Under the pieces are notes generated by a model, which made no database searches, had not been told where the DNA came from, and was given only the letters and a program-made list of their open reading frames with translations. Below, in pieces: positions 1 through 64,000 of a stretch of 64,000 nt of DNA. The translations under genes were made by a program, and so were the position numbers. The stretch covers positions 3,801 through 67,800 of the forward strand of contig JAJEIH010000014.1 of the NCBI GenBank assembly GCA_022827685.1, in the 5' to 3' direction. The stretch comes from Alphaproteobacteria bacterium (GTDB lineage Bacteria > Pseudomonadota > Alphaproteobacteria > Bin95). How positions within the stretch are numbered: position 1 is the stretch's first letter; the number at the start of each line of letters is the position of its first letter.

Positions 1-674
1 ACGGGTCCGGGCCCGACAGGAACGCCATCGAGGGAATGGTCCGAGACTACCTGCTCAAGAACCCCGAGGTGATCGGGGAGGCCATACGCCTTCTCCGGGC
101 GAAGCGGCAGGAAGAGGAACGCAAGCGCGCCGAAGCCGCTATCCGGGAGAACGGCGAGGCGCTCCGCGCGCACCCGTTGTCGCCCGTCTCCGACAATACC
201 GGGGGCGATGTCACTGTGGTCGAGTTCTTCGACTATCGCTGCGGCTACTGCAAGCGCGCCCTGCCGGCGGTGGTGGCGCTGCTGAAGGAGGACGCGAATG
301 TGCGCGTCGTCTGGAAGGAGTTCCCGATACTCGGCCCGGTCTCGCTCTTCGCCGCCCGGGCGGCGATGGCGGCGGACCGGCAGGACAAATACTATCCCTT
401 CCACCTCGCGCTCATGAAGGAGCCGGAACTCAGCGAAGGCAAGGTGCTGGAGATTGCCGTCGGAACCGGGCTCGACCTGGAGCGGCTCCGGCGGGACATG
501 GAGGACCCGGCCATCCAGGCCTATCTCGACGAGACCCAGGCGCTGGCCCGCGAGATCGGCATCAGCGGTACGCCGGCTTTCGTGATCGGCAGCAGGCTGG
601 TGCCCGGCGTTGTCGACGCCGCCCGCCTGAAGGAACTCGTCGCCGCGGCGCGCGCGGGTGGAGGCCGGGGATGA
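1..674 (+). CDS. DsbA-family thiol:disulfide oxidoreductase (5' partial; frame is open to the window edge upstream of the first Met at 36)
   Basis: Thioredoxin-fold active site C-G-Y-C in FFDYRCGYCKR. DsbA-like helical insertion and C-terminal GTPAFVIG motif. No signal peptide after Met36 and the frame stays open to base 1, so the true start is upstream of the window. Confidence 0.75.
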   Translation, partial: GSGPDRNAIEGMVRDYLLKNPEVIGEAIRLLRAKRQEEERKRAEAAIRENGEALRAHPLSPVSDNTGGDVTVVEFFDYRCGYCKRALPAVVALLKEDANVRVVWKEFPILGPVSLFAARAAMAADRQDKYYPFHLALMKEPELSEGKVLEIAVGTGLDLERLRRDMEDPAIQAYLDETQALAREIGISGTPAFVIGSRLVPGVVDAARLKELVAAARAGGGRG

Positions 675-1375
675 AAATCGAAAGGCACAGGGAAGACCGG
701 ACCGTTCTGGTCTCGCCCTCCGGCCGGCTGGACGGAGCAGGCGCGCCGGCGCTCGAGGCGGAACTCTGCGATGCCGCCAGGCTGGGCGACCGGGTCGTGC
801 TCGACGGCCGCAGCCTCGACTATATCAGCAGCGCCGGGCTCCGTGCGCTTCTCATCGGCGCGAAGAGCTGCGTGCAGGAGGGCGGCGACCTCGCCGTCGC
901 CGCGCTCCAGCCCGAATGCCGGGCGGTCGTGGAAGCGAGCGGCCTCCTGTCCGTGCTCGATTACCATGAGACCCGCGAGGCGGCGCTTGCAGCCCCGTCC
1001 CGGTCCCGCGGGCCGGAGGCGGGCGAGGCCGAGCTGGAGATCGGGGAGCGCCGTGAGGAGGGCGTGGTGGTCCTCTCGCTGGTCGGGAGGCTGGACGGCG
1101 TCGGCGCCGCGGTACTGATGGAGTGCATCTCCGCCGCCATCGGGCGCGGCGCGGTCCGTCTGGTCCTGGACTGCGAGGGCATGAGCTATGTCAACAGCGC
1201 CGGGCTGCGATCCCTGCTGATCGGGGCCAAGGCTTGCCGGGAGGAAGGCGGCGCGCTGGTCATTGCCGCGCTCGCGCCGCAATGCCGTTCGGTCATGGCG
1301 ATGAGCGGCTTCCTTTCGGTCCTCGATTGCAGGGAAACGCGCGAAGAGGCGCTTGCCGCATCCTCCGGTCGTTGA
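671..1375 (+). CDS. Tandem STAS-domain protein (two SpoIIAA-like anti-sigma-factor-antagonist domains in one polypeptide)
   Basis: Internal duplication of ~110-aa units (LDYISSAGLRALLIGAK... / MSYVNSAGLRSLLIGAK...), each ending in a SVLD(Y/C)xETREEAL-like motif. ATGA start/stop overlap with the upstream dsbA-like gene. Confidence 0.65.
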   Translation: MKIERHREDRTVLVSPSGRLDGAGAPALEAELCDAARLGDRVVLDGRSLDYISSAGLRALLIGAKSCVQEGGDLAVAALQPECRAVVEASGLLSVLDYHETREAALAAPSRSRGPEAGEAELEIGERREEGVVVLSLVGRLDGVGAAVLMECISAAIGRGAVRLVLDCEGMSYVNSAGLRSLLIGAKACREEGGALVIAALAPQCRSVMAMSGFLSVLDCRETREEALAASSGR

Positions 1376-2055
1376 GCGGACCGGTCGCCGCCGAACCGGG
1401 GACCTGTCGGGAGGCAGGGGCCGGGGCGTCGTCGACGGACCCGGCTGTGGCGCAGCGTTTCCGACGACGATCACGAGTTCATGCTCGATGCCGCGATGTT
1501 CGACCGGATCGTGCCAGATCTGCTCAAGAAGGCGACGGGTGGGCACAACGCGGGCCGACGGCTGGCGTCGATCGAGGCATTGACGGGGCTCTTCCCGCCC
1601 GTAGGCCGGACGGTCCGGCGATGCAATTGCTTCCGCTCATCAAGGATCATTGCGAAAACCGCCGCCCTGAGGAGACGCTGGATCGGTTCCGGATGACTGC
1701 GGTGGGTTGGGCGGCCTATCGCGACGCTGCCGGCCAGTGAAGCGTGTCGCGCATCTGAGGCGGTATACACCCGCTCGCCGACGATATAACGGAACGGAGC
1801 ATGGGACGGCGGATCGGAGCCGGCGCTTTCCGATTGCGAGAGTTTACTTCGGCACGGCGTGCTGGCAGTGAACCGAACCGGGTTAAAGTTTGTCGTGCTC
1901 CGGCGGAGTGCTATCCCGTTGTACTGTTGGAGATACTCACTTTTTCTCACTTGAATCCTCCCTTAATTCCTCTCTATTGCGCTCCGGTATGCAGGCTTCA
2001 AACTGCTGCAACAATATTGTAGCGTGTGCAAAATAATTTGCAGTTTAATTTGTAA

Positions 2056-2101
2056 TTGGAGCAGATAATTTCACTACAAATAAATTAATTTGGAGCAGAT
2101 A
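2056..2101 (+). promoter_or_regulatory. Pair of 16-bp direct repeats (TAATTGGAGCAGATAA / TAATTTGGAGCAGATAT, 34 bp apart) in a ~200-bp AT-rich tract upstream of the adhesin gene
   Basis: Direct reading. The 1950-2150 tract is strongly AT-rich in an otherwise ~68% GC window. The repeats lie ~50-95 bp upstream of the adhesin start. Confidence 0.35.
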
Positions 2102-2148
2102 TTTGATATGCTTAAAGTGCATGGTCATGGCGTTATTTTGTCTCGAAG

Positions 2149-4548
2149 ATGGGGGTTGTTTTCATGCGCATTCGCTATCCCGGTTGGGGCAAGGAGGCGG
2201 CAGGCAAGTCCGACTGCAAGCCGCAGACGTCAAGGCGATACGATCCAGACAGGCGGGGGTTGCGGAAAGTTCGGTTGCAGCTGGCGGGATTGCCGACGCT
2301 GCTGTTCCTTTCGCTTGCGTTCTGGGCTCCTCCTCCGCTCGCCCCGGAAGTTATGGCGGCCGCCGGGAACGCCACCGGCAAGCCGGCCGTTTCGAGCGAC
2401 TCGATTGCCGGAAGGGGTTATCGGGCCACGGCGACGCTCGGCGATGTCGCAGACCGCGACGGGATCGATGCCGTGACGCTGAACTACACCTGGCTGCGAT
2501 GCAATGCGAACGGCTCCGGTTGCAACACCGAGATCGTGACGGGCGCGAGCTATACCCTGACCGAGGACGATGTCGGCTTGCGGCTCAGGCTGCGGCTCGA
2601 TTTTCTGGATGAGGATGGCGCGTCCGAATCGCTCACGAGCTTTCCCTGGCCTTCCCGCGCCAACAATCCGATCGGCACGCCGCCTGCGCCGGCCGCGCTG
2701 CAGGTGCTCGGGCACCGGCTGGACCTGACCTTCGACCATGACCTGCAGTCCGGCTCCGTTCCTCCGGCGAGCGCATTCGCGGTCGAGGTGGACGGCCAGG
2801 CGATGCCGGTTGTCGGGATTCACAAGTCTGGTGACCGCACTCTCCGCCTCACGCTGGCGCGGCGGGTGGCGCCGGACGCGACCGTGACAGTCGGCTATAC
2901 CCGGCCCTCCGGCGGGGAAGCGCAGGAAATACGAGGCCCCGGAGGGGTGCCGGCAGAGTCCTTCGCAGCCCTCGGCGTCAGCAATGTCACGCCCGAGAAC
3001 CAGGTCGCCGCGGGCGCGCCGGAGATAGAAGTCGTCAGCATTGCCGACAACGAGATTGTCCTGAGACTGCATGCGCCGGCGGACAATGGCGGTCTGACCG
3101 TCACCGGCTACCAGTACCGTTACGCCAGGGGGGCATCGGTGCCGGAGGCGACGGCATGGACCGACGCCGCGACGACGGCGGTCACGATTTCGGGCCTGCG
3201 CAACAGCACGGAATACACGGTCGAAGCACGGGCGGCGACCGGTCAGGGCACGGGTCCGGCGGCGAGCAGGGCGGCGACGACCACATCGCTTTCGCGCAAT
3301 GCTACCGGCAAGCCCGCCGTTTCGAGCGACTCGATTGCGGGGACGGGCCACCGGGCCACGGCGACGCTCGGCGATGTTGCGGATGCCGACGGGATCGATG
3401 CCGCGACGCTGAGCTACACCTGGCTGCGCTGCAATGCGGACGGCGACGATTGCGATACCGAGATCGCGACGGGGGCGAGCTACATCCTGACCGAAGACGA
3501 TGTCGGCTTGCGGCTCAGGCTGCGGGTCGATTACCTGGACGATGCGGGCACGTTCGAATCGCGCACGGGCTTTGCCTGGCCTTCCCGCACCGACAATCCG
3601 ATCCGCACGCCTCCTGCGCCGGCCACGCTGCAAGTGCTCGGGTACCGGCTGGACCTGGCCTTCGATCAAGACCTGAAGACCGGCTCCGTTCCTCCGGCGA
3701 GCGCATTCACGGTCGAGGTGGACGGCCAGGCGGTGGCGGTCGGTGATGTCGGCATGGCAGCCGCGCGCACCGTCCGCCTCACGCTGGCGCGGCGCGTGAC
3801 GCCGGACGGGACCGTGACGGTCGGCTATACCCGGCCTTCCGGCGGGGGCGTGCGGGAAATACAGGAGCCCGGAGGGGTGCCGGCAGAGTCCTTCACGGGC
3901 CGCAGCGTCAGCAATGTCACGCCCGTGAACCAGGCCGCCACGGGGGCGCCGGACATTTCCGGTACGGCGGAACTCGGCGAGACGCTGATCGCCGGCCCGG
4001 GCACCGTCGCCGACGCGAACGGGCTCTCGGGCGCCCGCATGTCCTACCAGTGGGTCCGCGTCGACGGGAACGGGGAGACGGACATAGCCGGGGCCACCGG
4101 CGGCTCCTATTCGGTGGGCGCGGACGATGCCGGCAAGCGCCTGAAGGTGAGAGCCTCCTTCGAAGACGACGCGCTCTATCCGGAAGCGCGCACCAGCGCG
4201 GCAACGGCGGTCGTGCCCGATACGGTCGGGCCGAGGCTGCTCGGCGGCGGCGCGACCGTCGCCGGCACGGTGCTGGAGTTGCAGTTCGACGAGCCGCTCG
4301 ACACGGCGTCCCGGCCGGCGGCGAGCGTCTTTGCGGTCAGCGTCGCAGGCTCGCCGGCGAGCGTGTCGGCTGTGGCGGTGAGCGGCGACACGGTGACGCT
4401 CACGCTCGCCTCGGCGGTGGGCCGGGGCGAGAGCGTGACGCTCGGCTACGGCGACGGCGACGCACTCGCGCTATTCGGATGCGGCAGCGGTCATCCGGTC
4501 TCTCGGTGTGGATCTCGCCGCTCCGGCGTTCCGTTCGGCGAGCGTTAA
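2149..4548 (+). CDS. Adhesin pseudogene fragment 1 (N-terminal; ends in an out-of-frame tail after the frameshift)
   Basis: ORF-track frame 1. Domain content as listed for the pseudogene. The last ~25 aa (LFGCGSGHPVSRCGSRRSGVPFGER) do not match the repeat pattern and are therefore read as out-of-frame tail. Confidence 0.7.
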   Translation: MGVVFMRIRYPGWGKEAAGKSDCKPQTSRRYDPDRRGLRKVRLQLAGLPTLLFLSLAFWAPPPLAPEVMAAAGNATGKPAVSSDSIAGRGYRATATLGDVADRDGIDAVTLNYTWLRCNANGSGCNTEIVTGASYTLTEDDVGLRLRLRLDFLDEDGASESLTSFPWPSRANNPIGTPPAPAALQVLGHRLDLTFDHDLQSGSVPPASAFAVEVDGQAMPVVGIHKSGDRTLRLTLARRVAPDATVTVGYTRPSGGEAQEIRGPGGVPAESFAALGVSNVTPENQVAAGAPEIEVVSIADNEIVLRLHAPADNGGLTVTGYQYRYARGASVPEATAWTDAATTAVTISGLRNSTEYTVEARAATGQGTGPAASRAATTTSLSRNATGKPAVSSDSIAGTGHRATATLGDVADADGIDAATLSYTWLRCNADGDDCDTEIATGASYILTEDDVGLRLRLRVDYLDDAGTFESRTGFAWPSRTDNPIRTPPAPATLQVLGYRLDLAFDQDLKTGSVPPASAFTVEVDGQAVAVGDVGMAAARTVRLTLARRVTPDGTVTVGYTRPSGGGVREIQEPGGVPAESFTGRSVSNVTPVNQAATGAPDISGTAELGETLIAGPGTVADANGLSGARMSYQWVRVDGNGETDIAGATGGSYSVGADDAGKRLKVRASFEDDALYPEARTSAATAVVPDTVGPRLLGGGATVAGTVLELQFDEPLDTASRPAASVFAVSVAGSPASVSAVAVSGDTVTLTLASAVGRGESVTLGYGDGDALALFGCGSGHPVSRCGSRRSGVPFGER

Positions 4549-5008
4549 CGGCGCCTCCCTGACCGTAACCTTCAGCGAACAGCTGGGCGCTGCCGCCTCG
4601 CTTGCGAATTCTTCCTTCTCGGTGAAGAAGACGCCCGCGGGCGGCCCCGCAGAGACGGTCGCGCTGAGCGCCGACGACGCCCCGGTCATCGACGGCGCCG
4701 CGGTGACGCTCACCCTTGCATCGGCGGTGGCGTCCACCGACAGCAGCATCGAGGTGAGCTACCGCAAGCCGGGGAGTGGCTCGGACAACAAGCTTGCCGA
4801 CAGCGCCGGCAACGAGGCGGCGAGCTTCGCGGACCGGGCGGTGACCAATGTTGGCATTTCGGTTGCGGGCACACCGAGGGTCACGGTTCCGAACGTGTTC
4901 CGGGTGCCGGCAAGGCTCGGCGTCGACCTGGGTTCCGTCAGGGGAACCGAAGGCCTTGGCGCGGCTCGTTATCAGTGGATCCGGGTGGATGCCGACGGCG
5001 CATCAAAC
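4442..5008 (+). CDS. Adhesin pseudogene fragment 2 (frame +1 relative to fragment 1; truncated at the IS left end)
   Basis: Frame 2 reads ...VDLAAPAFRSASVNGASLTVTFSEQLG...TLTLASAVASTDSSIEVSYRKPGSGSDNKLADSAGNEAASFADRAVTN...ARYQWIRVDADGAS. This parallels the module in the downstream fragment (TALTVTFSEELG...TLTLASAIVSTDSGIAVSYTAPDTGSGNRLADRFGNE...). Confidence 0.6.
5001..5008 (+). repeat. Target-site duplication, left copy (CATCAAAC)
   Basis: An identical 8-mer immediately flanks both inverted repeats of the IS (5001-5008 and 8018-8025). 8 bp is the duplication size expected for the IS1595 family. Confidence 0.7.
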
Positions 5009-5035
5009 GGGACTTATATACCAAAATGCCATTTT
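5009..5035 (+). repeat. IS left terminal inverted repeat (IRL)
   Basis: See mobile_element entry. Confidence 0.7.
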
Positions 5036-5039
5036 GTTG

Positions 5040-5068
5040 TTGACACTCGCCCCGGCCCGTCATACATT
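5040..5068 (+). promoter_or_regulatory. Sigma70-type promoter inside the IS left arm (TTGACA-17 bp-TACATT) driving the transposase operon; GGAGGG RBS at 5080-5085
   Basis: Consensus -35 hexamer, 17-bp spacer and a -10-like hexamer, 24 bp upstream of the transposase ATG. Confidence 0.45.
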
Positions 5069-5091
5069 AGTGCCAATACGGAGGGCGAGAC

Positions 5092-6084
5092 ATGGCACGC
5101 AAGGGACCGGGCAAGGCATTCAGGGAAGGCATCAGCCTCAAGGCGCTGATGCGAATGTTCCCGACCGACGATGCGGCGCGGGAGTGGTTTGAAGGGCATA
5201 TCTGGCCGCAGGGTCCGTATTGCCCGCGTTGCGGCAGCTTCAATGTCCAGTGCGGCATCAAGCACAAGACGATGACGCACCGCTGCCGCGACTGCGAAGG
5301 CAAGCCGCGTTTCAGCCTCAAGACCGGCAATGTCATGGAGGGTTCCAAGCTCGGCTACCAGACATGGGCCATCGCCTTCTATCTCGCCATGACCGGCTTG
5401 AAGGGCGTCTCGTCCATGAAGCTGCATCGGGACTTGGAGATTACGCAGAAATCGGCGTGGCACCTTTCGCACCGCATCCGCAAGGCGATGGAGAACGGCG
5501 AGGTTCCGATGTTCCACGGCCCGGCGGAAGCCGATGAGACCTACATCGGCGGCAAGCGCAAGAACATGAGCAACCGGAAGCGGAAAGAGCTGGCCGGGAC
5601 GGGTCGCGGGGCCGTGGGCAAGGCGGCCGTCGCGGGCGTGAAGGACCGGGAGACGAACAAGGTCGCGGCGCGGCGGATGGAAGAGACCGACGCGAGCGCG
5701 CTCCAGTCCTTTGTCCGGGAGCATGTCGAGCCGGGCGCAACGCTCTACACCGATGAAGCCGCCGCCTATGCGGGAATGCCCGAATACGACCATGAAGCGG
5801 TCAAGCACTCGGCCAAGGAGTTCGTGCGGGGCATGGCCTCGACGAATGGCATGGAGAGCTTCTGGGCCGGTCTCAAGCGCGGTTTCGTCGGCACTTTCCA
5901 CAAGTTCAGCGAAAAGCACTTGAGCCTGTATGTCGCGGAGTTCGCGGCCCGGCACAATATCCGCGACAAGGACACAATCGACATGATGGGCGCGGTTGCC
6001 CGGCGCGCAGTCGGAACCCGCCTCCGCTATCGTGACCTCATTGCCGACAATGGCCTGCCGTCCGGCGCAAGGCCCGCCGCATGA
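5092..6084 (+). CDS. IS1595-family (ISXO2-like) transposase
   Basis: N-terminal zinc ribbon (CPRCG...C..C), DDE-type ISXO2-like domain, and the conserved ...NGMESFWAGLKRG... motif typical of IS1595-family transposases. Confidence 0.85.
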   Translation: MARKGPGKAFREGISLKALMRMFPTDDAAREWFEGHIWPQGPYCPRCGSFNVQCGIKHKTMTHRCRDCEGKPRFSLKTGNVMEGSKLGYQTWAIAFYLAMTGLKGVSSMKLHRDLEITQKSAWHLSHRIRKAMENGEVPMFHGPAEADETYIGGKRKNMSNRKRKELAGTGRGAVGKAAVAGVKDRETNKVAARRMEETDASALQSFVREHVEPGATLYTDEAAAYAGMPEYDHEAVKHSAKEFVRGMASTNGMESFWAGLKRGFVGTFHKFSEKHLSLYVAEFAARHNIRDKDTIDMMGAVARRAVGTRLRYRDLIADNGLPSGARPAA

Positions 6085-7511
6085 CGGCCCCGAATTTCGC
6101 GTCCGGCACAGTCTGGACCGGCGACAACCTCCCCATCCTTCGCGGCATGAATTCGGAGTGCGTGGACCTCATCTATCTGGACCCGCCCTTCAACAGCAAT
6201 CGGGACTATGCCGCCCCGATTGGGAGCGAAGCGGCCGGGGCAGCGTTCAAGGACACTTGGACGCTCTCCGATGTTGATGTGCATGAGCATGGGGAGCTTG
6301 CCGACAGGAATCCGGCCGCATACGCGGTGATCGAGGCCGCCCGGCAGGCGCACGGCAAAGGGATGCAGGCATATTGCATCATGATGGCGGTGCGCCTCAT
6401 GGAAATGCGCCGAGTGCTCAAGCCTACGGGCGCGATCTACCTCCATTGCGACCCGACGGCCGCCCACTACCTCAAGCTGCTGCTCGACGGGATATTCGGG
6501 CGCGGCAATTTCCAAGCGGCAATCACATGGCGGCGCACCTACGCGCACAATGACAAGATGTTCGGCAGCCTGTCCGAACAGATCCTCTGGTATGGCAATG
6601 GCGATGGGATCACGCGGAACATTGATGCTGTCGTGGTCCCGTTTTCAGCCGACGAACTCAAGAAGAAATATCCGCACCGGGATAAACGCGGGCAGCATTT
6701 ACGCGACAATCTCATGGGGCCGGGAACAACGGACGGGGAAAGCGGCAGGGCATGGAAGGGCTGCGACCCTACGGAATACGGAAGATGCTGGAGCGCGCCG
6801 AAGACCGGCAAATACGCCCGCTATCTCAACGAAGTGCTGTTGCCCGGCTATCTGGCAATCGAGGGCGTCCATGACCGGCTGAATGCACTGGACGACGCGG
6901 GCTTTATCCACTGGACGAACACCGGCGTTCCGCTGCTCAAGCGGTATGTCATGCCGGGACAGGGGACGGTTCCAGGCGACATATGGACGGACGTTCCGCC
7001 GCTGTCGCGCTCCACAAAGGAACGGACGGGCTATCCGACGCAGAAACCGCTCGCCCTGCTTGAGCGCATCATCCGGGCGTCGAGCAATCCCGGCGGCCTG
7101 GTGCTCGACCCGTTCTGCGGTTGTGCAACGGCCCTGGTGGCGGCGGACAGGCTGCAACGGCAGTGGGCGGGGGTCGACCTGTCGCCGCTCGCCGTGAAGC
7201 TGGTGGACGAGCGGATCGCCGGGGACCGCGGCCTGTGGGGCGGTGCGACCGTCCCTGACGCCCCGCCAGTGCGAACCGACCTTGGCGAGCTTCCGAACTA
7301 CCGCACGCACCGGCATCGGCTCTATGGCGAGCAGGAGGGCGTATGCGTCGGGTGCGAGACGCATTTCCCGTTCCGCGTCATGGAGGTGGACCACATTCTG
7401 CCCCGGTCGCGCGGCGGGACCGACCATGCCGACAACCTTCAACTGCTCTGTTCCGGCTGCAACCGCAGCAAGGGCGGGCGCACAATGGCCGAATGGAGGG
7501 CCGCAACATGA
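6081..7511 (+). CDS. DNA methyltransferase (beta-class N6-adenine/N4-cytosine type) fused to a C-terminal HNH endonuclease domain; IS passenger gene
   Basis: Motif IV DPPF (LIYLDPPFNSN) near the N-terminus precedes motif I FxGxG (LVLDPFCGCATALVAA), which is the beta-class order. The C-terminal ~70 aa carry an HNH signature (CVGCE...HILPRSRGGTDHADNLQLLCSGCNRSKG). ATGA overlap with the transposase stop. Confidence 0.85.
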   Translation: MTAPNFASGTVWTGDNLPILRGMNSECVDLIYLDPPFNSNRDYAAPIGSEAAGAAFKDTWTLSDVDVHEHGELADRNPAAYAVIEAARQAHGKGMQAYCIMMAVRLMEMRRVLKPTGAIYLHCDPTAAHYLKLLLDGIFGRGNFQAAITWRRTYAHNDKMFGSLSEQILWYGNGDGITRNIDAVVVPFSADELKKKYPHRDKRGQHLRDNLMGPGTTDGESGRAWKGCDPTEYGRCWSAPKTGKYARYLNEVLLPGYLAIEGVHDRLNALDDAGFIHWTNTGVPLLKRYVMPGQGTVPGDIWTDVPPLSRSTKERTGYPTQKPLALLERIIRASSNPGGLVLDPFCGCATALVAADRLQRQWAGVDLSPLAVKLVDERIAGDRGLWGGATVPDAPPVRTDLGELPNYRTHRHRLYGEQEGVCVGCETHFPFRVMEVDHILPRSRGGTDHADNLQLLCSGCNRSKGGRTMAEWRAAT

Positions 7512-7696
7512 CCGACAAGCCGCCCTTTGAGCGCCGGGAGCTTCGCGTGAAGCCGAACCGATACCAGCCGACCAAGGCGGAGGTGGAGGAAGTCTTCACG
7601 CCGCCGCGCAAGGCCGACGGCACGGCCTACACCGTCAACGAGGCCGTGCGGACACTCCTGCGGCCCGTGACGGTCGTGGAAGACCCGAAGGCATAG
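7508..7696 (+). CDS. Small hypothetical protein (62 aa; MTDKPPFERRELRVKPNRYQPTKAEVEEVFTPP...), third gene of the IS operon
   Basis: ATGA overlap with the methyltransferase-HNH stop (translational coupling). No recognisable domain. Confidence 0.4.
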   Translation: MTDKPPFERRELRVKPNRYQPTKAEVEEVFTPPRKADGTAYTVNEAVRTLLRPVTVVEDPKA

Positions 7697-7912
7697 CGGG
7701 GCGGCTCTTTGTCGGTGGAGACCGCCTATGCGCCTTCACGCGCACAGTCTTCGGCCCCGGCTTCTTCGCGGTTCGGACGGGTTTGCAGCGGGTCTTGGCC
7801 ATGCCAGCCTCCGGCTTGCGAGCGGAGGCCGATTGACGCTACGGTTCGGGCGGCGGTATCCTTCGCCCTTAGCGCGCTGTCCGCATCGGCCCTCCAAGGA
7901 CTTGCGGAGCCT

Positions 7913-7941
7913 CGCCCCGGTCGTTTGCCGCGACCGGGGCG
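7913..7941 (+). terminator. Perfect 11-bp GC-rich hairpin (CGCCCCGGTCG-N7-CGACCGGGGCG) in the noncoding right arm of the IS; possible terminator or RNA-stabilising structure
   Basis: Inverted repeat read directly from the sequence. No U-tract, so intrinsic-terminator function is uncertain. Confidence 0.3.
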
Positions 7942-7990
7942 AAGTGCATCTAGGCCGGACTATCGCCGATTCGGTCTATGTCGTCAAGCG

Positions 7991-8017
7991 AAAGTGGCAC
8001 TTTCGTATATAATCCCC
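7991..8017 (+). repeat. IS right terminal inverted repeat (IRR)
   Basis: See mobile_element entry. Confidence 0.7.
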
Positions 8018-8025
8018 CATCAAAC
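8018..8025 (+). repeat. Target-site duplication, right copy (CATCAAAC)
   Basis: See the left-copy entry. Confidence 0.7.
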
Positions 8026-10794
8026 CCGGTGAACGTCGGGACGGGCGCGACATACAGGCTCGCTGACGCGGATGCGGGCAAGCGGATCAAGGTGGAGGTG
8101 AGCTACGGAAACGCCACGGTCGGCAGCGCAGCCTGGCCCTCCAGCGGGAGTGTCCGCAGCCGCGAACGCTGCAATGCGCCGGTCCTGTCCGGAGGGGCCG
8201 TGCTGGTCGGATCCGGCAGGACGCTTGCAGTCGGGTCGTACAGCAACAACGAAGGCGACTACTGGGGATATTACGAGGGTGGAAGGACCGGCTTCGGCGA
8301 ACTGGTTTCAGGGGTCAGCTTTGGCGAACTGGGGGACGCCTCGTTCTCGATCGGCGGCGCCGACTATGAGCTGAAAGCGGTCGCAAGCGCCGACAGACCC
8401 GGCGGCGAAGTAGAGATGTACGCCATGCTGGACAAGGACCTTCCGGCCGATCACCGGAGGACGCTGAAGCTGCATGTCTGCGGAGTGGCATACGCTTTCG
8501 GCAAGGCGACGAAGCATGACACCCATGCTCAGTACCAATGGCCCACTTTCCTGGGCCTGGCAGGAAGCGCCGAGCCCACGATCTACCTCTCCCGCGATGC
8601 GGTCGCGCCGACTGTCACTTCGGCCACGGCGCACGGCACGGCGCTGACCGTCACCTTCAGCGAAGAACTGGGCGCGGCCGACTCGCTTTCGAATGCTGCC
8701 TTCTCGGTTGTCAGGACGCCCGAGGGTGGCAGCGAGGAGGCGGTCGCGCTGAGCGCCGACGCCGCCCCGTCCATCGACGGCGCCACGGTGACGCTGACGC
8801 TCGCCTCGGCGATCGTATCCACCGACAGCGGCATCGCGGTGAGCTATACCGCGCCCGACACAGGCAGCGGAAACAGGCTTGCCGACAGGTTCGGCAACGA
8901 GGTCGCGGGCTTTGCGGGCCGGGCGGTGTCGCATGGGACCGCCGACGCGATCCCCGGGCTTTCGGTCGCCGACGCCCAGGTGCGGGAGGGTCGGGGCGCG
9001 AAGCTTGTCTTCACGGTCAGGCTCGACCGGGCGCGCGAGACGCATGTGAGGGTGGATTACGCGACCCGCGACGACACGGCGGTGGCGGGCGCGGATTATA
9101 TGGCCAGGTCGGGCACGCTCACCTTTGCCCGGGGCCAGACCAGAAAGACGGTCGAAGTCACAGTCCTGGACGACGCGCACGACGAGGGCAGCGAGACGAT
9201 GACGTTTGCGCTTTCGAACGCCAGAGGCGCGCGAATCGCCAATGGCGAGGCGACGGGGACGATCAGCAATTCGGACCCGCTGCAGAAACTATGGCTCGCG
9301 CGCTTCGGGCGCACTGTGGCCTCCCAGACGGTCGAGGCTCTGGAGGGGCGTTTCGCCATCGCGTCGGACGCCTCGCCGCGCATGACGCTGACGATAGCGG
9401 GCCAGACCGTGGACCTCTCGCGGATCGGCGACGGTCAGGCGCTGGCGGGGACGCTGACAGGCCTTGCGCGGGCGTTCGGCGCGCCGGACGTCTCGGCGGC
9501 GAACGACAACAGGCCGTTCGCGCGGCGCGGTATCGGTGGGGCGTGGAACGAAGCCGGCGTCTCGGCGCCGGCGCGCGGGATGACGGCGCGCGAGCTTCTG
9601 TCCGGGAGTTCGTTCCACTTCACGACCGGAGATGCGTCGGGCCTGGGCGGAGCGATGACCGGTTGGGGCAAGGTGCTGTCGGGCGGGTCGAGCAGTTCGC
9701 TGTCCGGCGGGCTGTCGTTGGCGAGCGAGACGGCGACCGGCGTGCTCGGCATGGACTGGGAGCGGGACAGGCTTCTGGTCGGGGTGGCGCTGTCGCGAAG
9801 CGTCGAGACGGGCAGCGCGTCGTTTGCGCCGACGGGGTCGCAATACGACATCGAGGGCTCGGTTTCGATGGTGACGCCCTACATGCGCGTGCGGGCGGGC
9901 GAGCGGCTGTCGCTCTGGAGCGCGGTCGGTTCGGGCAGCGGTTCCTTGTCGCTCTCGCATGGCGGCGGCTCGCAGATTGCGGACATCGCCATGCGGCTTG
10001 CGGCTGCGGGCGGTCGTGCGGAGTTGCTGCGGCCCGGGGCAGGCGGCGGGTTTGCGCTGGCGCTGAAGACGGATGCGTTCTTTGTGCGGAGCGAATCGGC
10101 GCGGGTATCGACGCCGGGCGTGGGCAACCTCGCGGCGGCGACGGGCGATGCGAGCCGTGTGCGGGCGGTGATGGAAGGGTCGCGGGCGTTCGCGCTGTCG
10201 GGCGGCGGCGCGCTGGAGCCGTCGCTGTCGCTCGGTCTGCGCCATGACGGCGGCGACGCCGAGACCGGCACGGGCGTCGAGGTCGGCGCCGGGCTTTCGT
10301 GGTCCGCGCCGACGGCGGGGTTGACCTCGGACCTGCGCCTTTACGGGCTGGCGTCGCACGAGGCGGGCGGTTACGACGAATGGGGGGCGAGCGGTTCGCT
10401 GCGGCTGGCGCCGGATCCGTCCGGTCGCGGCCTGTCGCTGTCGATGACGCCGTCATGGGGCGCCCGGGAACAGGCCGGGCGGCTGTGGGGCGCGGCGCCC
10501 GGCGCATTGGCCGGGAACGGCGGCGGGGGGCAGCCGGGCGGGCGCCTCGACACGGAACTCGGCTACGGCCTGCCCCTGTCGCACGGCATGACCGGCACGC
10601 CCTATGCGGGCTTCGGGTTCGGCGAGGCCGGCGCCCGGAGTTACCGCCTCGGCTGGCGGCTTGCGTCGGACCGGCTGCAATCCTTCTCCCTGGACATCGA
10701 GACGACCCGCCGCGAAGCCGCAAACGCCGCCGGACCGGGGTTCGGGGCGGCGGCAGAGCACGGTATCGGTCTCAGGCTGGCGGCCCGCTGGTAG
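8026..10794 (+). CDS. Adhesin pseudogene fragment 3 (C-terminal passenger + Calx-beta + autotransporter beta-barrel)
   Basis: In frame with the CCG GTG AAC that follows the right target duplication. Calx-beta signature. ~500-aa Gly/Ser-rich beta-domain ending in W. Confidence 0.75.
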   Translation, partial: PVNVGTGATYRLADADAGKRIKVEVSYGNATVGSAAWPSSGSVRSRERCNAPVLSGGAVLVGSGRTLAVGSYSNNEGDYWGYYEGGRTGFGELVSGVSFGELGDASFSIGGADYELKAVASADRPGGEVEMYAMLDKDLPADHRRTLKLHVCGVAYAFGKATKHDTHAQYQWPTFLGLAGSAEPTIYLSRDAVAPTVTSATAHGTALTVTFSEELGAADSLSNAAFSVVRTPEGGSEEAVALSADAAPSIDGATVTLTLASAIVSTDSGIAVSYTAPDTGSGNRLADRFGNEVAGFAGRAVSHGTADAIPGLSVADAQVREGRGAKLVFTVRLDRARETHVRVDYATRDDTAVAGADYMARSGTLTFARGQTRKTVEVTVLDDAHDEGSETMTFALSNARGARIANGEATGTISNSDPLQKLWLARFGRTVASQTVEALEGRFAIASDASPRMTLTIAGQTVDLSRIGDGQALAGTLTGLARAFGAPDVSAANDNRPFARRGIGGAWNEAGVSAPARGMTARELLSGSSFHFTTGDASGLGGAMTGWGKVLSGGSSSSLSGGLSLASETATGVLGMDWERDRLLVGVALSRSVETGSASFAPTGSQYDIEGSVSMVTPYMRVRAGERLSLWSAVGSGSGSLSLSHGGGSQIADIAMRLAAAGGRAELLRPGAGGGFALALKTDAFFVRSESARVSTPGVGNLAAATGDASRVRAVMEGSRAFALSGGGALEPSLSLGLRHDGGDAETGTGVEVGAGLSWSAPTAGLTSDLRLYGLASHEAGGYDEWGASGSLRLAPDPSGRGLSLSMTPSWGAREQAGRLWGAAPGALAGNGGGGQPGGRLDTELGYGLPLSHGMTGTPYAGFGFGEAGARSYRLGWRLASDRLQSFSLDIETTRREAANAAGPGFGAAAEHGIGLRLAARW

Positions 10795-11039
10795 GCGCAG
10801 CGGACGGTCCCGGCGCGCGGACGGCAGGGACCATTCAACAGCAACGGCTGGACGGAGGCCCGCCGCATGCATGAGGGAACCCGCGCCTTTTGACCTGCCG
10901 GCCTCACACATCTGCCTGCGGCGGGTTCGCCTCGTATGACACCCGCCTGCCCCGGTCGTCCGTTCCCGTCCTCCTCCTGAGCAGCGGCGCGGCCGTGTAT
11001 CGAAGGAGCTTGCAATTATCCTGTCGATCCAACGAGTTG

Positions 11040-11760
11040 TAAGAAAACTGCCCGGTATTTCCATCTTTTGTTCCTTCATGAGCTTGACTTTCAGCGAAAT
11101 GGTGTAGAATAGGCATGAGAGAAAGGCGGCTCCCGGGGCCGCCTTTCGGCTTTTCTGCAGAAAGCATGGCTGGGGGCCGCAAACCCCCGGCGCGAGCGGA
11201 CGGGGAAGGTACGTCCTCCGCCCGGCCCGCTGCCGCGCGCACGGGCGCGCGGGCAATCAGGCGCGCGAGCCGCGCCGCCGCGAAACGCCCGCCCGCCCGC
11301 GCACGCAGCCCCGCCCGCGATGACGCGCGAAACAGGGACACCCCGTCCCGCCCTTGGCTTGGAAGGAGATGGCATGGATGACCGAAACCAACCCCCGACC
11401 CCGCTGGCGCCGGACACGCCGGGCTCGCCCATCTGCGCCAACTCCTCGCCGTAATCGACTGGAGCGTCACCTCCCGTGAGCCGCAACCCGGCGCCGCCGG
11501 CGGAAGGCCCCGCAGCGCCCCTCCATGACACATCATGACATCTGCCGTGGAGGGGCCGGACCCGCTGCCCCGCGCACGCGGGCGCGCACGCACAGGCAGG
11601 CGCGCATTATGCGCGCGGGAGAAGCGCTCCTCCGGGGGGCGTCCGGGACCATGGACCGAAAGGAAGCTGCAATGCCTTGCGAATGACCGGGGCGGAGACC
11701 GGCCCCATGACGAAAACATGACACATCATGACATATCCTGACACTTCCGCCGGTCTCCCG
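11040..11760 (+). repeat. Intergenic repeat element, copy A (+ orientation; longest and most divergent copy; two heptad clusters)
   Basis: Shares with copies B and C: a TTGAC(T/A) promoter-like module (11084-11110), the block GCGCGGGCAATCAGGCGCGCGAGCCGCGCCGCCGCGAAACGC, the block CGCGATGACGCGCGAAACAGGGAC, and CATGACA heptads at 11524/11534 and at 11706/11717/11727/11737. Confidence 0.6.
11706..11743 (+). promoter_or_regulatory. Array of four 10/11-bp-phased CATGAC(A/G) heptads (copy A; a second mini-array of two heptads lies at 11524-11540)
   Basis: catgacgaaaa catgacacat catgacatat cctgacactt, read directly from the sequence. Confidence 0.55.
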
Positions 11761-11841
11761 GCCGCCGCGCTGGCGGAGGGTGCTGCCGGCATACCGGATG
11801 CAAACCGGCCGGGGCGGCGGACGGCCCGCCGCCCCGCTGCG

Positions 11842-13536
11842 TCACTCCGGCTTGCGGAAAAGCTGGATGCCCCAGGCCAGCTGTCCGGCATCCGCGGCTT
11901 TCACCCAGTTCTCGAGACCGACGGCCATCCTGTCGAGATATTCGGCCGAGGCGCCGTTTTCGCGCAGCCTGTCGTAACCGGCCATAAGGTCTTCACGCAC
12001 CCGGTCGTAGTGGGTGCGGAGATGGCCGGTCATGTCCTCCTGCGCCAGCACCTCGAAACCCAGCGCCTGCGCCGCCTCGCGGTAGAAGCGCATGGAGCCG
12101 AGGCTGTTGAGCTGGAGCCTGTCATACACGGGCTGGAGCACGCCGTCCGGCACGTCGTCCGCCTGCATCGGGTCGGTAAAGACGAAATGGCCGCCCGGCT
12201 TCAGCACGCGCCGGACTTCGGCCAGCACCCTGTCCCGCTGGTCCGAGTGCAGGATGGCGTCCTGGCTCCATACCGCGTCGTAGCTGGCGTCCGGGTCGGG
12301 GATATCCTCGAAGACGCCATGCACTACCGATATCCGGCCGCCGAGCTTGGCCTGCCGGTTCCTGGCCCGGTTGGTGTCGTTCTGCGTCTCGGAGATGTTC
12401 AGGCATGTAGCCGTGCAGCCGGTCCGCCCGACGACCCGCCGCATCGAGCCGCCATAGCCGGCGCCGATGTCCAGGATACGGGTGTCGGGGCCGATGTCCG
12501 GCAGCATCGCCATCATCCGGTCGACGGTTTCGGCGCTGGCCTCGCGAATGTCCCGTGTCGTCTCGTAAATGCCGAGATGCAGGTCCTCGCCGCCCCAGAC
12601 CATCGAGTAGAACGTGTCGGCGTCGTCGCTGTCGTAATAGTCCTCGGTGATGTCGCGAACGTCGCTCTCGCCCTCCTCGCGGACGCCGCCGCCCCAGCGC
12701 ACGACATGCAGCGTGGACTTCTCGGCGACATGAATGAAGAAGTCCGGCTCGTTCTCGGCGTAGGTCTCCTGGAAGTCGCCATAGGTGCGCACCCGCGCGA
12801 AACCGGCCTCGCTGAGCAGGCGGCGCACATAGTTCTTGCGGATCGGACTGAGATTGAGCGTGTAGCCGGAGCCGTCGGCGAAGCTGTATTTCATCCTCAC
12901 GAGGCTGTCGTCGATATATTCGGGCTCCGCATTCACCTCGTCGCCGCAGTAATAGTATTTGTGCTTGGACGAGAAGCCCTCATCCAGCATGGCGTCGTAA
13001 TTGCGCTGGTCCAGGATCAGCATCCCGTCATGCTTCAGCGCGGCGTAGAACTCGGCCAGAGCGCGGCGGCGGTCCTGCTCTTCATGCAGGTGGGTGAACG
13101 AGTTGCCGAGGCAGATGATCGCGTCGTACTTGCCCTGGATGTGACGGTTCAGCCAGCGCCAGTCGGCCTGGACGGTCTTGAGGATCAGCCCGCGCGACCT
13201 TGCGTTCTCGAACGCCTTGGCCAGCATCGTCGCCGACCCGTCGCTCGATGTCACGTTGAAGCCGGCCTCGGTCAGCCGCACCGAGTGGAAGCCCGTGCCG
13301 CAGGCGACGTCCAGCACGGTTTCCTTGCCGCGGGCGCGCAGCACGTCGATGAAGAACTGCCCCTCGCTCTCGGCGCGCGCCATCCAGTCGATCAACTCGT
13401 CCCACTTCTCCACGAAGGAGAGGATGTACTCGCCGCGGTAGAGATCGGTATCGCGGTCCTCCAGCGGGTCGTCGCTGTAGCTCTGACGGTCGAGCGCGAA
13501 TTCCGTGTTCCTCGTCAACAGGGACATATCTGGCAT
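11842..13536 (-). CDS. Fused glycine/sarcosine N-methyltransferase - sarcosine/dimethylglycine N-methyltransferase (glycine betaine synthesis from glycine)
   Basis: Two class-I SAM methyltransferase domains (VLDVACGTGFHS... and ILDIGAGYGGS...). The 564-aa length and domain order match the fused GSMT-SDMT enzymes of halophiles (for example Actinopolyspora-type). Confidence 0.75.
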   Translation of the reverse strand: MPDMSLLTRNTEFALDRQSYSDDPLEDRDTDLYRGEYILSFVEKWDELIDWMARAESEGQFFIDVLRARGKETVLDVACGTGFHSVRLTEAGFNVTSSDGSATMLAKAFENARSRGLILKTVQADWRWLNRHIQGKYDAIICLGNSFTHLHEEQDRRRALAEFYAALKHDGMLILDQRNYDAMLDEGFSSKHKYYYCGDEVNAEPEYIDDSLVRMKYSFADGSGYTLNLSPIRKNYVRRLLSEAGFARVRTYGDFQETYAENEPDFFIHVAEKSTLHVVRWGGGVREEGESDVRDITEDYYDSDDADTFYSMVWGGEDLHLGIYETTRDIREASAETVDRMMAMLPDIGPDTRILDIGAGYGGSMRRVVGRTGCTATCLNISETQNDTNRARNRQAKLGGRISVVHGVFEDIPDPDASYDAVWSQDAILHSDQRDRVLAEVRRVLKPGGHFVFTDPMQADDVPDGVLQPVYDRLQLNSLGSMRFYREAAQALGFEVLAQEDMTGHLRTHYDRVREDLMAGYDRLRENGASAEYLDRMAVGLENWVKAADAGQLAWGIQLFRKPE

Positions 13537-13949
13537 AGTTCGATCCTATTCCCGGTTATCCGCCGGCCCCGTCCGGACCGGCTTGTCATGGACCGGCCCG
13601 GTACGGGGCCGATGCTCGTCGGATGCCGTTCGCGCCATATGCCGGGACCGGGCCGGCAATCCGGCCCCGCCCCCTCAAAAGTCCGGCGCGTGCTGCCCGG
13701 GCAAGCTCTTGCGCCGTTGCAAGGATGCCGGCAGGGGCCCGTAGCGGCCGGTGCCGGCCGCCGTGGAGGCCGCAATCGATGATGGCGAAGCGGCGCTCTC
13801 GAAGTCGGTTCAATGACAGGGAAGCCCCCGGAGCCGTTCGGCCGCGCGGGCGAGCCACGGCTTCCCCTGAAGATGGAGCGACGATATTACGGGACGACGC
13901 TCTTGTAAAATTTGCGGGCCGGACGGGCTTCCCGGCGCTATCCGGGGGT

Positions 13950-15179
13950 TCAGTCGGCGGCGGCTTGCGCGGCCGTCCGGTCCATGTCCATGCGCGCGCC
14001 CTCGATGGCGGCGCCCGAGGCCGTCATCCCGTCGATCTCCCGGTCGGTGTAGCCATATTCGCGGAGCACGGCGCGGCTGTGCGCGCCAAGGTCGGGCGCG
14101 CTCGCGAGGAAACTGCCCTCCGGCGCCGTTTCGATGCCGGGCACGACATGCATGGGAACGCGGCCCACCGCGTCATGCTCCTGCCAGGCGACGGATTCGT
14201 TGTGGAGCACCTGCGGCTCCCGGAAATAGGCGCCGAAATCGTTTACCGGCCCGGCGATGATGTCCGCCTCGCCCAGCAGCCGGACCCATTCCGCCGTGGA
14301 GCGTTCCCTGACCAGCGGACGGAGCAGGGCCATCAATGCGGCCTCGTTCTCGATCCGCGCTTCGTAAGTCGCATAGCGCGGGTCCTGAACGAGCTCAGGC
14401 CGGCCCACCAGGCCGCAAAGCGCTTCGAAATGCTTCTCGCGCCGCGCATTGATGTTCACGAACCCGTCCGCGCTCTCGAAGGTTCCGACCGGGACGCCGA
14501 CGACCTGGGGCATGGGGCCTTCGAGGTGGTATTCGATCATCTTGGCGGCCATGAACGCGCCGGCGGACTGCTGCAGGCTCATGTCGATATGGCGGCCGGG
14601 CGCGCCCTGGACCGTGCGGGCGTAGAGCGCCGCCGAAACCGCCTGGAAGGCGTAGAGGCCCGTCATCACGTCGATGGCGATCATGCCGACCCGCTGCGGC
14701 AGCCCGTCCTTGTCGCGGTTCATGGACATCATGCCGGTCACCGCCTGGGCTATCGAGTCCGTCAGCGGCCGGTCGCTCCACGGTCCCGTCTGGCCGTAGC
14801 CCGTGACGGAGAGGTAGATGACGCCGGGATTGACGGCGCGGACGCTCTCGTAGTCGAGGCCGAACCTGGCAGTCACGCCCGGCCGGAACGCTTCCAGCAC
14901 GATGTCCGCCTTCGCCGCGATTCTGGTCGCGGCATCCCGGGCTTCCGCCTGCTTGAGGTCGAGCGCGAGGGAACGCTTGCCCCGGTTGACCTGGAGGAAG
15001 AAGGCGGAATAGGGCCCGTGGCGCTTGCCGATGCCTCGCCCCCAGTCTCCGCCCGGCGGCTCGATCTTCACGACGTCGGCGCCGTGCTGGGCGAGCAGGA
15101 AGGCGCAATGGGGGCCCGCAACGCCCTGCGTCAGGTCGCAGACGCGGAGGCCCGCATAGGCAGCGTGGTCGGTCGTCAT
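13950..15179 (-). CDS. CoA-transferase family III (CaiB/BaiF) protein
   Basis: LRVCDLTQGVAGPHCAFLLAQHGADVVKIEPPGGD N-terminal signature and a conserved Asp-containing core. The start at MTTDHAA overlaps the stop of the upstream aldo-keto reductase gene. Confidence 0.8.
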   Translation of the reverse strand: MTTDHAAYAGLRVCDLTQGVAGPHCAFLLAQHGADVVKIEPPGGDWGRGIGKRHGPYSAFFLQVNRGKRSLALDLKQAEARDAATRIAAKADIVLEAFRPGVTARFGLDYESVRAVNPGVIYLSVTGYGQTGPWSDRPLTDSIAQAVTGMMSMNRDKDGLPQRVGMIAIDVMTGLYAFQAVSAALYARTVQGAPGRHIDMSLQQSAGAFMAAKMIEYHLEGPMPQVVGVPVGTFESADGFVNINARREKHFEALCGLVGRPELVQDPRYATYEARIENEAALMALLRPLVRERSTAEWVRLLGEADIIAGPVNDFGAYFREPQVLHNESVAWQEHDAVGRVPMHVVPGIETAPEGSFLASAPDLGAHSRAVLREYGYTDREIDGMTASGAAIEGARMDMDRTAAQAAAD

Positions 15180-16213
15180 TGCGGAACCTCCTGCTCCGGC
15201 GCGTCGGTCCAGACCGGCCGGCCCTCGACCGGATATTGCGGATCGTTGTAGCCGGGGGTGGAAGGATGGCCGGGCGCCACCAGAGCGTCGATCAGCGCTT
15301 CGTCCTCGGCGGTGAACGCGTGGTCCATCGCGCCCAGATAGTCCTGCCACTGCTCCCCGGTGCGCGGACCGGCGATCACAGAGGTGACGAAACGGTTGTT
15401 CAACACCCAGAGCGTCGCAAACTGCGCCGCCGACATGCCGCGCCGCCCGGCGTGGGCGACGACCTTCGCGGCGATTGCCAGCGATTCGTCGCGCAATTCG
15501 GTCTCCCGGATGCGCCGGTCGCCGCGCGCCGCCCGGCTGCCGGTCTCCGGTTCCGCGCCGGGGCCGTATTTTCCCGTCAGCACGCCGCGCGCGACCGGGC
15601 TGTAGGGCACGACGCCAAGCCCGAACCAGTTGCAGGCCGCCAGGTGTTCCGTCTCCGGCATGCGGTTGACGGCGTTGTAATAGGGCTGGCTGGCGATGGG
15701 GCGCGGCGCGCCGAGGTCATCGGCGATGCGGCAGAGTTCGGCAACGCGCCAGGACCGGTAGTTCGAGACGCCGTAATAGAGCACCTTGCCCGCGCGGATC
15801 AGGTCGTCCATCGCCCGCACGGTCTCTTCGAGGGGCGTGTCCGGGTCTTCCTTGTGCAGGTAGTAGAGGTCGATCCGGTCGGTGCCGAGGCGTTTCAGGC
15901 TGGCCTCGCAGGCGCGCATCATCCACTTGCGCGAGAGGCCGCCGCCATTCGGTCCTTCGGCCATCCGGTTGAAGAGCTTGGTTGCGATGACCCACTCGTC
16001 CCGGTCGCGCGCCACGGCTTGCCCGACCGCCTCCTCCGAACGCCCGCGGTTGTAGCCGTCGGCCGTATCGATGAAGTTGACGCCGGCAGTGCGCGCCTCC
16101 TCGATCATCGCCTCGCCGTCCTCGGGCGCCGTCGGTCCCCCGAACATCATGGCGCCCAGACAGAGTTTCGAGACCTTGAGCCCGCTCCGTCCGAGATTCC
16201 GGTATTCCACCTG
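15176..16213 (-). CDS. Aldo/keto reductase
   Basis: AKR signature (LGAMMFGG...GVNFIDTADGY...IATK...LYYLH...YGVSN). Probable GTG start (VEYRNLG). Confidence 0.8.
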   Translation of the reverse strand, partial: QVEYRNLGRSGLKVSKLCLGAMMFGGPTAPEDGEAMIEEARTAGVNFIDTADGYNRGRSEEAVGQAVARDRDEWVIATKLFNRMAEGPNGGGLSRKWMMRACEASLKRLGTDRIDLYYLHKEDPDTPLEETVRAMDDLIRAGKVLYYGVSNYRSWRVAELCRIADDLGAPRPIASQPYYNAVNRMPETEHLAACNWFGLGVVPYSPVARGVLTGKYGPGAEPETGSRAARGDRRIRETELRDESLAIAAKVVAHAGRRGMSAAQFATLWVLNNRFVTSVIAGPRTGEQWQDYLGAMDHAFTAEDEALIDALVAPGHPSTPGYNDPQYPVEGRPVWTDAPEQEVPQ

Positions 16214-16401
16214 GCAGTCCCCCGATCCTTCGCCCTCTATATGGCCGAACCTCCGCCGGCGCGGCAAGTATCGGCTGTCGTCGGCGCCATGCGCGGTTTG
16301 CGCGCCGGCCCGGGGGCCAATAGGATGACCGGCAGGACGCTCCGGCCGCCGGCTCGGATGCAGGGGGCGGGCCTCGCGCCGGGGTAGGAGGGGAACCGGG
16401 G

Positions 16402-16899
16402 ATGACCGTCGAGCCACGCGCCTTCCGGGACACGCTCGGACGCATGCCGACCGGCGTGACCGTGATAACCACCACGGCGCATGACGGGGAAATGCACGGC
16501 GTGACGATCGGCTCCTTCAGTTCGCTCTCGCTGGAGCCGCCGCTGGTGCTGTTCTGCCTCGACAAGGACGCCAATTGCCGCCAGGCGTTCCTCGACAGCA
16601 CGCATTTCGCCGTTAATGTGCTGGCGGAGGACCAGTCTTCCCTGTCCTCGATCTTCGCCACCAAGAACGCCCCCCGCCCGTGGCAGGAGCTCGACTGGTC
16701 CATCGGCGAGGCCAGCGGCGCGCCGCTGATGGCGGGCGCCGTCGCCCAGATCGAATGCGCGACCGAGGCGATCCATGACGGCGGCGACCACGACATTCTC
16801 ATCGGCCGCGCCAAAACGCTGGCGACCGATGGAGCGAGTCGGCCGCTGATCTTTTTCGCGGGCGGCTACCGTCGGCTCGAGGCGGACGGCTCCTCGTAA
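16402..16899 (+). CDS. Flavin reductase (NAD(P)H:flavin oxidoreductase, HpaC/RutF-like)
   Basis: Flavin-reductase-like domain (FR(D/S)[13 protein letters not shown]...SFxSLSLxPPLVLFC). Confidence 0.75.
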
Positions 16900-18029
16900 G
16901 TCCACTCGCAACGGACCGAAGAATCGGTTTCCGCAGGCAGCCGCTTTCGCCTGAGTTCGTCGAATTCCGGTTCCGGAAGCAGTTCGCCGAGCGCCCAGAC
17001 GGCTGCGCCGCGCACAAGGGGCGCCGGATCGTCCAGCGCCCGCCTGGCCGTCGGGACGAGCCTTTCGTCGGCGCTGTTTCCGACCGCGATCAGCACATTG
17101 CGCAGGAAACGGTTGCGGCCCGTGCGCTTGATCGGCGAGCCGGCGAACACCTCCCGGAAGCCCGCGTCGTCGATGCCCGCAAGATCGGCGAGCTTGGGGG
17201 CCGTCAGCTCGATGCGCGGCAGCAGTTCCGGTTCGCTGGCGCGGGCGGCGAACTTGTTCCAGGGGCAGACGGCGAGGCAGTCGTCGCAGCCGTAAATCCG
17301 GTTTCCCATCGCGCGGCGGAATTCGTGCGGAATGGGCCCCTTGTGCTCGATGGTGAGGTAGGAAATGCAGCGCCGCGGGTCCAGCCGATAGGGGGCGGTA
17401 AAGGCGTCGGTCGGGCAGACGTCGAGGCAGGCGCGGCAGCTTCCGCAGCGGTCCTCATGCGGCTCGTCCGGCTGGAGCGCCAGCGTCGTGAAGACCTCGC
17501 CGAGGAAAAGCCAGGAGCCGTAGCGGCGCGATACCAGATTGGTGTGCTTGCCCTGCCATCCGAGGCCCGCAGTCTCGGCCGCGGGCTTCTCCATGACCGG
17601 CGCCGTATCGACGAATACCTTGACCGCGCCGCCATGGCTTTCGACCAGCCAGCGGGCCAGCCGCTTCAGCTTGCGCTTGATGACGTCGTGGTAGTCGCGC
17701 GCCGTGCGGGCATAGACCGAAACCGCGCCGCGCTCCTTCTTCGAGAGCAGGTCAAGCGGGTCCCCTGCCGGGCCGTAGCTCACGGCCAGCGCGATCACGG
17801 TCCGGGCTTCCGGCCAGAGCGCATCGGGACTCGAACGGCGGGCCTCATGCGCGGCGAGCCAGCCCATGTCGCCGTAGCGTCCTTCCGCCAGGAACTCGCG
17901 CAGGTTGCGGCGGACCTCAAGGCGCGACGCCGCCGGCGCAAAGCCGACGGCGTCGAAGCCGAGCGCCAGCGCATATTCCCTGATTGCCGGGCCGGCCGGC
18001 GCTGGCGACGCCGGCCCGGCAGCCGCCAT
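16866..18029 (-). CDS. queG: tRNA epoxyqueuosine(34) reductase
   Basis: Two 4Fe-4S ferredoxin motifs ([23 protein letters not shown]) and a C-terminal HEAT-like repeat. Start placed at [10 protein letters not shown]; its stop/start overlaps the upstream membrane-protein gene. Confidence 0.8.
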
Positions 18030-18532
18030 CAGAATGGCGGGTTCTGCGCCGCAAGCATCCCGTAAAGCATCGGGATCGAGAGCATGGTGTTGGTGCGCGA
18101 GAACAGGAGCGCCCGCCGCGCAGCCGGGGGCTTCTGGTCGTCCGGCGCGTCCACGATGCCGAGCGCGATCTTCTGGCTGGGCCAGATCACGAACCAGACA
18201 TTGAAGGCCATGATGAGACCGAGCCACATGCCGATGCCGATGAAGGCGCTGACGCTGCTGTTGTCGGCAAGACCGATGGCGAGCCAGTCGCCGAACGTGC
18301 CTTGCATCAGGGCCAGCAGAAGGCCCCAGAGCACCGTCGAGGCCGCCGACCAGCGGAACCAGAACAGTACGGCCGGAGCGATGTGCTTGCCGATGGCGGG
18401 TTTCATCTCATCGGGGATCTTCGGCATGGTCGGGACCTGCACGAAGTTCAGGTACCAGAGCAGGCCGATCCACATCACGCCGCTCAGGACATGGAACCAG
18501 CGAACGAGATGGAGAAGGAATTCATTTTCCAT
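18029..18532 (-). CDS. Hypothetical integral membrane protein (4-5 predicted TM helices)
   Basis: Hydrophobic segments ([56 protein letters not shown]). Confidence 0.55.
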
Positions 18533-18555
18533 GACGTGTCGTCCTCCTTTCCGTG

Positions 18556-18652
18556 CCTAGCTGCCGATCGCCTGGGCGACGATAATCAGGACGACGGTCA
18601 GCACGACCCCCAGTCCGACTGTCATATGAAGCGATTCCAAGGGGTTCTTCAT
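18556..18652 (-). CDS. Small hydrophobic peptide (32 aa, MKNPLESLHMTVGLGVVLTVVLIIVAQAIGS), possibly co-transcribed with the downstream membrane protein
   Basis: Short ORF with a single TM-like stretch, 24 bp upstream of the membrane-protein start. No similarity recognised. Confidence 0.3.
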
Positions 18653-18799
18653 CGACGTCTCCTCCCCGCCGGGTTTCCGCGCGATTATATCAGCAAGGCG
18701 GCGTTGAAAAGCAAGCAGCGTTTGCGTTGCCGCCGGGGATTTCCCGGCTGCAAAACCCGGCCGGGCCCCGTTTGCGGGCTGCCCCGAAGCCCCGGAGAA

Positions 18800-19609
18800 C
18801 TACCCTGGCCGGTGCAACAGCGCCGCAAATCCGGCGAGCAGGAAATCGAATCTTCCGAGGCGCACGGGACCCGCAAGCGGATCGCGGCGGCGCAGCTGCC
18901 GCGCCAGCCTGCGGCCCGCGGCGACGGTCATCGCAGCCTGCGCGGCCAGTCCGCGGTGATGAAGCCGGCCGGGCAGGCCGGCGGCGATCGCCAGCATGTC
19001 GTCCACGCGGTCGAGGCAGGCGTCCAGCGCCGCACGCAGGGCAGGCGCGGCGCGGCGCTCCGCCAGCAGGCTGCGATCGGGCAACAGCGCGGCCGGGATA
19101 TAGACGCGGTCGAGCCGGCGGTAGTCCTCGCCGCAATTCCCGACAATGCCCAGCACCCCGTGAGCCGTGGCGAGAGCATCGGCCTGCCGCGCCGCCTCGT
19201 CCCCCTCATTGTGCAGCGCCAGCAGGAACCGCCCGACCGGCACGGCGGAAAAGCTGCAATAGAGGATGAGGTCGTTCCAGCTCTCGCAGGACTTCCCGCG
19301 CGCATCCTGGCGTAAGGCGTCCAGCATCATCAGCGCCGGCCGGACCGAAGCCGGCGTGCCGGCAAGCGCGGCGCACAGGTTCGCGGCTTCCGGCGGGCCG
19401 GTCCCGTTTCGCAGGCCGGCATCCAGCATGTCGAGCCGCGCAAGCTTCTCTACTGCTTCGAGTTCGGGGGAGTCGGCAATATCGTCGGCAGCCCGGGCGA
19501 AGCGGTAGAAGGCCAGAACGGGGGCCCTGCTCTCGGCGGGCAGATATCGGGAAACAACCGGAAAGTTCTCGTCCTTCGGGGTCTTGCCGGGACGCGGCGG
19601 GGCGCTCAT
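18800..19609 (-). CDS. Squalene/phytoene-synthase-family protein (HpnC-like hydroxysqualene synthase)
   Basis: ENFPVVSRYLP N-terminal motif and AFYRFARAADDIAD aspartate-rich region typical of the trans-isoprenyl diphosphate synthase head-to-head family. Confidence 0.7.
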   Translation of the reverse strand: MSAPPRPGKTPKDENFPVVSRYLPAESRAPVLAFYRFARAADDIADSPELEAVEKLARLDMLDAGLRNGTGPPEAANLCAALAGTPASVRPALMMLDALRQDARGKSCESWNDLILYCSFSAVPVGRFLLALHNEGDEAARQADALATAHGVLGIVGNCGEDYRRLDRVYIPAALLPDRSLLAERRAAPALRAALDACLDRVDDMLAIAAGLPGRLHHRGLAAQAAMTVAAGRRLARQLRRRDPLAGPVRLGRFDFLLAGFAALLHRPG

Positions 19610-19662
19610 CGTCCCTCCTCAAGACTGCGGTCGGTTCCTTCCTTGCCCGAAGATAGTGCGCC

Positions 19663-20373
19663 ATGGCCGAGCAAAGCAACGACGCCGCCTATTGCAGGGA
19701 CCGGGTCTGCCGTTTCGACCCGGACCGCGCGGCCGTCATTGCCTTCCAGCCGGCGGAAAGCAGGCCCGGCCTGTATGCGCTGCACGCCTTCAATCTCGAA
19801 GTGGCGCAGCTGCGCGAGACCGTGGGCGAGCCGGCGCTGGGCGCGATGCGGCTGCAATGGTGGCGCGACGCGCTCGGCGAGGCCGCCGCGGGCCGGGAGC
19901 GCCGCCACGCCGTGCTGCAGCCGCTGGCCGCCGCCATCCGCGGCCACGACCTGCCGGAAGAGGGCTTCCGCCGCCTTCTCGATGCGCGCGAGGCCGACCT
20001 CGAAGCGGCGCCGCCCGCCGATCTGCCGGCCTATGCGCGGGAGACGGGCGGAACGCTGGCGGCGCTTGCGGGGCGGATCGTCAGCGGGCAGGCGGGCAGC
20101 GAGGATACCGGCACTGCCTGGGCGCTCGTCGGCTGGCTGCGCGCCGCGGCCTTCTTCGGCTGGACGTTACCGGAGGAAAGCGAGCCGCGCGCAATCGCCA
20201 CGGAAGCCCTGGCCCTGTTGGGGACAGCCGGGGACTCCTACGGCCGTGCGCTCGCGGCGCTCACGCGCGGCTATATCCGAAAACTCGAGCGGCTGGATTA
20301 CGATCTCTCCGATTCGCGCGCCGCCGGGCCGTTGCGGCTCAGGGGCTGGCGCATCGCGTTTGGGAGGGGTTGA
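19663..20373 (+). CDS. Divergent squalene/phytoene-synthase-family protein (short, 236 aa)
   Basis: Weak but recognisable phytoene-synthase-like pattern (YCRDRV...LYALHAFNLEVAQLRE...LQWWRDAL). Confidence 0.5.
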   Translation: MAEQSNDAAYCRDRVCRFDPDRAAVIAFQPAESRPGLYALHAFNLEVAQLRETVGEPALGAMRLQWWRDALGEAAAGRERRHAVLQPLAAAIRGHDLPEEGFRRLLDAREADLEAAPPADLPAYARETGGTLAALAGRIVSGQAGSEDTGTAWALVGWLRAAAFFGWTLPEESEPRAIATEALALLGTAGDSYGRALAALTRGYIRKLERLDYDLSDSRAAGPLRLRGWRIAFGRG

Positions 20374-20376
20374 AGC

Positions 20377-21549
20377 ATGGCGAAGGCAGGCCAGGTCGTA
20401 TTCTCGCGGATGCAGAGGGTCGTGTGGGGACGGCCTGCTGCGGAAGTCGTGGCCGAAGAAGCGGGCCGGCTCGGGGCGGAGCGCGTCTTCCTCATCGTGA
20501 GCCGGACGCTGAACCGCGAGAGCGATGTCGTCTCGGGGATCGGGAGGGGACTCGGAAACCGCGTGGCCGGGCTGTTCGAAGGCATTCCGGCGCATGTCCA
20601 CCGCGAAACCGTGATCGCCGCGACTCGCGAGGCCCGCGCGGCAAAGGCGGACCTGATCGTGACCGTTGGCGGCAGTTCGGCCTCCGGCGTCGGCAAGATG
20701 GCGCGCCTCGCGCTGGCGCACGGACTCGAAACCGTGGACGACATGGAGCCGTTCCGCACGGTCGTGGCGCCCGACGGCACGAAAACGAAGCCCGACTTCC
20801 GGGGGCCCGATATCGGCCAGGTCGCCGTGCCGACAACGCTTTCGGGCGGCGAGTACTACCACTACCAGGGCAGCACCGACACGCGCATCCCGGAGAAGCA
20901 GGGCTACGAGCACCCGGACATGATCCCGACCTCGGTGGTGCTGGACCCCTGGGCCGCGCTGCATACGCCTGAGTGGCTGTGGTTCTCCACCGGCATCCGC
21001 GCGGTGGACCATGCGGTCGAGGGGCTCTGCGCGCCCGGCGCCAACCCCTGGACCGATGGCATGAACCTCCAGGCGCTCAGGCTTCTGGCCCGCTCGCTCG
21101 CGGCGTCGAAGGCGGCGCCCGGGGATGTCGATGCGCGGCTCGAAAGCCAGTTGGGCGCCTGGATGTCGATGGCCGGCGTGACGGCCGGGGTGCCGGTCGG
21201 CGCCAGCCACGGCATCGGCCATGTGCTCGGCGGCGCCTGCGACGTGCCGCATGGCTATACCTCCTGCATCATGCTGGCTCCGGTGTTGCGCTGGAACCGG
21301 CAGGCGGTAGCGGAGCGCCAGCGGGTCGTGTCCGGGGCGATGGGAGTGCCGGACCGGCCGGCGGCCGACCTCGTGGCCGAGCTGGTCTCGCTGCTCGGCC
21401 TGCCGTCGCGCCTCGGCGATGTCGGGGTCGGGCGGGACCGCTTTGCGGAGATCGCGGAGCAGGCGATGCGCGAACCCTTCGTCCACGCCAACCCGCGCCC
21501 CGTGCGCAGCGTCGGGGATGTCCTGGAAATTCTGGAAAGCGCGATGTAG
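20377..21549 (+). CDS. Iron-containing alcohol dehydrogenase family (maleylacetate-reductase-like)
   Basis: Fe-ADH fold motifs ([21 protein letters not shown]). Confidence 0.8.
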
Positions 21550-21632
21550 CGGCGCTTTCGGGCTTCCGGGACTGGCGGGGCTCGGGCTTGCTGTCTATAT
21601 TGCCTGCACTGGGTGGAGGAGGGCATTCAACG

Positions 21633-22655
21633 ATGGACGGCGGCCCCTGGGGCGGCGCGGCGCCGATTATCGACCCGTTCGGGCGCGCGATCACCTATCT
21701 GCGCGTCTCGGTGACGGACCGCTGCGACTTCCGTTGCGTCTATTGCATGTCGGAGCACATGACGTTCCTGCCGAAGCGCGACCTGCTGACGCTTGAGGAG
21801 CTCGACCGGTTGTGCAGCGCGTTCGTGCGCATGGGCGTGGCCAAGCTGCGGCTCACCGGCGGCGAGCCGCTGATGCGGCGCAATGTGATGCAGCTCATCC
21901 ATTCGCTCGGCCGCCATCTCGACGGGGGCGGGCTCGAGGAACTCACGATCACCACCAACGGCAGCCAGCTCGGCCGCTTCTCGCAGGGCCTCTTCGAGGC
22001 CGGCATGCGCCGGGTGAATGTTTCGCTCGACACGCTCGACCCGGTGAAATTCAAGGACATCACCCGCTGGGGCCGCTTCGAGCAGGTGATGGCCGGGCTG
22101 GACGCGGCGCAGGCCGCAGGGCTCGCGGTCAAGATCAACATGGTCGCGCTGCGCGGCGTCAATGACGACGAGTTCGACGCGATGATCGCCTGGTGCGGCG
22201 AGCGCGGCTTCGACCTCGTCATCATCGAGGTCATGCCGATGGGCGATATCGGCGAGGACCGCCTCGACCAGTACATGCCGCTCTCCATGGTGCGCGCGAA
22301 GATCGAGCGCAACTGGACGCTCGACGAAACCGACTACAGCACCGGCGGCCCCGCGCGATACGCCACCGTCCGCGAAACCGGCGGGCGGATCGGCTTCATC
22401 ACGCCGCTCACGCATAATTTCTGCGAAAGCTGCAACCGCGTGCGGCTGACCTGCACGGGCACGCTCTATATGTGCCTCGGCCAGGAGGATGCCGCCGACC
22501 TCCGCGCGCCGCTCAGGGCCGCTTCGGACGACGCGCCGCTGGAGGAGGCCGTGCGCGAGGCAATCTCGCGCAAGCCCAAGGGCCACGATTTCGTCATCGA
22601 CCGGCGGCGGGGCGCGGTTTCCGTGCCGCGCCATATGAGCGTGACCGGCGGCTGA
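21633..22655 (+). CDS. moaA: GTP 3',8-cyclase (molybdenum cofactor biosynthesis protein A)
   Basis: Radical-SAM CxxxCxxC (CDFRCVYCM), the twitch-domain C-terminal cysteines ([18 protein letters not shown]) and the GGEPL motif. Confidence 0.9.
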
Positions 22656-22673
22656 CGCGGCCGCCTTTCTTCG

Positions 22674-23441
22674 ATGACCGCTCCGCGCCTGGCGTTCGTT
22701 GCCGCCGAGACGCCTGCGGCGCAGGAGGCGCGCCGGGCGCTTGCGGCCGCCTATGGTGACAAGTCGCCGGCGGAGGCGGACATCGTCGTGGCGATCGGCG
22801 GCGACGGTTTCATGCTGGAGACCCTGCACAGCTTCGGCGACCGCCCGCCGCCGATCTACGGCATGAACCGCGGCAGCGTCGGTTTCCTGATGAACGGCTT
22901 TCGCGTCGAGGACCTGCCCGAACGGATCGGGGCCGCCGAGACGGTCAGCCTCCACCCGCTGCTGATGGAAGCGCGCACGCTTGCCGGGCAGATGCGCCGG
23001 GCCCGCGCCATCAACGAAGTCTCGCTGCTGCGCGAGACGCGGCAGACGGCGAAGGTCTGCATCGAGGTGGACGGCGTCGTGCGGATGGAGGAGCTGATGT
23101 GCGACGGCGTCATCGTGGCGACGCCCGCCGGCAGCACGGCCTACAATCTCTCCGCGCACGGGCCCATCCTGCCGCTCCGGGGGCAGTCGCTCTGCATCAC
23201 GCCGATCAGCGCCTTCCGGCCGCGGCGCTGGCCGGGGGCCATCCTGCCGGACACGGTGACCGTGCGGCTGACCGTTCTGGAGGCCCGCAAGCGGCCGGTG
23301 AGCGCGGTCGCCGACTTCACCGAGGTGCGCGACGCGGCCGAAGTGCTGGTGCATCGCGATGAGGGGACGGAGCTGCACCTGCTGTTCGATCCCGACCGGA
23401 GCCTGGAGGAGCGTATCCTGAAGGAGCAGTTCCAACCGTGA
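22674..23441 (+). CDS. nadK: NAD+ kinase
   Basis: [15 protein letters not shown] and [22 protein letters not shown] motifs. Confidence 0.9.
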
Positions 23442-24508
23442 TGCGCGCAGTGCGCGAACTCGCGCGGAATTGGCCCCTGCTCCTCAAGACGCTTGCGATC
23501 GGTGCTTGCGGCGGCACCCTGTTCACCCTGATCGGGAGCCCCCTGCCCTGGATGATGGGCAGCCTGTTCGCCTGCACCGTCGCGGCGCTTGCGGGCGTGC
23601 GCCTCTACATGCCGAACGATGTGCGCCGTGTGTGGATGGTCGTGCTGGGCGTCATGCTGGGTGCCGCCTTCGCGCCCGACGTGCTGGACCGGCTGGCGAC
23701 ATGGGGCGGCGTGTTTGCGGGCATGCTTGCCTTCACCATCGCCGGCGCGGCGGCCGGCGCCTGGTTCTTCCGCCGGGTCGGGCGCATGGACCGGCGGACG
23801 GCCTTCTTTTGCGCCGCGCCGGGCGGCCTGGGCGAGATGGCGCTGCTCGGCCCGTCAATGGGCGCGGACGAGCGCGCTATCCTGCTGTCCCACTCAACCC
23901 GCATCCTGATGGTGATGTTCATCGTGCCGCCGGCCTACCGGCTGCTCACCGACTATGTGCCGCCGCCCGATCTCGGCGGATCCCGGCTCACGGACCTGAG
24001 CCTCCGTGACTGGGCCGTGCTCACGGCGTCTGCTGTTATCGGCGGCGGCGCGGCCAGGCTGCTCCGCATTCCGGCCTGGCAGATGGTCGGGCCGATGCTG
24101 GCGAGCGCGGCCGCGCATATCGGCGGCCTGACGGCGTCGCGCCCGCCGACCGAACTTCTTGCCGCGGCCCAGGTATTCATCGGCTGCGGGGCGGGGGCGC
24201 GCTTCGTCGGCGTGCGCCCGCGGGAGCTGGGGCGCACGGTGGCCGTCTCGGTCATGTATTACGCCTTCTTCCTGGCGGCGGCTTTCCTCGTCGCCGCGCT
24301 GGTGGCGTCCGTGGGCGGCTTCGACTTCAAGGCCGTCCACCTTGCCTACACGCCCGGCGGCTTCGCCGAAATGAACCTGATCGCGCTCTCGCTCGATATC
24401 GATGTCGCCTTCGTGGCGACGCACCACACCGGGCGCCTCTTCGTCGTGGTGATCGGCGCAGCTCTGCTCGCCCGCATGCTCTGGCCGGCGGCGCGCCGGG
24501 GAGGGTAG
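23438..24508 (+). CDS. AbrB-family (AbrB-duplication) membrane protein
   Basis: Two repeated hydrophobic halves, each with an [11 protein letters not shown]-like motif. Confidence 0.65.
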
Positions 24509-24524
24509 GAGACCGCCGGAGAGT

Positions 24525-27500
24525 CTAAATCTCCTGAATTTCCTCGATATTCCTCATCGCCTTCAACTCGGCGAGCATGCCGGGCGTGACGGTGAAGCGG
24601 CTGCCGAGCGACATCTGGACTTCATGGGTCCTGTCCATGTCGAACAGGATCCGGACCTCGCCGCGGCCGGCCGGCTCCCGCTGCAGCACGTTCTGGATGC
24701 GGGGCAGGGCCTCGAAATTGTCGATGAAGATGCTGACGCCGTTGCCGGTCTTGCCGACCGCGGCATCCAGCGGCTCGACGCTTTTCGCGGTGAGGCGGAC
24801 ATCCTCGCCGTCCATGGCCGCTTCGCAGGCGAACAGCAGCGGCTTCCCGGTATCGAGCAGCGTCCTCGCCGAAGCCAGCACTTCCGAGAACAGCGTGATC
24901 TCCGACTGGCCGGAACTGTCGGAAACGGCGACGAAGGCGAAACGGTTTCCGCGTCTCGAGGTGCGTTCCTGCCTGGACAGCACCGTGCCTGCGATGTTCA
25001 CCGCATTGCGCCCCCGTTTCACCAGCCCCGGCAGGGCGCGGATCGGTTCGACGCGCAGGCGCGGGAAATAGCGTTCGTATTCATCCAGCGGGTGGGCGGA
25101 CAGGTAGAAGCCGGTGGCGTCGAACTCGTGCTGGAGGCGCTCCATCGGCTCCCAATTCGGGGCGTTCGGCAGTTTCGGGTCCGGCACGAAGTCCTCGACG
25201 GCGCCGAAGAGGTTGGTCTGGTTGGTCGTCCGCTCCTCTTCCTCGACGGCCGCATGGCGCATCAGCATTTCCGCGCCGGCGAAAACGCGGGCCCGGTCCG
25301 GCTCCAGCGAGTCGAAGGCGCCGGCCTCCGCCAGTTTTTCCAGCAACCGCGAGTTCAGGGCTCTCGGGCCGAGCCGCCCGGCAAAGTCGAACAGGGTCTT
25401 GAAGGGTCCGCCGGAGCCGCGTTCCCTCTCCACCGCCTCCATGGCGGCCCTGCCGACGGATTTGACCGCGGCGAGGGCATAGCGGATGGCGGGCGCGCCT
25501 TCCGGCGCCGCCTCGACCTGGAAGAGGGCGCCGGAGTGCTGCACGTCCGGGGGCAGCAACGCGACGTCCATCCGGTCCAGCTCGCGAAGCAGGGGGGCGA
25601 GCTTGTCCGTATTGCCGAGTTCATGGGTCATGGATGCGGCCATGAATTCGACCGGATGGTTAGCCTTGAGCCAGGCCGTCTGGTAGGCGATCAGCGCATA
25701 GGCGGCGGCGTGGGATTTGTTGAAGCCGTAGCCCGCAAACTTGTCCACCAGGTTGAATATCTTTTCGGCCAGTTTCGGCTCGACGCCGCGCGAAACCGCG
25801 CCGCCGATGAATGTCTCTCTCTGGGCATCCATCTCCGACTGGATTTTCTTGCCCATGGCGCGGCGCAACAAGTCCGCGCCCCCGAGCGTGTAACCGGACA
25901 GGACCTGGGCAATTTGCATCACCTGTTCCTGGTAAATTATAATCCCGTATGTTTCCTCCAATATTGGCTGGAGGGTCTCATACATGTAGTCTATGTTTTC
26001 ACTTCCGTGTTTTCTCTTGATGTAAGTCGGGATATTCTCCATCGGTCCGGGACGGTAAAGCGCAACGACGGCGATCAGGTCCTCGAACCGGGTCGGTTTC
26101 AGCTTTTTCAGCGTGTCCCGCATGCCAGCGCCTTCCATCTGGAACACGCCGACAGTGTCTCCGCGCGACAGCATTTCAAAGGTTGTTTTGTCGTCAAGAG
26201 GCAGTTTCAACAGGTCAATTTCAACGCCCTTTTCCGCCAGCATCTTGCGGGTATCTTCCAGAACCGTCAGCGTCTTGAGGCCGAGAAAGTCGAATTTGAC
26301 AAGGCCCGACGCTTCCGCCCATTTCATGCTGAATTGCACCGCCGGAATGTCGGACGAACCGCGATCGCGATAGAGCGGGGCGATATGCTGCAGCGGCCGG
26401 TCCGCGATCACCACGCCCGCCGCGTGGGTCGAGGCGTGCCGGTAGAGCCCTTCCAGCTTGAGCGCCAGATGGATGAGTTGCCCGACAGTCTCGTCCTCGT
26501 CCCTCATGGACTGCAGGGCCGGCTCGTTGGCGACGGCCTCTTCCAGCTTCGGCGGGTTCGCGGGGTTGTGCGGCACCAGCTTGCTGATCCGGTCCACCTG
26601 CCCGAACGGCATGCCGAGCACGCGGCCGACATCGCGGAGCGCGGCGCGCGCCTGCAGCTTGCCGAAGGTGATGATCTGCGCCACCCGGTCGTGGCCGTAG
26701 CGGTCCTGGACATGGGCGATGACCTCATCGCGCCGGTCCTGGCAGAAGTCGATGTCGAAGTCCGGCATCGAGACGCGCTCGGGATTGAGGAAGCGCTCGA
26801 ACAGGAGCCCCCAGCGCAGCGGGTCCAGATCGGTGATCTGCAGGGCCCAGGCGACGACCGACCCCGCCCCGGACCCGCGGCCCGGTCCGACCGGAATGCC
26901 CTGGTTCTTCGCCCAGCGGATGAACTCGGAAACGATCAGGAAATAGCCGGGGAATTTCATATCGACGATGACGCCGAGCTCGTATTCGAGCCGTTCCCGA
27001 TAGGGTTTTGCGTCTTCCTCGCCGGCGCCCTGCGGGAAGACATGCTCGGCCAGCCGCCCCTCCAGGCCTTCGCGCGCCAGGCGTCGCAATTCCTCCGCTT
27101 CGTCCACACCGGGATCGAAAGCGGGGAGGATCGGCTCCGACTCGGTCGGCATGAAGGCGCAGCGCCGTGCTATGGTCAGCGTGTTGTCGGCGGCTTCGGG
27201 CAGATCGGCAAAGAGCGCGCGCATCTCTTCGGCCGTCTTGAAGCGGTGGTCCGGCGTCAGGCGCGGCCGGTCTTCCTCCTCGACCCGCCGCGCGGAGGCG
27301 ATGCAGAGCAGCGCATCATGCGCCTCGTAATCGTCCGCCGCGCCGAAATGCACATCGTTGGTGGCGACCAGCGGTAGGTTGAGCGCGTAGGCGAGCTCTA
27401 TCGACGCTTCCTCCTCCTCCGGGCGCCTGCCTTCGCCGTGGCGCATCAGCTCGACATAAAGGCGGCCCGGAAACAGCGCGGAAAGGCGCTCCAACAGCTC

Positions 27501-27971
27501 GCGCGCAAGCTCCGTGCGGCCCTGCGCAAGCGCGCGGCCGACCGGGCCGCGCGGGCCGCCGCTCAGCGCAATCACGCCGTCCGTGCGGCCTTCGAGGCGG
27601 CTCCACTCGACATGCGGCGCGTCCGTTCCGGGCGTTTCCAGGAAGGAGGCGGTGACGAGTTCGAGCAGATTGCGGTAGCCGGTTTCGTTCTGCGCCAGCA
27701 GCAGGACGGGCGCCGGCTCGTCGTCGTGGCGCGTGCGCCGCCGGGGCTCGTCGCCGACCGTCAGCAGCGTGCCGACGATGGGCTGGACGCCGGCTTGCGA
27801 GGCATAGACGGCGAACTCCATCGCGCCGAACAGATTGCCGCTGTCCGTGACCGCAACCGCCGGCATGCGGGACTGCCTGCAAAGCGAAACCAGGTCCTCG
27901 ATCCGGACCGCCCCTTCCGACAGCGAGTAGGCGGAATGCACCCGCAGATGCACGAAATCGGCATGAGGCAT
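24525..27971 (-). CDS. dnaE: DNA polymerase III alpha subunit
   Basis: 1,148 aa. PHP domain N-terminus (FVHLRVHSAYSLSEGA), polymerase core (GxxDxDFD...) and an OB-fold C-terminus. Confidence 0.95.
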   Translation of the reverse strand: MPHADFVHLRVHSAYSLSEGAVRIEDLVSLCRQSRMPAVAVTDSGNLFGAMEFAVYASQAGVQPIVGTLLTVGDEPRRRTRHDDEPAPVLLLAQNETGYRNLLELVTASFLETPGTDAPHVEWSRLEGRTDGVIALSGGPRGPVGRALAQGRTELARELLERLSALFPGRLYVELMRHGEGRRPEEEEASIELAYALNLPLVATNDVHFGAADDYEAHDALLCIASARRVEEEDRPRLTPDHRFKTAEEMRALFADLPEAADNTLTIARRCAFMPTESEPILPAFDPGVDEAEELRRLAREGLEGRLAEHVFPQGAGEEDAKPYRERLEYELGVIVDMKFPGYFLIVSEFIRWAKNQGIPVGPGRGSGAGSVVAWALQITDLDPLRWGLLFERFLNPERVSMPDFDIDFCQDRRDEVIAHVQDRYGHDRVAQIITFGKLQARAALRDVGRVLGMPFGQVDRISKLVPHNPANPPKLEEAVANEPALQSMRDEDETVGQLIHLALKLEGLYRHASTHAAGVVIADRPLQHIAPLYRDRGSSDIPAVQFSMKWAEASGLVKFDFLGLKTLTVLEDTRKMLAEKGVEIDLLKLPLDDKTTFEMLSRGDTVGVFQMEGAGMRDTLKKLKPTRFEDLIAVVALYRPGPMENIPTYIKRKHGSENIDYMYETLQPILEETYGIIIYQEQVMQIAQVLSGYTLGGADLLRRAMGKKIQSEMDAQRETFIGGAVSRGVEPKLAEKIFNLVDKFAGYGFNKSHAAAYALIAYQTAWLKANHPVEFMAASMTHELGNTDKLAPLLRELDRMDVALLPPDVQHSGALFQVEAAPEGAPAIRYALAAVKSVGRAAMEAVERERGSGGPFKTLFDFAGRLGPRALNSRLLEKLAEAGAFDSLEPDRARVFAGAEMLMRHAAVEEEERTTNQTNLFGAVEDFVPDPKLPNAPNWEPMERLQHEFDATGFYLSAHPLDEYERYFPRLRVEPIRALPGLVKRGRNAVNIAGTVLSRQERTSRRGNRFAFVAVSDSSGQSEITLFSEVLASARTLLDTGKPLLFACEAAMDGEDVRLTAKSVEPLDAAVGKTGNGVSIFIDNFEALPRIQNVLQREPAGRGEVRILFDMDRTHEVQMSLGSRFTVTPGMLAELKAMRNIEEIQEI

Positions 27972-28101
27972 CGGGCCCGAACTCCCTCACCGTCGGTCAT
28001 TCGGGTCCTAACCGGATTCGCCCGCCCGGAGCGAGCGAATTACCCACAAATGCGCAGAAATCGCCGGCGGCGGAACCGTTCCGTCCGCGGCGGAAGCGGC
28101 C

Positions 28102-28968
28102 TTACTCGGCGGCCTCCGCCGGGAGCGCGAGCGGGGCGAGATAGGGGCGGTCGCCCTGTATGGTCACACGATGGCCCTTGCGCTCCTCCGGCCAGTAATC
28201 CCACATGGCATGGTGCTGCAGGCAGCGATTGTCCCAGAAGGCCATGTCGTTGACCTCCCACTTGAAGCGCACCTGGAAGCGCTCCTGCTCGACATGCTCG
28301 AACAGGAACCTGAGCAGCGCCTTGCTCTCCGCCGCGCCCAGGCCTTCGATGCGGGTCGTGAAGGCGCGGTTCACATAGAGCGCGCGGCGCCCGGTTTCCG
28401 GATGGGTGCGGCAGACCGGATGGCTGGTTTCCGGATAGACCTTCCCGGTGTCGTCCACATTCCGGTCCGAATAGCGGCCCCGGTAGATGTGCTCGGACTC
28501 GTGCCGGGCGGTCAGGGTCTCCAGGAAGGCCTGCATCGGCCCGGAGAGCGCGTCCCAGGCCGCATACATGCTGGCGAACAGCGTGTCGCCGCCCTGGCTC
28601 GGCAGCTTGTGCAATTGCAGCATGGTCCCGAGCGGCGGCTCCTCGTCGCACGAGACGTCGGTGTGCCAGCCATTGCCGTTCGCGATCTTCGAGTCCTTGT
28701 GGGTGTGGATCACGAAAATCTCCGGACGGCCTTCCAGATGCGGCGCGGCCGGGTGCAGGTGGAGGCCCCCGAAACGCCGGGCAAAGGCGACCTGCTGGTC
28801 GGGCGTGAGCGCCTCCTGCTCCTTGAAGAACACCACCTGGTGGCGGAGGAACGCGGACCGCACTTCCCCGAATGTCTCGTCCGCCATCGGTTCGCGAAGG
28901 TCCACGCCGCGGATCTCGGCCCCGACCGCGGGTGTGAGCGTCGTTACGTCTATATGCCGATAGGCCAT
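28102..28968 (-). CDS. TauD/TfdA-family alpha-ketoglutarate-dependent dioxygenase
   Basis: WHTDVS...(D/E) and HxxxW motifs. Start placed at MAYRHIDVTTL. Confidence 0.8.
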   Translation of the reverse strand: MAYRHIDVTTLTPAVGAEIRGVDLREPMADETFGEVRSAFLRHQVVFFKEQEALTPDQQVAFARRFGGLHLHPAAPHLEGRPEIFVIHTHKDSKIANGNGWHTDVSCDEEPPLGTMLQLHKLPSQGGDTLFASMYAAWDALSGPMQAFLETLTARHESEHIYRGRYSDRNVDDTGKVYPETSHPVCRTHPETGRRALYVNRAFTTRIEGLGAAESKALLRFLFEHVEQERFQVRFKWEVNDMAFWDNRCLQHHAMWDYWPEERKGHRVTIQGDRPYLAPLALPAEAAE

Positions 28969-28993
28969 ATCGAGTTCCTCCCCGTTCGGCCGC

Positions 28994-29296
28994 TCAGTCC
29001 AGCACCTGCGCGACATCGACGACACGGCGCGTGCGGACGACGCGGTCCTGCCAGACCCGGTCGAATTCCGCAATGAGCTCCGCGATCGCTTTCGAGCCCG
29101 TGGCCTTCCTGGCGGCCGCGAGATCGGTGAACTGGTAGAAGGCGACATGCGCGCCGTCATCGCCCCAGCCGCGAAACGCCTTCTCCACGCTGAACGCGGC
29201 CTTCGCATCCGGCAGGTGCTCCTCGGCGTACCAGCGGTCGAAGGCGTCCCGGTCGCTCTCGGGCACCTCGGCGCGCACGATCAGATAGGCAGTCAT
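28994..29296 (-). CDS. Small hypothetical protein (~100 aa)
   Basis: ORF with plausible start MTAYLIVRAEV. No confident family assignment. Confidence 0.4.
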   Translation of the reverse strand: MTAYLIVRAEVPESDRDAFDRWYAEEHLPDAKAAFSVEKAFRGWGDDGAHVAFYQFTDLAAARKATGSKAIAELIAEFDRVWQDRVVRTRRVVDVAQVLD

Positions 29297-29449
29297 CGGC
29301 AATTTCCTGTCGAATGAACGCTGCGGGCCAGTCTGTGACACCGCTTGCGAACAGGCAAGTGCGCTGCCGGTTGCGGCACGGCGTCACTCGAAGCCGAGCG
29401 GCTCCGCGTCCGCAGCCCTGCCGTCCTCGAAACGAAGCGCTGCGCGCCG

Positions 29450-29880
29450 GCGCTACCCGGAAGCGGTCTCTTGTTCGCATTTTTTGAAATAATTCTCGAA
29501 ATATGATTGACATAAGAAACTCTACATTGATATGGTGCAGGAGGAAGGAAGCGGCATCCGCGCGGGGCCGCCCCTTCTACCGGTTCGCGCCGGCGCGAAA
29601 AAAACCCGAAGAAACGCAAGGGAGAAGTGCGCCCTCTGCCTCGCGCGCGCAATCAGGTGCGCGAACCGCGCCGGCGCTAACGCGCGCTGACGGGCGGGCG
29701 CGCGATACGCGCGAAACAGGGTCCCGCCGCCATCTGCAATGTTCGCCGCGTTCGGCGCGGCGGCGGGACGAACGGAACGGAGAAGGACGGCAAGGAGGGA
29801 CCATGACAAAACATGACATTTCCGCAGGGGTGCATGACAAAACATGACACATCATGACACTCCAGGCGGAACGACTCCCA
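29450..29880 (+). repeat. Intergenic repeat element, copy B (+ orientation), immediately upstream of and co-oriented with the alpha/beta-hydrolase gene at 29910
   Basis: AT-rich tract + TTGACA-18-TGnTATGGT promoter-like module (29507-29536), GCAGGAGGAAGGAAGCGGCATCC, the block CGCGCGCGCAATCAGGTGCGCGAACCGCGCCG, the block CGCGATACGCGCGAAACAGGGTCCCG, and five CATGACA heptads. Confidence 0.65.
29802..29859 (+). promoter_or_regulatory. Array of five CATGACA heptads (starts 29802, 29812, 29833, 29843, 29853; spacings 10, 21, 10, 10 bp), 50 bp upstream of the hydrolase start codon
   Basis: Read directly from the sequence. Helical-phase spacing suggests binding by a direct-repeat-recognising regulator. 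Confidence 0.55.
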
Positions 29881-29909
29881 AGCTGCGGAAATCCGCGTAG
29901 GTTCGCCCC

Positions 29910-31052
29910 ATGATCGAAAATCGCGATACCGCCTACGGCCGGGTTCCGTTGCCGGCCGGCATCCGTTCGCGCATGGCGGCGAACGGCAACGGGCTCGACA
30001 TGCACTTCCTGGAGGCCGGTTTCGAAGAACGGGGCCGGCCCTGCGCGCTGCTGCTGCACGGCTTCCCCGAACTCGCTTACAGCTGGCGGCGCGTCATGCC
30101 GGCGCTCGCGGAGGCGGGCTACCATGTCGTCGCGCCGGACCAGCGCGGCTATGGCCGGACGACAGGCTGGGACCCGGACTACGACGCCGACCTCGCGCCC
30201 TACCGGCTCTTCAACCTCGTGCGCGATGTCATGGGCCTGCTGGACGCGATCGGCCACAGGGAAGTCGCGCTGCTGGCCGGGCACGACTACGGCGCGTCGG
30301 TCGCGGCATGGGCGGCGCTGATCCGGCCCGACATCTTCCGCAGGCTGGCGCTTATGAGCGCGCCGTTTCCAGGCCCGCCGGACATTTCGCCGCAACCGCC
30401 GCCGACGGTATCCATCCATGACGAGCTGGCGGCGCTGGACCGGCCGCGCAAGCACTACCACTGGTACTACTCGACCCGGCCGGCGAATGCCGACATGCAG
30501 GACTGCACCCAGGGAGTCCACGAATTCCTGCGCGCCTATTTCCACCACAAGAGCGCCGACTGGGCCGGGAACCGCCCCTTCCGGCTGGCGGGGTGGACCG
30601 CGGAGGAACTTGCCCGGATGCCGACCTACTACATCATGGACCTCGACCGGACGATGGCGGAGACGGTGGCCGTGGAAATGCCGGGCGCGGAGGAAATCGC
30701 CGCCTGCCGCTGGCTGCCGGACGCGGAACTCGCGGTGTATGCGCGGGAATACGAGCGCCACGGGTTCCAGGGCGGGCTGAACTGGTACCGTTGCCGGACG
30801 AGCGGGCTGTTCGACCGCGAACACGAGCTCTTCTCCGGGCGCCGTTTCGAGGTTCCCGCCTGCTTCGTTTCCGGCGCGGCCGACTGGGGCGTTTACCAGA
30901 ACCCCGGCGCGCTCGAGGCGATGGAGGAACGCGCGGCCCGCTGGGCCGGCACCTGGCTGATCGAGGGGGCCGGGCACTGGGTCCAGCAGGAGCGGCCGGA
31001 AGCCGTATCGGCGCGGCTCAGGGCGTTCGCGGCGGGCCGCGCCGATCCGTGA
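29910..31052 (+). CDS. Alpha/beta hydrolase (epoxide-hydrolase/haloalkane-dehalogenase-like)
   Basis: LLHGFPELAYSWRRVMPALAEAGYHVVAPDQRGYGRT, typical of the epoxide hydrolase family. Nucleophile elbow GHDYGA. Confidence 0.8.
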   Translation: MIENRDTAYGRVPLPAGIRSRMAANGNGLDMHFLEAGFEERGRPCALLLHGFPELAYSWRRVMPALAEAGYHVVAPDQRGYGRTTGWDPDYDADLAPYRLFNLVRDVMGLLDAIGHREVALLAGHDYGASVAAWAALIRPDIFRRLALMSAPFPGPPDISPQPPPTVSIHDELAALDRPRKHYHWYYSTRPANADMQDCTQGVHEFLRAYFHHKSADWAGNRPFRLAGWTAEELARMPTYYIMDLDRTMAETVAVEMPGAEEIAACRWLPDAELAVYAREYERHGFQGGLNWYRCRTSGLFDREHELFSGRRFEVPACFVSGAADWGVYQNPGALEAMEERAARWAGTWLIEGAGHWVQQERPEAVSARLRAFAAGRADP

Positions 31053-31120
31053 GCGGGATGACACGGCCGGACGCGCACTGCTAGGTTCGCCCTCACCCCC
31101 TCAGAAGGACATGGAGAAAG

Positions 31121-32779
31121 ATGGGCACTTCGACCGGCGCGGAGATCATGGCGCGCGAACTCAAGAAGCACGGCGTCGAATACATGTTCGGCATCGTCGG
31201 CTTTCCAGTGCAGCCGATCGCGAAGGCGGCGCAGGAGGTCGGCATAAAGTATGTCGGCATGCGTAATGAGCAGGCGGCGTCCTATGCCGCGCAGGCTGCC
31301 GGCTACCTGACCGGGCGGCCGGGCGCGTGCCTCACGGTCTCCGGGCCGGGCGTCATCCATGCGCTCGCCGGCCTCGCCAATGCCGAGCAGAACTGCTGGC
31401 CGATGATCCTGATCGGCGGCGCCTCGCCCGTCTATCAGAACGGCATGGGCGCGTTCCAGGAAGAGAACCAGGTCCAGCTCGCCGCGCCCTATTGCAAGTT
31501 CGCGCATGCGGTCGAGCACGCCCGGCGCATCCCGTTCTATGTCGAGAAGGCGGTCCGCACTTCGATCTACGGCCGGCCGGGCCCGGTCTATCTCGACATG
31601 CCGGACGACATCATCCAGGAGGCGGTCGAGGAAGACGACATCTACGAAGCGGCTCCCGTGGCCGATCCGCCGCGGATGCAGGCGATGGGCGAGGACATCG
31701 AGGCGGCGCTGGATGCGCTCGAATCCGCCGAGCGTCCGCTTGTCATTGTCGGCAAGGGCATGGCGTGGTCGCGCGCCGAGGACGAGGTCCGCGCCTTCAT
31801 CGAGCGCACCCAGGTGCCGTTCCTCGCGTCCCCGCTCGGCAAGGGCGTGATCGACGACAACCATCCGCTGTCCGTGGGCGCGGCGCGCAGCCATGCGCTC
31901 CGCGAGGCGGACGTGATCTTCCTGATGGGCGCGCGGCTCAACTGGATCATGCATTTCGGCAAGCCGCCGCGCTTCAACAAGAAGGTGCGCGTCGTCCAGC
32001 TCGACATCTCGCCGGAAGCCATCGGCAACAATGTGCCGACGGAGGTGGCGCTTGTCGGCGACGGCAAGGCGATTGTCGGCCAGCTGAACGCGGCTCTTGG
32101 CGGCCGGCAGTGGTTCTACCCGGCCGATACGGAATGGCGCAGCGCGATTGCGGAGAAGGCGGCAGGCAATGCCGAGCAGATCCGCCCGATGCTGGAGGAC
32201 GATTCCGCGCCGACCAACTACTACCGCGCGCTGAAGGACATCGCCGCCTGGGCCGGCAAGGACGCGATTATCGTTGGCGAGGGCGCGAACACCATGGATA
32301 TCGGGCGCACCCAGCTCCCGAACGCCTCGCCGCGCCTGCGCCTCGACGCCGGCAGCTACGGCACCATGGGTATCGGCATGGGCTTCGCCGTCGCGGCGGC
32401 GGTGGTGCATCCGGACCGCCCGATCATCTCGGTCTCCGGCGATTCCGCCATCGGCTTCTCCGGCATGGAGATCGAGACGGCCTGCCGCTACAAGCTGCCG
32501 ATCAAGATCGTCGTGCTGAACAATGGCGGCATCGGGCAGGGCATCCCGGAATATCCCGAGGACCCGTTCGACAACCCGGCGGGCGTGCTCATCTACGGCG
32601 CGCGCTACGACAAGATGATGGAGGCGTTCGGCGGCTTCGGCGCCTTCGTCGAAGACCCGGCGGACCTGCGGGCGACGCTCGACGCGGCGACGGCCCATGA
32701 CGGCCCGGCGCTCGTCAATGTCCGCCTGCACCCCCAGGCCGGCCGCAAGCCGCAGCAGTTCGGCTGGCTGACGACCTGA
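31121..32779 (+). CDS. Thiamine-diphosphate-dependent 2-hydroxyacyl-CoA lyase / oxalyl-CoA decarboxylase family enzyme
   Basis: N-terminal GIVGFPVQPIAKAAQEVGIKYVGMRNEQAASYAAQAAGYLTGRPGACLTVSGPGVIHALAGLANAEQNCWPMILIGGAS closely follows the HACL/Oxc pattern. TPP-binding GDSA...NN motif near the C-terminus. Confidence 0.85.
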   Translation: MGTSTGAEIMARELKKHGVEYMFGIVGFPVQPIAKAAQEVGIKYVGMRNEQAASYAAQAAGYLTGRPGACLTVSGPGVIHALAGLANAEQNCWPMILIGGASPVYQNGMGAFQEENQVQLAAPYCKFAHAVEHARRIPFYVEKAVRTSIYGRPGPVYLDMPDDIIQEAVEEDDIYEAAPVADPPRMQAMGEDIEAALDALESAERPLVIVGKGMAWSRAEDEVRAFIERTQVPFLASPLGKGVIDDNHPLSVGAARSHALREADVIFLMGARLNWIMHFGKPPRFNKKVRVVQLDISPEAIGNNVPTEVALVGDGKAIVGQLNAALGGRQWFYPADTEWRSAIAEKAAGNAEQIRPMLEDDSAPTNYYRALKDIAAWAGKDAIIVGEGANTMDIGRTQLPNASPRLRLDAGSYGTMGIGMGFAVAAAVVHPDRPIISVSGDSAIGFSGMEIETACRYKLPIKIVVLNNGGIGQGIPEYPEDPFDNPAGVLIYGARYDKMMEAFGGFGAFVEDPADLRATLDAATAHDGPALVNVRLHPQAGRKPQQFGWLTT

Positions 32780-32801
32780 CACGCTCTTTCCGGCGGCGGC
32801 G

Positions 32802-34271
32802 GTGCATGCCGCCGCCGGAACGGCGCGCGCGGCAGGACGATGGAGGCGCGGCGTGTCTCGTCTTGTTTGTGCAACGCTCTTGTTCCCGCTGCTTGCGGCG
32901 TGCCAGCAGCAGGGCATGTCCGCCCATCTTTACGGACCGCCCAAGGGCACGTCCCCGGCCTATTGGCAGGTGGCGGCCTATTCCGACAAGCCTCCCATCG
33001 GGCCCGGGACGGCCAGGGGCGTTCTCTTCTGGAGCCACGGGGTCAGTGGGCAGAACGTGCAGTGGAAGGGCAAGCCGCTTCGCTTCGTCGAGAGGTTCGC
33101 CCGCGAGGGTTGGGATGTCATCAAGGTCAACCGCAACAATCTGCATGAGCGCAATTGGAACGTCAGCGGTCCCAAACATGTCGCCGACCTGCAGAAACGG
33201 GCGAGAAAGGCGCGCAGCGACGGCTACAGGCGGGTGATCCTGGGCGGGCAGTCCTACGGCGGGGCGATTTCGCTCGAAGCGGCTTCGACAGCGGGACTCG
33301 CAGACGGCGTGGTCGCGATTGCGCCGGGCCACGGCTCCGACGCCTGCGGCAAGGGCTACGGAATCGGACGGCGCGCCGACAGTCTTCCGCGCCAACTGAG
33401 GAGAGCGCTCGAAAGGAACAGGGCGCCGCGAACCGTGCTTATGGTCGCTGACGGGGATGAGTGCGTTGGATTCAACCGGCCCCATGCCTCCTACCGCGAG
33501 ACACTGAACGCTTCCGGGTCGAGCTTCGTCTTCCTGGACGACACCATGCCCGTCCGGGGACACTTCGCAGGCAATACCAATCAGTTCGACAGGTGGTACG
33601 GCCAGTGCCTTGTCGATTTCCTGGATGCGGTCGGAGCGCCGAGGGCGGGCGAGACGGTATGTCCGTCGCCGAGCCCGGTTCCCGCCTACCTGCTGCCCGA
33701 CGGCTACCGGCCGCCTGCGCATGGAGGGCCGGGCAGTCTTCTCGGCGCCTGGAGCGGCAGCTATTCCATCGAGAAAAGGGGAACCCGCAATCTCTGCCTT
33801 CTGGTGGACAGGGAAGCCTCGGGCGGCATCAGGGCCGAGGTCGCGTTCGGCGCGGGCAGCCAGCGGAAAGCGTCGATGGTCACCTTTCGCCGGTATTTCA
33901 GCGTTGACGCCGGTAGCGGGAGCTTCATCTACGCACACAACAAATACCGCATGACTGTGAAGGCCGACGCGGAACGCGGGAATGTCTCGGTAACGATACG
34001 GACCGCGAAGGGCAGGGAGTATCGCGCCGAGCTCGAGCGCGGCTGCATGCTGGTGGACGACCGGTCGCCCGGAAAGGTTGTTTCCGGCGAGCCCGCGTCG
34101 GCCGGCCGCGCAGCCTCCTTGCCCGCTTCGCAAAGCCGAAAAGCCGCTTCGCAAGGCGCCGCGAACCGGCCGTTCGCATCGGTCGGGCCGTCCACGAGGC
34201 CGCCCCATCTGTACGGGCCGCCTACGGGTACCTCCCCGGCCTACTGGCAGGCCCGCGCCTATGGTGATTGA
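32802..34271 (+). CDS. Lipoprotein with alpha/beta-hydrolase-like domain (GQSYGG nucleophile elbow) plus a C-terminal beta-rich domain. First of two tandem paralogs.
   Basis: Lipobox LLAAC after a basic N-terminal region. LYGPPKGTSPAYWQ motif, VLFWSHG and GGQSYGGAISLEAAS. Ends at a TGA that is in frame with the next paralog. Confidence 0.65.
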   Translation: MHAAAGTARAAGRWRRGVSRLVCATLLFPLLAACQQQGMSAHLYGPPKGTSPAYWQVAAYSDKPPIGPGTARGVLFWSHGVSGQNVQWKGKPLRFVERFAREGWDVIKVNRNNLHERNWNVSGPKHVADLQKRARKARSDGYRRVILGGQSYGGAISLEAASTAGLADGVVAIAPGHGSDACGKGYGIGRRADSLPRQLRRALERNRAPRTVLMVADGDECVGFNRPHASYRETLNASGSSFVFLDDTMPVRGHFAGNTNQFDRWYGQCLVDFLDAVGAPRAGETVCPSPSPVPAYLLPDGYRPPAHGGPGSLLGAWSGSYSIEKRGTRNLCLLVDREASGGIRAEVAFGAGSQRKASMVTFRRYFSVDAGSGSFIYAHNKYRMTVKADAERGNVSVTIRTAKGREYRAELERGCMLVDDRSPGKVVSGEPASAGRAASLPASQSRKAASQGAANRPFASVGPSTRPPHLYGPPTGTSPAYWQARAYGD

Positions 34272-35360
34272 CCGCCCAGGGGACCGGAAGCGTCCAAGGG
34301 CATCCTCTTCTGGAGTCACGGCCTTTGGGGACGCACTCCCAAGTGGAGGGACAAGCCGCCGCGGTTCGTTCGGAAGTTCGCATATGCCGATTGGGATGTC
34401 GTGAAGGTGAACCGGGATGAACGACTCGCGTATCGGTGGGCGGCCGCCGGCAGCAGGCATGCAGCCGATCTCCGGGAACGCGCGCGCGAAGCCCGCAAGG
34501 CCGGCTACAAACGCATTGTGCTTGGCGGCCATTCCTATGGCGCTGCGATTGCCCTCGAAGCGGCATCGGAGCGCGGAATTGCCGATGCGGTGATCGCGGT
34601 TGCGCCCAATCACGACTCCGACAACTGCGGCGGCATGGGAGCGTCCGGATACGGCTCCACCTGGCTTCAGAGCCAACTGGTTAACGCGCTCGAAGACCTT
34701 GCTTCGCCGCGTGTCGTGCTTGCGGCCCCCGGCGGGGATGAATGCCTCGGACCGGAGCTGGCCGAAGGTTCGTACAAAAATGCGCTCGTCGCAAGCGGCT
34801 CCAGTTTCGTTCTTCTGGACGATGCCATGCCGATCCGCGGCCGCAAGGCGGGGCGGACGCGGCAGTTCGATGCGTGGTACGGCGAATGCCTGCTCGATTT
34901 CGTCGGCTCCGGCGAGGCGGCGCGAGCGGGAGAATCGGTTTGCCCGCTGCCCGATCCGGTTCCGACATTCCTGCTCCCGGCCAGTTACACGCCGCCATCG
35001 CCGACGGGGCCGAACAGCCTGGTCGGCGCGTGGGGCGGTGAGTATTTCGTCGGCAGCAGGGGCGTCAGAAATTTCTGCATGTTCATCGAGGAGGAATATG
35101 AAGACGGGTTCAAGGCCCGGACGGCTTTCGGGGCCGGCAGCGAGAGAGTGCTGTCGATGGAAACCTACACGCGCATATTTTACAGGTTCGGCGGGGACAG
35201 GGAGTTCGTTTACGACAAGAACAAATACCGCATGACCGTCTTCGACGATCCGGACCGCCGCGAACTGGAGCTCGCCATCCGAACGGCAAGCGGTGCGGGG
35301 TACCATTTCTACCTGACGCGAGGATGCAAACTTGTGGAGGACAGACCCCGGGTCGGTTGA
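34272..35360 (+). pseudogene. Second tandem paralog (same frame as the upstream gene, separated only by TGA; lacks its own Met start and signal peptide). Either a duplication remnant, a stop-codon-readthrough extension, or a sequencing error at the TGA.
   Basis: Frame 3 continues ...AYWQARAYGD*PPRGPEASKGILFWSHG...GGHSYGAAIALEAAS... with ~45-50% identity to paralog 1 over both domains. The first in-frame start candidate is a GTG at 34401. Confidence 0.45.
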
Positions 35361-35446
35361 ACGAATAAAGACCCGATAATTCAGACGAAATGCTCAAGGA
35401 GTCGTTGCTCGACTATTTGAGTAATGACCTGCCATAACGGGGAAAA

Positions 35447-35704
35447 TTACTTGTCGTCGAGTGCGTCGAAAATTACGCCGAGGGTGCAGAAGAGACCGAT
35501 CGTCACCAGCACGAACATGACCACGAGAAGGCTTTGAGAGTTCTCCGAATCGGTCAATGCCATCAGGGACGCCAATCCTGCAACGGCCACTATTATCACC
35601 GATACAGCCGTCAGGGATTTGTTTCTCTTTGCCCTCGCGGAGAGGCGTCCGAGCAGGCCGGCATCCGACGCCGTGTTGGAAACGCTCGTTTCCGGCTTGT
35701 CCAT
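35447..35704 (-). CDS. Small hypothetical membrane protein (two TM segments), lying in a local low-GC pocket
   Basis: MDKPETSV...LTAVSVIIVAVAGLASLMAL...LLVVMFVLVTIGLFCTLGVIF. Confidence 0.45.
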   Translation of the reverse strand: MDKPETSVSNTASDAGLLGRLSARAKRNKSLTAVSVIIVAVAGLASLMALTDSENSQSLLVVMFVLVTIGLFCTLGVIFDALDDK

Positions 35705-35859
35705 CTGTCCCCGCCTCTGCCGCAATCGGGTGCCTGCATTCACAATATCATGGGCAGGCAGGCGTGGATGCATTCAAATGCGGGGCTTGCGCAGGGCCGC
35801 CGGACCCGGCGGCGCATCCCGGCGCGGCGCAGGGCAAATCGCCAGCGGGAGGGCGGGAC

Positions 35860-36993
35860 TTGAGCGAATACCAGTATCTTGAGTTCCAGGCGATCGACCG
35901 CCCGCTCGACGAGGCGGACAGGGAGGCGCTCAGGGCCTTGTCGTCGCGGGCGTGGATTACGGCCACGAGCTTCTCCAATCACTATGACTGGGGCGATTTC
36001 AAGGGCGAGCCGGTCACGCTCATGGAGCGCTGGTTCGACCTGCATCTCTATCTTGCCAACTGGGGAACGCGCGAGTTGATGATCCGCCTGCCGAAACGGC
36101 TGGTGGACCGGGCCCGGCTCGACTCCGTCCTCGACGATTGCAGTCTGGCGGAAGTTATCGAGTCGGGCGACTGGCTGATCCTCGACATTCTCGACGACCG
36201 CGAGCCGGGGGACGAGGACTGGGACGACGGCTCCGGGTGGCTCGCCGCCCTGGCGCCGCTCCGGACCGACCTGCTTTCGGGAGACTGGCGCCTGCTCTAC
36301 CTGCTGTGGCTGGCGGAGGTGGAACTCGGCGGCCGGAAAGACGACGAGACCGAACCCTTGCCGGGCATCGGCCCACTGACCGGCGCGCTCAGCGCCTTCA
36401 CCGAATTCTTCCGCATCGACTCCGACCTCGTCGAGGCCGCGGCCGAGGCGCGTGGGAGCATTGCGGATGGCGACCTGTCGGCTGACGCCATAGACGCCGC
36501 TGTCGCCGCCATGCCCGGGGATGAGAAGACAGAATTGCTTCGCCGCGCCGCCGAAGGCGACCCCCATGTGGGCACGGAAATCCGGCGCCGCGCAAGACGG
36601 GCCGCGTTGGCGGCAGGCAGCGCCGCGCGGACGGCCCGCCGGACCGTGTCCGATCTCCGGAGGCGCGCAGCGGCGATCCGCGAAGGCCGGGAGGCGGCGG
36701 AAGCCGAACAGCGCGAGGCCGGACGCCTGCAGCAGGAGCGGGAAGCGGAGGAGGCGCGGCGCGCGCGGATCGTCGCCCTCAGGCAGCGAGGCGAGGCGGT
36801 GTGGGACGAGATCGAGAGCGAAATCGACAGGCGCCACGCCAGCGGCTACGACCGGGCGGCGGCGCTGCTCTCCGACCTGAAGGCGCTGGCGGAAGAGGAC
36901 GGCGCGGCGGCGTCCTTCACCGACCGGGTGAACGACCTTCGGTCGCGGCATTCCCGAAAGTGGGGATTCATCAAGAGGCTGGAGGGACTCTGA
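35860..36993 (+). CDS. Hypothetical protein (acidic N-terminal domain + Arg/Glu-rich, coiled-coil-like C-terminal half); probable TTG start after a GGGAGGG RBS
   Basis: Long ORF with coding-like composition. No family recognised. Confidence 0.5.
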   Translation: MSEYQYLEFQAIDRPLDEADREALRALSSRAWITATSFSNHYDWGDFKGEPVTLMERWFDLHLYLANWGTRELMIRLPKRLVDRARLDSVLDDCSLAEVIESGDWLILDILDDREPGDEDWDDGSGWLAALAPLRTDLLSGDWRLLYLLWLAEVELGGRKDDETEPLPGIGPLTGALSAFTEFFRIDSDLVEAAAEARGSIADGDLSADAIDAAVAAMPGDEKTELLRRAAEGDPHVGTEIRRRARRAALAAGSAARTARRTVSDLRRRAAAIREGREAAEAEQREAGRLQQEREAEEARRARIVALRQRGEAVWDEIESEIDRRHASGYDRAAALLSDLKALAEEDGAAASFTDRVNDLRSRHSRKWGFIKRLEGL

Positions 36994-37040
36994 GGGACCG
37001 GCTGTTGCCGCACCGGTTCTATACAAGTCATTGATTTCAT

Positions 37041-37115
37041 TGGTAGCGGGGGAGGGATTTGAACCCCCGACCCAGGGATTATGATTCCCCTGCTCTACCG
37101 CTGAGCTACCCCGCC
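37041..37115 (-). tRNA. tRNA-Met (anticodon CAT; could alternatively be tRNA-Ile2 decoded via lysidine)
   Basis: Cloverleaf: acceptor GGCGGGG/CCCCGCT, D-arm GCTCAGCGGTAGAGC, anticodon loop ATCATAA, T-arm GGGGGTTCAAATCCCTC, encoded CCA. Confidence 0.8.
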
Positions 37116-37178
37116 GAAGGACCGGCCTTTTAGGCGCTGCCGCTTGCGCCGTCAACGGGACCGGTCGATCCTGCGGCA

Positions 37179-37595
37179 ATGAAGCGAACCGTTTTGCTGC
37201 TCCTCGCCGGTTTCCTGCTGGCCGCCCACGGAGGCGCGACCGGCATCGTCAAGCAACGCATGGACGCCATGGTCGATATCGGGCGGGCGACCAAGACCAT
37301 CCGAGACGCGATCCGGCGGTCGGAGCCGGACGCGGTCCGGGAGGCTGCGGCGCGGATCGCCGGGCACGCCGCGGAGATCCCGAAGCTGTTTCCGGACGGC
37401 AGCTTCCACCATCCTTCGGAAGCCCTGCCGGCGATTTCGGCAGACCGGGCGGCATTCGACGCGCTTGCGGCGAAGCTTGCCCTCGCGGCCGAAGACCTTG
37501 CCGCGAATGCGGACGCGCCCCGCGAAGCGGCGCGGCGGCTCGCGGACGCCTGCAAACAGTGCCACACGCGCTTCCGGCTGGAGAAGAAGCGCTGA
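37179..37595 (+). CDS. Cytochrome c' (class II cytochrome c)
   Basis: Signal peptide. Four-helix-bundle-sized (138 aa) protein with a single CxxCH (ACKQCH) close to the C-terminus, the hallmark of cytochrome c'. Confidence 0.75.
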   Translation: MKRTVLLLLAGFLLAAHGGATGIVKQRMDAMVDIGRATKTIRDAIRRSEPDAVREAAARIAGHAAEIPKLFPDGSFHHPSEALPAISADRAAFDALAAKLALAAEDLAANADAPREAARRLADACKQCHTRFRLEKKR

Positions 37596-37610
37596 GCCGG
37601 CAGCGGGCGC

Positions 37611-38246
37611 TCAGCCGAACACCTCCTCGAAGCCGGCCCGGAGCACGGAATCCACCTCGGGCATGGAGGCGGTGATGCCCTCGGCCGCGAGCGAGGTGAC
37701 ATCGAAGCCTTCGACGCCGCAGGGCACGATGCCGTCGAAATGCCCGAGATCGGGCTCCACATTGAGCGCGATGCCGTGGAACGCGACCCAGCGGCGCACG
37801 CGCACGCCGAGCGCCGCGATCTTGCGCTCGGTCCTGCCGCGGCGGACCCAGACGCCGATACGCCCCTCGCGCCGCTCGCCGACCAGGCCGAAGCGCGCCA
37901 CCGTCCGGATCAGCCATTCCTCCAGGCCGTACACATAGGCGCGTATGCCGAGTCCGCGCGCCTGGAGGTCGATCATGGCGTAGGCGATGCGCTGGCCCGG
38001 CCCGTGATAGGTGTAGCGCCCGCCGCGGCCCGTCCTGAACACCGGGAAGCGGTCCGGCGCCAGCAGTTCGGCCGGGTCGGCGGAGGTGCCGGCGGTGTAG
38101 AGCGGCGGATGCTCAAGCAGCCAGACGAGTTCCGGGGTTGTCTCCTGCCGGATGGCGCGGACGCGTTCCTCCATCGCGGCGACCGCCGCCTCATAGCCGA
38201 CGGGCCGGTCGTCGATGCGCCATTCCACCGGCCTTGAAAGCGCCAT
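37611..38246 (-). CDS. lipB: Lipoyl(octanoyl) transferase
   Basis: [26 protein letters not shown] and C...GVEGFD motifs. Confidence 0.9.
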
Positions 38247-38302
38247 CGCGATTTGCTATCCCGCACCCGCCTTGAGACGGGCAGTTTAGCGCGTCTCCGA
38301 GA

Positions 38303-38390
38303 TGCGGTCGTGGCGGAATTGGTAGACGCGCAGCGTTGAGGTCGCTGTGGGGGCAACCCCGTGGAAGTTCGAGTCTTCTCGACCGCACCA
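38303..38390 (+). tRNA. tRNA-Leu (anticodon GAG)
   Basis: Acceptor GCGGTCG/CGACCGC, anticodon arm CAGCG-TTGAGGT-CGCTG, long variable arm, T-arm GAAGTTCGAGTCTTC, encoded CCA. Confidence 0.85.
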
Positions 38391-38417
38391 TGAGCCCGGG
38401 AAATTCGGAGGGATACG

Positions 38418-39797
38418 ATGGCTGAGCCCCATACGGTCCCGCGCGCCGATGACCGGGCCGACGACACCCTGGCGCTGACGCCGGACCTGGTCCGGCGCGT
38501 CCTCGAGGCAGGCGACGCCGAGGCCGTTCGCGCCCGGCTTGCTCCTCTCCATGCCGCCGATGCCGCGGACCTTCTGGAGCGCATAGCGCCGGACGAACGC
38601 TCCGCCGTGCTCGAGGCGCTGCGGGGCGCGCTCGACCCCGACATCCTCGCGGAGCTCGACGAGACGGTGCGCGGCGAAGTCGTGGAGCAGATGGCGCCGC
38701 AGGAGCTTGCGCAGGCCGTCGCCCGGCTCGACGACGACGACGCCGTGGAAGTTGTCGCCGATCTCGACGAGGAGACCCGCCGGGACATTCTGGCGCGCCT
38801 GCCGCAGGCGGACCGCCTGGCGGTCGAACAGGCTCTGACCTTCGAAGAGGACACCGTCGGGCGGCTCATGCAGCGTGCGACGGTCGTCGTGCCCGCCTAC
38901 TGGACCGTCGGCGAGACCATCGACTATCTGCGCGCGGACGCCTCCCTGCCCGATACCTTCTTCGACATCTTCGTGGTGGACCCGCGCCACCGCCCGGTCG
39001 GAAGCCTTCCGCTTTCGCGCATCCTGCGCAGCCGCCGGCCGGTCGGGCTGGCGGAGATCATGGACGGCGAACCGGTCGTGCTGCCGGTCGCCATGGACCA
39101 GGAGGAGGCTGCGTTCCTCTTCAGCCAGCAGGACCTGACCTCAGCGCCGGTGGTCGATGATACCGGACGGCTCGCGGGCGTGCTCACCATCGACGACGTG
39201 GTCGATGTCATGGACGAGGAGCACGAGGACGACATCCTGAAGCTGGGCGGCGTCTATGAGGACGACCTTTACCACGCGGCGGCGGCCACGACGGCGAAGC
39301 GCTTTCCCTGGCTGCTCATCAATCTCGGCACGGCGGTGCTCGCCTCCGTCGTCATCGCGCAGTTCGAGGCCACCATCGAGGCCCTGGTCGCGCTGGCCGT
39401 GCTGATGCCCATCGTCGCCTCGATGGGCGGCAATGCCGGCACGCAGACGCTCACCGTGGCCGTTCGCGCGCTCGCGACGAAGGAGCTTTCGGCCACCAAC
39501 GCCATGCGCATCGTCTTCAAGGAGGTGCTGGTCGGCGGGTTCAGCGGCATGCTGTTCGCGGCGATTGCGGCGGCGCTGACCTTCGCCTGGTTCGGCAATT
39601 GGCAGCTGGGCGCGGTGATTGCGGCGGCGATGGTCGTCAACCTGCTGGTCGCGGGCCTCTCCGGCGTCGCCATTCCGCTCGCGCTCGACCGGATGGGGAT
39701 CGACCCGGCGATTGCGTCCTCCGTGGTGCTGACCACCGTGACCGATGTCGTCGGCTTCTTCGCCTTCCTGGGGCTTGCCGCCGCGGTGCTGCTGTGA
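38418..39797 (+). CDS. mgtE: Magnesium transporter MgtE
   Basis: N-terminal MgtE-N domain, tandem CBS pair, and a C-terminal 5-TM MgtE domain (GNAGTQT...). Confidence 0.9.
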   Translation: MAEPHTVPRADDRADDTLALTPDLVRRVLEAGDAEAVRARLAPLHAADAADLLERIAPDERSAVLEALRGALDPDILAELDETVRGEVVEQMAPQELAQAVARLDDDDAVEVVADLDEETRRDILARLPQADRLAVEQALTFEEDTVGRLMQRATVVVPAYWTVGETIDYLRADASLPDTFFDIFVVDPRHRPVGSLPLSRILRSRRPVGLAEIMDGEPVVLPVAMDQEEAAFLFSQQDLTSAPVVDDTGRLAGVLTIDDVVDVMDEEHEDDILKLGGVYEDDLYHAAAATTAKRFPWLLINLGTAVLASVVIAQFEATIEALVALAVLMPIVASMGGNAGTQTLTVAVRALATKELSATNAMRIVFKEVLVGGFSGMLFAAIAAALTFAWFGNWQLGAVIAAAMVVNLLVAGLSGVAIPLALDRMGIDPAIASSVVLTTVTDVVGFFAFLGLAAAVLL

Positions 39798-40288
39798 GCG
39801 CCGTCATCCGCCCGGTGCAGGACAGCGATGCGGAGGGGCTGATCCGCCTGATCGACGCCTGCTGGTCGGCCTATGAGGGCTGCATCCTCGATGTGGACGG
39901 CGAGGAGCCGCAGCTGCGCGCGATGCGCAGCCACTTCGACGCGCTCGGCGGCGAATACTGGGTTGCGGAAGGGGCCGGCGGTCTTATCGCGGCCGGCGGC
40001 GGCTGGGCGCCCGCGGCCGACGCCGCCGGCGCCGAGCTGCATAAGCTCTACGTGCTGGCGGAACTGCGCCGGCAGGGGGTCGCCCGGCGCCTGGTCGCCA
40101 TGGCGGAAGCGGCCGCGCGAAGCCGGGGCAGCCGCTTCGTCGAACTCTGGTCCGACAGCCGTTTCCTGGAGGCGCATGCCTTCTACGAGGCGCTCGGCTA
40201 CCGCCGGACCGGCAGGACCCGCGAGTTGAACGACCTGTCGAACACGACGGAGTTCCATTTCGTCAAGGAGCCGTTCACCGTATCGTGA
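39794..40288 (+). CDS. GNAT-family N-acetyltransferase
   Basis: Acetyl-CoA-binding motif (RRQGVARRLVAMAEAAA) and GNAT fold length. GTG start overlaps the mgtE stop. Confidence 0.7.
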   Translation: MSAVIRPVQDSDAEGLIRLIDACWSAYEGCILDVDGEEPQLRAMRSHFDALGGEYWVAEGAGGLIAAGGGWAPAADAAGAELHKLYVLAELRRQGVARRLVAMAEAAARSRGSRFVELWSDSRFLEAHAFYEALGYRRTGRTRELNDLSNTTEFHFVKEPFTVS

Positions 40289-40348
40289 TTGGCCGATGCC
40301 GGGTGCGGGACCGATCTTTCCCGGCAGGAAACACATCCGGAGGACCGT

Positions 40349-40807
40349 CCGATGCGAACCCTCTTCACACGTCTTGCGGCAACCTCGCTGGTCGTCCTGC
40401 TGGCAGGCTTTGCGGCCGCGAAGGAGCCCGTCTTCCAGCGCAGCGGCGCCGCCATCCACGGCTATGACCCGGTCGCCTATTTCGAGGCGGGCGAGCCGGT
40501 CAAGGGCAAGTCGCGCCACGAGGTGGAGTGGAACGGCGCCAAGTGGCGCTTCGCGAGCGCGGCCAACCGCGCCGCCTTCGAGGCCGACCCGGAACGCTAT
40601 GCGCCGCAATATGGCGGCTACTGCGCCTGGGCCGTCTCGCAGGGCTACACCGCGCCGATCGACCCGAAGGCGTGGAAGGTCGTGGACGGCAGGCTCTACC
40701 TCAACTACTCGAAGTCGGTGCAGAAGAACTGGGAGAAGGACATTCCGGGCCATATCGCATCGGCCGACGGGCACTGGCCGCAAATCCTGGCCGAACTGTC
40801 CAACTGA
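40349..40807 (+). CDS. YHS-domain periplasmic protein
   Basis: Signal peptide. AIHGYDPVAYF...WNGAKWRF and QYGGYCAWAV...DGRLYLN YHS-type motifs. Confidence 0.7.
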   Translation, partial: PMRTLFTRLAATSLVVLLAGFAAAKEPVFQRSGAAIHGYDPVAYFEAGEPVKGKSRHEVEWNGAKWRFASAANRAAFEADPERYAPQYGGYCAWAVSQGYTAPIDPKAWKVVDGRLYLNYSKSVQKNWEKDIPGHIASADGHWPQILAELSN

Positions 40808-40834
40808 CCGCGTATCGGCTAGGGTCGGCCCGGT

Positions 40835-41308
40835 TTGAGAGGAGGGCCGCGGCTCGTGGTGAAGATCGCAACGCTCGCCGAGCTTGAAGGCTGGGTCGGC
40901 AGGGAACTCGGGGTCAGCGACTGGATCACCGTAGATCAGGACCGGATCGACGGGTTCGCGGAGGCGACCGAAGACCGCCAGTGGATCCACCTCGACACGG
41001 AGCGCGCGAAGACGGACATGCCGGGCGGCGAGACCATCGCCCACGGCTTCCTCACGCTCTCGCTGACCGCCGGGCTGATGGTGTTCTCGGTGCCGGGCGC
41101 CAGCCGGGCGATCAACTACGGCCTCAACCGGGTGCGCTTCACCAACACGGTGCCGGCGGGCTCCAGGGTACGCCTGCGCCAGAGCCTGGCATCCACGGAG
41201 CCGGTCAAGGGCGGCGGCGTGCGCTGCGTGGTGGACAACACCATCGAGATCGAGGGAACCGACCGCCCGGCCATGGTGGGCGAAGGGCTGATCGTCTTCT
41301 ATCCGTGA
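40835..41308 (+). CDS. MaoC-family (R)-specific enoyl-CoA hydratase/dehydratase
   Basis: Hot-dog fold signature (DRQWIHLDTERAK...IAHGFLTLSL). Confidence 0.75.
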   Translation: MRGGPRLVVKIATLAELEGWVGRELGVSDWITVDQDRIDGFAEATEDRQWIHLDTERAKTDMPGGETIAHGFLTLSLTAGLMVFSVPGASRAINYGLNRVRFTNTVPAGSRVRLRQSLASTEPVKGGGVRCVVDNTIEIEGTDRPAMVGEGLIVFYP

Positions 41309-41322
41309 GCCGCGGCAAGGGC

Positions 41323-41409
41323 TGGTGGCCGCTGAGGGACTCGAACCCTCACGGGCATGCGCCCCACGGATTTTAAGTCCGGTCTGTCTACCGATTCCAG
41401 CAAGCGGCC
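41323..41409 (-). tRNA. tRNA-Leu (anticodon TAA)
   Basis: Acceptor GGCCGCT/AGCGGCC, anticodon loop CTTAAAA, long variable arm, T-arm GAGGGTTCGAGTCCCTC, encoded CCA. Confidence 0.8.
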
Positions 41410-41421
41410 ACGGGGCGGAGA

Positions 41422-42975
41422 CTACTCCCTGCGGGGGAGGCGCGCCAGATTGAGGGCGGGCAGCATCGCGAGCACGAAGACGATGCCGAGCGCCAGGAAG
41501 CAGTCCCGGAAGCCGAAGGCCAGCGCCTGGGCGTGGACGACCTGGCCCAGATAGTCGAGCGCCGCGCCGAGCCGGGCAGGGTCCGGCAGGCCGGCGATGC
41601 CGAGCCGATCGGCGACGGTCTCGAGGAAGCCACGGCTCGCCGTATTGGCTGCGGTCTGCGTGGCGGCGAGCGATTCCGCGTGCCAGTGCGTCCGGAGTTG
41701 CAGCCAGACGACGATCAGGTTCGTGCCCGATGCGCCGCCGAACTGGCGGATGAAATTCATCGCGCCCGAGCCCTGCGCGAGCTTGTCGTTCGGCAGCGCG
41801 CGAAGGGCCGACGCCGAGAGAGCCGGCATGATGAAGGACATGCCGACCCGGCTGATCATGGTGAAAACGGCGAAGGCCCAGAAGCCGGTATTGGCGTCGG
41901 CCGAGGCCATCAGGAAGGTGCCGAACGCGAAGCAGGCGAGCCCGGCCAGGATCGGGATGTGGTCGGGCAGGCGGTCGGCCGCGCGCCCGGTGAGCGGCAG
42001 CGCGAAGACGAGCAGCAGGCCCGCCGGCATGAGCAGCAGGCCGGCCTTGGTCGCGGTGAAGCTCTGCACCTGCTGGACGAAGACCGGGATGACATAGCCG
42101 GAGGCGAAGTTGCCCGCCCCGAACACGAAGGCGACGATGACCGCCGCCGTGAAGGCGCGGTGGCGGAAGAGCGACACGTCGAGCAGCGGCGCCCGGCTCC
42201 TGATCTGGATGGCCACGAAGGCCGCCGCCGCAACGGTTCCGAGCACGGCGTAGAGCAGGATATGGTCGGACAGCCAGCCCTCGCGCGGTCCCGACGCCGC
42301 GGCCGTCATCAGCAGGAAGAGCGCCGCCCCCAGAAATACGAAGCCGAACCAGTCGAAGGGCGGCAGCCTGCCGATGCGCCCCTTGGAGGGCATGAAGATC
42401 ATGCCCGCGACCAGCGCGACGCCGCAGAAGGGCAGCGGCAGCAGGAACATCGCCCGCCAGGACAGCGTGTCGATGGCGATGCCGCCGACCGCGGGCCCGA
42501 GCGCCGGCGCCAGCACGACGCCCGCGCCGTAAACGCCCATCGCCATGCCCCGGCGTTCCGGCGGGAAGACGGTGAAGATCGTCACCATCGTCATCGGCAT
42601 GACGATGCCCGCCGCCACGCCCTGCAGGACGCGGCCGAGGATGAGCATGTCCATCGAGGTGGCGGTGGCGCTCATCAGCGCGCCCGCCATGAAGACCGCG
42701 AGCGTGAGCGCGAAGCCGAGCCGCTGGCCGAACGCCTCGGTGATCCAGGCGTTGAGGAGCTGGCTCGCGGTCATCGTCGCGAGGAAGGCCGTGGCCATCC
42801 ACTGCGCCTGGTCCTGGCCGACGCCGAACGCGCCCATGACCTCCGGCACGGCGACATTGACGATGGTGGCCGACAGCACCATCGAAAAGCCGCCGATCAG
42901 GCCTGAAAAGGTCACGAACCAGCGGTAGTTCGGGCCGAAACGGCGGAAGAGGTCGTCGACCGTATCGGCCTGCAT
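41422..42975 (-). CDS. MFS transporter, DHA2 (EmrB/QacA, 14-TM) drug-efflux family
   Basis: 517 aa. Characteristic N-terminal region (IVNVAVPEVMGAFGVGQDQAQWMATAFLATMT). Confidence 0.85.
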   Translation of the reverse strand: MQADTVDDLFRRFGPNYRWFVTFSGLIGGFSMVLSATIVNVAVPEVMGAFGVGQDQAQWMATAFLATMTASQLLNAWITEAFGQRLGFALTLAVFMAGALMSATATSMDMLILGRVLQGVAAGIVMPMTMVTIFTVFPPERRGMAMGVYGAGVVLAPALGPAVGGIAIDTLSWRAMFLLPLPFCGVALVAGMIFMPSKGRIGRLPPFDWFGFVFLGAALFLLMTAAASGPREGWLSDHILLYAVLGTVAAAAFVAIQIRSRAPLLDVSLFRHRAFTAAVIVAFVFGAGNFASGYVIPVFVQQVQSFTATKAGLLLMPAGLLLVFALPLTGRAADRLPDHIPILAGLACFAFGTFLMASADANTGFWAFAVFTMISRVGMSFIMPALSASALRALPNDKLAQGSGAMNFIRQFGGASGTNLIVVWLQLRTHWHAESLAATQTAANTASRGFLETVADRLGIAGLPDPARLGAALDYLGQVVHAQALAFGFRDCFLALGIVFVLAMLPALNLARLPRRE

Positions 42976-43055
42976 GAAAGACGGATCCGTCGGGAAACGG
43001 CCGCCAGCTTAGCCGGGATTCCTCCCCGTGGTCACGGTCCGCCGACCCGCCCCCG

Positions 43056-45164
<2,109 letters not shown>

Positions 45165-45289
45165 GGCTCGGTTCCCCTCGGATCGATGGAAGCGCCGCCG
45201 GCGCGTGTAAGCGATGGACCCCGGACCCTCAAGCCCCGATTTGTCGCATGAGCGGGACTGGCGGCGCGGCTGCACCTTCGCGCGGCATC

Positions 45290-45900
45290 GGGGAGGCGCC
45301 CGGAAGTGTCATGGAATGTCATGGTCTGTCATGCGATGTCATGATCGGCATGTTTGCGGCACATATCCTGTAGTCCTTTCGGGCATGACGAGAGCTGCGG
45401 CCCTCGGGCCCCGTTCGCCGTCCCCCGCGAAGGCGGGGACCCGTCCCTGACTCGCGGTGGCATCGCAGTCGGTGGAGGTCGGCCGGGCCATGGGGCTCCC
45501 GAGAGAGCCGGGGCCGGCCTCCGGTTCTTCGCTTTGCTCCGTCCGGGGTGACGGACCGGGGCGCCGCATGTCGTTCCTTCATCTCGTTTCGTTCCACTCC
45601 GCTCCGTTCTCCCCGCCGCCGGCCCGCCAGCGTCGGGACCCTGATTCGCGCGTATCCTGCGCGTGCCTGTGCCCGCGCGGGCGCGCGTATCGCGGCGGCG
45701 CGGTTCGCGCGCCTGATTGCGCGCGCGAGACGCAGGACGCACTTGTCCTGTCGGCTCCTCACGTGTTTTTTCGCGCCCGCGCGGCCACGGGAAGGAACGA
45801 CTCCCAGGATGCCGTTTCCTTCCTCCTGCTCAATCTGGTGGTTGAGTGCTCTGGTGTCAAGCTTAAAATACGAAATATTTCTTATTTTTTGAGCAAGCTA
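45290..45900 (-). repeat. Intergenic repeat element, copy C (inverted orientation), immediately upstream of and co-oriented with hppA
   Basis: The reverse complement carries the AT-rich tract + TTGACA-17-CAGATT module (45832-45860), GCAGGAGGAAGGAAACGGCATCC, the block CGCGCGCGCAATCAGGCGCGCGAACCGCGCCGCCGCGATACGCGCG, the block CGCGAATCAGGGTCCCG, and the heptad array. Confidence 0.65.
45307..45353 (-). promoter_or_regulatory. Array of four perfect plus one degenerate 10-bp-phased heptads (TGTCATG on the + strand, CATGACA relative to hppA), ~145-190 bp upstream of the hppA start
   Basis: tgtcatggaa tgtcatggtc tgtcatgcga tgtcatgatc ggcatg, read directly from the sequence. Confidence 0.55.
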
Positions 45901-45940
45901 TTGATTTTGTTCCGGTCCGAAACGTCAGGCGTCCGGGCAC

Positions 45941-47125
45941 TCAGACCACCCGCCGCCGGCGGGAGCCGGCGAGTATCAGGGTCGCGAGCAGTGACACGGC
46001 GATCATCGGCAGGATGCCGATATTGATCCAGTCCCAGCCAAGGTCCTCCAGTATGCGGCCGGAGAACAGCGCCGAGACGGCGATCGAGCCGAAGACGACG
46101 AAATCGTGGACCCCCTGCACCTTGGCGCGCTCGGCGGGCGTGTGAACCTCGGTCAGCAGGGCGGAGCCGCCGACGAACATGAAATTCCAGCCGACGCCGT
46201 TGAGGAACAGCGCGACGGCGAAATGAATGAGCGTGATGCCGGACAGGTTGACGGCGGCGCAGACGGCGATCAGCGCAATGCCCGCAAGGATGATCGGCCG
46301 CGCCCCGAAACGGGACACCAGATGGCCGGTGAAGAAGGCGGGCAGATACATGCCGACGACATGCGCCTGCATGACGCTGAAGGTGTCGTCCGTGTCGAAG
46401 CCGCAGGCTTCCATCGCCAGCGGCGTCGGGCTCATCACCAGCGACATGGTGGAGTAGGCGGCCGCCGACGCCAGGATGGCGACGATACAGGCGGGCTGGC
46501 GCAGGATTTCGAGCAGGGGGCGGCCCGTGTCGCGCCGGTCTTCCGCGCTCATCGTCGGAATTTTCACGAAGGCGAGAAGGCAGAAAGAGAGGAGATAAAG
46601 CCCGACCAGCGAGAGATAGCTGCCGGCGTAGAAGACCGGCGCCAGCCAGTCGAGCGTGTGCTTCGCCAGTTCCGGGCCGATGATGGCCGCCAGCAGCCCG
46701 CCGGCCAGCACCAGAGAAATCGCCTTGGGCCGGAAGTCGGGCGTTGCGATGTCGGCGGCGGCGAACCGGTAGAAGATCGCGAAGCCGTTGAACCAGCCGA
46801 CTATGGCCACGCCGAGGCAGAAGCCCCAGTAGCTCATGTCGTAGATCGCCTGGACGGCGATCAATGCCCCTACGCACCCGATCACCGTCCCGAGCATGAA
46901 CCCGGCGCGGCGTCCGATCCGGCGCATCAGCAGCGAGGCCGGAATCGTGGCGCTCATGACGCCGGCATGATGGAAGAAGAGCGGCGCGGTCGCCCACCCG
47001 GCATCGTCCGCCAGCATCCTGCCGACCAGCGGCGCCGTCACGATCATCAGGGTCGTGGCGGAAATGTAGAGCGCCTGGCAGATGGCAAGCAGCAGCACAT
47101 TGCGCTTGACGGGATCGTTGAGCAT
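45941..47125 (-). CDS. MFS transporter (12-TM)
   Basis: Hydrophobicity pattern and MFS signature region. Start placed at MLNDPVKRNV. Confidence 0.75.
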   Translation of the reverse strand: MLNDPVKRNVLLLAICQALYISATTLMIVTAPLVGRMLADDAGWATAPLFFHHAGVMSATIPASLLMRRIGRRAGFMLGTVIGCVGALIAVQAIYDMSYWGFCLGVAIVGWFNGFAIFYRFAAADIATPDFRPKAISLVLAGGLLAAIIGPELAKHTLDWLAPVFYAGSYLSLVGLYLLSFCLLAFVKIPTMSAEDRRDTGRPLLEILRQPACIVAILASAAAYSTMSLVMSPTPLAMEACGFDTDDTFSVMQAHVVGMYLPAFFTGHLVSRFGARPIILAGIALIAVCAAVNLSGITLIHFAVALFLNGVGWNFMFVGGSALLTEVHTPAERAKVQGVHDFVVFGSIAVSALFSGRILEDLGWDWINIGILPMIAVSLLATLILAGSRRRRVV

Positions 47126-47202
47126 TACGAACCGCCCGGAATGGGAAACGCCGGACCTTACCCGCAAACGGGGCCGGCCGGCGGCGCAAAAATGCGCATG
47201 GG

Positions 47203-48107
47203 TCAGGTCGTCCCGTCGCGCACGAAGGGATAGATCCGGATCATGTCCTGGGTCGGGTCTGAATCCGCGAAGGCGGCGACGGTATCGTAGGCGCGGATGA
47301 TCGTCGGGCAGGGAGCGCCGTCCGCCCCGGCGGTTTCGACGAAGAGGCCGAGGTCCTTCTTCACGACATGGGCCTCCGCTCCGGAGCCGTCGAATTCTCC
47401 CGTCGCAACATGCTTCGGGAAGGCATGCAGGGTCGTGAAGTTCTGCCCGGTGCTGGCGTTGATGACCTCCAGCATGGTCGCGACGTCGAGGCCGGCGCGC
47501 TCGCCGTAGGCCACCGCCTCCGAGGAGGCGACGAGGCCGGAGATGTTGAGGGCGTTGTTGACGAGCTTCATCGTCTGGCCGAGCCCCGGTTCAAGCCCGA
47601 CATGGAAGATCGTCCGCGACCAGGCCCCGACCATCGCCCGCACGCGGGCGAGCACCTCTTCGGGGCCGGACGCCATGCTGGCAAGCGTGCCTTCCTCGGC
47701 GCGGAATTTCATGCCGGACACGGGGCTGTCGAGATAGGCAATGCCCGCCTCGGCCAGGATGCGGGCGTTCTCGCGCGCGGCGGCCGGGCCGATGGTGCAG
47801 GTATCGACCACGATCTGGCCGGAATGCGCGGCGGCTGCGATCTCCAGCACGACCTCGCGGTTGGCGGCGACGGTCGGCAGCGACAGCGCGACGATGCCGG
47901 CCCGGCGCGCGACCTCGCCGTTGGACTGCGCCGTGGCCGCGCCCGGTCCGCGGTGCCGGCAATGTCATGGACGACCGTCTCCCGCCCGGTCGCGGCGGCA
48001 TGGCGCGCCATCGGGCCGCCCATGTTTCCCAGGCCGATAAAGCCGAATGTGTCGTCCGCCATGACGCTTTCCTTCCTTTTGCGCCAGCATACCGCCATCC
48101 GCCGCAT
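47203..48107 (-). pseudogene. 3-hydroxyisobutyrate-dehydrogenase-family (HIBADH / 2-hydroxy-3-oxopropionate-reductase-like) NAD(P)-dependent oxidoreductase, with a frameshift near 47930-47960
   Basis: N-terminal Rossmann motif (FGFIGLGNMGGPMARH) in one frame (48107 downward). The rest (GEVARRAGIVALSLPT...SPVSGMKFRAEEGTL...GLGQTMKLVNN...) continues in a frame shifted by one base and terminates at 47203. Confidence 0.6.
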
Positions 48108-48318
48108 CCCGTAGCCGCGGATTCCCGGTTTAACATCGCAGCGCCGGGATTGTAGGCTTGCGCTTTCGCGCCTTGGGAGAGGTTCGATCCAGACCGGGTT
48201 TGCAGAGGCGGAGCGGACGCGATTCAGGAGCCTGCTGGCGCTGGCGGCCGGCAGTTCCTATGACGGCGAGCGCGAGGCGGCGCTGGCTGCGGCCAGGCGG
48301 CTGGCGGCGCGCCACGGC

Positions 48319-48711
48319 ATGTCGCTTGCCGAAGCGGCCCGCGGGGGCGGCGAACCGGAACCCGAACCCGTGCGCGGGGAAAGCCCGTTCGAGCGGATGC
48401 GCCGGGCGCGCGCGGCGGCGCGGGCCCATGCCTTCCGGGAGAGCGAAAGGCGGGCGGATGAGGATCGCGCCCGCTTCCGGGCCGCCTGGGACGATGCGCT
48501 CCGGCGCGGACTCGACCGCGAGGAAGAGCCTCCCGCCAGACGGGCGGGACAGACGTTCATGTGGCGGAGCCGGCGGCGGCTGGAGCCCGTCCAGCATGCG
48601 ACGGTGCTGCTCAACGAAACGCGCCTGCCGTTCTCCGAGATCGCCGAAATCACCGGCCTCGACCGCTATGACGTGGTGGGCCTCAAGCTCAAGCTGAGGG
48701 ACGTCATCTGA
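48319..48711 (+). CDS. Hypothetical protein (Arg/Glu-rich; frame open upstream to ~48115, so the start may be a non-ATG codon upstream)
   Basis: ORF with coding-like composition upstream of the carboxyltransferase gene. No family recognised. Confidence 0.4.
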   Translation: MSLAEAARGGGEPEPEPVRGESPFERMRRARAAARAHAFRESERRADEDRARFRAAWDDALRRGLDREEEPPARRAGQTFMWRSRRRLEPVQHATVLLNETRLPFSEIAEITGLDRYDVVGLKLKLRDVI

Positions 48712-48769
48712 GCCCGGTGGCCGTCTCGCGCCCGGCTGTTGCTGCTCGGCCTGTCGAAGGATTGCAGGG

Positions 48770-64000: not shown

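Follow-up and report, generated by a model that had tools for sequence, protein, structure and literature searches.

Mobile units that carry modification genes

Transporter insertion sequences (tIS) consist of one transposase gene, terminal inverted repeats (IRs), a target site duplication (TSD) and, inside the IRs, genes unrelated to transposition, and two papers describe them for the IS1595 family (10.1101/2021.05.26.445724; PMC3129680, citing Siguier 2009). A precedent for IS1595-type units which have an 8-bp TSD and bear restriction-modification (R-M) genes is found in Furuta et al. 2010, where R-M units resembling transposons, bounded by IRs and associated with 8-bp duplications, were reported from N. 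gonorrhoeae and X. oryzae; in the N. gonorrhoeae unit the IRs measure 26 bp, and its genes include a homolog of Type IIG R-M enzymes and one that is transposase-like (COG3677) (PMC2853133). Restriction and modification are combined in the Type IIC/IIG enzymes MmeI, Eco57I and BcgI, which place a PD-(D/E)XK nuclease at the N-terminus and use a methylase of the gamma class, and in the odd member BtgZI, which has an alpha-class methylase and a C-terminal PD-(D/E)XK variant (PMC4081073).

We analysed a 64-kb stretch of DNA (the window, to which all coordinates refer unless stated otherwise). The best explanation of positions 5009–8017, taken as a whole and held at a probability of roughly 90%, is that they form a 3009-bp tIS of the IS1595 family which has split a large surface-protein gene. 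As in other IS1595 tIS, a single transposase with a Zn ribbon and a DDE(K) domain of IS1595 type is present, the IRs are short and imperfect with the tip GGnnnTTAT, the target duplication is of 8 bp and the passengers lie inside the IRs; unlike those elements, the present one has a conserved 62-aa ORF at its right end that was matched to no described family. Passenger-carrying IS1595 members measure approximately 1.75–4.75 kb, a range which includes the 3009 bp found here. A first-pass annotation of this DNA had placed the element, with its three genes, in the passenger-carrying subclass, and the methylase-HNH gene inside the IRs agrees with this; its description as several-fold larger than a minimal IS1595 member was slightly generous, the element being approximately 2.5–3 times the size of a transposase-only IS around the 993-nt gene.

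With the units of Furuta and colleagues the element shares DNA-modification/restriction genes within a short IR-bounded unit, an 8-bp duplication, and an insertion proven through comparison with an empty site. It differs from them in that its transposase is intact and it is demonstrably present at more than one site, and in that it encodes a single beta-class methylase-HNH chain, as opposed to a Type IIG enzyme with an S subunit or a separate R/M pair.

Ends, transposase and relatives of the element

The element is bracketed by two copies of the 8-mer CATCAAAC, at 5001–5008 and 8018–8025, which are the only ones on either strand of the window. Its left repeat (IRL, 5009–5035, forward strand) reads GGGACTTATATACCAAAATGCCATTTT and the reverse complement of its right repeat (IRR, 7991–8017, reverse strand) reads GGGGATTATATACGAAAGTGCCACTTT; the two agree at 22 of 27 positions, with no likeness past position 27. 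A degenerate pattern of the repeat, with up to three mismatches allowed, matched these two sites only, versus none in 100 dinucleotide shuffles, and a repeat search of the window returned the same pair. Both the 27-bp imperfect IRs and the flanking identical 8-mers of the first-pass annotation were thus upheld, as was its assignment to the IS1595 family, on the strength of the ends and of the transposase. The ends are those of an IS1595 element, 22/27 IRs with an exact 8-bp duplication that was confirmed against the empty site. The transposase gene tnp (5092–6084, forward strand) encodes 330 aa, with an N-terminal Zn ribbon (PF12760 Zn_ribbon_IS1595, 2.8e-09) followed by a DDE domain (PF12762 DDE_Tnp_IS1595, 5.4e-36), both above cutoffs, and scores 175 bits against the NCBIfam profile NF033547 transpos_IS1595, for which the cutoff is 75. 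An alignment of 19 homologs shows no variation at the catalytic residues D148, D221 and E255 or at the zinc-ribbon residues C44/C47/C65/C68, with at least 90% conservation of K262, so that the IS1595 catalytic signature, D, D and E (or N) followed by K or R approximately 7 residues later, is present.

Three ORFs lie between the IRs (5092–6084, 6081–7511 and 7508–7696), with stop and start codons overlapping by 4 nt (ATGA) where tnp meets methylase-HNH and again where methylase-HNH meets the 62-aa ORF. A promoter-like site, TTGACA-17-TACATT (5040–5068, forward strand; 10/12 consensus matches), is located between IRL and tnp, and GGAGGG is found 4–9 nt ahead of the tnp ATG at 5092. Because of the overlaps at both junctions, the three genes would appear to form one operon read from this promoter-like site. 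Before IRR, and after the small ORF, comes a non-coding spacer (7697–7990) that had no match in Rfam; among relatives it varies from 0 to 300 nt and is weakly conserved.

IS1595 transposases encoded by plasmids from cultured bacteria all share less than 40% identity with the present one, and the element therefore belongs to a divergent, mostly uncultured lineage. As a lead only, its subgroup may be ISNwi1 or 'ISNwi1+', since the tips GGGACTTAT / GGGGATTAT and the DDEK residues agree with the ISNwi1 entry of the ISfinder tables, consensus ggnnatTAT. The tip GGGnnTTATATAC is common to relatives in L006–L009, L021, L036, L040, L050 and L071; the first 19 nt of IRR are the same as in the IRs of L006/L007 and in the IRL of L008, the remaining arms of L008/L009 being 1 nt off. 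The relatives have a modular order of IRL, tnp, variable cargo, conserved 62-aa ORF and IRR, and homology with the present element ends at the tnp stop and restarts at the small ORF. Relatives of the element make 8-bp duplications across many genomes: IRs with a perfect 8-bp TSD were found in 11 of them (L008, L009, L021, L029, L036, L040, L050, L071, L173, L174 and L092), the TSDs being AT-rich (mean 24% GC) in flanks of 56–74% GC, and one 3.25-Mb genome has a related tIS twice, as 99.86% identical copies with different TSDs. Together with the empty site and the second flank described below, this two-copy tIS indicates that the whole unit moves, cargo included. As in the definition of a tIS, the stretch from tnp to IRR contains the methylase-HNH gene, and the element is a further example of the IS1595 transporter IS type already described.

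Insertion into a surface-protein gene

In the protein P0241 the product of the target gene has an intact ortholog (96% amino acid identity, 100% coverage), and the intact gene is found, with one CATCAAAC and without the element, in two records independent of each other, an NCBI MAG of a related organism and an ENA sibling sample (L090/L091; 93–96% nucleotide identity). In these records the segments matching window positions 4425–5008 and 8018–11413 abut and share only the single CATCAAAC; in L090 they align to 5119–5695 and to 5688–9072, respectively, the latter at 95% nucleotide identity. The ortholog with a single CATCAAAC at the exact junction is a direct empty site, of the kind that the first-pass annotation had proposed to look for, and it lacks the entire 3009 bp, cargo included. 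A clean insertion with an 8-bp target duplication is thereby borne out. Joining 5008 to 8026 restores the reading frame, as had been claimed, giving an open frame of 1089 aa from 4508 that contains ...YQWIRVDADGASNPVNVGTGATYRLADADAGKRIKVEVSY..., and the internal repeat said to match it, YQWVRVDGNGETDIAGATGGSYSVGADDAGKRLKV, is present in the ORF at 2149–4548.

A second sibling sample has the same element, 99.97–100% identical and with its cargo, next to another right flank: after the IRR, L002 and L005 continue with TTGAAAAATGACTTATGCACC..., a sequence missing from the window. The element therefore occupies two sites or more, and such an identical copy in other surroundings agrees with the earlier view of a recent event. 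L002 couples the left flank of the target gene to the foreign right flank, possibly because two copies were merged into a chimera during assembly.

It might be argued that the segment is native to the locus or has long belonged to it, or that it arose in assembly, since the sequence comes from a metagenome assembly and since the possible chimera in L002 shows that assemblers have trouble at the element repeat. We find this scarcely credible, and already refuted because of the empty-site alignment: the site with a single 8-mer occurs in two independent records, so that the segment is not native to the locus in all relatives, and independent assemblies from ENA and Logan contain both junctions (L001/L003, L004 for the right junction and L002 for the left). 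Moreover, the TSD is exact, the restored frame is free of stops and 96% identical to the intact ortholog, and the GC content of the element (64%) stands against 68% for the window and approximately 70% for the target gene. In the recent insertion that we favour, the transposase would bind the IRs and join the ends of the element to target cuts staggered 8 bp apart; by its insertion into the locally AT-rich CATCAAAC the element duplicated these 8 bp and split the surface-protein gene.

The 5' part of this gene (4442–5008, forward strand) encodes a SWM-repeat / Calx-beta surface protein that aligns to P0241 from residue 378 onward with 96% amino acid identity, and the 3' part (8018–10794, forward strand) encodes, by alignment, Pfam (Calx-beta and SWM_repeat) and AF2, an SWM repeat, Calx-beta and a predicted C-terminal outer-membrane beta-barrel. 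A second frame break lies approximately 570 bp upstream of the IS, which is therefore not the only lesion of the gene. In the AF2 model of the C-terminus (pLDDT 76.5, pTM 0.72) helices are followed by about 19 long strands, and Foldseek placed the barrel near TonB-dependent receptors (TM approximately 0.35) and the beta-domains of BrkA/EspP/Hbp (target-normalised TM 0.5–0.6). The C-terminus is thus predicted to be an outer-membrane barrel, not clearly of the 12-strand type. The first-pass annotation had named the target an autotransporter adhesin gene; a surface-protein gene was indeed hit, but the label of a classical (type Va) autotransporter is not established, as the target ORF had no autotransporter match in Pfam or NCBIfam, the residues encoded by 9301–10791 had none even at E up to 5, and the modelled strands number approximately 19 and not 12.

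The small ORF and the methylase-HNH gene

The conserved 62-aa ORF (7508–7696, forward strand) has a start codon that overlaps the methylase stop and had no match in Pfam, NCBIfam or PADLOC; its AF2 model (pLDDT 71) had no fold match. Homologs occupy the same right-end position whatever the cargo (L006–L009, L011, L021, L028, L036, L071 and L111) and are confined to tIS contexts. Among 1.84 billion proteins there are 28 representatives, 27 of them of approximately 34–106 aa and the other an 810-aa protein in which a 29-residue stretch was matched. From this distribution we infer that the small ORF belongs to the backbone of the element and not to its cargo, and that it probably serves the element in an accessory or regulatory role.

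The passenger gene (6081–7511, forward strand) encodes 476 aa, with an N6_N4_Mtase domain (7.4e-39, residues 28–374) and a C-terminal Cys4 HNH domain (1e-11, residues 422–465) in Pfam. The motifs DPPF, DPFCGCAT and CxxC...DH...N...CxxCN are invariant in 22 homologs, and the order of methylase then HNH is common to the homologs listed from 8000 candidates, all with E≤0.001. Relatives in the PDB are the MboIIA, CcrM and RsrI methylases and HNH domains of Cas9/IscB type. The protein would therefore seem, judging from these motifs, to be a beta-class (DPPF motif) methyltransferase, probably N6-adenine specific, joined to a zinc-stabilised HNH nuclease. Like the Type IIC/IIG enzymes it has methyltransferase and nuclease in one chain, without a conserved separate partner gene nearby; unlike them, it starts with a beta-class methylase (DPPF early, DPFCGCAT late) and ends with a Cys4 HNH most similar to the Cas9/IscB type. 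Membership of Type IIC/IIG by domain build was accordingly rejected, the beta-class methylase coming first and the HNH last (definition in PMC4081073).

The same gene is also found on related mobile elements of many bacterial phyla. In 64 of 80 genome loci it stands alone among unrelated housekeeping neighbours, with no transposase and no recurrent partner, and its biology is therefore independent of the IS. It is carried by two IS families, IS1595 and, judging from transposase motifs, IS1, and how far its copies have diverged shows no correlation with transposase divergence. The IS1-type carriers (L089 5627–8386 and L060 3696–7395) resemble the present element in having a homologous methylase-HNH gene (approximately 50% identity) in an IR-bounded unit with a perfect 8-bp duplication; they differ from it in their transposase, which has DEIWSF and DG motifs and is probably IS1-like, in their IRs (GGTAGTGTCTCAGTTTGA) and in lacking the 62-aa ORF. 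The transposase gene is downstream of the cargo in L089 and upstream in L060, as in the IS1595 element. The two families are reportedly regarded as related by Siguier, Gagnevin and Chandler (2009).

The methylase-HNH protein, the 62-aa protein or both could also be transposition accessories and not cargo: the nuclease could cut the second strand, and transposition could be timed to replication through methylated ends, in the way that Dam acts on IS10 and IS50. The translational coupling of these genes to tnp, the persistence of the small ORF with the backbone under any cargo and the recurrence of methylase-HNH on IS1595 and the related IS1 family would fit such a role. We consider it improbable, as the close relatives L008/L009 (tnp 79–89% identical, the IRs shared) have entirely different genes at the place of methylase-HNH and transpose with perfect TSDs all the same, L029, L040 and L050 are complete tIS with TSDs in which the small ORF was not detected, and most methylase-HNH copies have no transposase nearby.

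If the gene is cargo, it may be an orphan anti-restriction methylase guarding the DNA that carries it, with the HNH serving, for example, in nicking or homing that aids the spread of the gene itself. Phage methylases protect the DNA carrying them, and actinophages and rhizobial plasmids encode the closest annotated relatives of residues 11–380, all of them stand-alone methylases (approximately 40% identity); the solitary state of most loci, expected of a self-mobile gene, and the carriage by two IS families with uncorrelated histories point the same way. We nevertheless hold this reading to be possible but rather doubtful, because the catalytic and zinc residues of the HNH are strictly invariant alongside the methylase motifs, and both activities are therefore kept in the same chain as if functionally coupled, and because the surroundings of the solitary copies showed no conserved target of homing type and no flanking repeat.

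Most likely, on the evidence of its domains and their conservation, the cargo is a one-polypeptide restriction-modification-like module. The nearest cultured phage and plasmid relatives are methylases without HNH, which suit an orphan or anti-restriction role equally well. PADLOC sees the methylase part only (MTase_II/MTase_III/oMTase profiles), finding no complete defence system among the three element genes and no match for the transposase or the small ORF, and the known combined R-M enzymes are built otherwise (PMC4081073). As an R-M-like module, the protein would mark the host genome by methylation and cleave DNA that lacks the mark, and if this is true it may have defence value, an addiction effect stabilising the element, or both.

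Insertion into a surface-protein gene

An IS1595-family transporter IS (tIS, an IS-like unit with passenger genes) of 3009 bp occupies positions 5009–8017 and splits a large surface-protein gene. Its ends are 27-nt inverted repeats (IRs) at 5009–5035 (IRL) and 7991–8017 (IRR), which match at 22 of 27 positions and beyond which similarity ends, and they are bracketed by the 8-mer CATCAAAC at 5001–5008 and 8018–8025, which has no other copy on either strand of the window. A degenerate IR pattern (up to three mismatches) found only these two sites in the window and none in 100 shuffles. Neither this pattern, nor tblastn of the three element proteins, nor the flank of the second insertion site described below revealed a further copy within the window, and as megablast of the element against plasmids returned no near-identical DNA, it is not a known plasmid-borne IS. 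Deletion of 5009–8025 leaves a frame open for 1089 codons from 4508, through ...RVDADGASN joined to PVNVGTGATYRLADADAGKRIKV..., and the junction region resembles a repeat within the ORF at 2149–4548. [quoted passage not shown] From what is established for DDE transposases, the element's enzyme would bind the IRs and insert the element where the two target strands are cut 8 bp apart.

The unoccupied site that the first-pass annotation had envisaged was found by searching with the restored target protein, which retrieved an intact ortholog, P0241 (96% identity, 100% query coverage), on contigs L090 and L091 (NCBI GCA_022820525.1 and ENA sample SAMN22237334). These contigs align with window 4425–5008 and 8018–11413 at 93–96% nucleotide identity, the two blocks sharing only one CATCAAAC, and therefore the 8 bp were duplicated upon insertion. 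In ENA the window's own contig corresponds to metagenome scaffold_45 of sample SAMN22237339, which encodes the exact transposase and methylase proteins and is identical to the window across the 8316-nt locus fetched (the scaffold's first 8316 nt; window 3769–12084); both proteins are also encoded on small contigs of the sibling sample SAMN22237338. In two independent assemblies of the latter (contigs L002, 3084–3137, and L005, 2207–2235) an element 99.97–100% identical to that of the window ends in an IRR followed not by the adhesin but by TTGAAAAATGACTTATGCACC... / TTGAAAAATGAC... / TTGAAAAATGACTTATGCACCATGTGTCC..., a right flank absent from the window, and thus there is at least one further insertion site in the community. 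The target-site duplication TTGAAAAA is expected at the left flank of this second copy; L002, on which the adhesin left flank is also present, is a recombinant or else a chimera that the assembly made from two copies. The insertion itself is ordinary biology, documented very cleanly: in a single event a transposon inactivated a large gene for a surface protein of an uncultured bacterium, and the filled, empty and second sites can all be recovered from public assemblies.

The product of the target gene contains SWM repeats together with fn3/Ig-like repeats and a Calx-beta domain. Its C-terminal 497 aa matched no autotransporter profile in Pfam or NCBIfam, and this domain (9301–10791), predicted to form helices and then a barrel of about 19 strands (pLDDT 76.5, pTM 0.72), had no profile match to any barrel family. 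The barrel model resembles outer-membrane barrels generally, and about 245 of its residues resemble the beta-domains of BrkA, EspP and Hbp. "Autotransporter-like architecture" is a fair description; membership of the classical autotransporter family is not established. The barrel domain is conserved in many SWM/Calx-beta giant proteins (matches of 56–60% query coverage). Relative to the intact ortholog on L090 there is a second lesion at about 4425–4445, a 4-nt difference or a recombination junction, and therefore the ORF 2149–4548, which has a signal-peptide-like N-terminus, and the downstream part, which matches the ortholog from 4442, are out of frame with each other. L090 shows no homology to the window before about 4425. 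Downstream of the adhesin gene, 11842–13536 on the minus strand encodes a protein of 564 aa, unrelated to the element, that contains two SAM-methyltransferase domains in tandem (Methyltransf_11/25/31, CMAS).

Genes and backbone of the element

The transposase gene, tnp (5092–6084, 330 aa), matches the Pfam families DDE_Tnp_IS1595 (5.4e-36) and Zn_ribbon_IS1595 and scores 175 bits against NCBIfam transpos_IS1595 (cutoff 75), in agreement with the family originally assigned. In an alignment of 19 homologs C44, C47, C65, D148, D221 and E255 never vary, and conservation reaches at least 90% at C68 and K262. The cargo gene (6081–7511, 476 aa) encodes an N6_N4 methyltransferase domain (residues 28–374), carrying some 130 inserted aa that the profile lacks, and an HNH domain (residues 422–465). 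Across 22 homologs, 63–87% identical, the motifs DPPF and DPFCGCAT and the residues C422-x2-C425, D437-H438, N452 and C457-x2-C460-N461 are invariant. The third ORF (7508–7696, 62 aa) had no match in Pfam, NCBIfam or PADLOC, the libraries searched. ATGA overlaps occur at both junctions of the three ORFs, and the top sigma-70-like site of the region by consensus match, TTGACA-17-TACATT (5040–5068), lies just inside IRL; we infer from this arrangement a putative single operon. A structured RNA or conserved site in the spacer 7697–7990 was considered and dropped, because Rfam gave no family match over 4800–8300 at E up to 1 and the spacer is unconserved among relatives.

The 62-aa protein belongs to a family with 28 representatives among 1.84 billion clustered proteins, all of about 34–106 aa bar one, a weak match to an 810-aa protein aligned over 29 residues. 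Its consensus is VRVKPxxYQPTKAE-EE...RKADGS..TPEE.AR..LRPV..VEDP; the AlphaFold model was of modest confidence and found no fold match in the PDB.

Transposase homologs of 79–89% identity were examined within their own contigs, and family-level observations on backbone and cargo are drawn from about a dozen elements. In these relatives the IRs are almost unchanged (GGGGMTTATATACGAAAGT) and a small-ORF homolog lies near the right end, with unrelated genes between: homology to the window element ends at the tnp stop codon and restarts at the small-ORF core. The intervening cargo includes ORFs of 228 aa and 220 aa in the relatives L008 and L009, respectively, and other ORFs on the opposite strand in L006 and L007. 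The 228-aa protein, which starts the alternative cargo of L008 (5996–7337), is weakly N6-adenine-methylase-like (PADLOC mad2, 2e-5; Pfam Eco57I/MTS below cutoff). An integron-like recombination site at the cargo boundaries was rejected, as the junctions of five related elements have nothing in common but the 3' end of tnp and the small ORF. The L008 element adjoins CBASS-like genes (DncV-like NTase, Cap15) and that of another relative, L173, adjoins a Type I HsdM gene (L173 1–2155), which suggests defence-island neighbourhoods.

Perfect 8-bp duplications flank the related elements L008 (AAAAAATG), L009 (CATTCGTT), L021 (CAAAATTA), L029 (AAACAGAA), L036 (CAAATGAA), L040 (TTCGGGAA), L050 (TTTTGAAA), L071 (TTTTTTTT), L092 (TTTTATTT), L173 (CTCAAGGG) and L174 (CTCGCAGG). 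Because the duplicated 8-mers have a mean GC content of 24% and their flanks one of 56–74% (nine sites: the window element and eight relatives, leaving out L092, L173 and L174), we infer a preference for locally AT-rich targets. L173 2358–5912 and L174 2358–5912 are two copies of a related tIS, 99.86% identical, in one 3.25-Mb genome; their target sequences, CCCTCAAGGG and CCCTCGCAGG, are oddly alike, perhaps a sign that the target is favoured or is itself repeated. On the IMG/VR viral contig L092 the element (4915–8914) is three-ended: IRL lies at 4915, and there are two IRRs, of which the inner ends at 7715 and the outer at 8914. Its target-site duplication pairs IRL with the outer IRR, and this form may illustrate how additional DNA comes to be captured. 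Transposase-less derivatives were also seen: a MITE-like 495-bp IR pair with the duplication AACGGAAA (L097 996–1490), and a cluster of five IR-like copies in one orientation (L046 319–3100).

Distribution of the methylase-HNH protein

Homologs of the methylase-HNH protein number in the thousands (8000 candidates were scored, every one at E≤0.001), with the same architecture among the matches listed; no characterised member of the fusion was found among them. At least 585 relatives were recovered in a one-genome-per-species scan. The best 80 of these come almost entirely from MAGs whose taxa are characteristic of the microbiomes of marine sponges; they cover many bacterial phyla and include Poribacteria, Dehalococcoidia/SAR202, Latescibacterota and Poriferihabitaceae. 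Taxon and bin names point to a marine-sponge habitat.

About 14 of the 80 loci have an IS1595-type transposase gene next to the methylase-HNH gene, nearly always immediately 5' of it and in the same orientation. Two further loci (L089 5627–8386 and L060 3696–7395) combine a homolog of the same methylase-HNH with an IS1-family-like transposase, between IS1-like IRs (GGTAGTGTCTCAGTTTGA) and within perfect 8-bp duplications (CAGATTTG and GTTCGTGC); judged from its motifs, among them the IS1-like DEIWSF, this transposase probably belongs to the IS1 family. The remaining 64 loci have no recurrent neighbour. All-versus-all clustering of neighbouring ORFs for a conserved partner (a separate nuclease, a specificity subunit or another transposase) returned only the IS1595-type tnp as recurrent. 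A Pfam scan of 115 neighbour ORFs at transposase-less loci also gave no partner, the commonest families (housekeeping enzymes, TPR repeats, phage-type integrases) occurring in only three members. Transposase-less cassettes bounded by IRs were likewise rejected, a generic search for IRs with 8-bp duplications at all 80 loci returning only the IS1595 and IS1 elements. An ORF of 270 aa without Pfam match recurs just downstream of methylase-HNH genes (L172 5797–6947; L173 6005–6817); in L172 it is bracketed by presumably ISNwi1-like IR sequences (GGGAATTATATAG... and ...GAGAATAATATAC) and may represent a further small element.

Joint divergence of transposase and cargo was rejected, as their pairwise identities are uncorrelated among eight tIS (r = -0.14 over 28 pairs), and therefore the pairing was reshuffled repeatedly rather than inherited as a block; between the window and L173, for instance, the cargo is 73% and the transposase 53% identical. 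IS1595-type transposases are common on IMG/VR contigs (488 matches), one of which, L092, has the same arrangement of tnp and methylase-HNH with a target-site duplication. The nearest relatives in cultured phages and plasmids (about 40% identity) have the methylase part only, without HNH, and the nearest plasmid transposases are less than 40% identical.

Possible roles of the cargo

Elements of this kind are already known, since earlier work describes tIS with passenger genes for the IS1595 and IS66 families (10.1101/2021.05.26.445724; PMC3129680, citing Siguier et al. 2009), and Furuta et al. 2010 reported IR-bounded restriction-modification (R-M) units flanked by 8-bp duplications, for which empty sites gave the proof; a COG3677 transposase-like gene is present in one of these units (PMC2853133). 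The same paper, citing Siguier et al. 2009, lists IS-associated R-M and solitary methylase genes (PMC2853133). Our literature search found no description of a fusion of beta-methylase and HNH that two IS families carry repeatedly, of the conserved 62-aa backbone ORF, or of the exchangeable slot between it and tnp, and cargo and backbone add moderate interest beyond the insertion.

Judging from its motifs, the cargo is a DPPF-type beta-class methylase, which probably makes N6-methyladenine, apparently fused with an HNH nuclease that zinc would stabilise and that retains every catalytic residue. Known combined R-M enzymes have another domain make-up (PMC4081073), for which reason the protein was not classed as Type IIC/IIG. 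The simplest reading, at a probability of roughly 0.35–0.4, is that it may be a one-chain R-M-like unit, which would shield methylated host DNA and attack unmethylated DNA and so have defence and/or addiction value. A somewhat less likely alternative is an orphan or anti-restriction methylase plus homing. A direct role of the cargo in transposition is improbable, because close relatives transpose carrying other cargo. The one-chain R-M reading may be tentatively extended to the whole element: the methylase-HNH would be a self-contained selfish unit that repeatedly recruits simple transposons as vehicles, the IS1595 backbone (IRL, tnp, exchangeable slot, 62-aa protein, IRR) would be a cassette platform for DNA-modification and other cargo, and the 62-aa protein would be a novel accessory factor supplied by the element.

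These results point to an understudied methylase-HNH fusion protein, to simple IS elements of two families that move it among genomes of many phyla, and to a tIS backbone of modular build that includes a conserved micro-protein. Should the fusion prove to be an active R-M enzyme in one chain, such elements would amount to minimal mobile units of defence or addiction, and also to a source of new DNA-modifying enzymes.

Follow-up and report, generated by a model that had tools for sequence, protein, structure and literature searches.

The window, by which we mean the whole 64,000-nucleotide stretch of DNA that was analyzed, contains an intact IS1595-family element of 3009 bp (5009–8017) that carries a beta-class DNA methyltransferase fused to an HNH nuclease. 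We consider it likely, on balance, that this 476-aa fusion protein (6081–7511, forward strand) is a single-chain restriction-modification (R-M) cargo on a transporter IS. Indirect support comes from a variable TRD, from sister elements that hold R-M systems at the corresponding position, and from relatives that are fused to Mrr_cat. The N-terminal beta-class, Type III-Mod-like methyltransferase would use its variable TRD to recognize a short DNA motif and would methylate this motif, most likely at adenine N6, protecting the host chromosome. The tethered C-terminal HNH would cut DNA in which the motif is unmethylated, such as phage or other incoming DNA, and could likewise cut the host chromosome once the element is lost. 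We infer methylation, cleavage, and the mutual exclusion of the two. No characterized single-chain beta-methyltransferase/HNH restriction enzyme was found in the literature searched, so that the mechanism rests on analogy. It counts against this reading that a nuclease and a methylase in one polypeptide would lack separate control, and protection of a new host at entry then needs explaining. The HNH could also be a mere nickase.

Anatomy and insertion of the element

The left inverted repeat (IRL, 5009–5035, forward strand, 27 nt, GGGACTTATATACCAAAATGCCATTTT) is 81% complementary to the right one (IRR, 7991–8017, reverse strand), whose reverse complement is GGGGATTATATACGAAAGTGCCACTTT. The element ends are GGGACTTAT and GGGGATTAT, and the IR pattern is found in the window only at these two ends (0 expected). 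Target-site duplications of 8 bp, CATCAAAC, flank the element at 5001–5008 and 8018–8025 with 8/8 identity. The ends fit GGnnaTTAT, the ISfinder consensus of the ISNwi1 type, which makes the element a candidate for that subgroup. The element interrupts a gene for a giant SWM_repeat/Calx-beta surface protein (Pfam on called genes), the 5' part of which lies at 2149–5008 on the forward strand and which resumes beyond the IS at 8026–10794. In-silico excision of the IS and one repeat copy restored an open frame with the repeat motif of the host gene; the joint between 4508–5008 and 8026 onward reads ...YQWIRVDADGASNPVNVGTGATYRLADADAGKRIKVEVSY.... L083 and L084, two other contigs from the same samples, part from the sequence of the window precisely after 8017, and the element has at least two insertion contexts in these samples, the second represented by its right flank. 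We read 5009–8017 as a 'transporter IS' of the IS1595 family that is intact and transposed recently.

The transposase gene (5092–6084, forward strand) codes for a 330-aa IS1595-family DDE protein with an N-terminal zinc ribbon (DDE_Tnp_IS1595, PF12762, 5.4e-36; Zn_ribbon_IS1595, PF12760, 2.8e-09; NCBIfam IS1595, NF033547, 1.7e-51) and is preceded by a GGAGG ribosome-binding site 8 nt upstream. The methyltransferase-HNH gene follows it. The earlier description of an IS1595 passenger holds: an IS1595 transposase accompanies the gene, and IRs and target-site duplications enclose it. The promoter-like sequence TTGACA-17-TACATT that had been placed in the left arm of the IS is present at 5040–5068 (forward strand), in the short interval between IRL and the transposase gene. 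It is sigma-70-like with 10/12 matches, and a scan for the pattern found three sites against 0.3 expected. Direct reading also confirmed the two proposed ATGA overlaps, one joining the transposase stop to the methyltransferase-HNH start (6081–6084) and the other joining the methyltransferase-HNH stop to the start of a 62-aa ORF (7508–7511). The promoter-like site near the left end probably drives transcription of all three genes, whose translation is probably coupled because of the overlaps. Promoter function and co-transcription we infer at the level of consensus matching. The right-end spacer (7697–7990) is not conserved in related elements; in other loci, similarity at this end is confined to the IR. 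An 11-bp GC hairpin within the spacer (7913–7923/7931–7941) has no T-run after it. The spacer produced no Rfam match and is not significantly structured as RNA (fold z-score of -1.08).

The methyltransferase-HNH protein

The methyltransferase domain spans residues 28–374 (6162–7202, forward strand; N6_N4_Mtase, PF01555, 7.4e-39). Motif IV, DPPF (residues 34–37, 6180–6191), is N-terminal to PTQKP (motif X; residues 319–323, 7035–7049) and to motif I, DPFCGCAT (residues 343–350, 7107–7130), an order that defines a circularly permuted beta-class enzyme. The earlier note had assigned a beta-class amino-methyltransferase from DPPF followed by FxGxG. The motif order stands, but the core of motif I is F-C-G-C-A (residues 345–349, 7113–7127), i.e., FxGxA. 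FCGCA is invariant in 73 of 73 relatives with Ala in place of the last Gly of the canonical motif, and given this conservation the Ala is probably tolerated or functional. Sequence and structure matches include M.BceJIV, RsrI, CcrM, MboIIA, and EcoP15I Mod, all of which Foldseek returned among the best PDB matches of the AF2 model, at E values of 1e-13 to 1e-17. These best matches are beta-class N6-adenine methyltransferases and Type III Mod subunits. PADLOC MTase_III models also match the methyltransferase. Methylation would most likely be at adenine N6 rather than cytosine N4, since motif IV is DPPF and the closest solved relatives are N6A enzymes. A variable, TRD-like insert lies at about residues 141–313, where mean pairwise identity is 41%, whereas the catalytic cores and the HNH have 70%–75%. 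This is the pattern expected of specificity-diversifying enzymes.

The C-terminal HNH motif reported earlier was confirmed as a domain at residues 420–468 (7338–7484, forward strand; PF01844, 1e-11; PF14279, 1.2e-11), the Pfam HNH match itself spanning residues 422–465. The canonical zinc-finger HNH residues are in place: CVGC at 422–425, D437-H438, N452, CSGC at 457–460, N461, and K464. An NCBIfam model for the Cas9d/IscB HNH matches residues 402–475, and sequence matches include Cas9, a group II intron maturase, and McrA. In the AF2 model (overall pLDDT of 82.4), residues 434–464 have beta-beta-alpha secondary structure. The methylase and the HNH are joined by a conserved linker of ~25 aa (residues 396–419) that is predicted with low confidence, with pLDDT below 50 at residues 404–417. 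Two further candidates were considered and rejected. For an RNA-guided nuclease of the IscB/Cas9 kind, only the HNH segment matches; the protein has no RuvC domain, and a guide RNA was indicated neither by an Rfam match nor by significant RNA structure in the spacer. For a Type III R-M system, the element has no Res or helicase gene and the protein has no TypeIII_RM_meth domain.

The motifs, which might have turned out degenerate, are intact. The catalytic residues (DPPF, PTQKP, DPFCGCAT, and CxxC/DH/N/CxxC-N/K) are invariant across 185 and 73 aligned homologues. For the HNH, this invariance of catalytic residues and zinc ligands argues for an active nuclease and bears on a quite unlikely alternative, in which the protein is a protective or orphan-type methylase that guards the DNA of the element or the host against other R-M systems or has an epigenetic role. 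The HNH would then serve something other than restriction, as a DNA-binding or dimerization module, a repair nickase, or a Type IV-like nuclease against foreign methylation patterns. Solitary methylase genes are common on mobile elements (PMC2853133), fusions of HNH with reader domains form Type IV enzymes (PMC12707154), and the Mrr_cat fold of the relatives is also used by modification-dependent enzymes, all of which fit this alternative. However, the protein has no recognizable modified-base reader domain, and classical R and M pairs occupy the same slot in sister elements. It is very unlikely that the gene is an inactive relic, a decaying passenger with no current function. Several related copies are indeed frameshifted or split (L025, L037, L043, L045, L073, and L077), but the copy in the window has its full length and has kept all its catalytic residues. 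Four contigs carry it with 100% identity, its GC3 is close to that of the host gene, and the family is under strong purifying selection outside the TRD.

Sister elements, the cargo slot, and the fusion family

The 62-aa ORF (7508–7696, forward strand; GGAGG 8 nt upstream) has 19 homologues that are 67%–88% identical to it with conservative substitutions. The small-ORF family comprises 64 clusters, stand-alone small proteins in all of them, and the ORF had no match in Pfam, NCBIfam, PADLOC, or PHROG. In sister ISs, whether their cargo differs or is lacking, the same small ORF occupies the right end, and in two of these (L091 and L108) it abuts IRR. Present both beside other cargo and where there is none, it is a backbone (accessory) gene of the IS lineage and not a partner of the methylase, contrary to the earlier note, which had linked it to the passenger module. 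By the same comparison, the lineage has a two-gene backbone, with the transposase on the left, the ~60-aa ORF on the right, and a cargo slot between them.

Sister ISs have transposases 68%–78% identical to that of the window, the same small ORF, and different cargo. The slot in L089 holds an Eco29kI-type Type II R-M system, with RE_Eco29kI (1.3e-54; PADLOC REase_II, 1.4e-39) beside a DPPH methylase-like gene. L103 holds a Type III Mod (PADLOC, 5.6e-188) and ResIII, L092 a SocA/Panacea antitoxin, and L007 a PIN domain. In L108 (1961 bp), the slot is empty and only the transposase and the small ORF are present. The contents of the slot, R-M and toxin-antitoxin modules, are on this evidence swapped among sister elements, which lends comparative support to the earlier suggestion of an addiction- or defence-like module. 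The phylogenies of transposase and cargo also disagree, as far as pairwise identities tell: L086 has a transposase only 52% identical to that of the window and a methyltransferase-HNH protein 71% identical, and L090 has a transposase 78% identical yet different cargo.

Target duplications with 8/8 identity are also found in 13 related elements. Perfect 8-bp duplications occur in elements without any HNH, both cargo-free (L108) and with other cargo (L089, L090, L091, L095, and L096), and ~55 of 80 methyltransferase-HNH genes have no IS1595 transposase within 5 kb. For these two reasons, the earlier idea of a nicking activity that assists transposition is disfavored. The HNH would in that case nick or cut donor or target DNA in a methylation-directed manner and so aid the IS1595 transposase. 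The coupling of the gene to the transposase through the ATGA at 6081–6084 would suit such a helper, as would the help that HNH nucleases give to some mobile elements, e.g., the group II intron maturases that are among the sequence matches. With transposase and cargo phylogenies discordant as well (L086 and L090), we regard this role as extremely unlikely.

The earlier note had not recognized the architecture as a described IS1595 passenger. The architecture is not rare: the fusion family has at least 8000 full-length homologues, and the methylase-then-HNH order is kept in all 120 homologues listed. It is present in at least eight phyla, largely in genomes of sponge symbionts, and related IS copies are mostly in bacteria living in marine sponges. 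Most family members are outside an IS, and the link to ISs is therefore facultative. The fusion is found in three IS lineages, namely the ISNwi1-like lineage of the window, a distant IS1595 type (L021 and L062) with CGGAATT ends and a P63C gene, and an IS1-family lineage (L059). The distant type is presumably ISNha5-like, judged by its end sequence. L021 and L059 have 8/8 target duplications; a search for intact element ends in L062 found none.

This distribution bears on a further alternative, a selfish retention or homing module, which we hold to be unlikely. The methylase would mark element-bearing genomes and the HNH would cut unmarked copies or naive alleles, in a sister chromosome or in a cell without the element, so that loss is punished or the gene is copied by repair; phage defence would be secondary. 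Such a module would be a protein-guided analogue of TnpB/IscB in IS200/IS605. Capture of the same fusion by three different IS lineages favors it, as do the scatter of transposase-linked copies through the gene tree, the toxin-antitoxin genes that sister ISs carry at this position, and a solo copy (L120, 82% identical) whose DNA similarity to the window ends at the ORF boundaries. The mechanism is, however, almost identical to post-segregational killing by ordinary R-M, and the module is for that reason not a cleanly separate hypothesis. No signs of homing, such as conserved insertion sites or flanking homology, were found, and sister ISs persist without the methyltransferase-HNH gene. In its boldest form, to which we give a small chance, the fusion would be a protein-only 'keep-me' nuclease for transposons, in which the HNH destroys or converts unmarked DNA and fills a TnpB/IscB-like role without RNA. 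This would explain the captures by three unrelated IS lineages and the spread over at least eight phyla of sponge symbionts. If true, the lineage, with its conserved small ORF and defined slot, would be a modular shuttle that moves addiction and defence cassettes at the level of the IS.

Significance and comparison with known systems

Should the fusion prove to be an active single-chain R-M enzyme, it would define a so far unstudied class in which a beta-class methylase carries an HNH at its C terminus. The thousands of natural TRD variants in this class could be mined for new specificities or for nicking enzymes. The ~60-aa backbone ORF may encode a new IS accessory protein. Enrichment of R-M genes, toxin-antitoxin genes, and transposases has long been reported in sponge microbiomes (PMC5099237, PMC5649159). 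In the IS lineage, defence and addiction genes are swapped on the scale of single insertion sequences, by way of one slot flanked by the two backbone genes, and this offers a concrete vehicle for that enrichment. These findings extend current ideas and overturn none.

Siguier, Gagnevin, and Chandler (2009) are said to have described IS1595-family 'transporter ISs' (tIS) with passenger genes, including the ISNwi1+ and ISNha5 subgroups, tISCpe8, and MTnSag1. The concept is cited in PMC3129680 and PMC5704250. The element in the window resembles a tIS in its zinc-ribbon and DDE transposase, short IRs, 8-bp target-site duplication, passengers inside the IRs, and size range (2–6 kb). What sets it apart is that the ~60-aa ORF is conserved in its lineage as a further backbone gene and that R-M and toxin-antitoxin contents are swapped in a defined slot. 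Furuta, Abe, and Kobayashi (2010; PMC2853133) described R-M units with imperfect IRs, 8-bp duplications, and empty sites in related genomes, in keeping with the general view of R-M systems as mobile, selfish entities in their own right. Most of those units came to light once transposase-linked cases had been excluded, and their genes form two-component or Type IIG systems, whereas the element in the window has a transposase and its R and M are domains of one beta-methyltransferase/HNH protein.

Type IIC/IIG enzymes (MmeI, BpuSI, and Eco57I) likewise combine recognition, methylation, and cleavage in one chain, and changes in the TRD change their specificity. In known members, a PD-(D/E)xK nuclease stands at the N terminus and the methylase is of the gamma class (general background and PMC4081073). 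In contrast, the protein in the window has a C-terminal HNH, and its methylase is of the beta class and resembles Type III Mod. PMC4081073 counts MboII, whose partner is a beta-class N6A methylase, among the HNH enzymes. It uses the same two catalytic folds, and M.MboIIA is both a sequence and a structure match, but its two activities are separate proteins, while those in the window are fused through the conserved linker.

In structure, the methylase together with its insert is matched best by Type III Mod subunits, namely EcoP15I Mod and Mbo45V Mod (4zcf, E of about 1e-17). Unlike them, the element in the window has no Res helicase-nuclease and no TypeIII_RM_meth N-terminal domain, and its nuclease is the fused HNH; a true Type III Mod/Res pair fills the same slot in the sister IS L103. 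The nearest relatives of the methylase half from cultured organisms are plasmid-borne proteins of Mesorhizobium japonicum (pMLa, WP_044552088) and Cellulosimicrobium cellulans (pTL2A, WP_255181437), annotated only as 'DNA methyltransferase'. Their methylase is 40% identical to that of the window over residues 11–384, and they share the methylase-then-nuclease order. They differ in being outside an IS in the regions inspected and in that a C-terminal Mrr_cat PD-(D/E)xK nuclease takes the place of the HNH.

An IS1595-family element in a surface-protein gene

Three ORFs lie on the same strand: a transposase gene (5092–6084, 330 aa), a gene for a methyltransferase-HNH protein (MTase-HNH; 6081–7511, 476 aa), and a small ORF (7508–7696, 62 aa). 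All three are ORF calls, with domain matches from Pfam and NCBIfam for the first and from Pfam for the second. The earlier note had described an IS1595 element with ATGA overlaps at both gene junctions and a TTGACA-17-TACATT promoter in its left arm, and these points held, the promoter as a promoter-like site. Pfam (Zn_ribbon_IS1595 and DDE_Tnp_IS1595) and NCBIfam (1.7e-51) place the transposase in the IS1595 family, the overlaps (6081–6084 and 7508–7511) are seen in the DNA itself, and the proposed promoter sequence, present at 5040–5068 just within the left end, scores best among the promoter-like matches of the region. GGAGG ribosome-binding sites occur 8 nt 5' of the start codons of the first and third ORFs. 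An imperfect inverted repeat of 27 nt (5009–5035 and 7991–8017) encloses all three genes; its consensus is absent elsewhere in the 64-kb window, with 0 occurrences expected by chance. Outside the inverted repeats is a perfect 8-bp direct repeat, CATCAAAC, at 5001–5008 and 8018–8025. When 5009–8025 is removed in silico, the flanking ORFs join as a single open frame, and the sequence across the restored junction (...YQWIRVDADGASNPVNVGTGATYRLADADAGKRIKVEV...) reproduces the unit that is repeated in the giant SWM_repeat/Calx-beta gene around it. In the same samples, two further contigs agree with the window as far as base 8017 and diverge beyond it, which confirms the right end and indicates at least one further insertion context. 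GC content is 63.8% in the element and 69–70% in the flanks. Together, this makes the element a recently inserted, 3009-bp IS1595-family insertion sequence (IS) with passenger genes.

The halves of the host gene (2149–5008 and 8026–10794) form a very large, repeat-rich surface-protein gene (SWM_repeat, Calx-beta) that is seen as two ORFs solely through the IS insertion, so the insertion has probably inactivated the gene in this copy of the genome. A 294-bp spacer (7697–7990) separates the small ORF from the right inverted repeat; relatives in which these two directly adjoin lack it. Within the spacer are an 11-bp GC hairpin without a T-run (7913–7923 and 7931–7941) and two weak promoter-like sites (7833–7862 on the + strand and 7987–7959 on the - strand). 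Antisense to the transposase gene is an Arg/Ala-rich ORF of 313 aa (5014–5955, - strand), which resembles the spurious ORFs typical of DNA with 64–68% GC and was rejected as a gene.

Domains and relatives of MTase-HNH

The methylase domain (PF01555 N6_N4_Mtase, 7.4e-39) covers residues 28–374. Pfam also agrees with the HNH motif that the earlier note had read in the C-terminal residues (PF01844, 1e-11, and PF14279, 1.2e-11; residues 422–470). The proposed beta-class order, with motif IV preceding motif I, was found as well, although motif I is FxGxA instead of the FxGxG reported there. Motif conservation was assessed in two alignments, one of 185 family members and one of 73 database homologues. 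Methylase motifs DPPF (34–37), PTQKP (319–323), and DPFCGCAT (343–350) are invariant or nearly so in both, as are HNH residues C422/C425, D437-H438, N452, C457/C460, N461, and K464. Mean pairwise identity is 75% for the N-terminal methylase core, 71% for the C-terminal methylase core, 74% for both the linker and HNH, and 41% for the insert at residues 141–313. This is the pattern of restriction-modification (R-M) enzymes with diversifying specificities, which have a fast-changing recognition module inside a conserved catalytic frame.

An AlphaFold2 model of MTase-HNH (pLDDT 82.4, pTM 0.75) comprises a methylase core, a large insert, a low-confidence linker (residues 404–417), and a beta-beta-alpha HNH unit. 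Its top structural matches in the PDB are EcoP15I Mod, Helicobacter Mod, M.BceJIV, RsrI, CcrM, and M.MboIIA. A PDB sequence search agrees for the methylase part and matches the C-terminal tail to the HNH segments of Cas9, a group II intron maturase, and McrA. Kinship with IscB/Cas9, prompted by HNH matches in NCBIfam, was rejected because the resemblance is confined to the HNH segment. MTase-HNH has no RuvC domain, and no RNA candidate was found at the element. An Rfam search of 4800–8300 (E up to 1) gave no match and the predicted RNA structure of the right-end spacer did no better than shuffles (z = -1.08), so a guide-like or regulatory RNA in the element was dropped.

Among cultured organisms, the proteins closest to the methylase half (40% identity) come from Mesorhizobium japonicum pMLa (L122, 3489–5213) and Cellulosimicrobium pTL2A (L123, 3474–5234). 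These proteins have 574–586 aa, are annotated just as 'DNA methyltransferase', and carry a C-terminal Mrr_cat/NA-iREase1 PD-(D/E)xK nuclease domain where the window protein has HNH. A separate Mrr_cat 'restriction endonuclease' gene is located just upstream in Cellulosimicrobium.

Sister elements, the small ORF, and distribution of the fusion

Sister elements were identified from the genomic location of small-ORF homologues (L089 and L090) and in metagenome loci (L103, L092, L007, L096, and L108). The transposase of L089 (2349–6863) is 68% identical to that of the window and is followed by a DPPH methylase-like gene, a RE_Eco29kI gene (Pfam 1.3e-54; PADLOC REase_II 1.4e-39), a 96-aa ORF, and the small ORF. 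A homologue of this methylase-like gene occurs in the same backbone in L091 (1992–4860), next to a second cargo ORF. L090 (2577–5405) has a transposase 78% identical to that of the window, then an NPPF methylase-like gene, a 220-aa gene, and the small ORF; its unannotated 220-aa protein has a D...EIK motif and is possibly PD-ExK. A 6008-bp element (L103, 583–6590) has a Type III Mod gene (PADLOC 5.6e-188) and a ResIII gene in the cargo position. Cargo of the toxin-antitoxin type is seen in L092 (5996–6746), where a gene with a SocA/Panacea antitoxin domain is accompanied by a 110-aa partner, and in L007 (6657–8097), which has an extra PIN-domain gene adjoining a 313-aa protein gene, downstream of MTase-HNH and the small ORF. 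L096 has two genes without assigned function in the cargo slot. The cargo-free L108 (4556–6516; 1961 bp, duplication TTGAGTAA) has a transposase and a 56-aa small ORF as its only genes, the latter directly adjoining the right inverted repeat, and is presumed to be the basic form of the IS lineage. Perfect 8-bp duplications and GGG(G/A)(A/C)TTATA... ends, as in the window, were found in 13 related elements. Sister elements with other or no cargo show the layout of the lineage: left inverted repeat, transposase, cargo slot, small ORF, and right inverted repeat. Similarity in the transposase does not go along with similarity in the cargo: L090, with its 78% identical transposase, has different cargo, and L086 has a transposase 52% identical and an MTase-HNH 71% identical to those of the window. 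From this disagreement, cargo has evidently been exchanged between IS backbones.

Pfam, NCBIfam, PADLOC, and PHROGs gave no match for the 62-aa ORF. It shares 67–88% identity with 19 database homologues, with conservative substitutions, and is therefore a real coding gene; it is a backbone gene of the IS lineage. The AlphaFold2 model has low confidence (pLDDT 66) and two short helices. A profile search of 1.84 billion proteins recovered 64 clusters, all stand-alone small ORFs of 34–141 aa, and no informative fusions. Some variants have an RGRP AT-hook-like motif; an IS-end-binding or regulatory protein would be our guess. The conserved C-terminal peptide of MTase-HNH (...AEWRAA, window 7484–7511, many loci) encodes the GGAGG of the small ORF. 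In many copies the same stretch also supplies an ATG upstream and in frame, giving a 'MEGxxM' extension, so the small ORF may start five codons earlier, at 7493, in some members. L086 and L087 (4357–7913) are two element copies in one 3.2-Mb genome, in which MTase-HNH is followed by an overlapping 87-aa ORF and then by a divergent small backbone ORF (61–65 aa, RGRP...PDTPENIARA motif). Both have a 115-aa ORF inside the element, upstream of the transposase.

The MTase-HNH fusion is not rare. A protein search yielded at least 8000 candidates, every one significant, and both domains were present in 120 of 120 among the matches listed. A scan of reference genomes identified 164 loci, 80 of which were kept, from Chloroflexota (Dehalococcoidia and others), Alpha- and Gammaproteobacteria, Opitutaceae, Acidobacteriota, Rhodothermales, and cyanobacteria including Candidatus Synechococcus spongiarum. 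A metagenome scan with the transposase led to three sponges, Aplysina aerophoba (MKWU), Petrosia ficiformis (LXNJ), and Sarcotragus foetidus (LXNI), and to zero contigs in the paired seawater assembly LXNH (accessions assigned via PMC5099237). Many other MAG names resemble sponge-symbiont bins. Since these are judged by name, the sponge habitat is solid for a subset of loci and inferred for the rest. Megablast of the whole IS against 72,556 plasmids gave no match. In protein mode, these plasmids had no fused homologue, matches to the methylase half were never attached to HNH, and best identities were at most 39% for the transposase and 40% for the methylase half. One Alphaproteobacteria MAG (L010) has tandem MTase-HNH genes (5001–6431 and 6672–8060) whose products share 67% and 62% identity with the window protein and are placed in separate parts of the tree; these may be two specificities side by side.

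An IS1595 transposase is directly upstream at about 20 of 80 MTase-HNH loci, and about 55 lack one within 5 kb. With the IS1595 transposase (23 loci) set aside, no conserved neighbour recurs among the 80. A neighbour-joining tree intersperses transposase-linked with solo copies; one of its clades mixes five phyla, with a Dehalococcoidia copy as sister to that of Synechococcus spongiarum. The nearest named relative (82% identity) is a solo copy in a Rhodospirillaceae MAG whose DNA similarity to the window is limited to the ORF. We searched for inverted repeats around transposase-less MTase-HNH genes and found convincing ends only at L059, with L040 possible; beyond these two, the search gave no support for solo copies as mobile cassettes. 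L059 (4627–7386) is an IS1-family element (DDE_Tnp_IS1, 8.5e-9) with GGTAGTG ends and duplication CAGATTTG, in which MTase-HNH sits upstream of the transposase. L021 (3140–6476) and L062 have MTase-HNH with a distant IS1595 transposase (34% identical to that of the window) and a P63C-domain gene. At L021 the ends read CGGAATT and the 8-bp duplication, TTCTTTAA, is perfect; a search for intact ends at L062 found none. L059 is a third IS lineage with MTase-HNH cargo. The earlier note had suggested that nicking by the HNH domain could assist transposition. This is disfavoured: cargo-free relatives and those with other cargo appear to transpose without HNH, and the majority of fusions have no transposase nearby.

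Proposed function and known systems

MTase-HNH is best supported as a single-polypeptide R-M enzyme. The cargo slot of sister elements holds classical Type II and Type III R-M and toxin-antitoxin parts, both domains of MTase-HNH keep every catalytic residue and its recognition insert varies, and the nuclease differs (Mrr_cat versus HNH) in the closest cultured relatives. We infer all of the enzymatic steps: the Mod-like methylase would bind a DNA motif and methylate adenine, and the tethered HNH would cut motif DNA lacking methylation. An R-M module on an IS would provide both host defence and a penalty for loss of the element.

That IS1595 elements can carry passenger genes, under the name 'transporter IS', is established (Siguier et al. 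2009, cited through PMC3129680 and PMC5704250). PMC2853133 describes R-M units bounded by inverted repeats and 8-bp duplications and, for IS elements that flank R-M systems or solitary methylase genes, cites the IS1595 paper among its examples. R-M and toxin-antitoxin genes are enriched in sponge symbionts, with this vehicle unnamed (PMC5099237, PMC5649159). The earlier note did not recognise the architecture as a described IS1595 passenger, and our search of publications likewise found nothing specific in them: neither a single-chain enzyme of beta-class methyltransferase and HNH, nor the cargo slot, nor the small backbone ORF was described there. Restriction enzymes of the HNH type are known, and so are single-chain R-M enzymes, but in the single-chain enzymes characterised, a gamma-class methylase is paired with a PD-(D/E)xK nuclease (PMC4081073), whereas the window protein combines HNH with a beta-class methylase. 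Within the literature searched, the known kinds are thus extended by a beta-class methyltransferase and HNH nuclease in a single chain, a cargo slot, and a small backbone ORF.

Follow-up and report, generated by a model that had tools for sequence, protein, structure and literature searches.

Three intergenic repeats in the analysed DNA, a stretch of 64,000 nt referred to below as the window, are copies of one modular, strictly polar element family. They lie at 11030-11760 (forward strand, copy A), 29399-29900 (forward strand, copy B) and 45262-45925 (reverse strand, copy C). Direct reading and alignment both showed the same modules in the same order, as the initial sequence-only reading had described. 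We infer that the cassettes from which they derive are selfish and of phage origin. The full proposal, that the three copies are degenerate, non-autonomous members of such a cassette family, ORF-less in B and C and with an ORF remnant in A, is one that we hold with about even confidence. The family was found in one clade of uncultured Alphaproteobacteria. The features of the three copies are listed below.

11030-11110, forward strand: copy A, AT-rich upstream tract with a -35 box TTGACT (11084-11089) and a -10 box TAGAAT (11105-11110), 15-nt spacer
11121-11157, forward strand: copy A, 5' hairpin P1 with a 12-bp stem, followed by GGCTTTTCTG, terminator- or attenuator-like
11253-11339, forward strand: copy A, leader core GCAATCAGGCGCGCGAGCCGCGCC (11253-11276) through block iv CGCGATGACGCGCGAAACAGGGAC (11316-11339), from alignment and profile
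11361-11489, forward strand: copy A, Shine-Dalgarno-like GGAAGGAG, then a decayed M-type (MTATDP...) gene remnant, from tblastn
11524-11540, forward strand: copy A, first mini-array, a pair of CATGACA heptads at 10-nt spacing
11556-11743, forward strand: copy A, second partial unit, GC-rich core-like stretch GCGCGCATTATGCGCGCGGG (11600-11619), then heptads
29399-29536, forward strand: copy B, left part of the segment that is missing from the empty site (comparison with L132)
29507-29512 and 29531-29536, forward strand: copy B, promoter boxes, -35 TTGACA and -10 TATGGT
29540-29604, forward strand: copy B, P1 hairpin (29540-29581) and CGCGCCGGCGCGAAAAAAA (29586-29604)
29649-29769, forward strand: copy B, leader core (29649-29672), block iv (29700-29731) and hairpin CCCGCCGCC...GGCGGCGGG
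29770-29859, forward strand: copy B, purine-rich Shine-Dalgarno-like AAGGAGGGACC (29792-29802) and heptads
29860-29900, forward strand: copy B, tail 3' of the last heptad, common to the differently typed element of L129 and absent from the empty site L132
45827-45925, reverse strand: copy C, AT-rich tract with a -35 box TTGACA (45855-45860) and a poor -10 box
45625-45826, reverse strand: copy C, P1 hairpin (45790-45826), leader core (45697-45720) and block iv (45634-45660)
45387-45624, reverse strand: copy C, variable filler, preceded by the conserved hairpin and Shine-Dalgarno region
45307-45386, reverse strand: copy C, 3' module of constant length (45 nt), readable as a 15-codon ORF MPERTTGYVPQTCRS, and heptads

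When the window was searched with a profile of the leader core, exactly three matches were obtained (E 8e-38, 2.5e-36 and 1.5e-24). The heptad CATGACA occurred 22 times against 3.9 ± 1.9 expected, 13 of the 22 occurrences being inside the three elements, and a search of the whole window for 6-mers with at least three repeats at a 10-11 nt period recovered the heptads alone. The AT-rich tracts, already noted in the sequence-only reading, had a GC content of 41% in copy A, 31% in B and 34% in C, within a window of 67.9% GC. The leader core (block iii), block iv and the terminal CATGACA array were present in all three copies, and block ii, GCAGGAGGAAGGAARCGGCATCC, was located in B (29537-29559) and C (45807-45829), all as first described. 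The sigma-70-like module was borne out in part: TTGAC(A/T) occurs in A, B and C, but the sigma-70 scan returned only that of copy B (TTGACA-18-TATGGT at 29507-29536, in an AT-rich tract that starts at 29465). The module of copy A escaped the scan because of the length of its 15-nt spacer. Spurious ORF calls, for example 'genes' of 100-270 aa, were also observed over the elements.

Copy A lies between two convergent gene ends, those of the ORFs 7978-10794 (forward strand) and 11842-13536 (reverse strand), and it is indeed longer than the others, with an extra segment and a second array. By sequence comparison, this segment is the remnant of an M-type ORF, one of the two gene types of intact family members, followed by the second partial unit. 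The open frame at 11378-11479 comprises 33 codons, and a tblastn search with an intact M-type query matched residues 51-76 to 11409-11489 with 56% identity (E 1.8e-4). Moreover, the gene-remnant region is similar in DNA to the locus L007. The second partial unit showed 80% identity to L107 and 71% to L006, and its heptads were located at 11706 (as CATGACG), 11717 and 11727, with a degenerate CCTGACA at 11737. The P1 hairpin (11121-11147) together with its T-rich tail resembles a terminator placed early in the predicted transcript; the tail is absent in B and C.

In copy B, the heptads form a group of two and a group of three (29802, 29812, 29833, 29843 and 29853) and are fused straight to the leader, with no cargo ORF. 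The copy occupies a divergent intergenic region and ends 50 nt before the ATG (29910) of an Abhydrolase_1 gene. At the orthologous site of L132, the sole empty site compared, where the hydrolase is 77% identical and the junctions are not placeable to the base, the intergenic gap measures 90 bp, versus 613 bp in the window. The same site holds an A'-type element in L129 and an intact M-type element in L128. Thus, three different subtypes occupy the hydrolase locus in three close relatives, all pointing the same way.

Copy C is placed on the minus strand between an MFS transporter gene and hppA. Its four heptads are at 45337-45343, 45327-45333, 45317-45323 and 45307-45313, the first of which contains the TGA of MPERTTGYVPQTCRS. 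The last heptad is ~140 nt from the hppA ATG (45164), and the final ~100 nt of this gap are conserved flank outside the element. B and C had been described as abutting start codons; both are oriented towards the next gene, but at a distance of 50 nt in B and ~140 nt in C. Compared with the orthologous hppA locus of a close relative (L107), the flanks were 85-87% identical and the element 49-85%, with the AT-rich and -35 part at 49-59% and the leader core and Shine-Dalgarno region best kept. The variable filler of copy C contains nested short repeats, GTCACCCCGGACGG at 45539-45552 and CCCGCCTTCGCGGGGG at 45422-45437. The former is a separate, short REP-like repeat.

Further copies were found well beyond the window. 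A scan of species-representative genomes with the 24-nt core pattern located more than 107 stretches, as a minimum, in about 20 MAGs, which are mostly labelled 'Alphaproteobacteria bacterium', with one 'Defluviicoccus sp.' and one Bryobacterales. All loci were retrieved by the exact core 24-mer, and the conservation of the core is therefore overstated. Around it, in 112 copies, TTGAC(A/T) was situated ~150 nt 5' of the core and the heptad arrays 100-950 nt 3' of it. CATGACA was counted ~270 times downstream of the core versus 11 times upstream, with the reverse form at background level. The spacing of adjacent heptads was exactly 10 nt in 187 of 251 pairs, 21 nt in 11 and 20 nt in 6, with variable spacers (AAA 68, TCG 19, TTT 18 and others). 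A ~70-bp AT-rich region 5' of the -35 box is conserved across the family, and 58 of 91 copies have a palindrome resembling GAAAT(A)ATTTC within it, a count for which the control is weak. Most copies have a Shine-Dalgarno-like sequence and an ATG after the leader. The units are 430-1400 nt long, polar, and carry at most one gene.

As the sequence-only reading had suspected, the element did not match a described repeat or RNA family, and the copies form a genuine modular, multi-copy family. The core 24-mer had zero matches among the 2.9 million viral contigs of IMG/VR, copy B had none among the PLSDB plasmids, and a description of the family was not found in the literature searched by motif and topic. 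In Rfam, at gathering and permissive thresholds, the window yielded three tRNAs and ten related loci yielded only group II intron models, the best sub-threshold matches on A and B being at chance level (e.g., MH_s15 with 19.9 bits against a threshold of 123). Heptad triplets were seen in 12 matches among viral contigs, which belong to unrelated phages of 28-64% GC; in one viral locus (L114), a small HTH gene precedes the triplets and a terS lies 1.3 kb further downstream, which is suggestive, not decisive. We also considered a PhoB- or LexA-type operator, as judged by the familiar consensus sequences of these regulators, and rejected it: the heptad period is 10 and not 11, and GTTC-N7-GTTC is not consistently present. 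Among 514 clustered neighbouring ORFs, only common metabolic families recur, with no shared functional theme. No transposase, integrase or phage structural gene was recurrent in this set, and neither terL nor a capsid gene recurred near the copies.

Intact members of the family carry their own ORF between the leader and the heptads, of either T-type or M-type, which the sequence-only reading had overlooked. Since they do, the copies in the window are, in terms of sequence, decayed derivatives of single-gene cassettes. T-type ORFs of 320-347 aa were found in L015, L041, L048 and L063. The N-terminus of the protein matched Pfam Terminase_2 (residues 11-82, E 2.8e-13) as well as PHROG terS families, and its AF2-predicted N-terminal domain superposed on the DNA-binding domain of SF6 G1P (Foldseek, 4zc3/2cmp) with a TM-score of 0.82-0.85 and 39% identity. 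The match to annotated phage terS genes is confined to residues ~8-110. Beyond the N-terminus, the AF2 model consists of long helices, and past residue 60 its pLDDT is mostly under 75; a comparison over the full length with 3zqq gave a weak match (E 3.8e-3, TM 0.17-0.38), and the C-terminal two thirds (240 aa) showed no clear resemblance to any terminase. The sequence ..HD(I/K/R)(S/T/A)* closes 24 of 25 diverse T-type members and is encoded by the heptads, read as CAT-GAC-Ann-nCA-TGA; therefore, the gene runs into them. T-type proteins form a large family, and their paralogues occur several to a genome, on single chromosomes. In L122, L126 and L127, the gene stands singly among housekeeping genes, with no terL beside it, and in L127 its stop overlaps the called start of modA. 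No phased repeats were found at the three nearest phage terS loci.

The M-type ORF (L007, L008 and L023) encodes an acidic protein of ~200 aa that begins with MTATDP..., is also multi-copy and, like the T-type, is solitary among housekeeping genes. The protein is without a Pfam domain, has no more than a weak match in PHROG, contains an internal duplicated beta-hairpin-helix motif, and its AF2 model (pLDDT 73) had no PDB neighbour with E below 1. No similarity between the T-type and M-type proteins was detected. Identity to the query was 67-91% among the T-type members, which share many invariant columns, and the intact T and M genes bear the clear sequence signature of purifying selection.

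The leader was examined as a possible structured RNA. In 56 sequences, 92% of the cells of the P1 hairpin were paired over 7 pairs, and 5 of the pairs had double changes. The double-change cells numbered 25, versus 9.8 ± 2.4 in shuffles (0/500), and slid controls were 38-73% paired. Many cells are G-U, which on the opposite strand would give A-C; the sense strand is therefore the one that folds, and it probably acts as RNA. Single-sequence folds were modestly better than shuffles (z = -3.2 and -2.0). For the transcribed structured RNA suggested earlier, the compensatory and G-U changes in the 5' hairpin are as expected; no Rfam family corresponds to it. Covariation in the GC-rich core, which the sequence-only reading had put forward as a check, gave no usable signal because the (CG)n composition pairs everywhere and retrieval by the exact 24-mer removed the variation. 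A pairing of the GGGGTCTCC motif with GGGAGAC of the leader was rejected, as one side changes without the other in the copies read. Introns and IS elements were found inside family copies; in five of them, group II introns are inserted just 3' of the P1 hairpin.

Near-identical copies were observed at distant loci of one genome, L007 and L008 at 98% and L048 and L063 at 96.7% identity. The latter pair diverges sharply in the promoter spacer, whereas L007 and L008 share the promoter and ~55 nt upstream of it, so that retro-copying through an RNA intermediate is unsupported. The family has no terminal inverted repeats, as its ends differ (AT-rich promoter tract versus heptads), and no clear target-site duplication was seen at L132; the support for mobility is thus indirect. 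Together, these comparisons indicate gain or loss of copies and recombination among them.

In a complete cassette, the ~70-bp AT-rich regulatory tract and a sigma-70-type promoter come first. A structured, GC-rich leader RNA of ~330 nt follows, and then, after a Shine-Dalgarno sequence, a single ORF for either the ~320-aa protein with a small-terminase (SPP1/SF6 G1P-type) DNA-binding domain or the ~200-aa acidic protein. The cassette ends with the CATGACA array of 10-bp period, the ORF stop usually lying inside the array. The promoter is expected to transcribe the leader and whatever follows it. By analogy with small terminases, the terminase-like protein made by intact copies may recognise the phased heptads both in cis and in trans. 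Copies that lack an ORF, as in the window, would then be non-autonomous riders, and their transcription may run on incidentally into adjacent genes, for example hppA or that of the hydrolase. Candidate routes to new copies are recombination or gene conversion among existing copies, transduction, and a factor acting in trans. The strict orientation of the heptads relative to the transcript and the stop codons, and the retention of promoter, leader and Shine-Dalgarno sequence in ORF-less copies, suggest a role at the level of RNA or translation over a pure DNA site.

These same observations led us to retain a reading in which the transcript itself is the product: because the heptads are polar and overlap stop codons, and ORF-less copies keep promoter and leader, the ORFs could be secondary cargo of a structured RNA whose CAUGACA tail would pair with targets, or else titrate or recruit a protein that binds RNA, as in a sponge or regulatory sRNA. 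The P1 covariation with G-U pairs on the sense strand, the restriction of the heptads to the transcribed strand and some compensatory changes, seen by direct reading (AUGC/GCAU versus AUGU/ACAU), in the hairpin that precedes the array agree with it, and repeated short motifs are a hallmark of protein-sponge RNAs such as CsrB and RsmZ. We nonetheless regard it as unlikely, though worth serious consideration: neither B nor C has a terminator-like site 3' of the array, the strict 10-nt period with its 21-nt (two-turn) jumps is more readily reconciled with one face of a DNA helix than with an RNA, evolution is faster in the elements than in the flanks, the (CG)n-like conserved core yielded no usable covariation, Rfam has no match, and no candidate binding protein is known. 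The terminase-like domain opens another interpretation, namely a minimal element that hijacks transduction, with a terS-like gene, a phage-late-type promoter and leader, a pac-like CATGACA array, and gene-less copies that carry the signal only. We consider this improbable as well. If it were true, packaging would be nucleated by the TerS-like protein at dozens of sites in the chromosome whenever a gene transfer agent or helper phage is active, and both the cassettes and the adjoining host DNA would spread.

The idea of a portable promoter and 5' leader recruited for the downstream gene (the hydrolase/TPP-enzyme operon or hppA) came from the sequence-only reading and has points in its favour, since B and C point at the next gene, the subtypes at the hydrolase locus are co-oriented, and the T-type stop reaches modA in L127. 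It did not hold as a general rule. By a heuristic with crude gene calls, the next gene downstream was co-directional in 48 and convergent in 40 of 88 scorable copies, copy A being one of those that face the 3' end of a convergent gene, and this near-random orientation means that the element is not simply a promoter cassette. Moreover, intact copies have an ORF of their own, the neighbouring genes lack a common functional theme, the hydrolase at the empty site is expressed from the 90-bp region without an element, and the conserved ~100 nt kept upstream of hppA imply that hppA probably has its own promoter. We therefore find recruitment for the downstream gene quite doubtful; what is left of the idea is an incidental effect at some loci. 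It is very doubtful, too, that the copies are inert relics, decaying duplicates of phage-derived genes without present function and kept uniform only by gene conversion. The decayed, frameshifted and repeat-ridden filler, the fast divergence at the orthologous locus and the tolerance of introns and IS elements would fit such relics, but motifs, order and spacing are kept in more than 100 copies from ~20 MAGs while the intervening sequence turns over, and the selection on the intact T and M genes speaks against them. We give hardly any credence to the view that a small protein, encoded by the 15-codon ORF MPExxxxYxPxAC(R/K/G)(S/T) or by short MPKT.. ORFs, is the functional product. A length of exactly 15 codons, with a conserved ATG, a TGA in frame and no indels, was found for 41 distinct modules, and minimal copies have a Shine-Dalgarno-like sequence before the ORF. 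However, a conserved peptide is not supported because third codon positions are no more variable than the others (entropy 1.06, 0.98 and 0.88 by codon position); in addition, the peptide sequences differ between subfamilies, 44 of 92 copies have no ORF in that frame, and the module is missing altogether from copy B. We thus continue to favour the derivation of the window copies from selfish, phage-derived cassettes.

If this derivation holds, a whole clade of uncultured Alphaproteobacteria would carry tens of compact elements per genome, for which Rfam, MITEs, REP sequences and phage satellites do not account. The promoter-like module with the conserved ~330-nt leader and its covarying 5' hairpin, which has no Rfam counterpart, may represent a new RNA family. 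The combination of a TerS-like protein with phased repeats points to one of two things, a phage parasite in very reduced form or packaging signals distributed host-wide; either would bear on DNA mobilisation in these communities and could imply a route of high-frequency gene transfer. The family also matters for annotation, as it sets promoter-like modules beside genes such as hppA, attracts group II introns and IS elements, and creates spurious ORF calls.

Small terminases recognise phased repeats at pac or cos sites (SPP1, SF6, P1), and pacA of phage P1 is associated with arrays of TGATCA/G hexamers. The cassettes are similar in the G1P-type N-terminal helix-turn-helix of the T-type protein and in short direct repeats phased at about one helical turn, located at or in the terS-like gene. 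Of the terminase/pac features, only the DNA-binding domain and the phased repeats were recognised. The cassettes have no terL, portal or capsid genes nearby and are not part of a morphogenesis operon, the C-terminal 240 aa of the T-type protein show no clear relation to terminases, and the copies are dispersed by the dozen, many of them gene-less, each with its own promoter and 330-nt structured leader. In lambdoid phages, the late promoter PR' produces a short terminated leader that is read through only after Q antitermination. The A-type promoter (TTGACT-15-TAGAAT), followed within ~40 nt by a GC hairpin and a T-rich tail ahead of a long leader, is reminiscent of PR', as is the terS-like gene after the leader in the T-type; however, B and C lack the terminator-like tail, and no antiterminator or qut-like site was identified. 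Phage satellites span 5-18 kb and carry an integrase, att sites and regulatory or replication genes, and PICIs of the SaPI type encode their own TerS that redirects helper packaging. As in the latter, the cassette is a chromosomal, non-viral element with a TerS-like protein and presumably its recognition site. Unlike PICI, P4-like, PLE and PICMI satellites, it is 0.4-1.4 kb long, has at most one gene and no integrase, and is present in many copies per genome.

The short ORF-less copies keep both end modules of the ORF-bearing ones and outnumber them, as is the case for MITEs, but MITE-like terminal inverted repeats are lacking. No autonomous, transposase-encoding parent was found, the long copies encoding a Terminase_2-domain protein or one without a Pfam domain. 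REP and BIME sequences are clustered imperfect palindromes of 20-40 nt, whereas the present units are polar, promoter-bearing and 430-1400 nt long. BOX (pneumococcal), Correia (Neisseria), ERIC (enterobacterial) and RIME (rhizobial) elements are intergenic, multi-copy and mosaic or modular, vary in the number of sub-units and can be transcribed. The cassettes are likewise intergenic, multi-copy and modular with variable sub-unit number, but on the basis of the descriptions of these elements they are set apart by a much greater length, a complete promoter with an AT-rich tract, strict polarity and derivation from protein-coding cassettes. By the defining features tested, the family thus does not belong to the MITEs, REP/BIME, phage satellites or any Rfam family, and we regard it as a previously undescribed family whose kin are dispersed, partly non-autonomous genetic elements.

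Five copies of the element in one MAG carried a group II intron with an RT/maturase ORF at an identical insertion point, ~10 nt past P1, the 5′ hairpin of the leader, and the promoter was replaced by the insertion. Four of the five were located on contig_4/contig_5 of isolate 1c27fcd0, and the Rfam models D1D4-3, D1D4-1 and Intron_gpII matched across the set. In two copies, each from a different MAG, a second, different group II intron (D1D4-6, 160 bits) directly followed the final CATGACA heptad. The insertions were as follows (L numbers denote the compared loci).

L060, 5736-6322: group II intron at the P1 site
L042, 2047-3942 (-): group II intron at the P1 site
L102, 7400-7986 (-): group II intron at the P1 site
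L046 and L070: group II intron at the P1 site
L021, 7615-7839: group II intron at the array end
L025, around +522 from the core: group II intron at the array end

The P1-site insertions are consistent with introns homing to terminator-like hairpins. At the other end of the element, the intron starts right after the last heptad in both copies, and therefore the 3′ end of the array appears to be a homing site as well. Transposase genes were also observed at element copies. The L005 element was split just past the core by an IS-type transposase gene (about 1975-2400), and an IS110-family gene lay 150 nt past the heptads of L015 (5207-6232, -).

In L127, the stop codon of the T-type gene, which encodes a small-terminase-like protein, overlaps the called start of modA (molybdate-binding protein) by ATGA within the array (8939-8942). 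About a dozen loci had a downstream ORF whose open frame reached back to an ATG inside the array. On the viral contig L114 (64% GC), a 64-aa helix-turn-helix gene (11056-11252) ends inside a CATGACA x3 array with a 10-bp period, giving the C-terminus ...HDNS*. A RusA/replication module lies on one side of this array; on the other is a ParB-methyltransferase gene, itself followed by a terS-like gene.

Between the TauD and hydrolase genes, an ORF of 100-106 aa without a Pfam match was conserved in the window (28994-29296, -), L108, L129 and L132, the locus with the empty site. Gene callers also annotated the elements themselves as coding, with "genes" of 200-270 aa (L129 1386-1988, L126 7093-7914, L128 80-751). 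Part of these called ORFs are probably artefacts. L049 (CBDBZZ010000043.1), a single contig with several tandem element units, was binned as Bryobacterales (Acidobacteriota), reflecting either mis-binning or transfer beyond Alphaproteobacteria.

With 24% GC, the region at 2000-2110 is the most AT-rich in the window and contains two copies of the direct repeat TAATTTGGAGCAGATA; the gene downstream carries 930-bp tandem repeats of 86-87% identity (2368-3956). The filler of copy C, the variable stretch before its heptads, holds separate short GC-rich repeats, GTCACCCCGGACGG... and CCCGCCTTCGCGGGGG (window 45539-45552 and 45422-45437), with 30 matches at 15 loci. In OZ244041.1, they were also clustered upstream of element copies. 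These repeats make up a REP-like family of their own, separate from the element.

Follow-up and report, generated by a model that had tools for sequence, protein, structure and literature searches.

Anatomy of the interrupted reading frame

Within the window, the 64,000-nucleotide stretch of alphaproteobacterial DNA analysed here, positions 32802-35360 of the forward strand translate as 852 codons in one frame, with a sole internal stop, a TGA at 34269-34271, whose next base is C. A preliminary reading of the letters alone (hereafter the sequence-only reading) had described two paralogous halves joined in a single frame by a lone TGA, and both translation and alignment bear this out. The true span of the frame is 32853-35360, again with the TGA as its only break. 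The GTG at 32853 is most likely the start, and 32802 an over-extension upstream, because a Shine-Dalgarno-like motif precedes this GTG, gene calls on orthologous contigs begin at the matching position (MSRLV... or MHRLV...), and two relatives (L003 and L010) carry an ATG there. The features of the locus are as follows.

32842-32846, + strand: Shine-Dalgarno-like GGAGG, 6 nt 5' of the start codon, read from the sequence
32853-34271, + strand: truncated ORF of 472 aa: the signal peptide and module 1, then the linker and the initial 22 residues of module 2
32853-32903, + strand: lipoprotein signal peptide MSRLVCATLLFPLLAAC, kept in orthologues P0001-P0004
32892-32903, + strand: lipobox LAAC, with Cys17 at 32901-32903
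32925-33647, + strand: alpha/beta-hydrolase domain of module 1, from AF2, Foldseek and residue conservation
33252-33254, 33456-33458 and 33561-33563, + strand: module 1 triad of Ser (in GQSYG, 33246-33260), Asp (in DGDEC) and His (in RGHFA)
33648-34064, + strand: C-terminal domain of module 1, eight beta strands by AF2 secondary structure, ending ...RGCMLVDDR
34065-34202, + strand: inter-module linker, rich in Ala, Ser, Pro and Gly and predicted to be disordered, from the sequence and the P0001 model
34203-34268, + strand: module 2, codons 1-22 (PHLYGPPTGTSPAYWQARAYGD), retained in the product as its C-terminal tail
34269-34271, + strand: premature stop TGA, then C; C-to-T at 34269 relative to CGA (Arg)
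34272-35360, + strand: remainder of module 2, 362 codons and a TGA stop, in frame and otherwise intact
34407-35360, + strand: gene-caller ORF P0015, 317 aa, from an internal GTG
34533-34535, 34737-34739 and 34842-34844, + strand: module 2 residues Ser (in GHSYG, 34527-34541), Asp, and Arg in place of the catalytic His

The 472-aa product (P0009) is called identically on the source contig and on a contig of the Logan assembly. Its hydrophobic N-terminal signal peptide ends in a sequence that fits the lipobox pattern [LVI][ASTVI][GAS]C, and the product is predicted to be a lipidated bacterial lipoprotein, in agreement with the L-A-A-C lipobox that the sequence-only reading had placed in gene 1.

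The remainder of module 2 has no start, ribosome-binding site or signal peptide of its own, as had also been noted before, and the first in-frame start codons past the stop are GTG 34401 and GTG 34407. The ORF called from the latter would begin at residue 519 of the full protein and would lose strands 464-468 and 484-488, the SHG oxyanion motif, helix 504-511 and part of strand 515-521; judged against the structural model, it is most likely an annotation by-product and not a gene. Reinitiation at GTG 34401 or 34407 was rejected, the product being left without the N-terminal strands, the HG oxyanion motif and a signal peptide. A scan for promoters and terminators returned nothing beyond what shuffled sequences gave, and no internal promoter ahead of module 2.

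Evidence for a single gene with two paralogous modules

Module 1 (HLYGPPKGTSPAYWQ...) can be aligned to module 2 (HLYGPPTGTSPAYWQ...) over 380 residues with 53% identity and zero gaps, a resemblance far beyond chance, and in this gapless alignment the position of the stop corresponds to a Lys codon in module 1. Module-1 and module-2 sequences from several species fall into two separate clades, with a bootstrap of 100 for the module-2 clade (bootstrapping was run with a numpy implementation). The 53% identity and the fact that the module clades span species show that the duplication is old rather than fresh, and it appears to have been intragenic.

Intact orthologues are single ORFs of 814-846 aa (at least 21 proteins in the cluster listings), including P0001 (835 aa, 98% identical), P0002 (825 aa) and P0003 (831 aa). 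These three, the MAG genome loci L003 and L004, and the proteins P0260, P0270 and P0287 are uninterrupted at 825-835 aa and have a sense codon at the site of the stop. The linker of the intact orthologues joins the modules in one ORF, with no internal start or signal peptide. By this comparison the region is one gene and not two, and the choice between a fused gene and separately initiated genes, which the sequence-only reading had left to the orthologues, falls to the fused gene.

Hydrolase fold and catalytic residues

The AF2 model of module 1 (pLDDT 92.5) has the canonical strand order, with S113, D181 and H216 following strands 107-112, 172-176 and 203-207, respectively, and the module carries a G-x-S-x-G nucleophile elbow, a Ser-Asp-His triad in canonical order and an HG oxyanion motif. 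At E<=1e-3 the family comprises 427 representative sequences, most of them about 400 aa long. Ser and Asp show no variation in the sequences compared, at least 90% of which also have the His. A Foldseek search against the PDB gave 354 matches at E<=1e-3, the best being 7xrh_B, a feruloyl esterase (E = 4.6e-7, target-normalised TM-score 0.64). The matches include feruloyl esterase, DPP-IV/FAP, PETases and dienelactone hydrolase, at E about 1e-6, as well as S9 peptidases.

Strand order, elbow, oxyanion motif and triad are thus common to module 1 and to known alpha/beta-hydrolases such as feruloyl esterases, dienelactone hydrolases, S9 peptidase domains and cutinase/PETases. Unlike those enzymes, our module falls below Pfam gathering scores (19.5 and 25.8 bits for Abhydrolase_6, against a cut-off of 26.3), has no NCBIfam model (none was found for either module) and no meaningful match in a PDB sequence search (best E-value 0.68), and bears an extra C-terminal eight-strand beta domain, with strands at model residues 277-376, that no Pfam model matches. 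The protein counts as a remote member of the alpha/beta-hydrolase superfamily, outside every curated family.

Module 2 on its own keeps the G-x-S-x-G motif but not the Ser-Asp-His triad. The sequence-only reading had held that copy 2 does not look degraded, both copies having kept G-x-S-x-G, and this stands for Ser and Asp but not for His, which is replaced by Arg in all seven of the two-module orthologues aligned. With Arg at the catalytic His position throughout, module 2 is probably a non-catalytic or altered partner module, and we infer from its sequence and model that it would be catalytically dead. The full-length model of P0001 consists of two folded modules separated by a linker (residues 405-452) with a pLDDT of about 25, and with a pTM of 0.51 there is no confident contact between the modules.

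Tandem duplications that pair an enzyme with a pseudoenzyme exist as a general concept. The present pair is similar in that the fold and most motifs are kept, one catalytic residue is lost and selection is purifying, and it differs in that the inactivity of module 2 is read from sequence and predicted structure.

Codon states at the stop

Eleven distinct two-module loci were read at the codon, and TGA is present only in the window (together with its copy, L008) and in L016. The other nine have sense codons: CGA in L001 and L017, CGG in L002, L003, L004, L009, L010 and L011, and TGG in L018. The window reads GAT TGA CCG and its nearest relative, L001, GAT CGA CCG, so that the codon differs only as CGA/TGA. 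Since L001 (95.2% identical to the window over 8.7 kb) and L009 (97.8% identical) both have a sense codon, the TGA is specific to the window lineage.

L016, from a different species, has a TGA at the homologous codon, also followed by C and with module 2 otherwise intact, and its sister L018, at 90% identity, has TGG (Trp). The two TGAs would have arisen by different routes: CGA to TGA in the window and, most parsimoniously, CGG to TGG to TGA in L016. The chance that two random nonsense mutations fall on the same codon is 0.8% across the gene, 1.5% across the linker and module 2, and 6-8% across codons 405-500. For the roughly five nonsense alleles seen, a same-codon coincidence is expected with a probability of roughly 8-14% when the whole gene or module 2 is considered, and of about one half should surviving alleles be restricted to the region around the boundary. 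An exact-pattern scan of JGI metagenome contigs around the stop returned no match.

Loss of module 2 and selection in the relatives

Relatives of the window carry ten distinct first lesions, all situated in the linker or in module 2; the affected codons are 416, 434, about 460, 473 (twice), 498, 552, about 600, 696 and about 757, and the lesions in their module 2 comprise frameshifts, deletions and other stops. Other relatives have, at the same syntenic locus, clean 408-aa one-module proteins. One-module forms are nested among two-module forms in the module-1 tree, in which the group of the window, P0001, P0270, P0287, P0198 and P0199 has a bootstrap of 100, and P0021 with P0027 a bootstrap of 97. 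Module 2 is dispensable in nature, and in this clade it has recurrently been inactivated or lost while module 1 was kept.

The lesions cluster near the module boundary.

A reading of the 408-aa proteins as many independent deletions is less firm, given that no two-module locus matches the 3' flank of L014 at more than 74% identity, against 91-96% for its other flanks. The clean one-module allele may instead go back to a single old class of alleles that recombination has spread.

Among intact orthologues both modules have a dN/dS of about 0.2-0.25, which places both under purifying selection. Downstream of the TGA in the window, module 2 shows no other lesion and no relaxed constraint, with 8 synonymous and 2 nonsynonymous changes specific to the window lineage, and module 2 of L016 has a dN/dS of 0.125 relative to its sister L018. 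Because no further decay is visible downstream, the mutation appears to be recent; an unrelaxed module 2 is predicted equally by a very recent mutation and by continued translation.

Alternative explanations

Continued translation is the substance of the alternative that survives best, although we regard it as improbable: that the UGA-C at the module boundary is a functional leaky stop, usefully read by tRNA-Trp or another near-cognate tRNA. The locus would then make mostly a short one-module lipoprotein and some full-length protein, and the TGA allele would be tolerated or favoured rather than being in early decay. UGA is the leaky stop codon, at which Trp is inserted (Belinky et al. 2021, PMC7918605; PMC9122581), and work on 'pseudo-pseudogenes' of Salmonella indicates that an adjacent cytosine favours low-level readthrough, stop-adjacent cytosine being enriched among translated pseudogenes (PMC9122581). 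The site has such a TGA followed by C, a separate TGA with the same next base stands at the same codon in L016, the TGG of L018 shows that Trp, the residue expected from UGA readthrough, is tolerated there, and module 2 is unrelaxed in both TGA lineages.

TGA is conserved in no clade, however, the sisters having CGG (97.8%) and CGA (95%) for the window and TGG (90%) for L016, and the two TGAs arose by different routes. One same-codon coincidence among about five nonsense alleles is not rare. Furthermore, the 72 nt downstream fold no better than shuffles (z = +0.34), and the frameshifts, deletions and stops in module 2 of relatives fit dispensability better than a tuned switch. Programmed readthrough, one of the options in the sequence-only reading, is hence not supported for a TGA that is private to a population, has CGA or CGG in its closest relatives and lacks a stimulatory structure. 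The search for a readthrough-promoting or SECIS-like context, proposed with that option, found the UGA-C context but neither a SECIS-like hairpin nor a stimulatory fold.

The main argument by which in-frame prokaryotic stops have been proposed to be read through is conservation of the stop across diverged relatives (PMC7918605). Our locus resembles those cases in having an in-frame TGA after which the sequence stays coding-like and unrelaxed, but its stop is not conserved in diverged relatives and many non-stop lesions occur in the same module. With bacterial nascent pseudogenes, among them the 'pseudo-pseudogenes' of Salmonella (PMC9122581), it shares a GC-to-AT in-frame stop in an otherwise intact ORF whose close relatives are intact, and the possibility of readthrough at a low level. 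It differs from them in the position of the stop, which coincides with a domain boundary, and in its upstream product, a predicted complete, secreted and catalytically equipped module similar to the one-module orthologues of 408-433 aa that occur naturally; the gene is thus probably not dead as a whole.

A bolder form of the same idea, which we consider doubtful to a slightly greater degree, is that the site acts as a recurrent on/off switch or dimmer, a leaky UGA-C giving mostly the one-module lipoprotein and a trickle of Trp-containing full-length protein, with alleles that recur (window and L016) and could revert through TGG (L018). If true, stop-codon leakiness would be an evolvable isoform switch at a bacterial domain boundary.

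We also think it unlikely, somewhat more so again, that the T reflects an error of sequencing or consensus, or a minority variant, with CGA as the true or dominant sequence and the gene intact. The source is a metagenome-assembled contig, the codon differs from that of L001 by a single base, and a C/T population mixture or a systematic error would be possible if both available assemblies share reads. Against this, the Logan assembly of run SRR16351694 (L008) is 100% identical to positions 30964-36051 of the window (5,088 bp), TGA included, so that the 233,965-bp NCBI/ENA contig and the Logan contig SRR16351694_506964, which different assembly programs produced, have zero mismatch and both carry the T; the agreement is one at the level of assemblies, as the reads behind the Logan contig may be those of the source assembly. 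Consensus-level substitution errors are rare in short-read assemblies, and real, independent lesions of module 2 are common in relatives. The stop is thus very probably present in the DNA and no product of assembly. A base-call error at the TGA, raised in the sequence-only reading, is accordingly unlikely, and where that reading had named a sense codon at 34269-34271 as the finding that would speak for a simple fusion gene, the assemblies show a stop.

Selenocysteine insertion, or some other recoding of this UGA, is scarcely credible. The locus shares with SECIS-dependent selenoproteins an in-frame UGA in a bacterial ORF after which the frame continues, and nothing else speaks for it: relatives have Arg or Trp at the module-2 site and Lys or Arg in module 1, with no Cys or Sec at the orthologous position, and the site lies in a variable N-terminal segment, not in the active site. 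There is no SECIS-like hairpin 3' of the UGA and no Rfam match around the stop, an Rfam search of the whole window having found three tRNAs only, and no tRNA-Sec lies within the 64-kb window. TGA is moreover a normal stop here: genome-wide reassignment was rejected on the grounds that TGA ends 28 of the 37 coding-like ORFs in the window, among them the neighbouring gene for a TPP enzyme, whose match to its family model covers nearly the full length. A PHROGs search of the downstream ORFs gave nothing useful.

Just as remote is a fresh duplication into two tandem paralogous genes, with the start of copy 2 lost only here, which has on its side that gene callers give two ORFs (472 and 317 aa) and against it the divergence of the modules, their separation across species and the presence of both, joined by a linker, in every intact orthologue. 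Of the corresponding option in the sequence-only reading, neither the freshness of the duplication nor the two genes hold, and a copy 2 that is becoming a pseudogene comes closest to what we find.

Discussion

Taken together, the evidence leads us to conclude, with a probability of roughly 0.78, that a recent nonsense mutation truncates a two-module lipoprotein hydrolase gene, of which a 472-aa module-1 product remains. The original gene would have encoded an outer-surface or periplasmic lipoprotein made up of a signal peptide, module 1 with its hydrolase and beta domains, a linker of about 48 residues and module 2. A single C-to-T transition at 34269 turned the Arg codon CGA into TGA, and translation from GTG 32853 would now stop at 34271, giving a lipoprotein in which all of module 1 is retained, its complete Ser-Asp-His triad included, followed by a floppy linker and a 22-residue stub. 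Judging from its sequence and model, we infer that this truncated product would be functional. Module 2 would no longer be made, save by near-cognate readthrough at UGA-C, which we take to be at background level only. The stop in the window would be one instance of the recurrent inactivation or loss of module 2 in the clade, with module 1 kept, and in such gene decay an event of this kind would be an unremarkable early stage.

For annotation, this means that the ORFs of 472 and 317 aa are one gene with a premature stop, and that the 317-aa ORF should not be counted as a gene. The finding opens no long-standing question, but the site offers a concrete place to measure background UGA readthrough, and the analysis flags an uncharacterised family of secreted alpha/beta-hydrolases, about 400 aa long, that carry a beta domain at the C-terminus. 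As a case from nature, the locus illustrates domain-level gene decay cleanly: an old intragenic duplication would have given rise to an active module and a His-less partner, and populations appear to shed the partner repeatedly.

A single two-module gene interrupted by one stop codon

Translation of window positions 32802-35360 (+) gives 852 codons in one frame, with a sole internal stop, the TGA at 34269-34271, and C as the next base, which confirms the single interrupted frame described in the sequence-only reading. The gap-free alignment of the two halves, termed module 1 and module 2, spans 380 residues with 53% identity; the counterpart of the stop codon in the first half is a Lys. The lipobox and both G-x-S-x-G motifs lie where that reading had placed them.

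32892-32903, + strand, lipobox LAAC, read from the sequence

The start proposed at 32802 is an over-extension. GTG 32853 is favoured by a GGAGG located 6 nt 5' of it, by gene calls in orthologous contigs, which begin at the equivalent position and yield products opening with MSRLV or MHRLV, and by an ATG at this position in the homologous loci L003 and L010. The earliest in-frame start past the stop, GTG 34401/34407, opens an ORF that covers residue 519 onward of the full protein and would have neither a signal peptide nor the HG oxyanion motif, nor the initial strands of the fold. At 0.74-0.79, GC3 of 32853-35357 falls clearly short of the 0.90 in the adjacent TPP-enzyme gene and of the 0.82-0.94 in most of the window's ORFs.

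Searched as one protein, the joined halves recovered single ORFs spanning both, including P0001 (835 aa, 98% identical), P0002 (825 aa) and P0003 (831 aa); further members of 825-835 aa appear in cluster listings, and the frame runs uninterrupted through both modules in L003 and L004, two alphaproteobacterial MAG loci. In all these single-ORF orthologues the codon matching the window's TGA is a sense codon. The nucleotide sequence here is GAT TGA CCG in the window and GAT CGA CCG in locus L001, which is 95.2% identical to the window over 8.7 kb; CGA is also present in L017, and CGG in L002, L003, L004, L009, L010 and L011. Given these sense Arg codons in relatives, the lesion comes down to one C-to-T transition that hit an Arg codon. 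We favour, with a probability of roughly 0.78, the reading that a two-module lipoprotein gene, one gene and not two, recently acquired a genuine CGA-to-TGA nonsense mutation confined to this lineage.

The tandem duplication, for which a fresh origin had been one of the options raised, is old as judged from the tree, in which module-1 and module-2 sequences of several species fall into two distinct clades (bootstrap 100 for the module-2 clade). Among intact orthologues, dN/dS is about 0.2-0.25 in each module, indicating purifying selection.

Synteny is conserved, with a TauD-family gene, an Abhydrolase_1 gene and a TPP enzyme followed by the lipoprotein gene. The same-strand upstream partners at 29910-32779 are the Abhydrolase_1 protein (380 aa) and the TPP enzyme, which scores above the NF006721 (oxalyl-CoA decarboxylase) cut-off and below that of TIGR03254; the TauD-family dioxygenase gene lies on the strand opposite to both. 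Downstream, 35361-37040, adjoining tRNA-Met at 37041-37115 (-), is a variable spot: L004, L012 and L014 lack a counterpart of 35754-37040, and a 377-aa ORF lying mostly within that stretch (35860-36990), which gene callers also report in L001 and L017, matches nothing in Pfam or PHROGs. GC drops to 0.56 around 35000-35750.

A hydrolase module and a partner lacking the catalytic histidine

Pfam returned alpha/beta-hydrolase matches below threshold only, and NCBIfam and PDB sequence searches returned none; of the 427 cluster representatives that an exhaustive profile-free search collected at E<=1e-3, almost every one is a single-module protein about 400 aa long. The AlphaFold model of module 1 (67 homologues used; pLDDT 92.5, pTM 0.91) has the canonical alpha/beta-hydrolase strand order, with Ser113 after strand 107-112, Asp181 after 172-176 and His216 after 203-207, and an eight-stranded beta domain at the C-terminus. 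Foldseek matches in the PDB are generic serine hydrolases at E ~1e-6 (feruloyl esterase 7xrh, DPP-IV/FAP catalytic domains, PETases and dienelactone hydrolase). Across the family, Ser and Asp are invariant and His is present in at least 90% of sequences. Cysteines C231 (33606-33608) and C249 (33660-33662), which sit where the hydrolase domain hinges on the beta domain in the model, and that of the C-terminal RGC motif are invariant or nearly so across the family; they may form disulfides, as would suit an exported protein.

In an 18-sequence alignment, the catalytic-His position is His in all module 1 and single-module sequences and Arg (RGR or PSR) in all module 2 sequences.

34842-34844, + strand, Arg at the catalytic-His position of module 2, from the module alignment; also in L001-L004, L010 and L011

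P0059, a single-module relative, likewise has Arg here (RGR) and has lost Ser too (GQYYG). The view that copy 2 is not degraded thus stands for its fold, Ser, Asp and HG motif, and fails for the catalytic His, without which module 2 is likely to be an altered or catalytically inactive partner. The full-length model of P0001 contains two folded modules of identical secondary-structure order joined by a linker (405-452, pLDDT ~25; overall pTM 0.51). The modules are predicted to be arranged as beads on a string, so that a stop at codon 473 would spare the whole of module 1.

Module 2 is repeatedly disrupted in relatives

Module 2 is broken again and again among relatives, by differing lesions.

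Lesions in homologous loci (L) and proteins (P)
L009 (97.8% identical to the window): +1 insertion at Trp498
L002: Glu696 to stop; near-twin L004 intact
L012 and six 433-aa proteins: stop at Gln434 in the linker, plus deletion; decayed remnants
L005 and a 416-aa cluster: linker stop; module 2 gone
P0026/P0031, P0035/P0036 and P0040: frameshifts
P0028: truncation at codon 552
L006: internal deletion plus stop

In the L012/433-aa group, module 2 remnants show 70-75% identity, versus 88% for module 1. Of the ten first lesions that hit the linker or module 2, six are in codons 405-498, 22% of that length (binomial p ~0.01 for an interval chosen post hoc), a clustering that fits survival of truncations with a neat single-module product.

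This locus can also hold a clean one-module protein of 408 aa (protein P0198, 90% identical to module 1 of the window; locus L014), and the module-1 tree places such forms within groups of two-module ones (bootstrap 100 for window, P0001, P0270, P0287, P0198 and P0199; 97 for P0021 and P0027). The 480 bp right after the L014 gene (L014:6201-6680; versus window 35361-35643) do not exceed 74% identity to any two-module locus, and its other flanks are 91-96% identical to the window. From these flanks, the clean one-module form may be a mosaic or an old class of allele spread by recombination, rather than the outcome of many separate deletions. The C-terminal tail of the L014 product, DDWPLAG, resembles module-2 tails. 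L017:2723-5308 presents the reverse case, in which frameshifts break module 1 (P0058) and the linker and module 2 remain intact as a 435-aa ORF (P0249); its name, ctg481613l, points to long reads as the source of the contig, and some of these frameshifts may be sequencing errors.

Readthrough, error and recoding

Polarised with L001 and L009, the window lineage has accumulated eight synonymous and two nonsynonymous substitutions in module 2 and no further lesion; either the stop is recent, or module 2 is still translated. Module 1 (32853-34064) has 7 synonymous and 9 nonsynonymous substitutions in this lineage, a nonsynonymous share above that of module 2.

A same-codon TGA elsewhere still lends some weight to a functional leaky stop, with the UGA read through. 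Locus L016 (Logan run SRR22586462) belongs to another species, judging by its protein identity of about 75% to P0001. Its frame is interrupted by TGA at precisely the homologous codon, C being once more the next base (GGC CGA TGA CCG), and its module 2 is otherwise intact.

Homologous regions around the codon
L016:1451-1510
L018:2816-2875
window 34236-34295

Poole et al. (1995) reportedly found that, in E. coli, termination is weakest at UGA-C. For L016 compared with L018, dN/dS is 0.125 in module 2 and 0.17 in module 1. UGA is known as a leaky stop codon decoded as Trp (PMC7918605), and C adjoining the stop is enriched among translated Salmonella pseudogenes, which are, however, expressed at a low level only (PMC9122581). 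L018 (P0260, 825 aa), the sister of L016 at 90% nucleotide identity, has TGG (Trp) at the codon and the outgroup L010 has CGG, so the shortest path for L016 is CGG to TGG to TGA; with different codon paths, the window and L016 TGAs are independent GC-to-AT transitions. Two random nonsense mutations would share a codon with a chance of 0.8% over the whole gene, 1.5% over linker and module 2, and 6-8% over codons 405-500, and one coincidence is unremarkable given about five nonsense alleles (ten pairs) and boundary-biased survivors. We regard a functional leaky stop as improbable.

Slightly less probable still is a sequencing error or minor variant at the stop codon. The T at 34269 is supported at the assembly level, with which a mixed population would be compatible: the split products P0009 (472 aa) and P0015 (317 aa) have records in both NCBI/ENA, on a contig of 233,965 bp, and Logan, and Logan contig SRR16351694_506964 (L008) reproduces window 30964-36051 at 100% identity, TGA included, which makes an assembly artefact unlikely.

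Selenocysteine is ruled out by an orthologous residue that is Arg or Trp, never Cys, by the lack of a SECIS around the stop in Rfam and by the lack of a tRNA-Sec within the 64-kb window, and we give next to no weight to it or to two separate genes, the latter contradicted by the one fused ORF of the orthologues. A search for a readthrough-promoting context had also been proposed; the 72 nt from the stop on fold no better than shuffles (z = +0.34). Reassignment of TGA is ruled out, as TGA terminates 28 of the 37 coding-like ORFs in the window. The adjacent TPP-enzyme gene, a near end-to-end match to its family model, ends in TGA.

Under a CGA-to-TGA nonsense mutation, the organism would be left with a 472-aa lipoprotein carrying the complete catalytic module, and the stop would silence the His-less module 2 that relatives have also lost repeatedly. 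The locus is most likely a nonsense-truncated gene of an uncharacterised hydrolase family.
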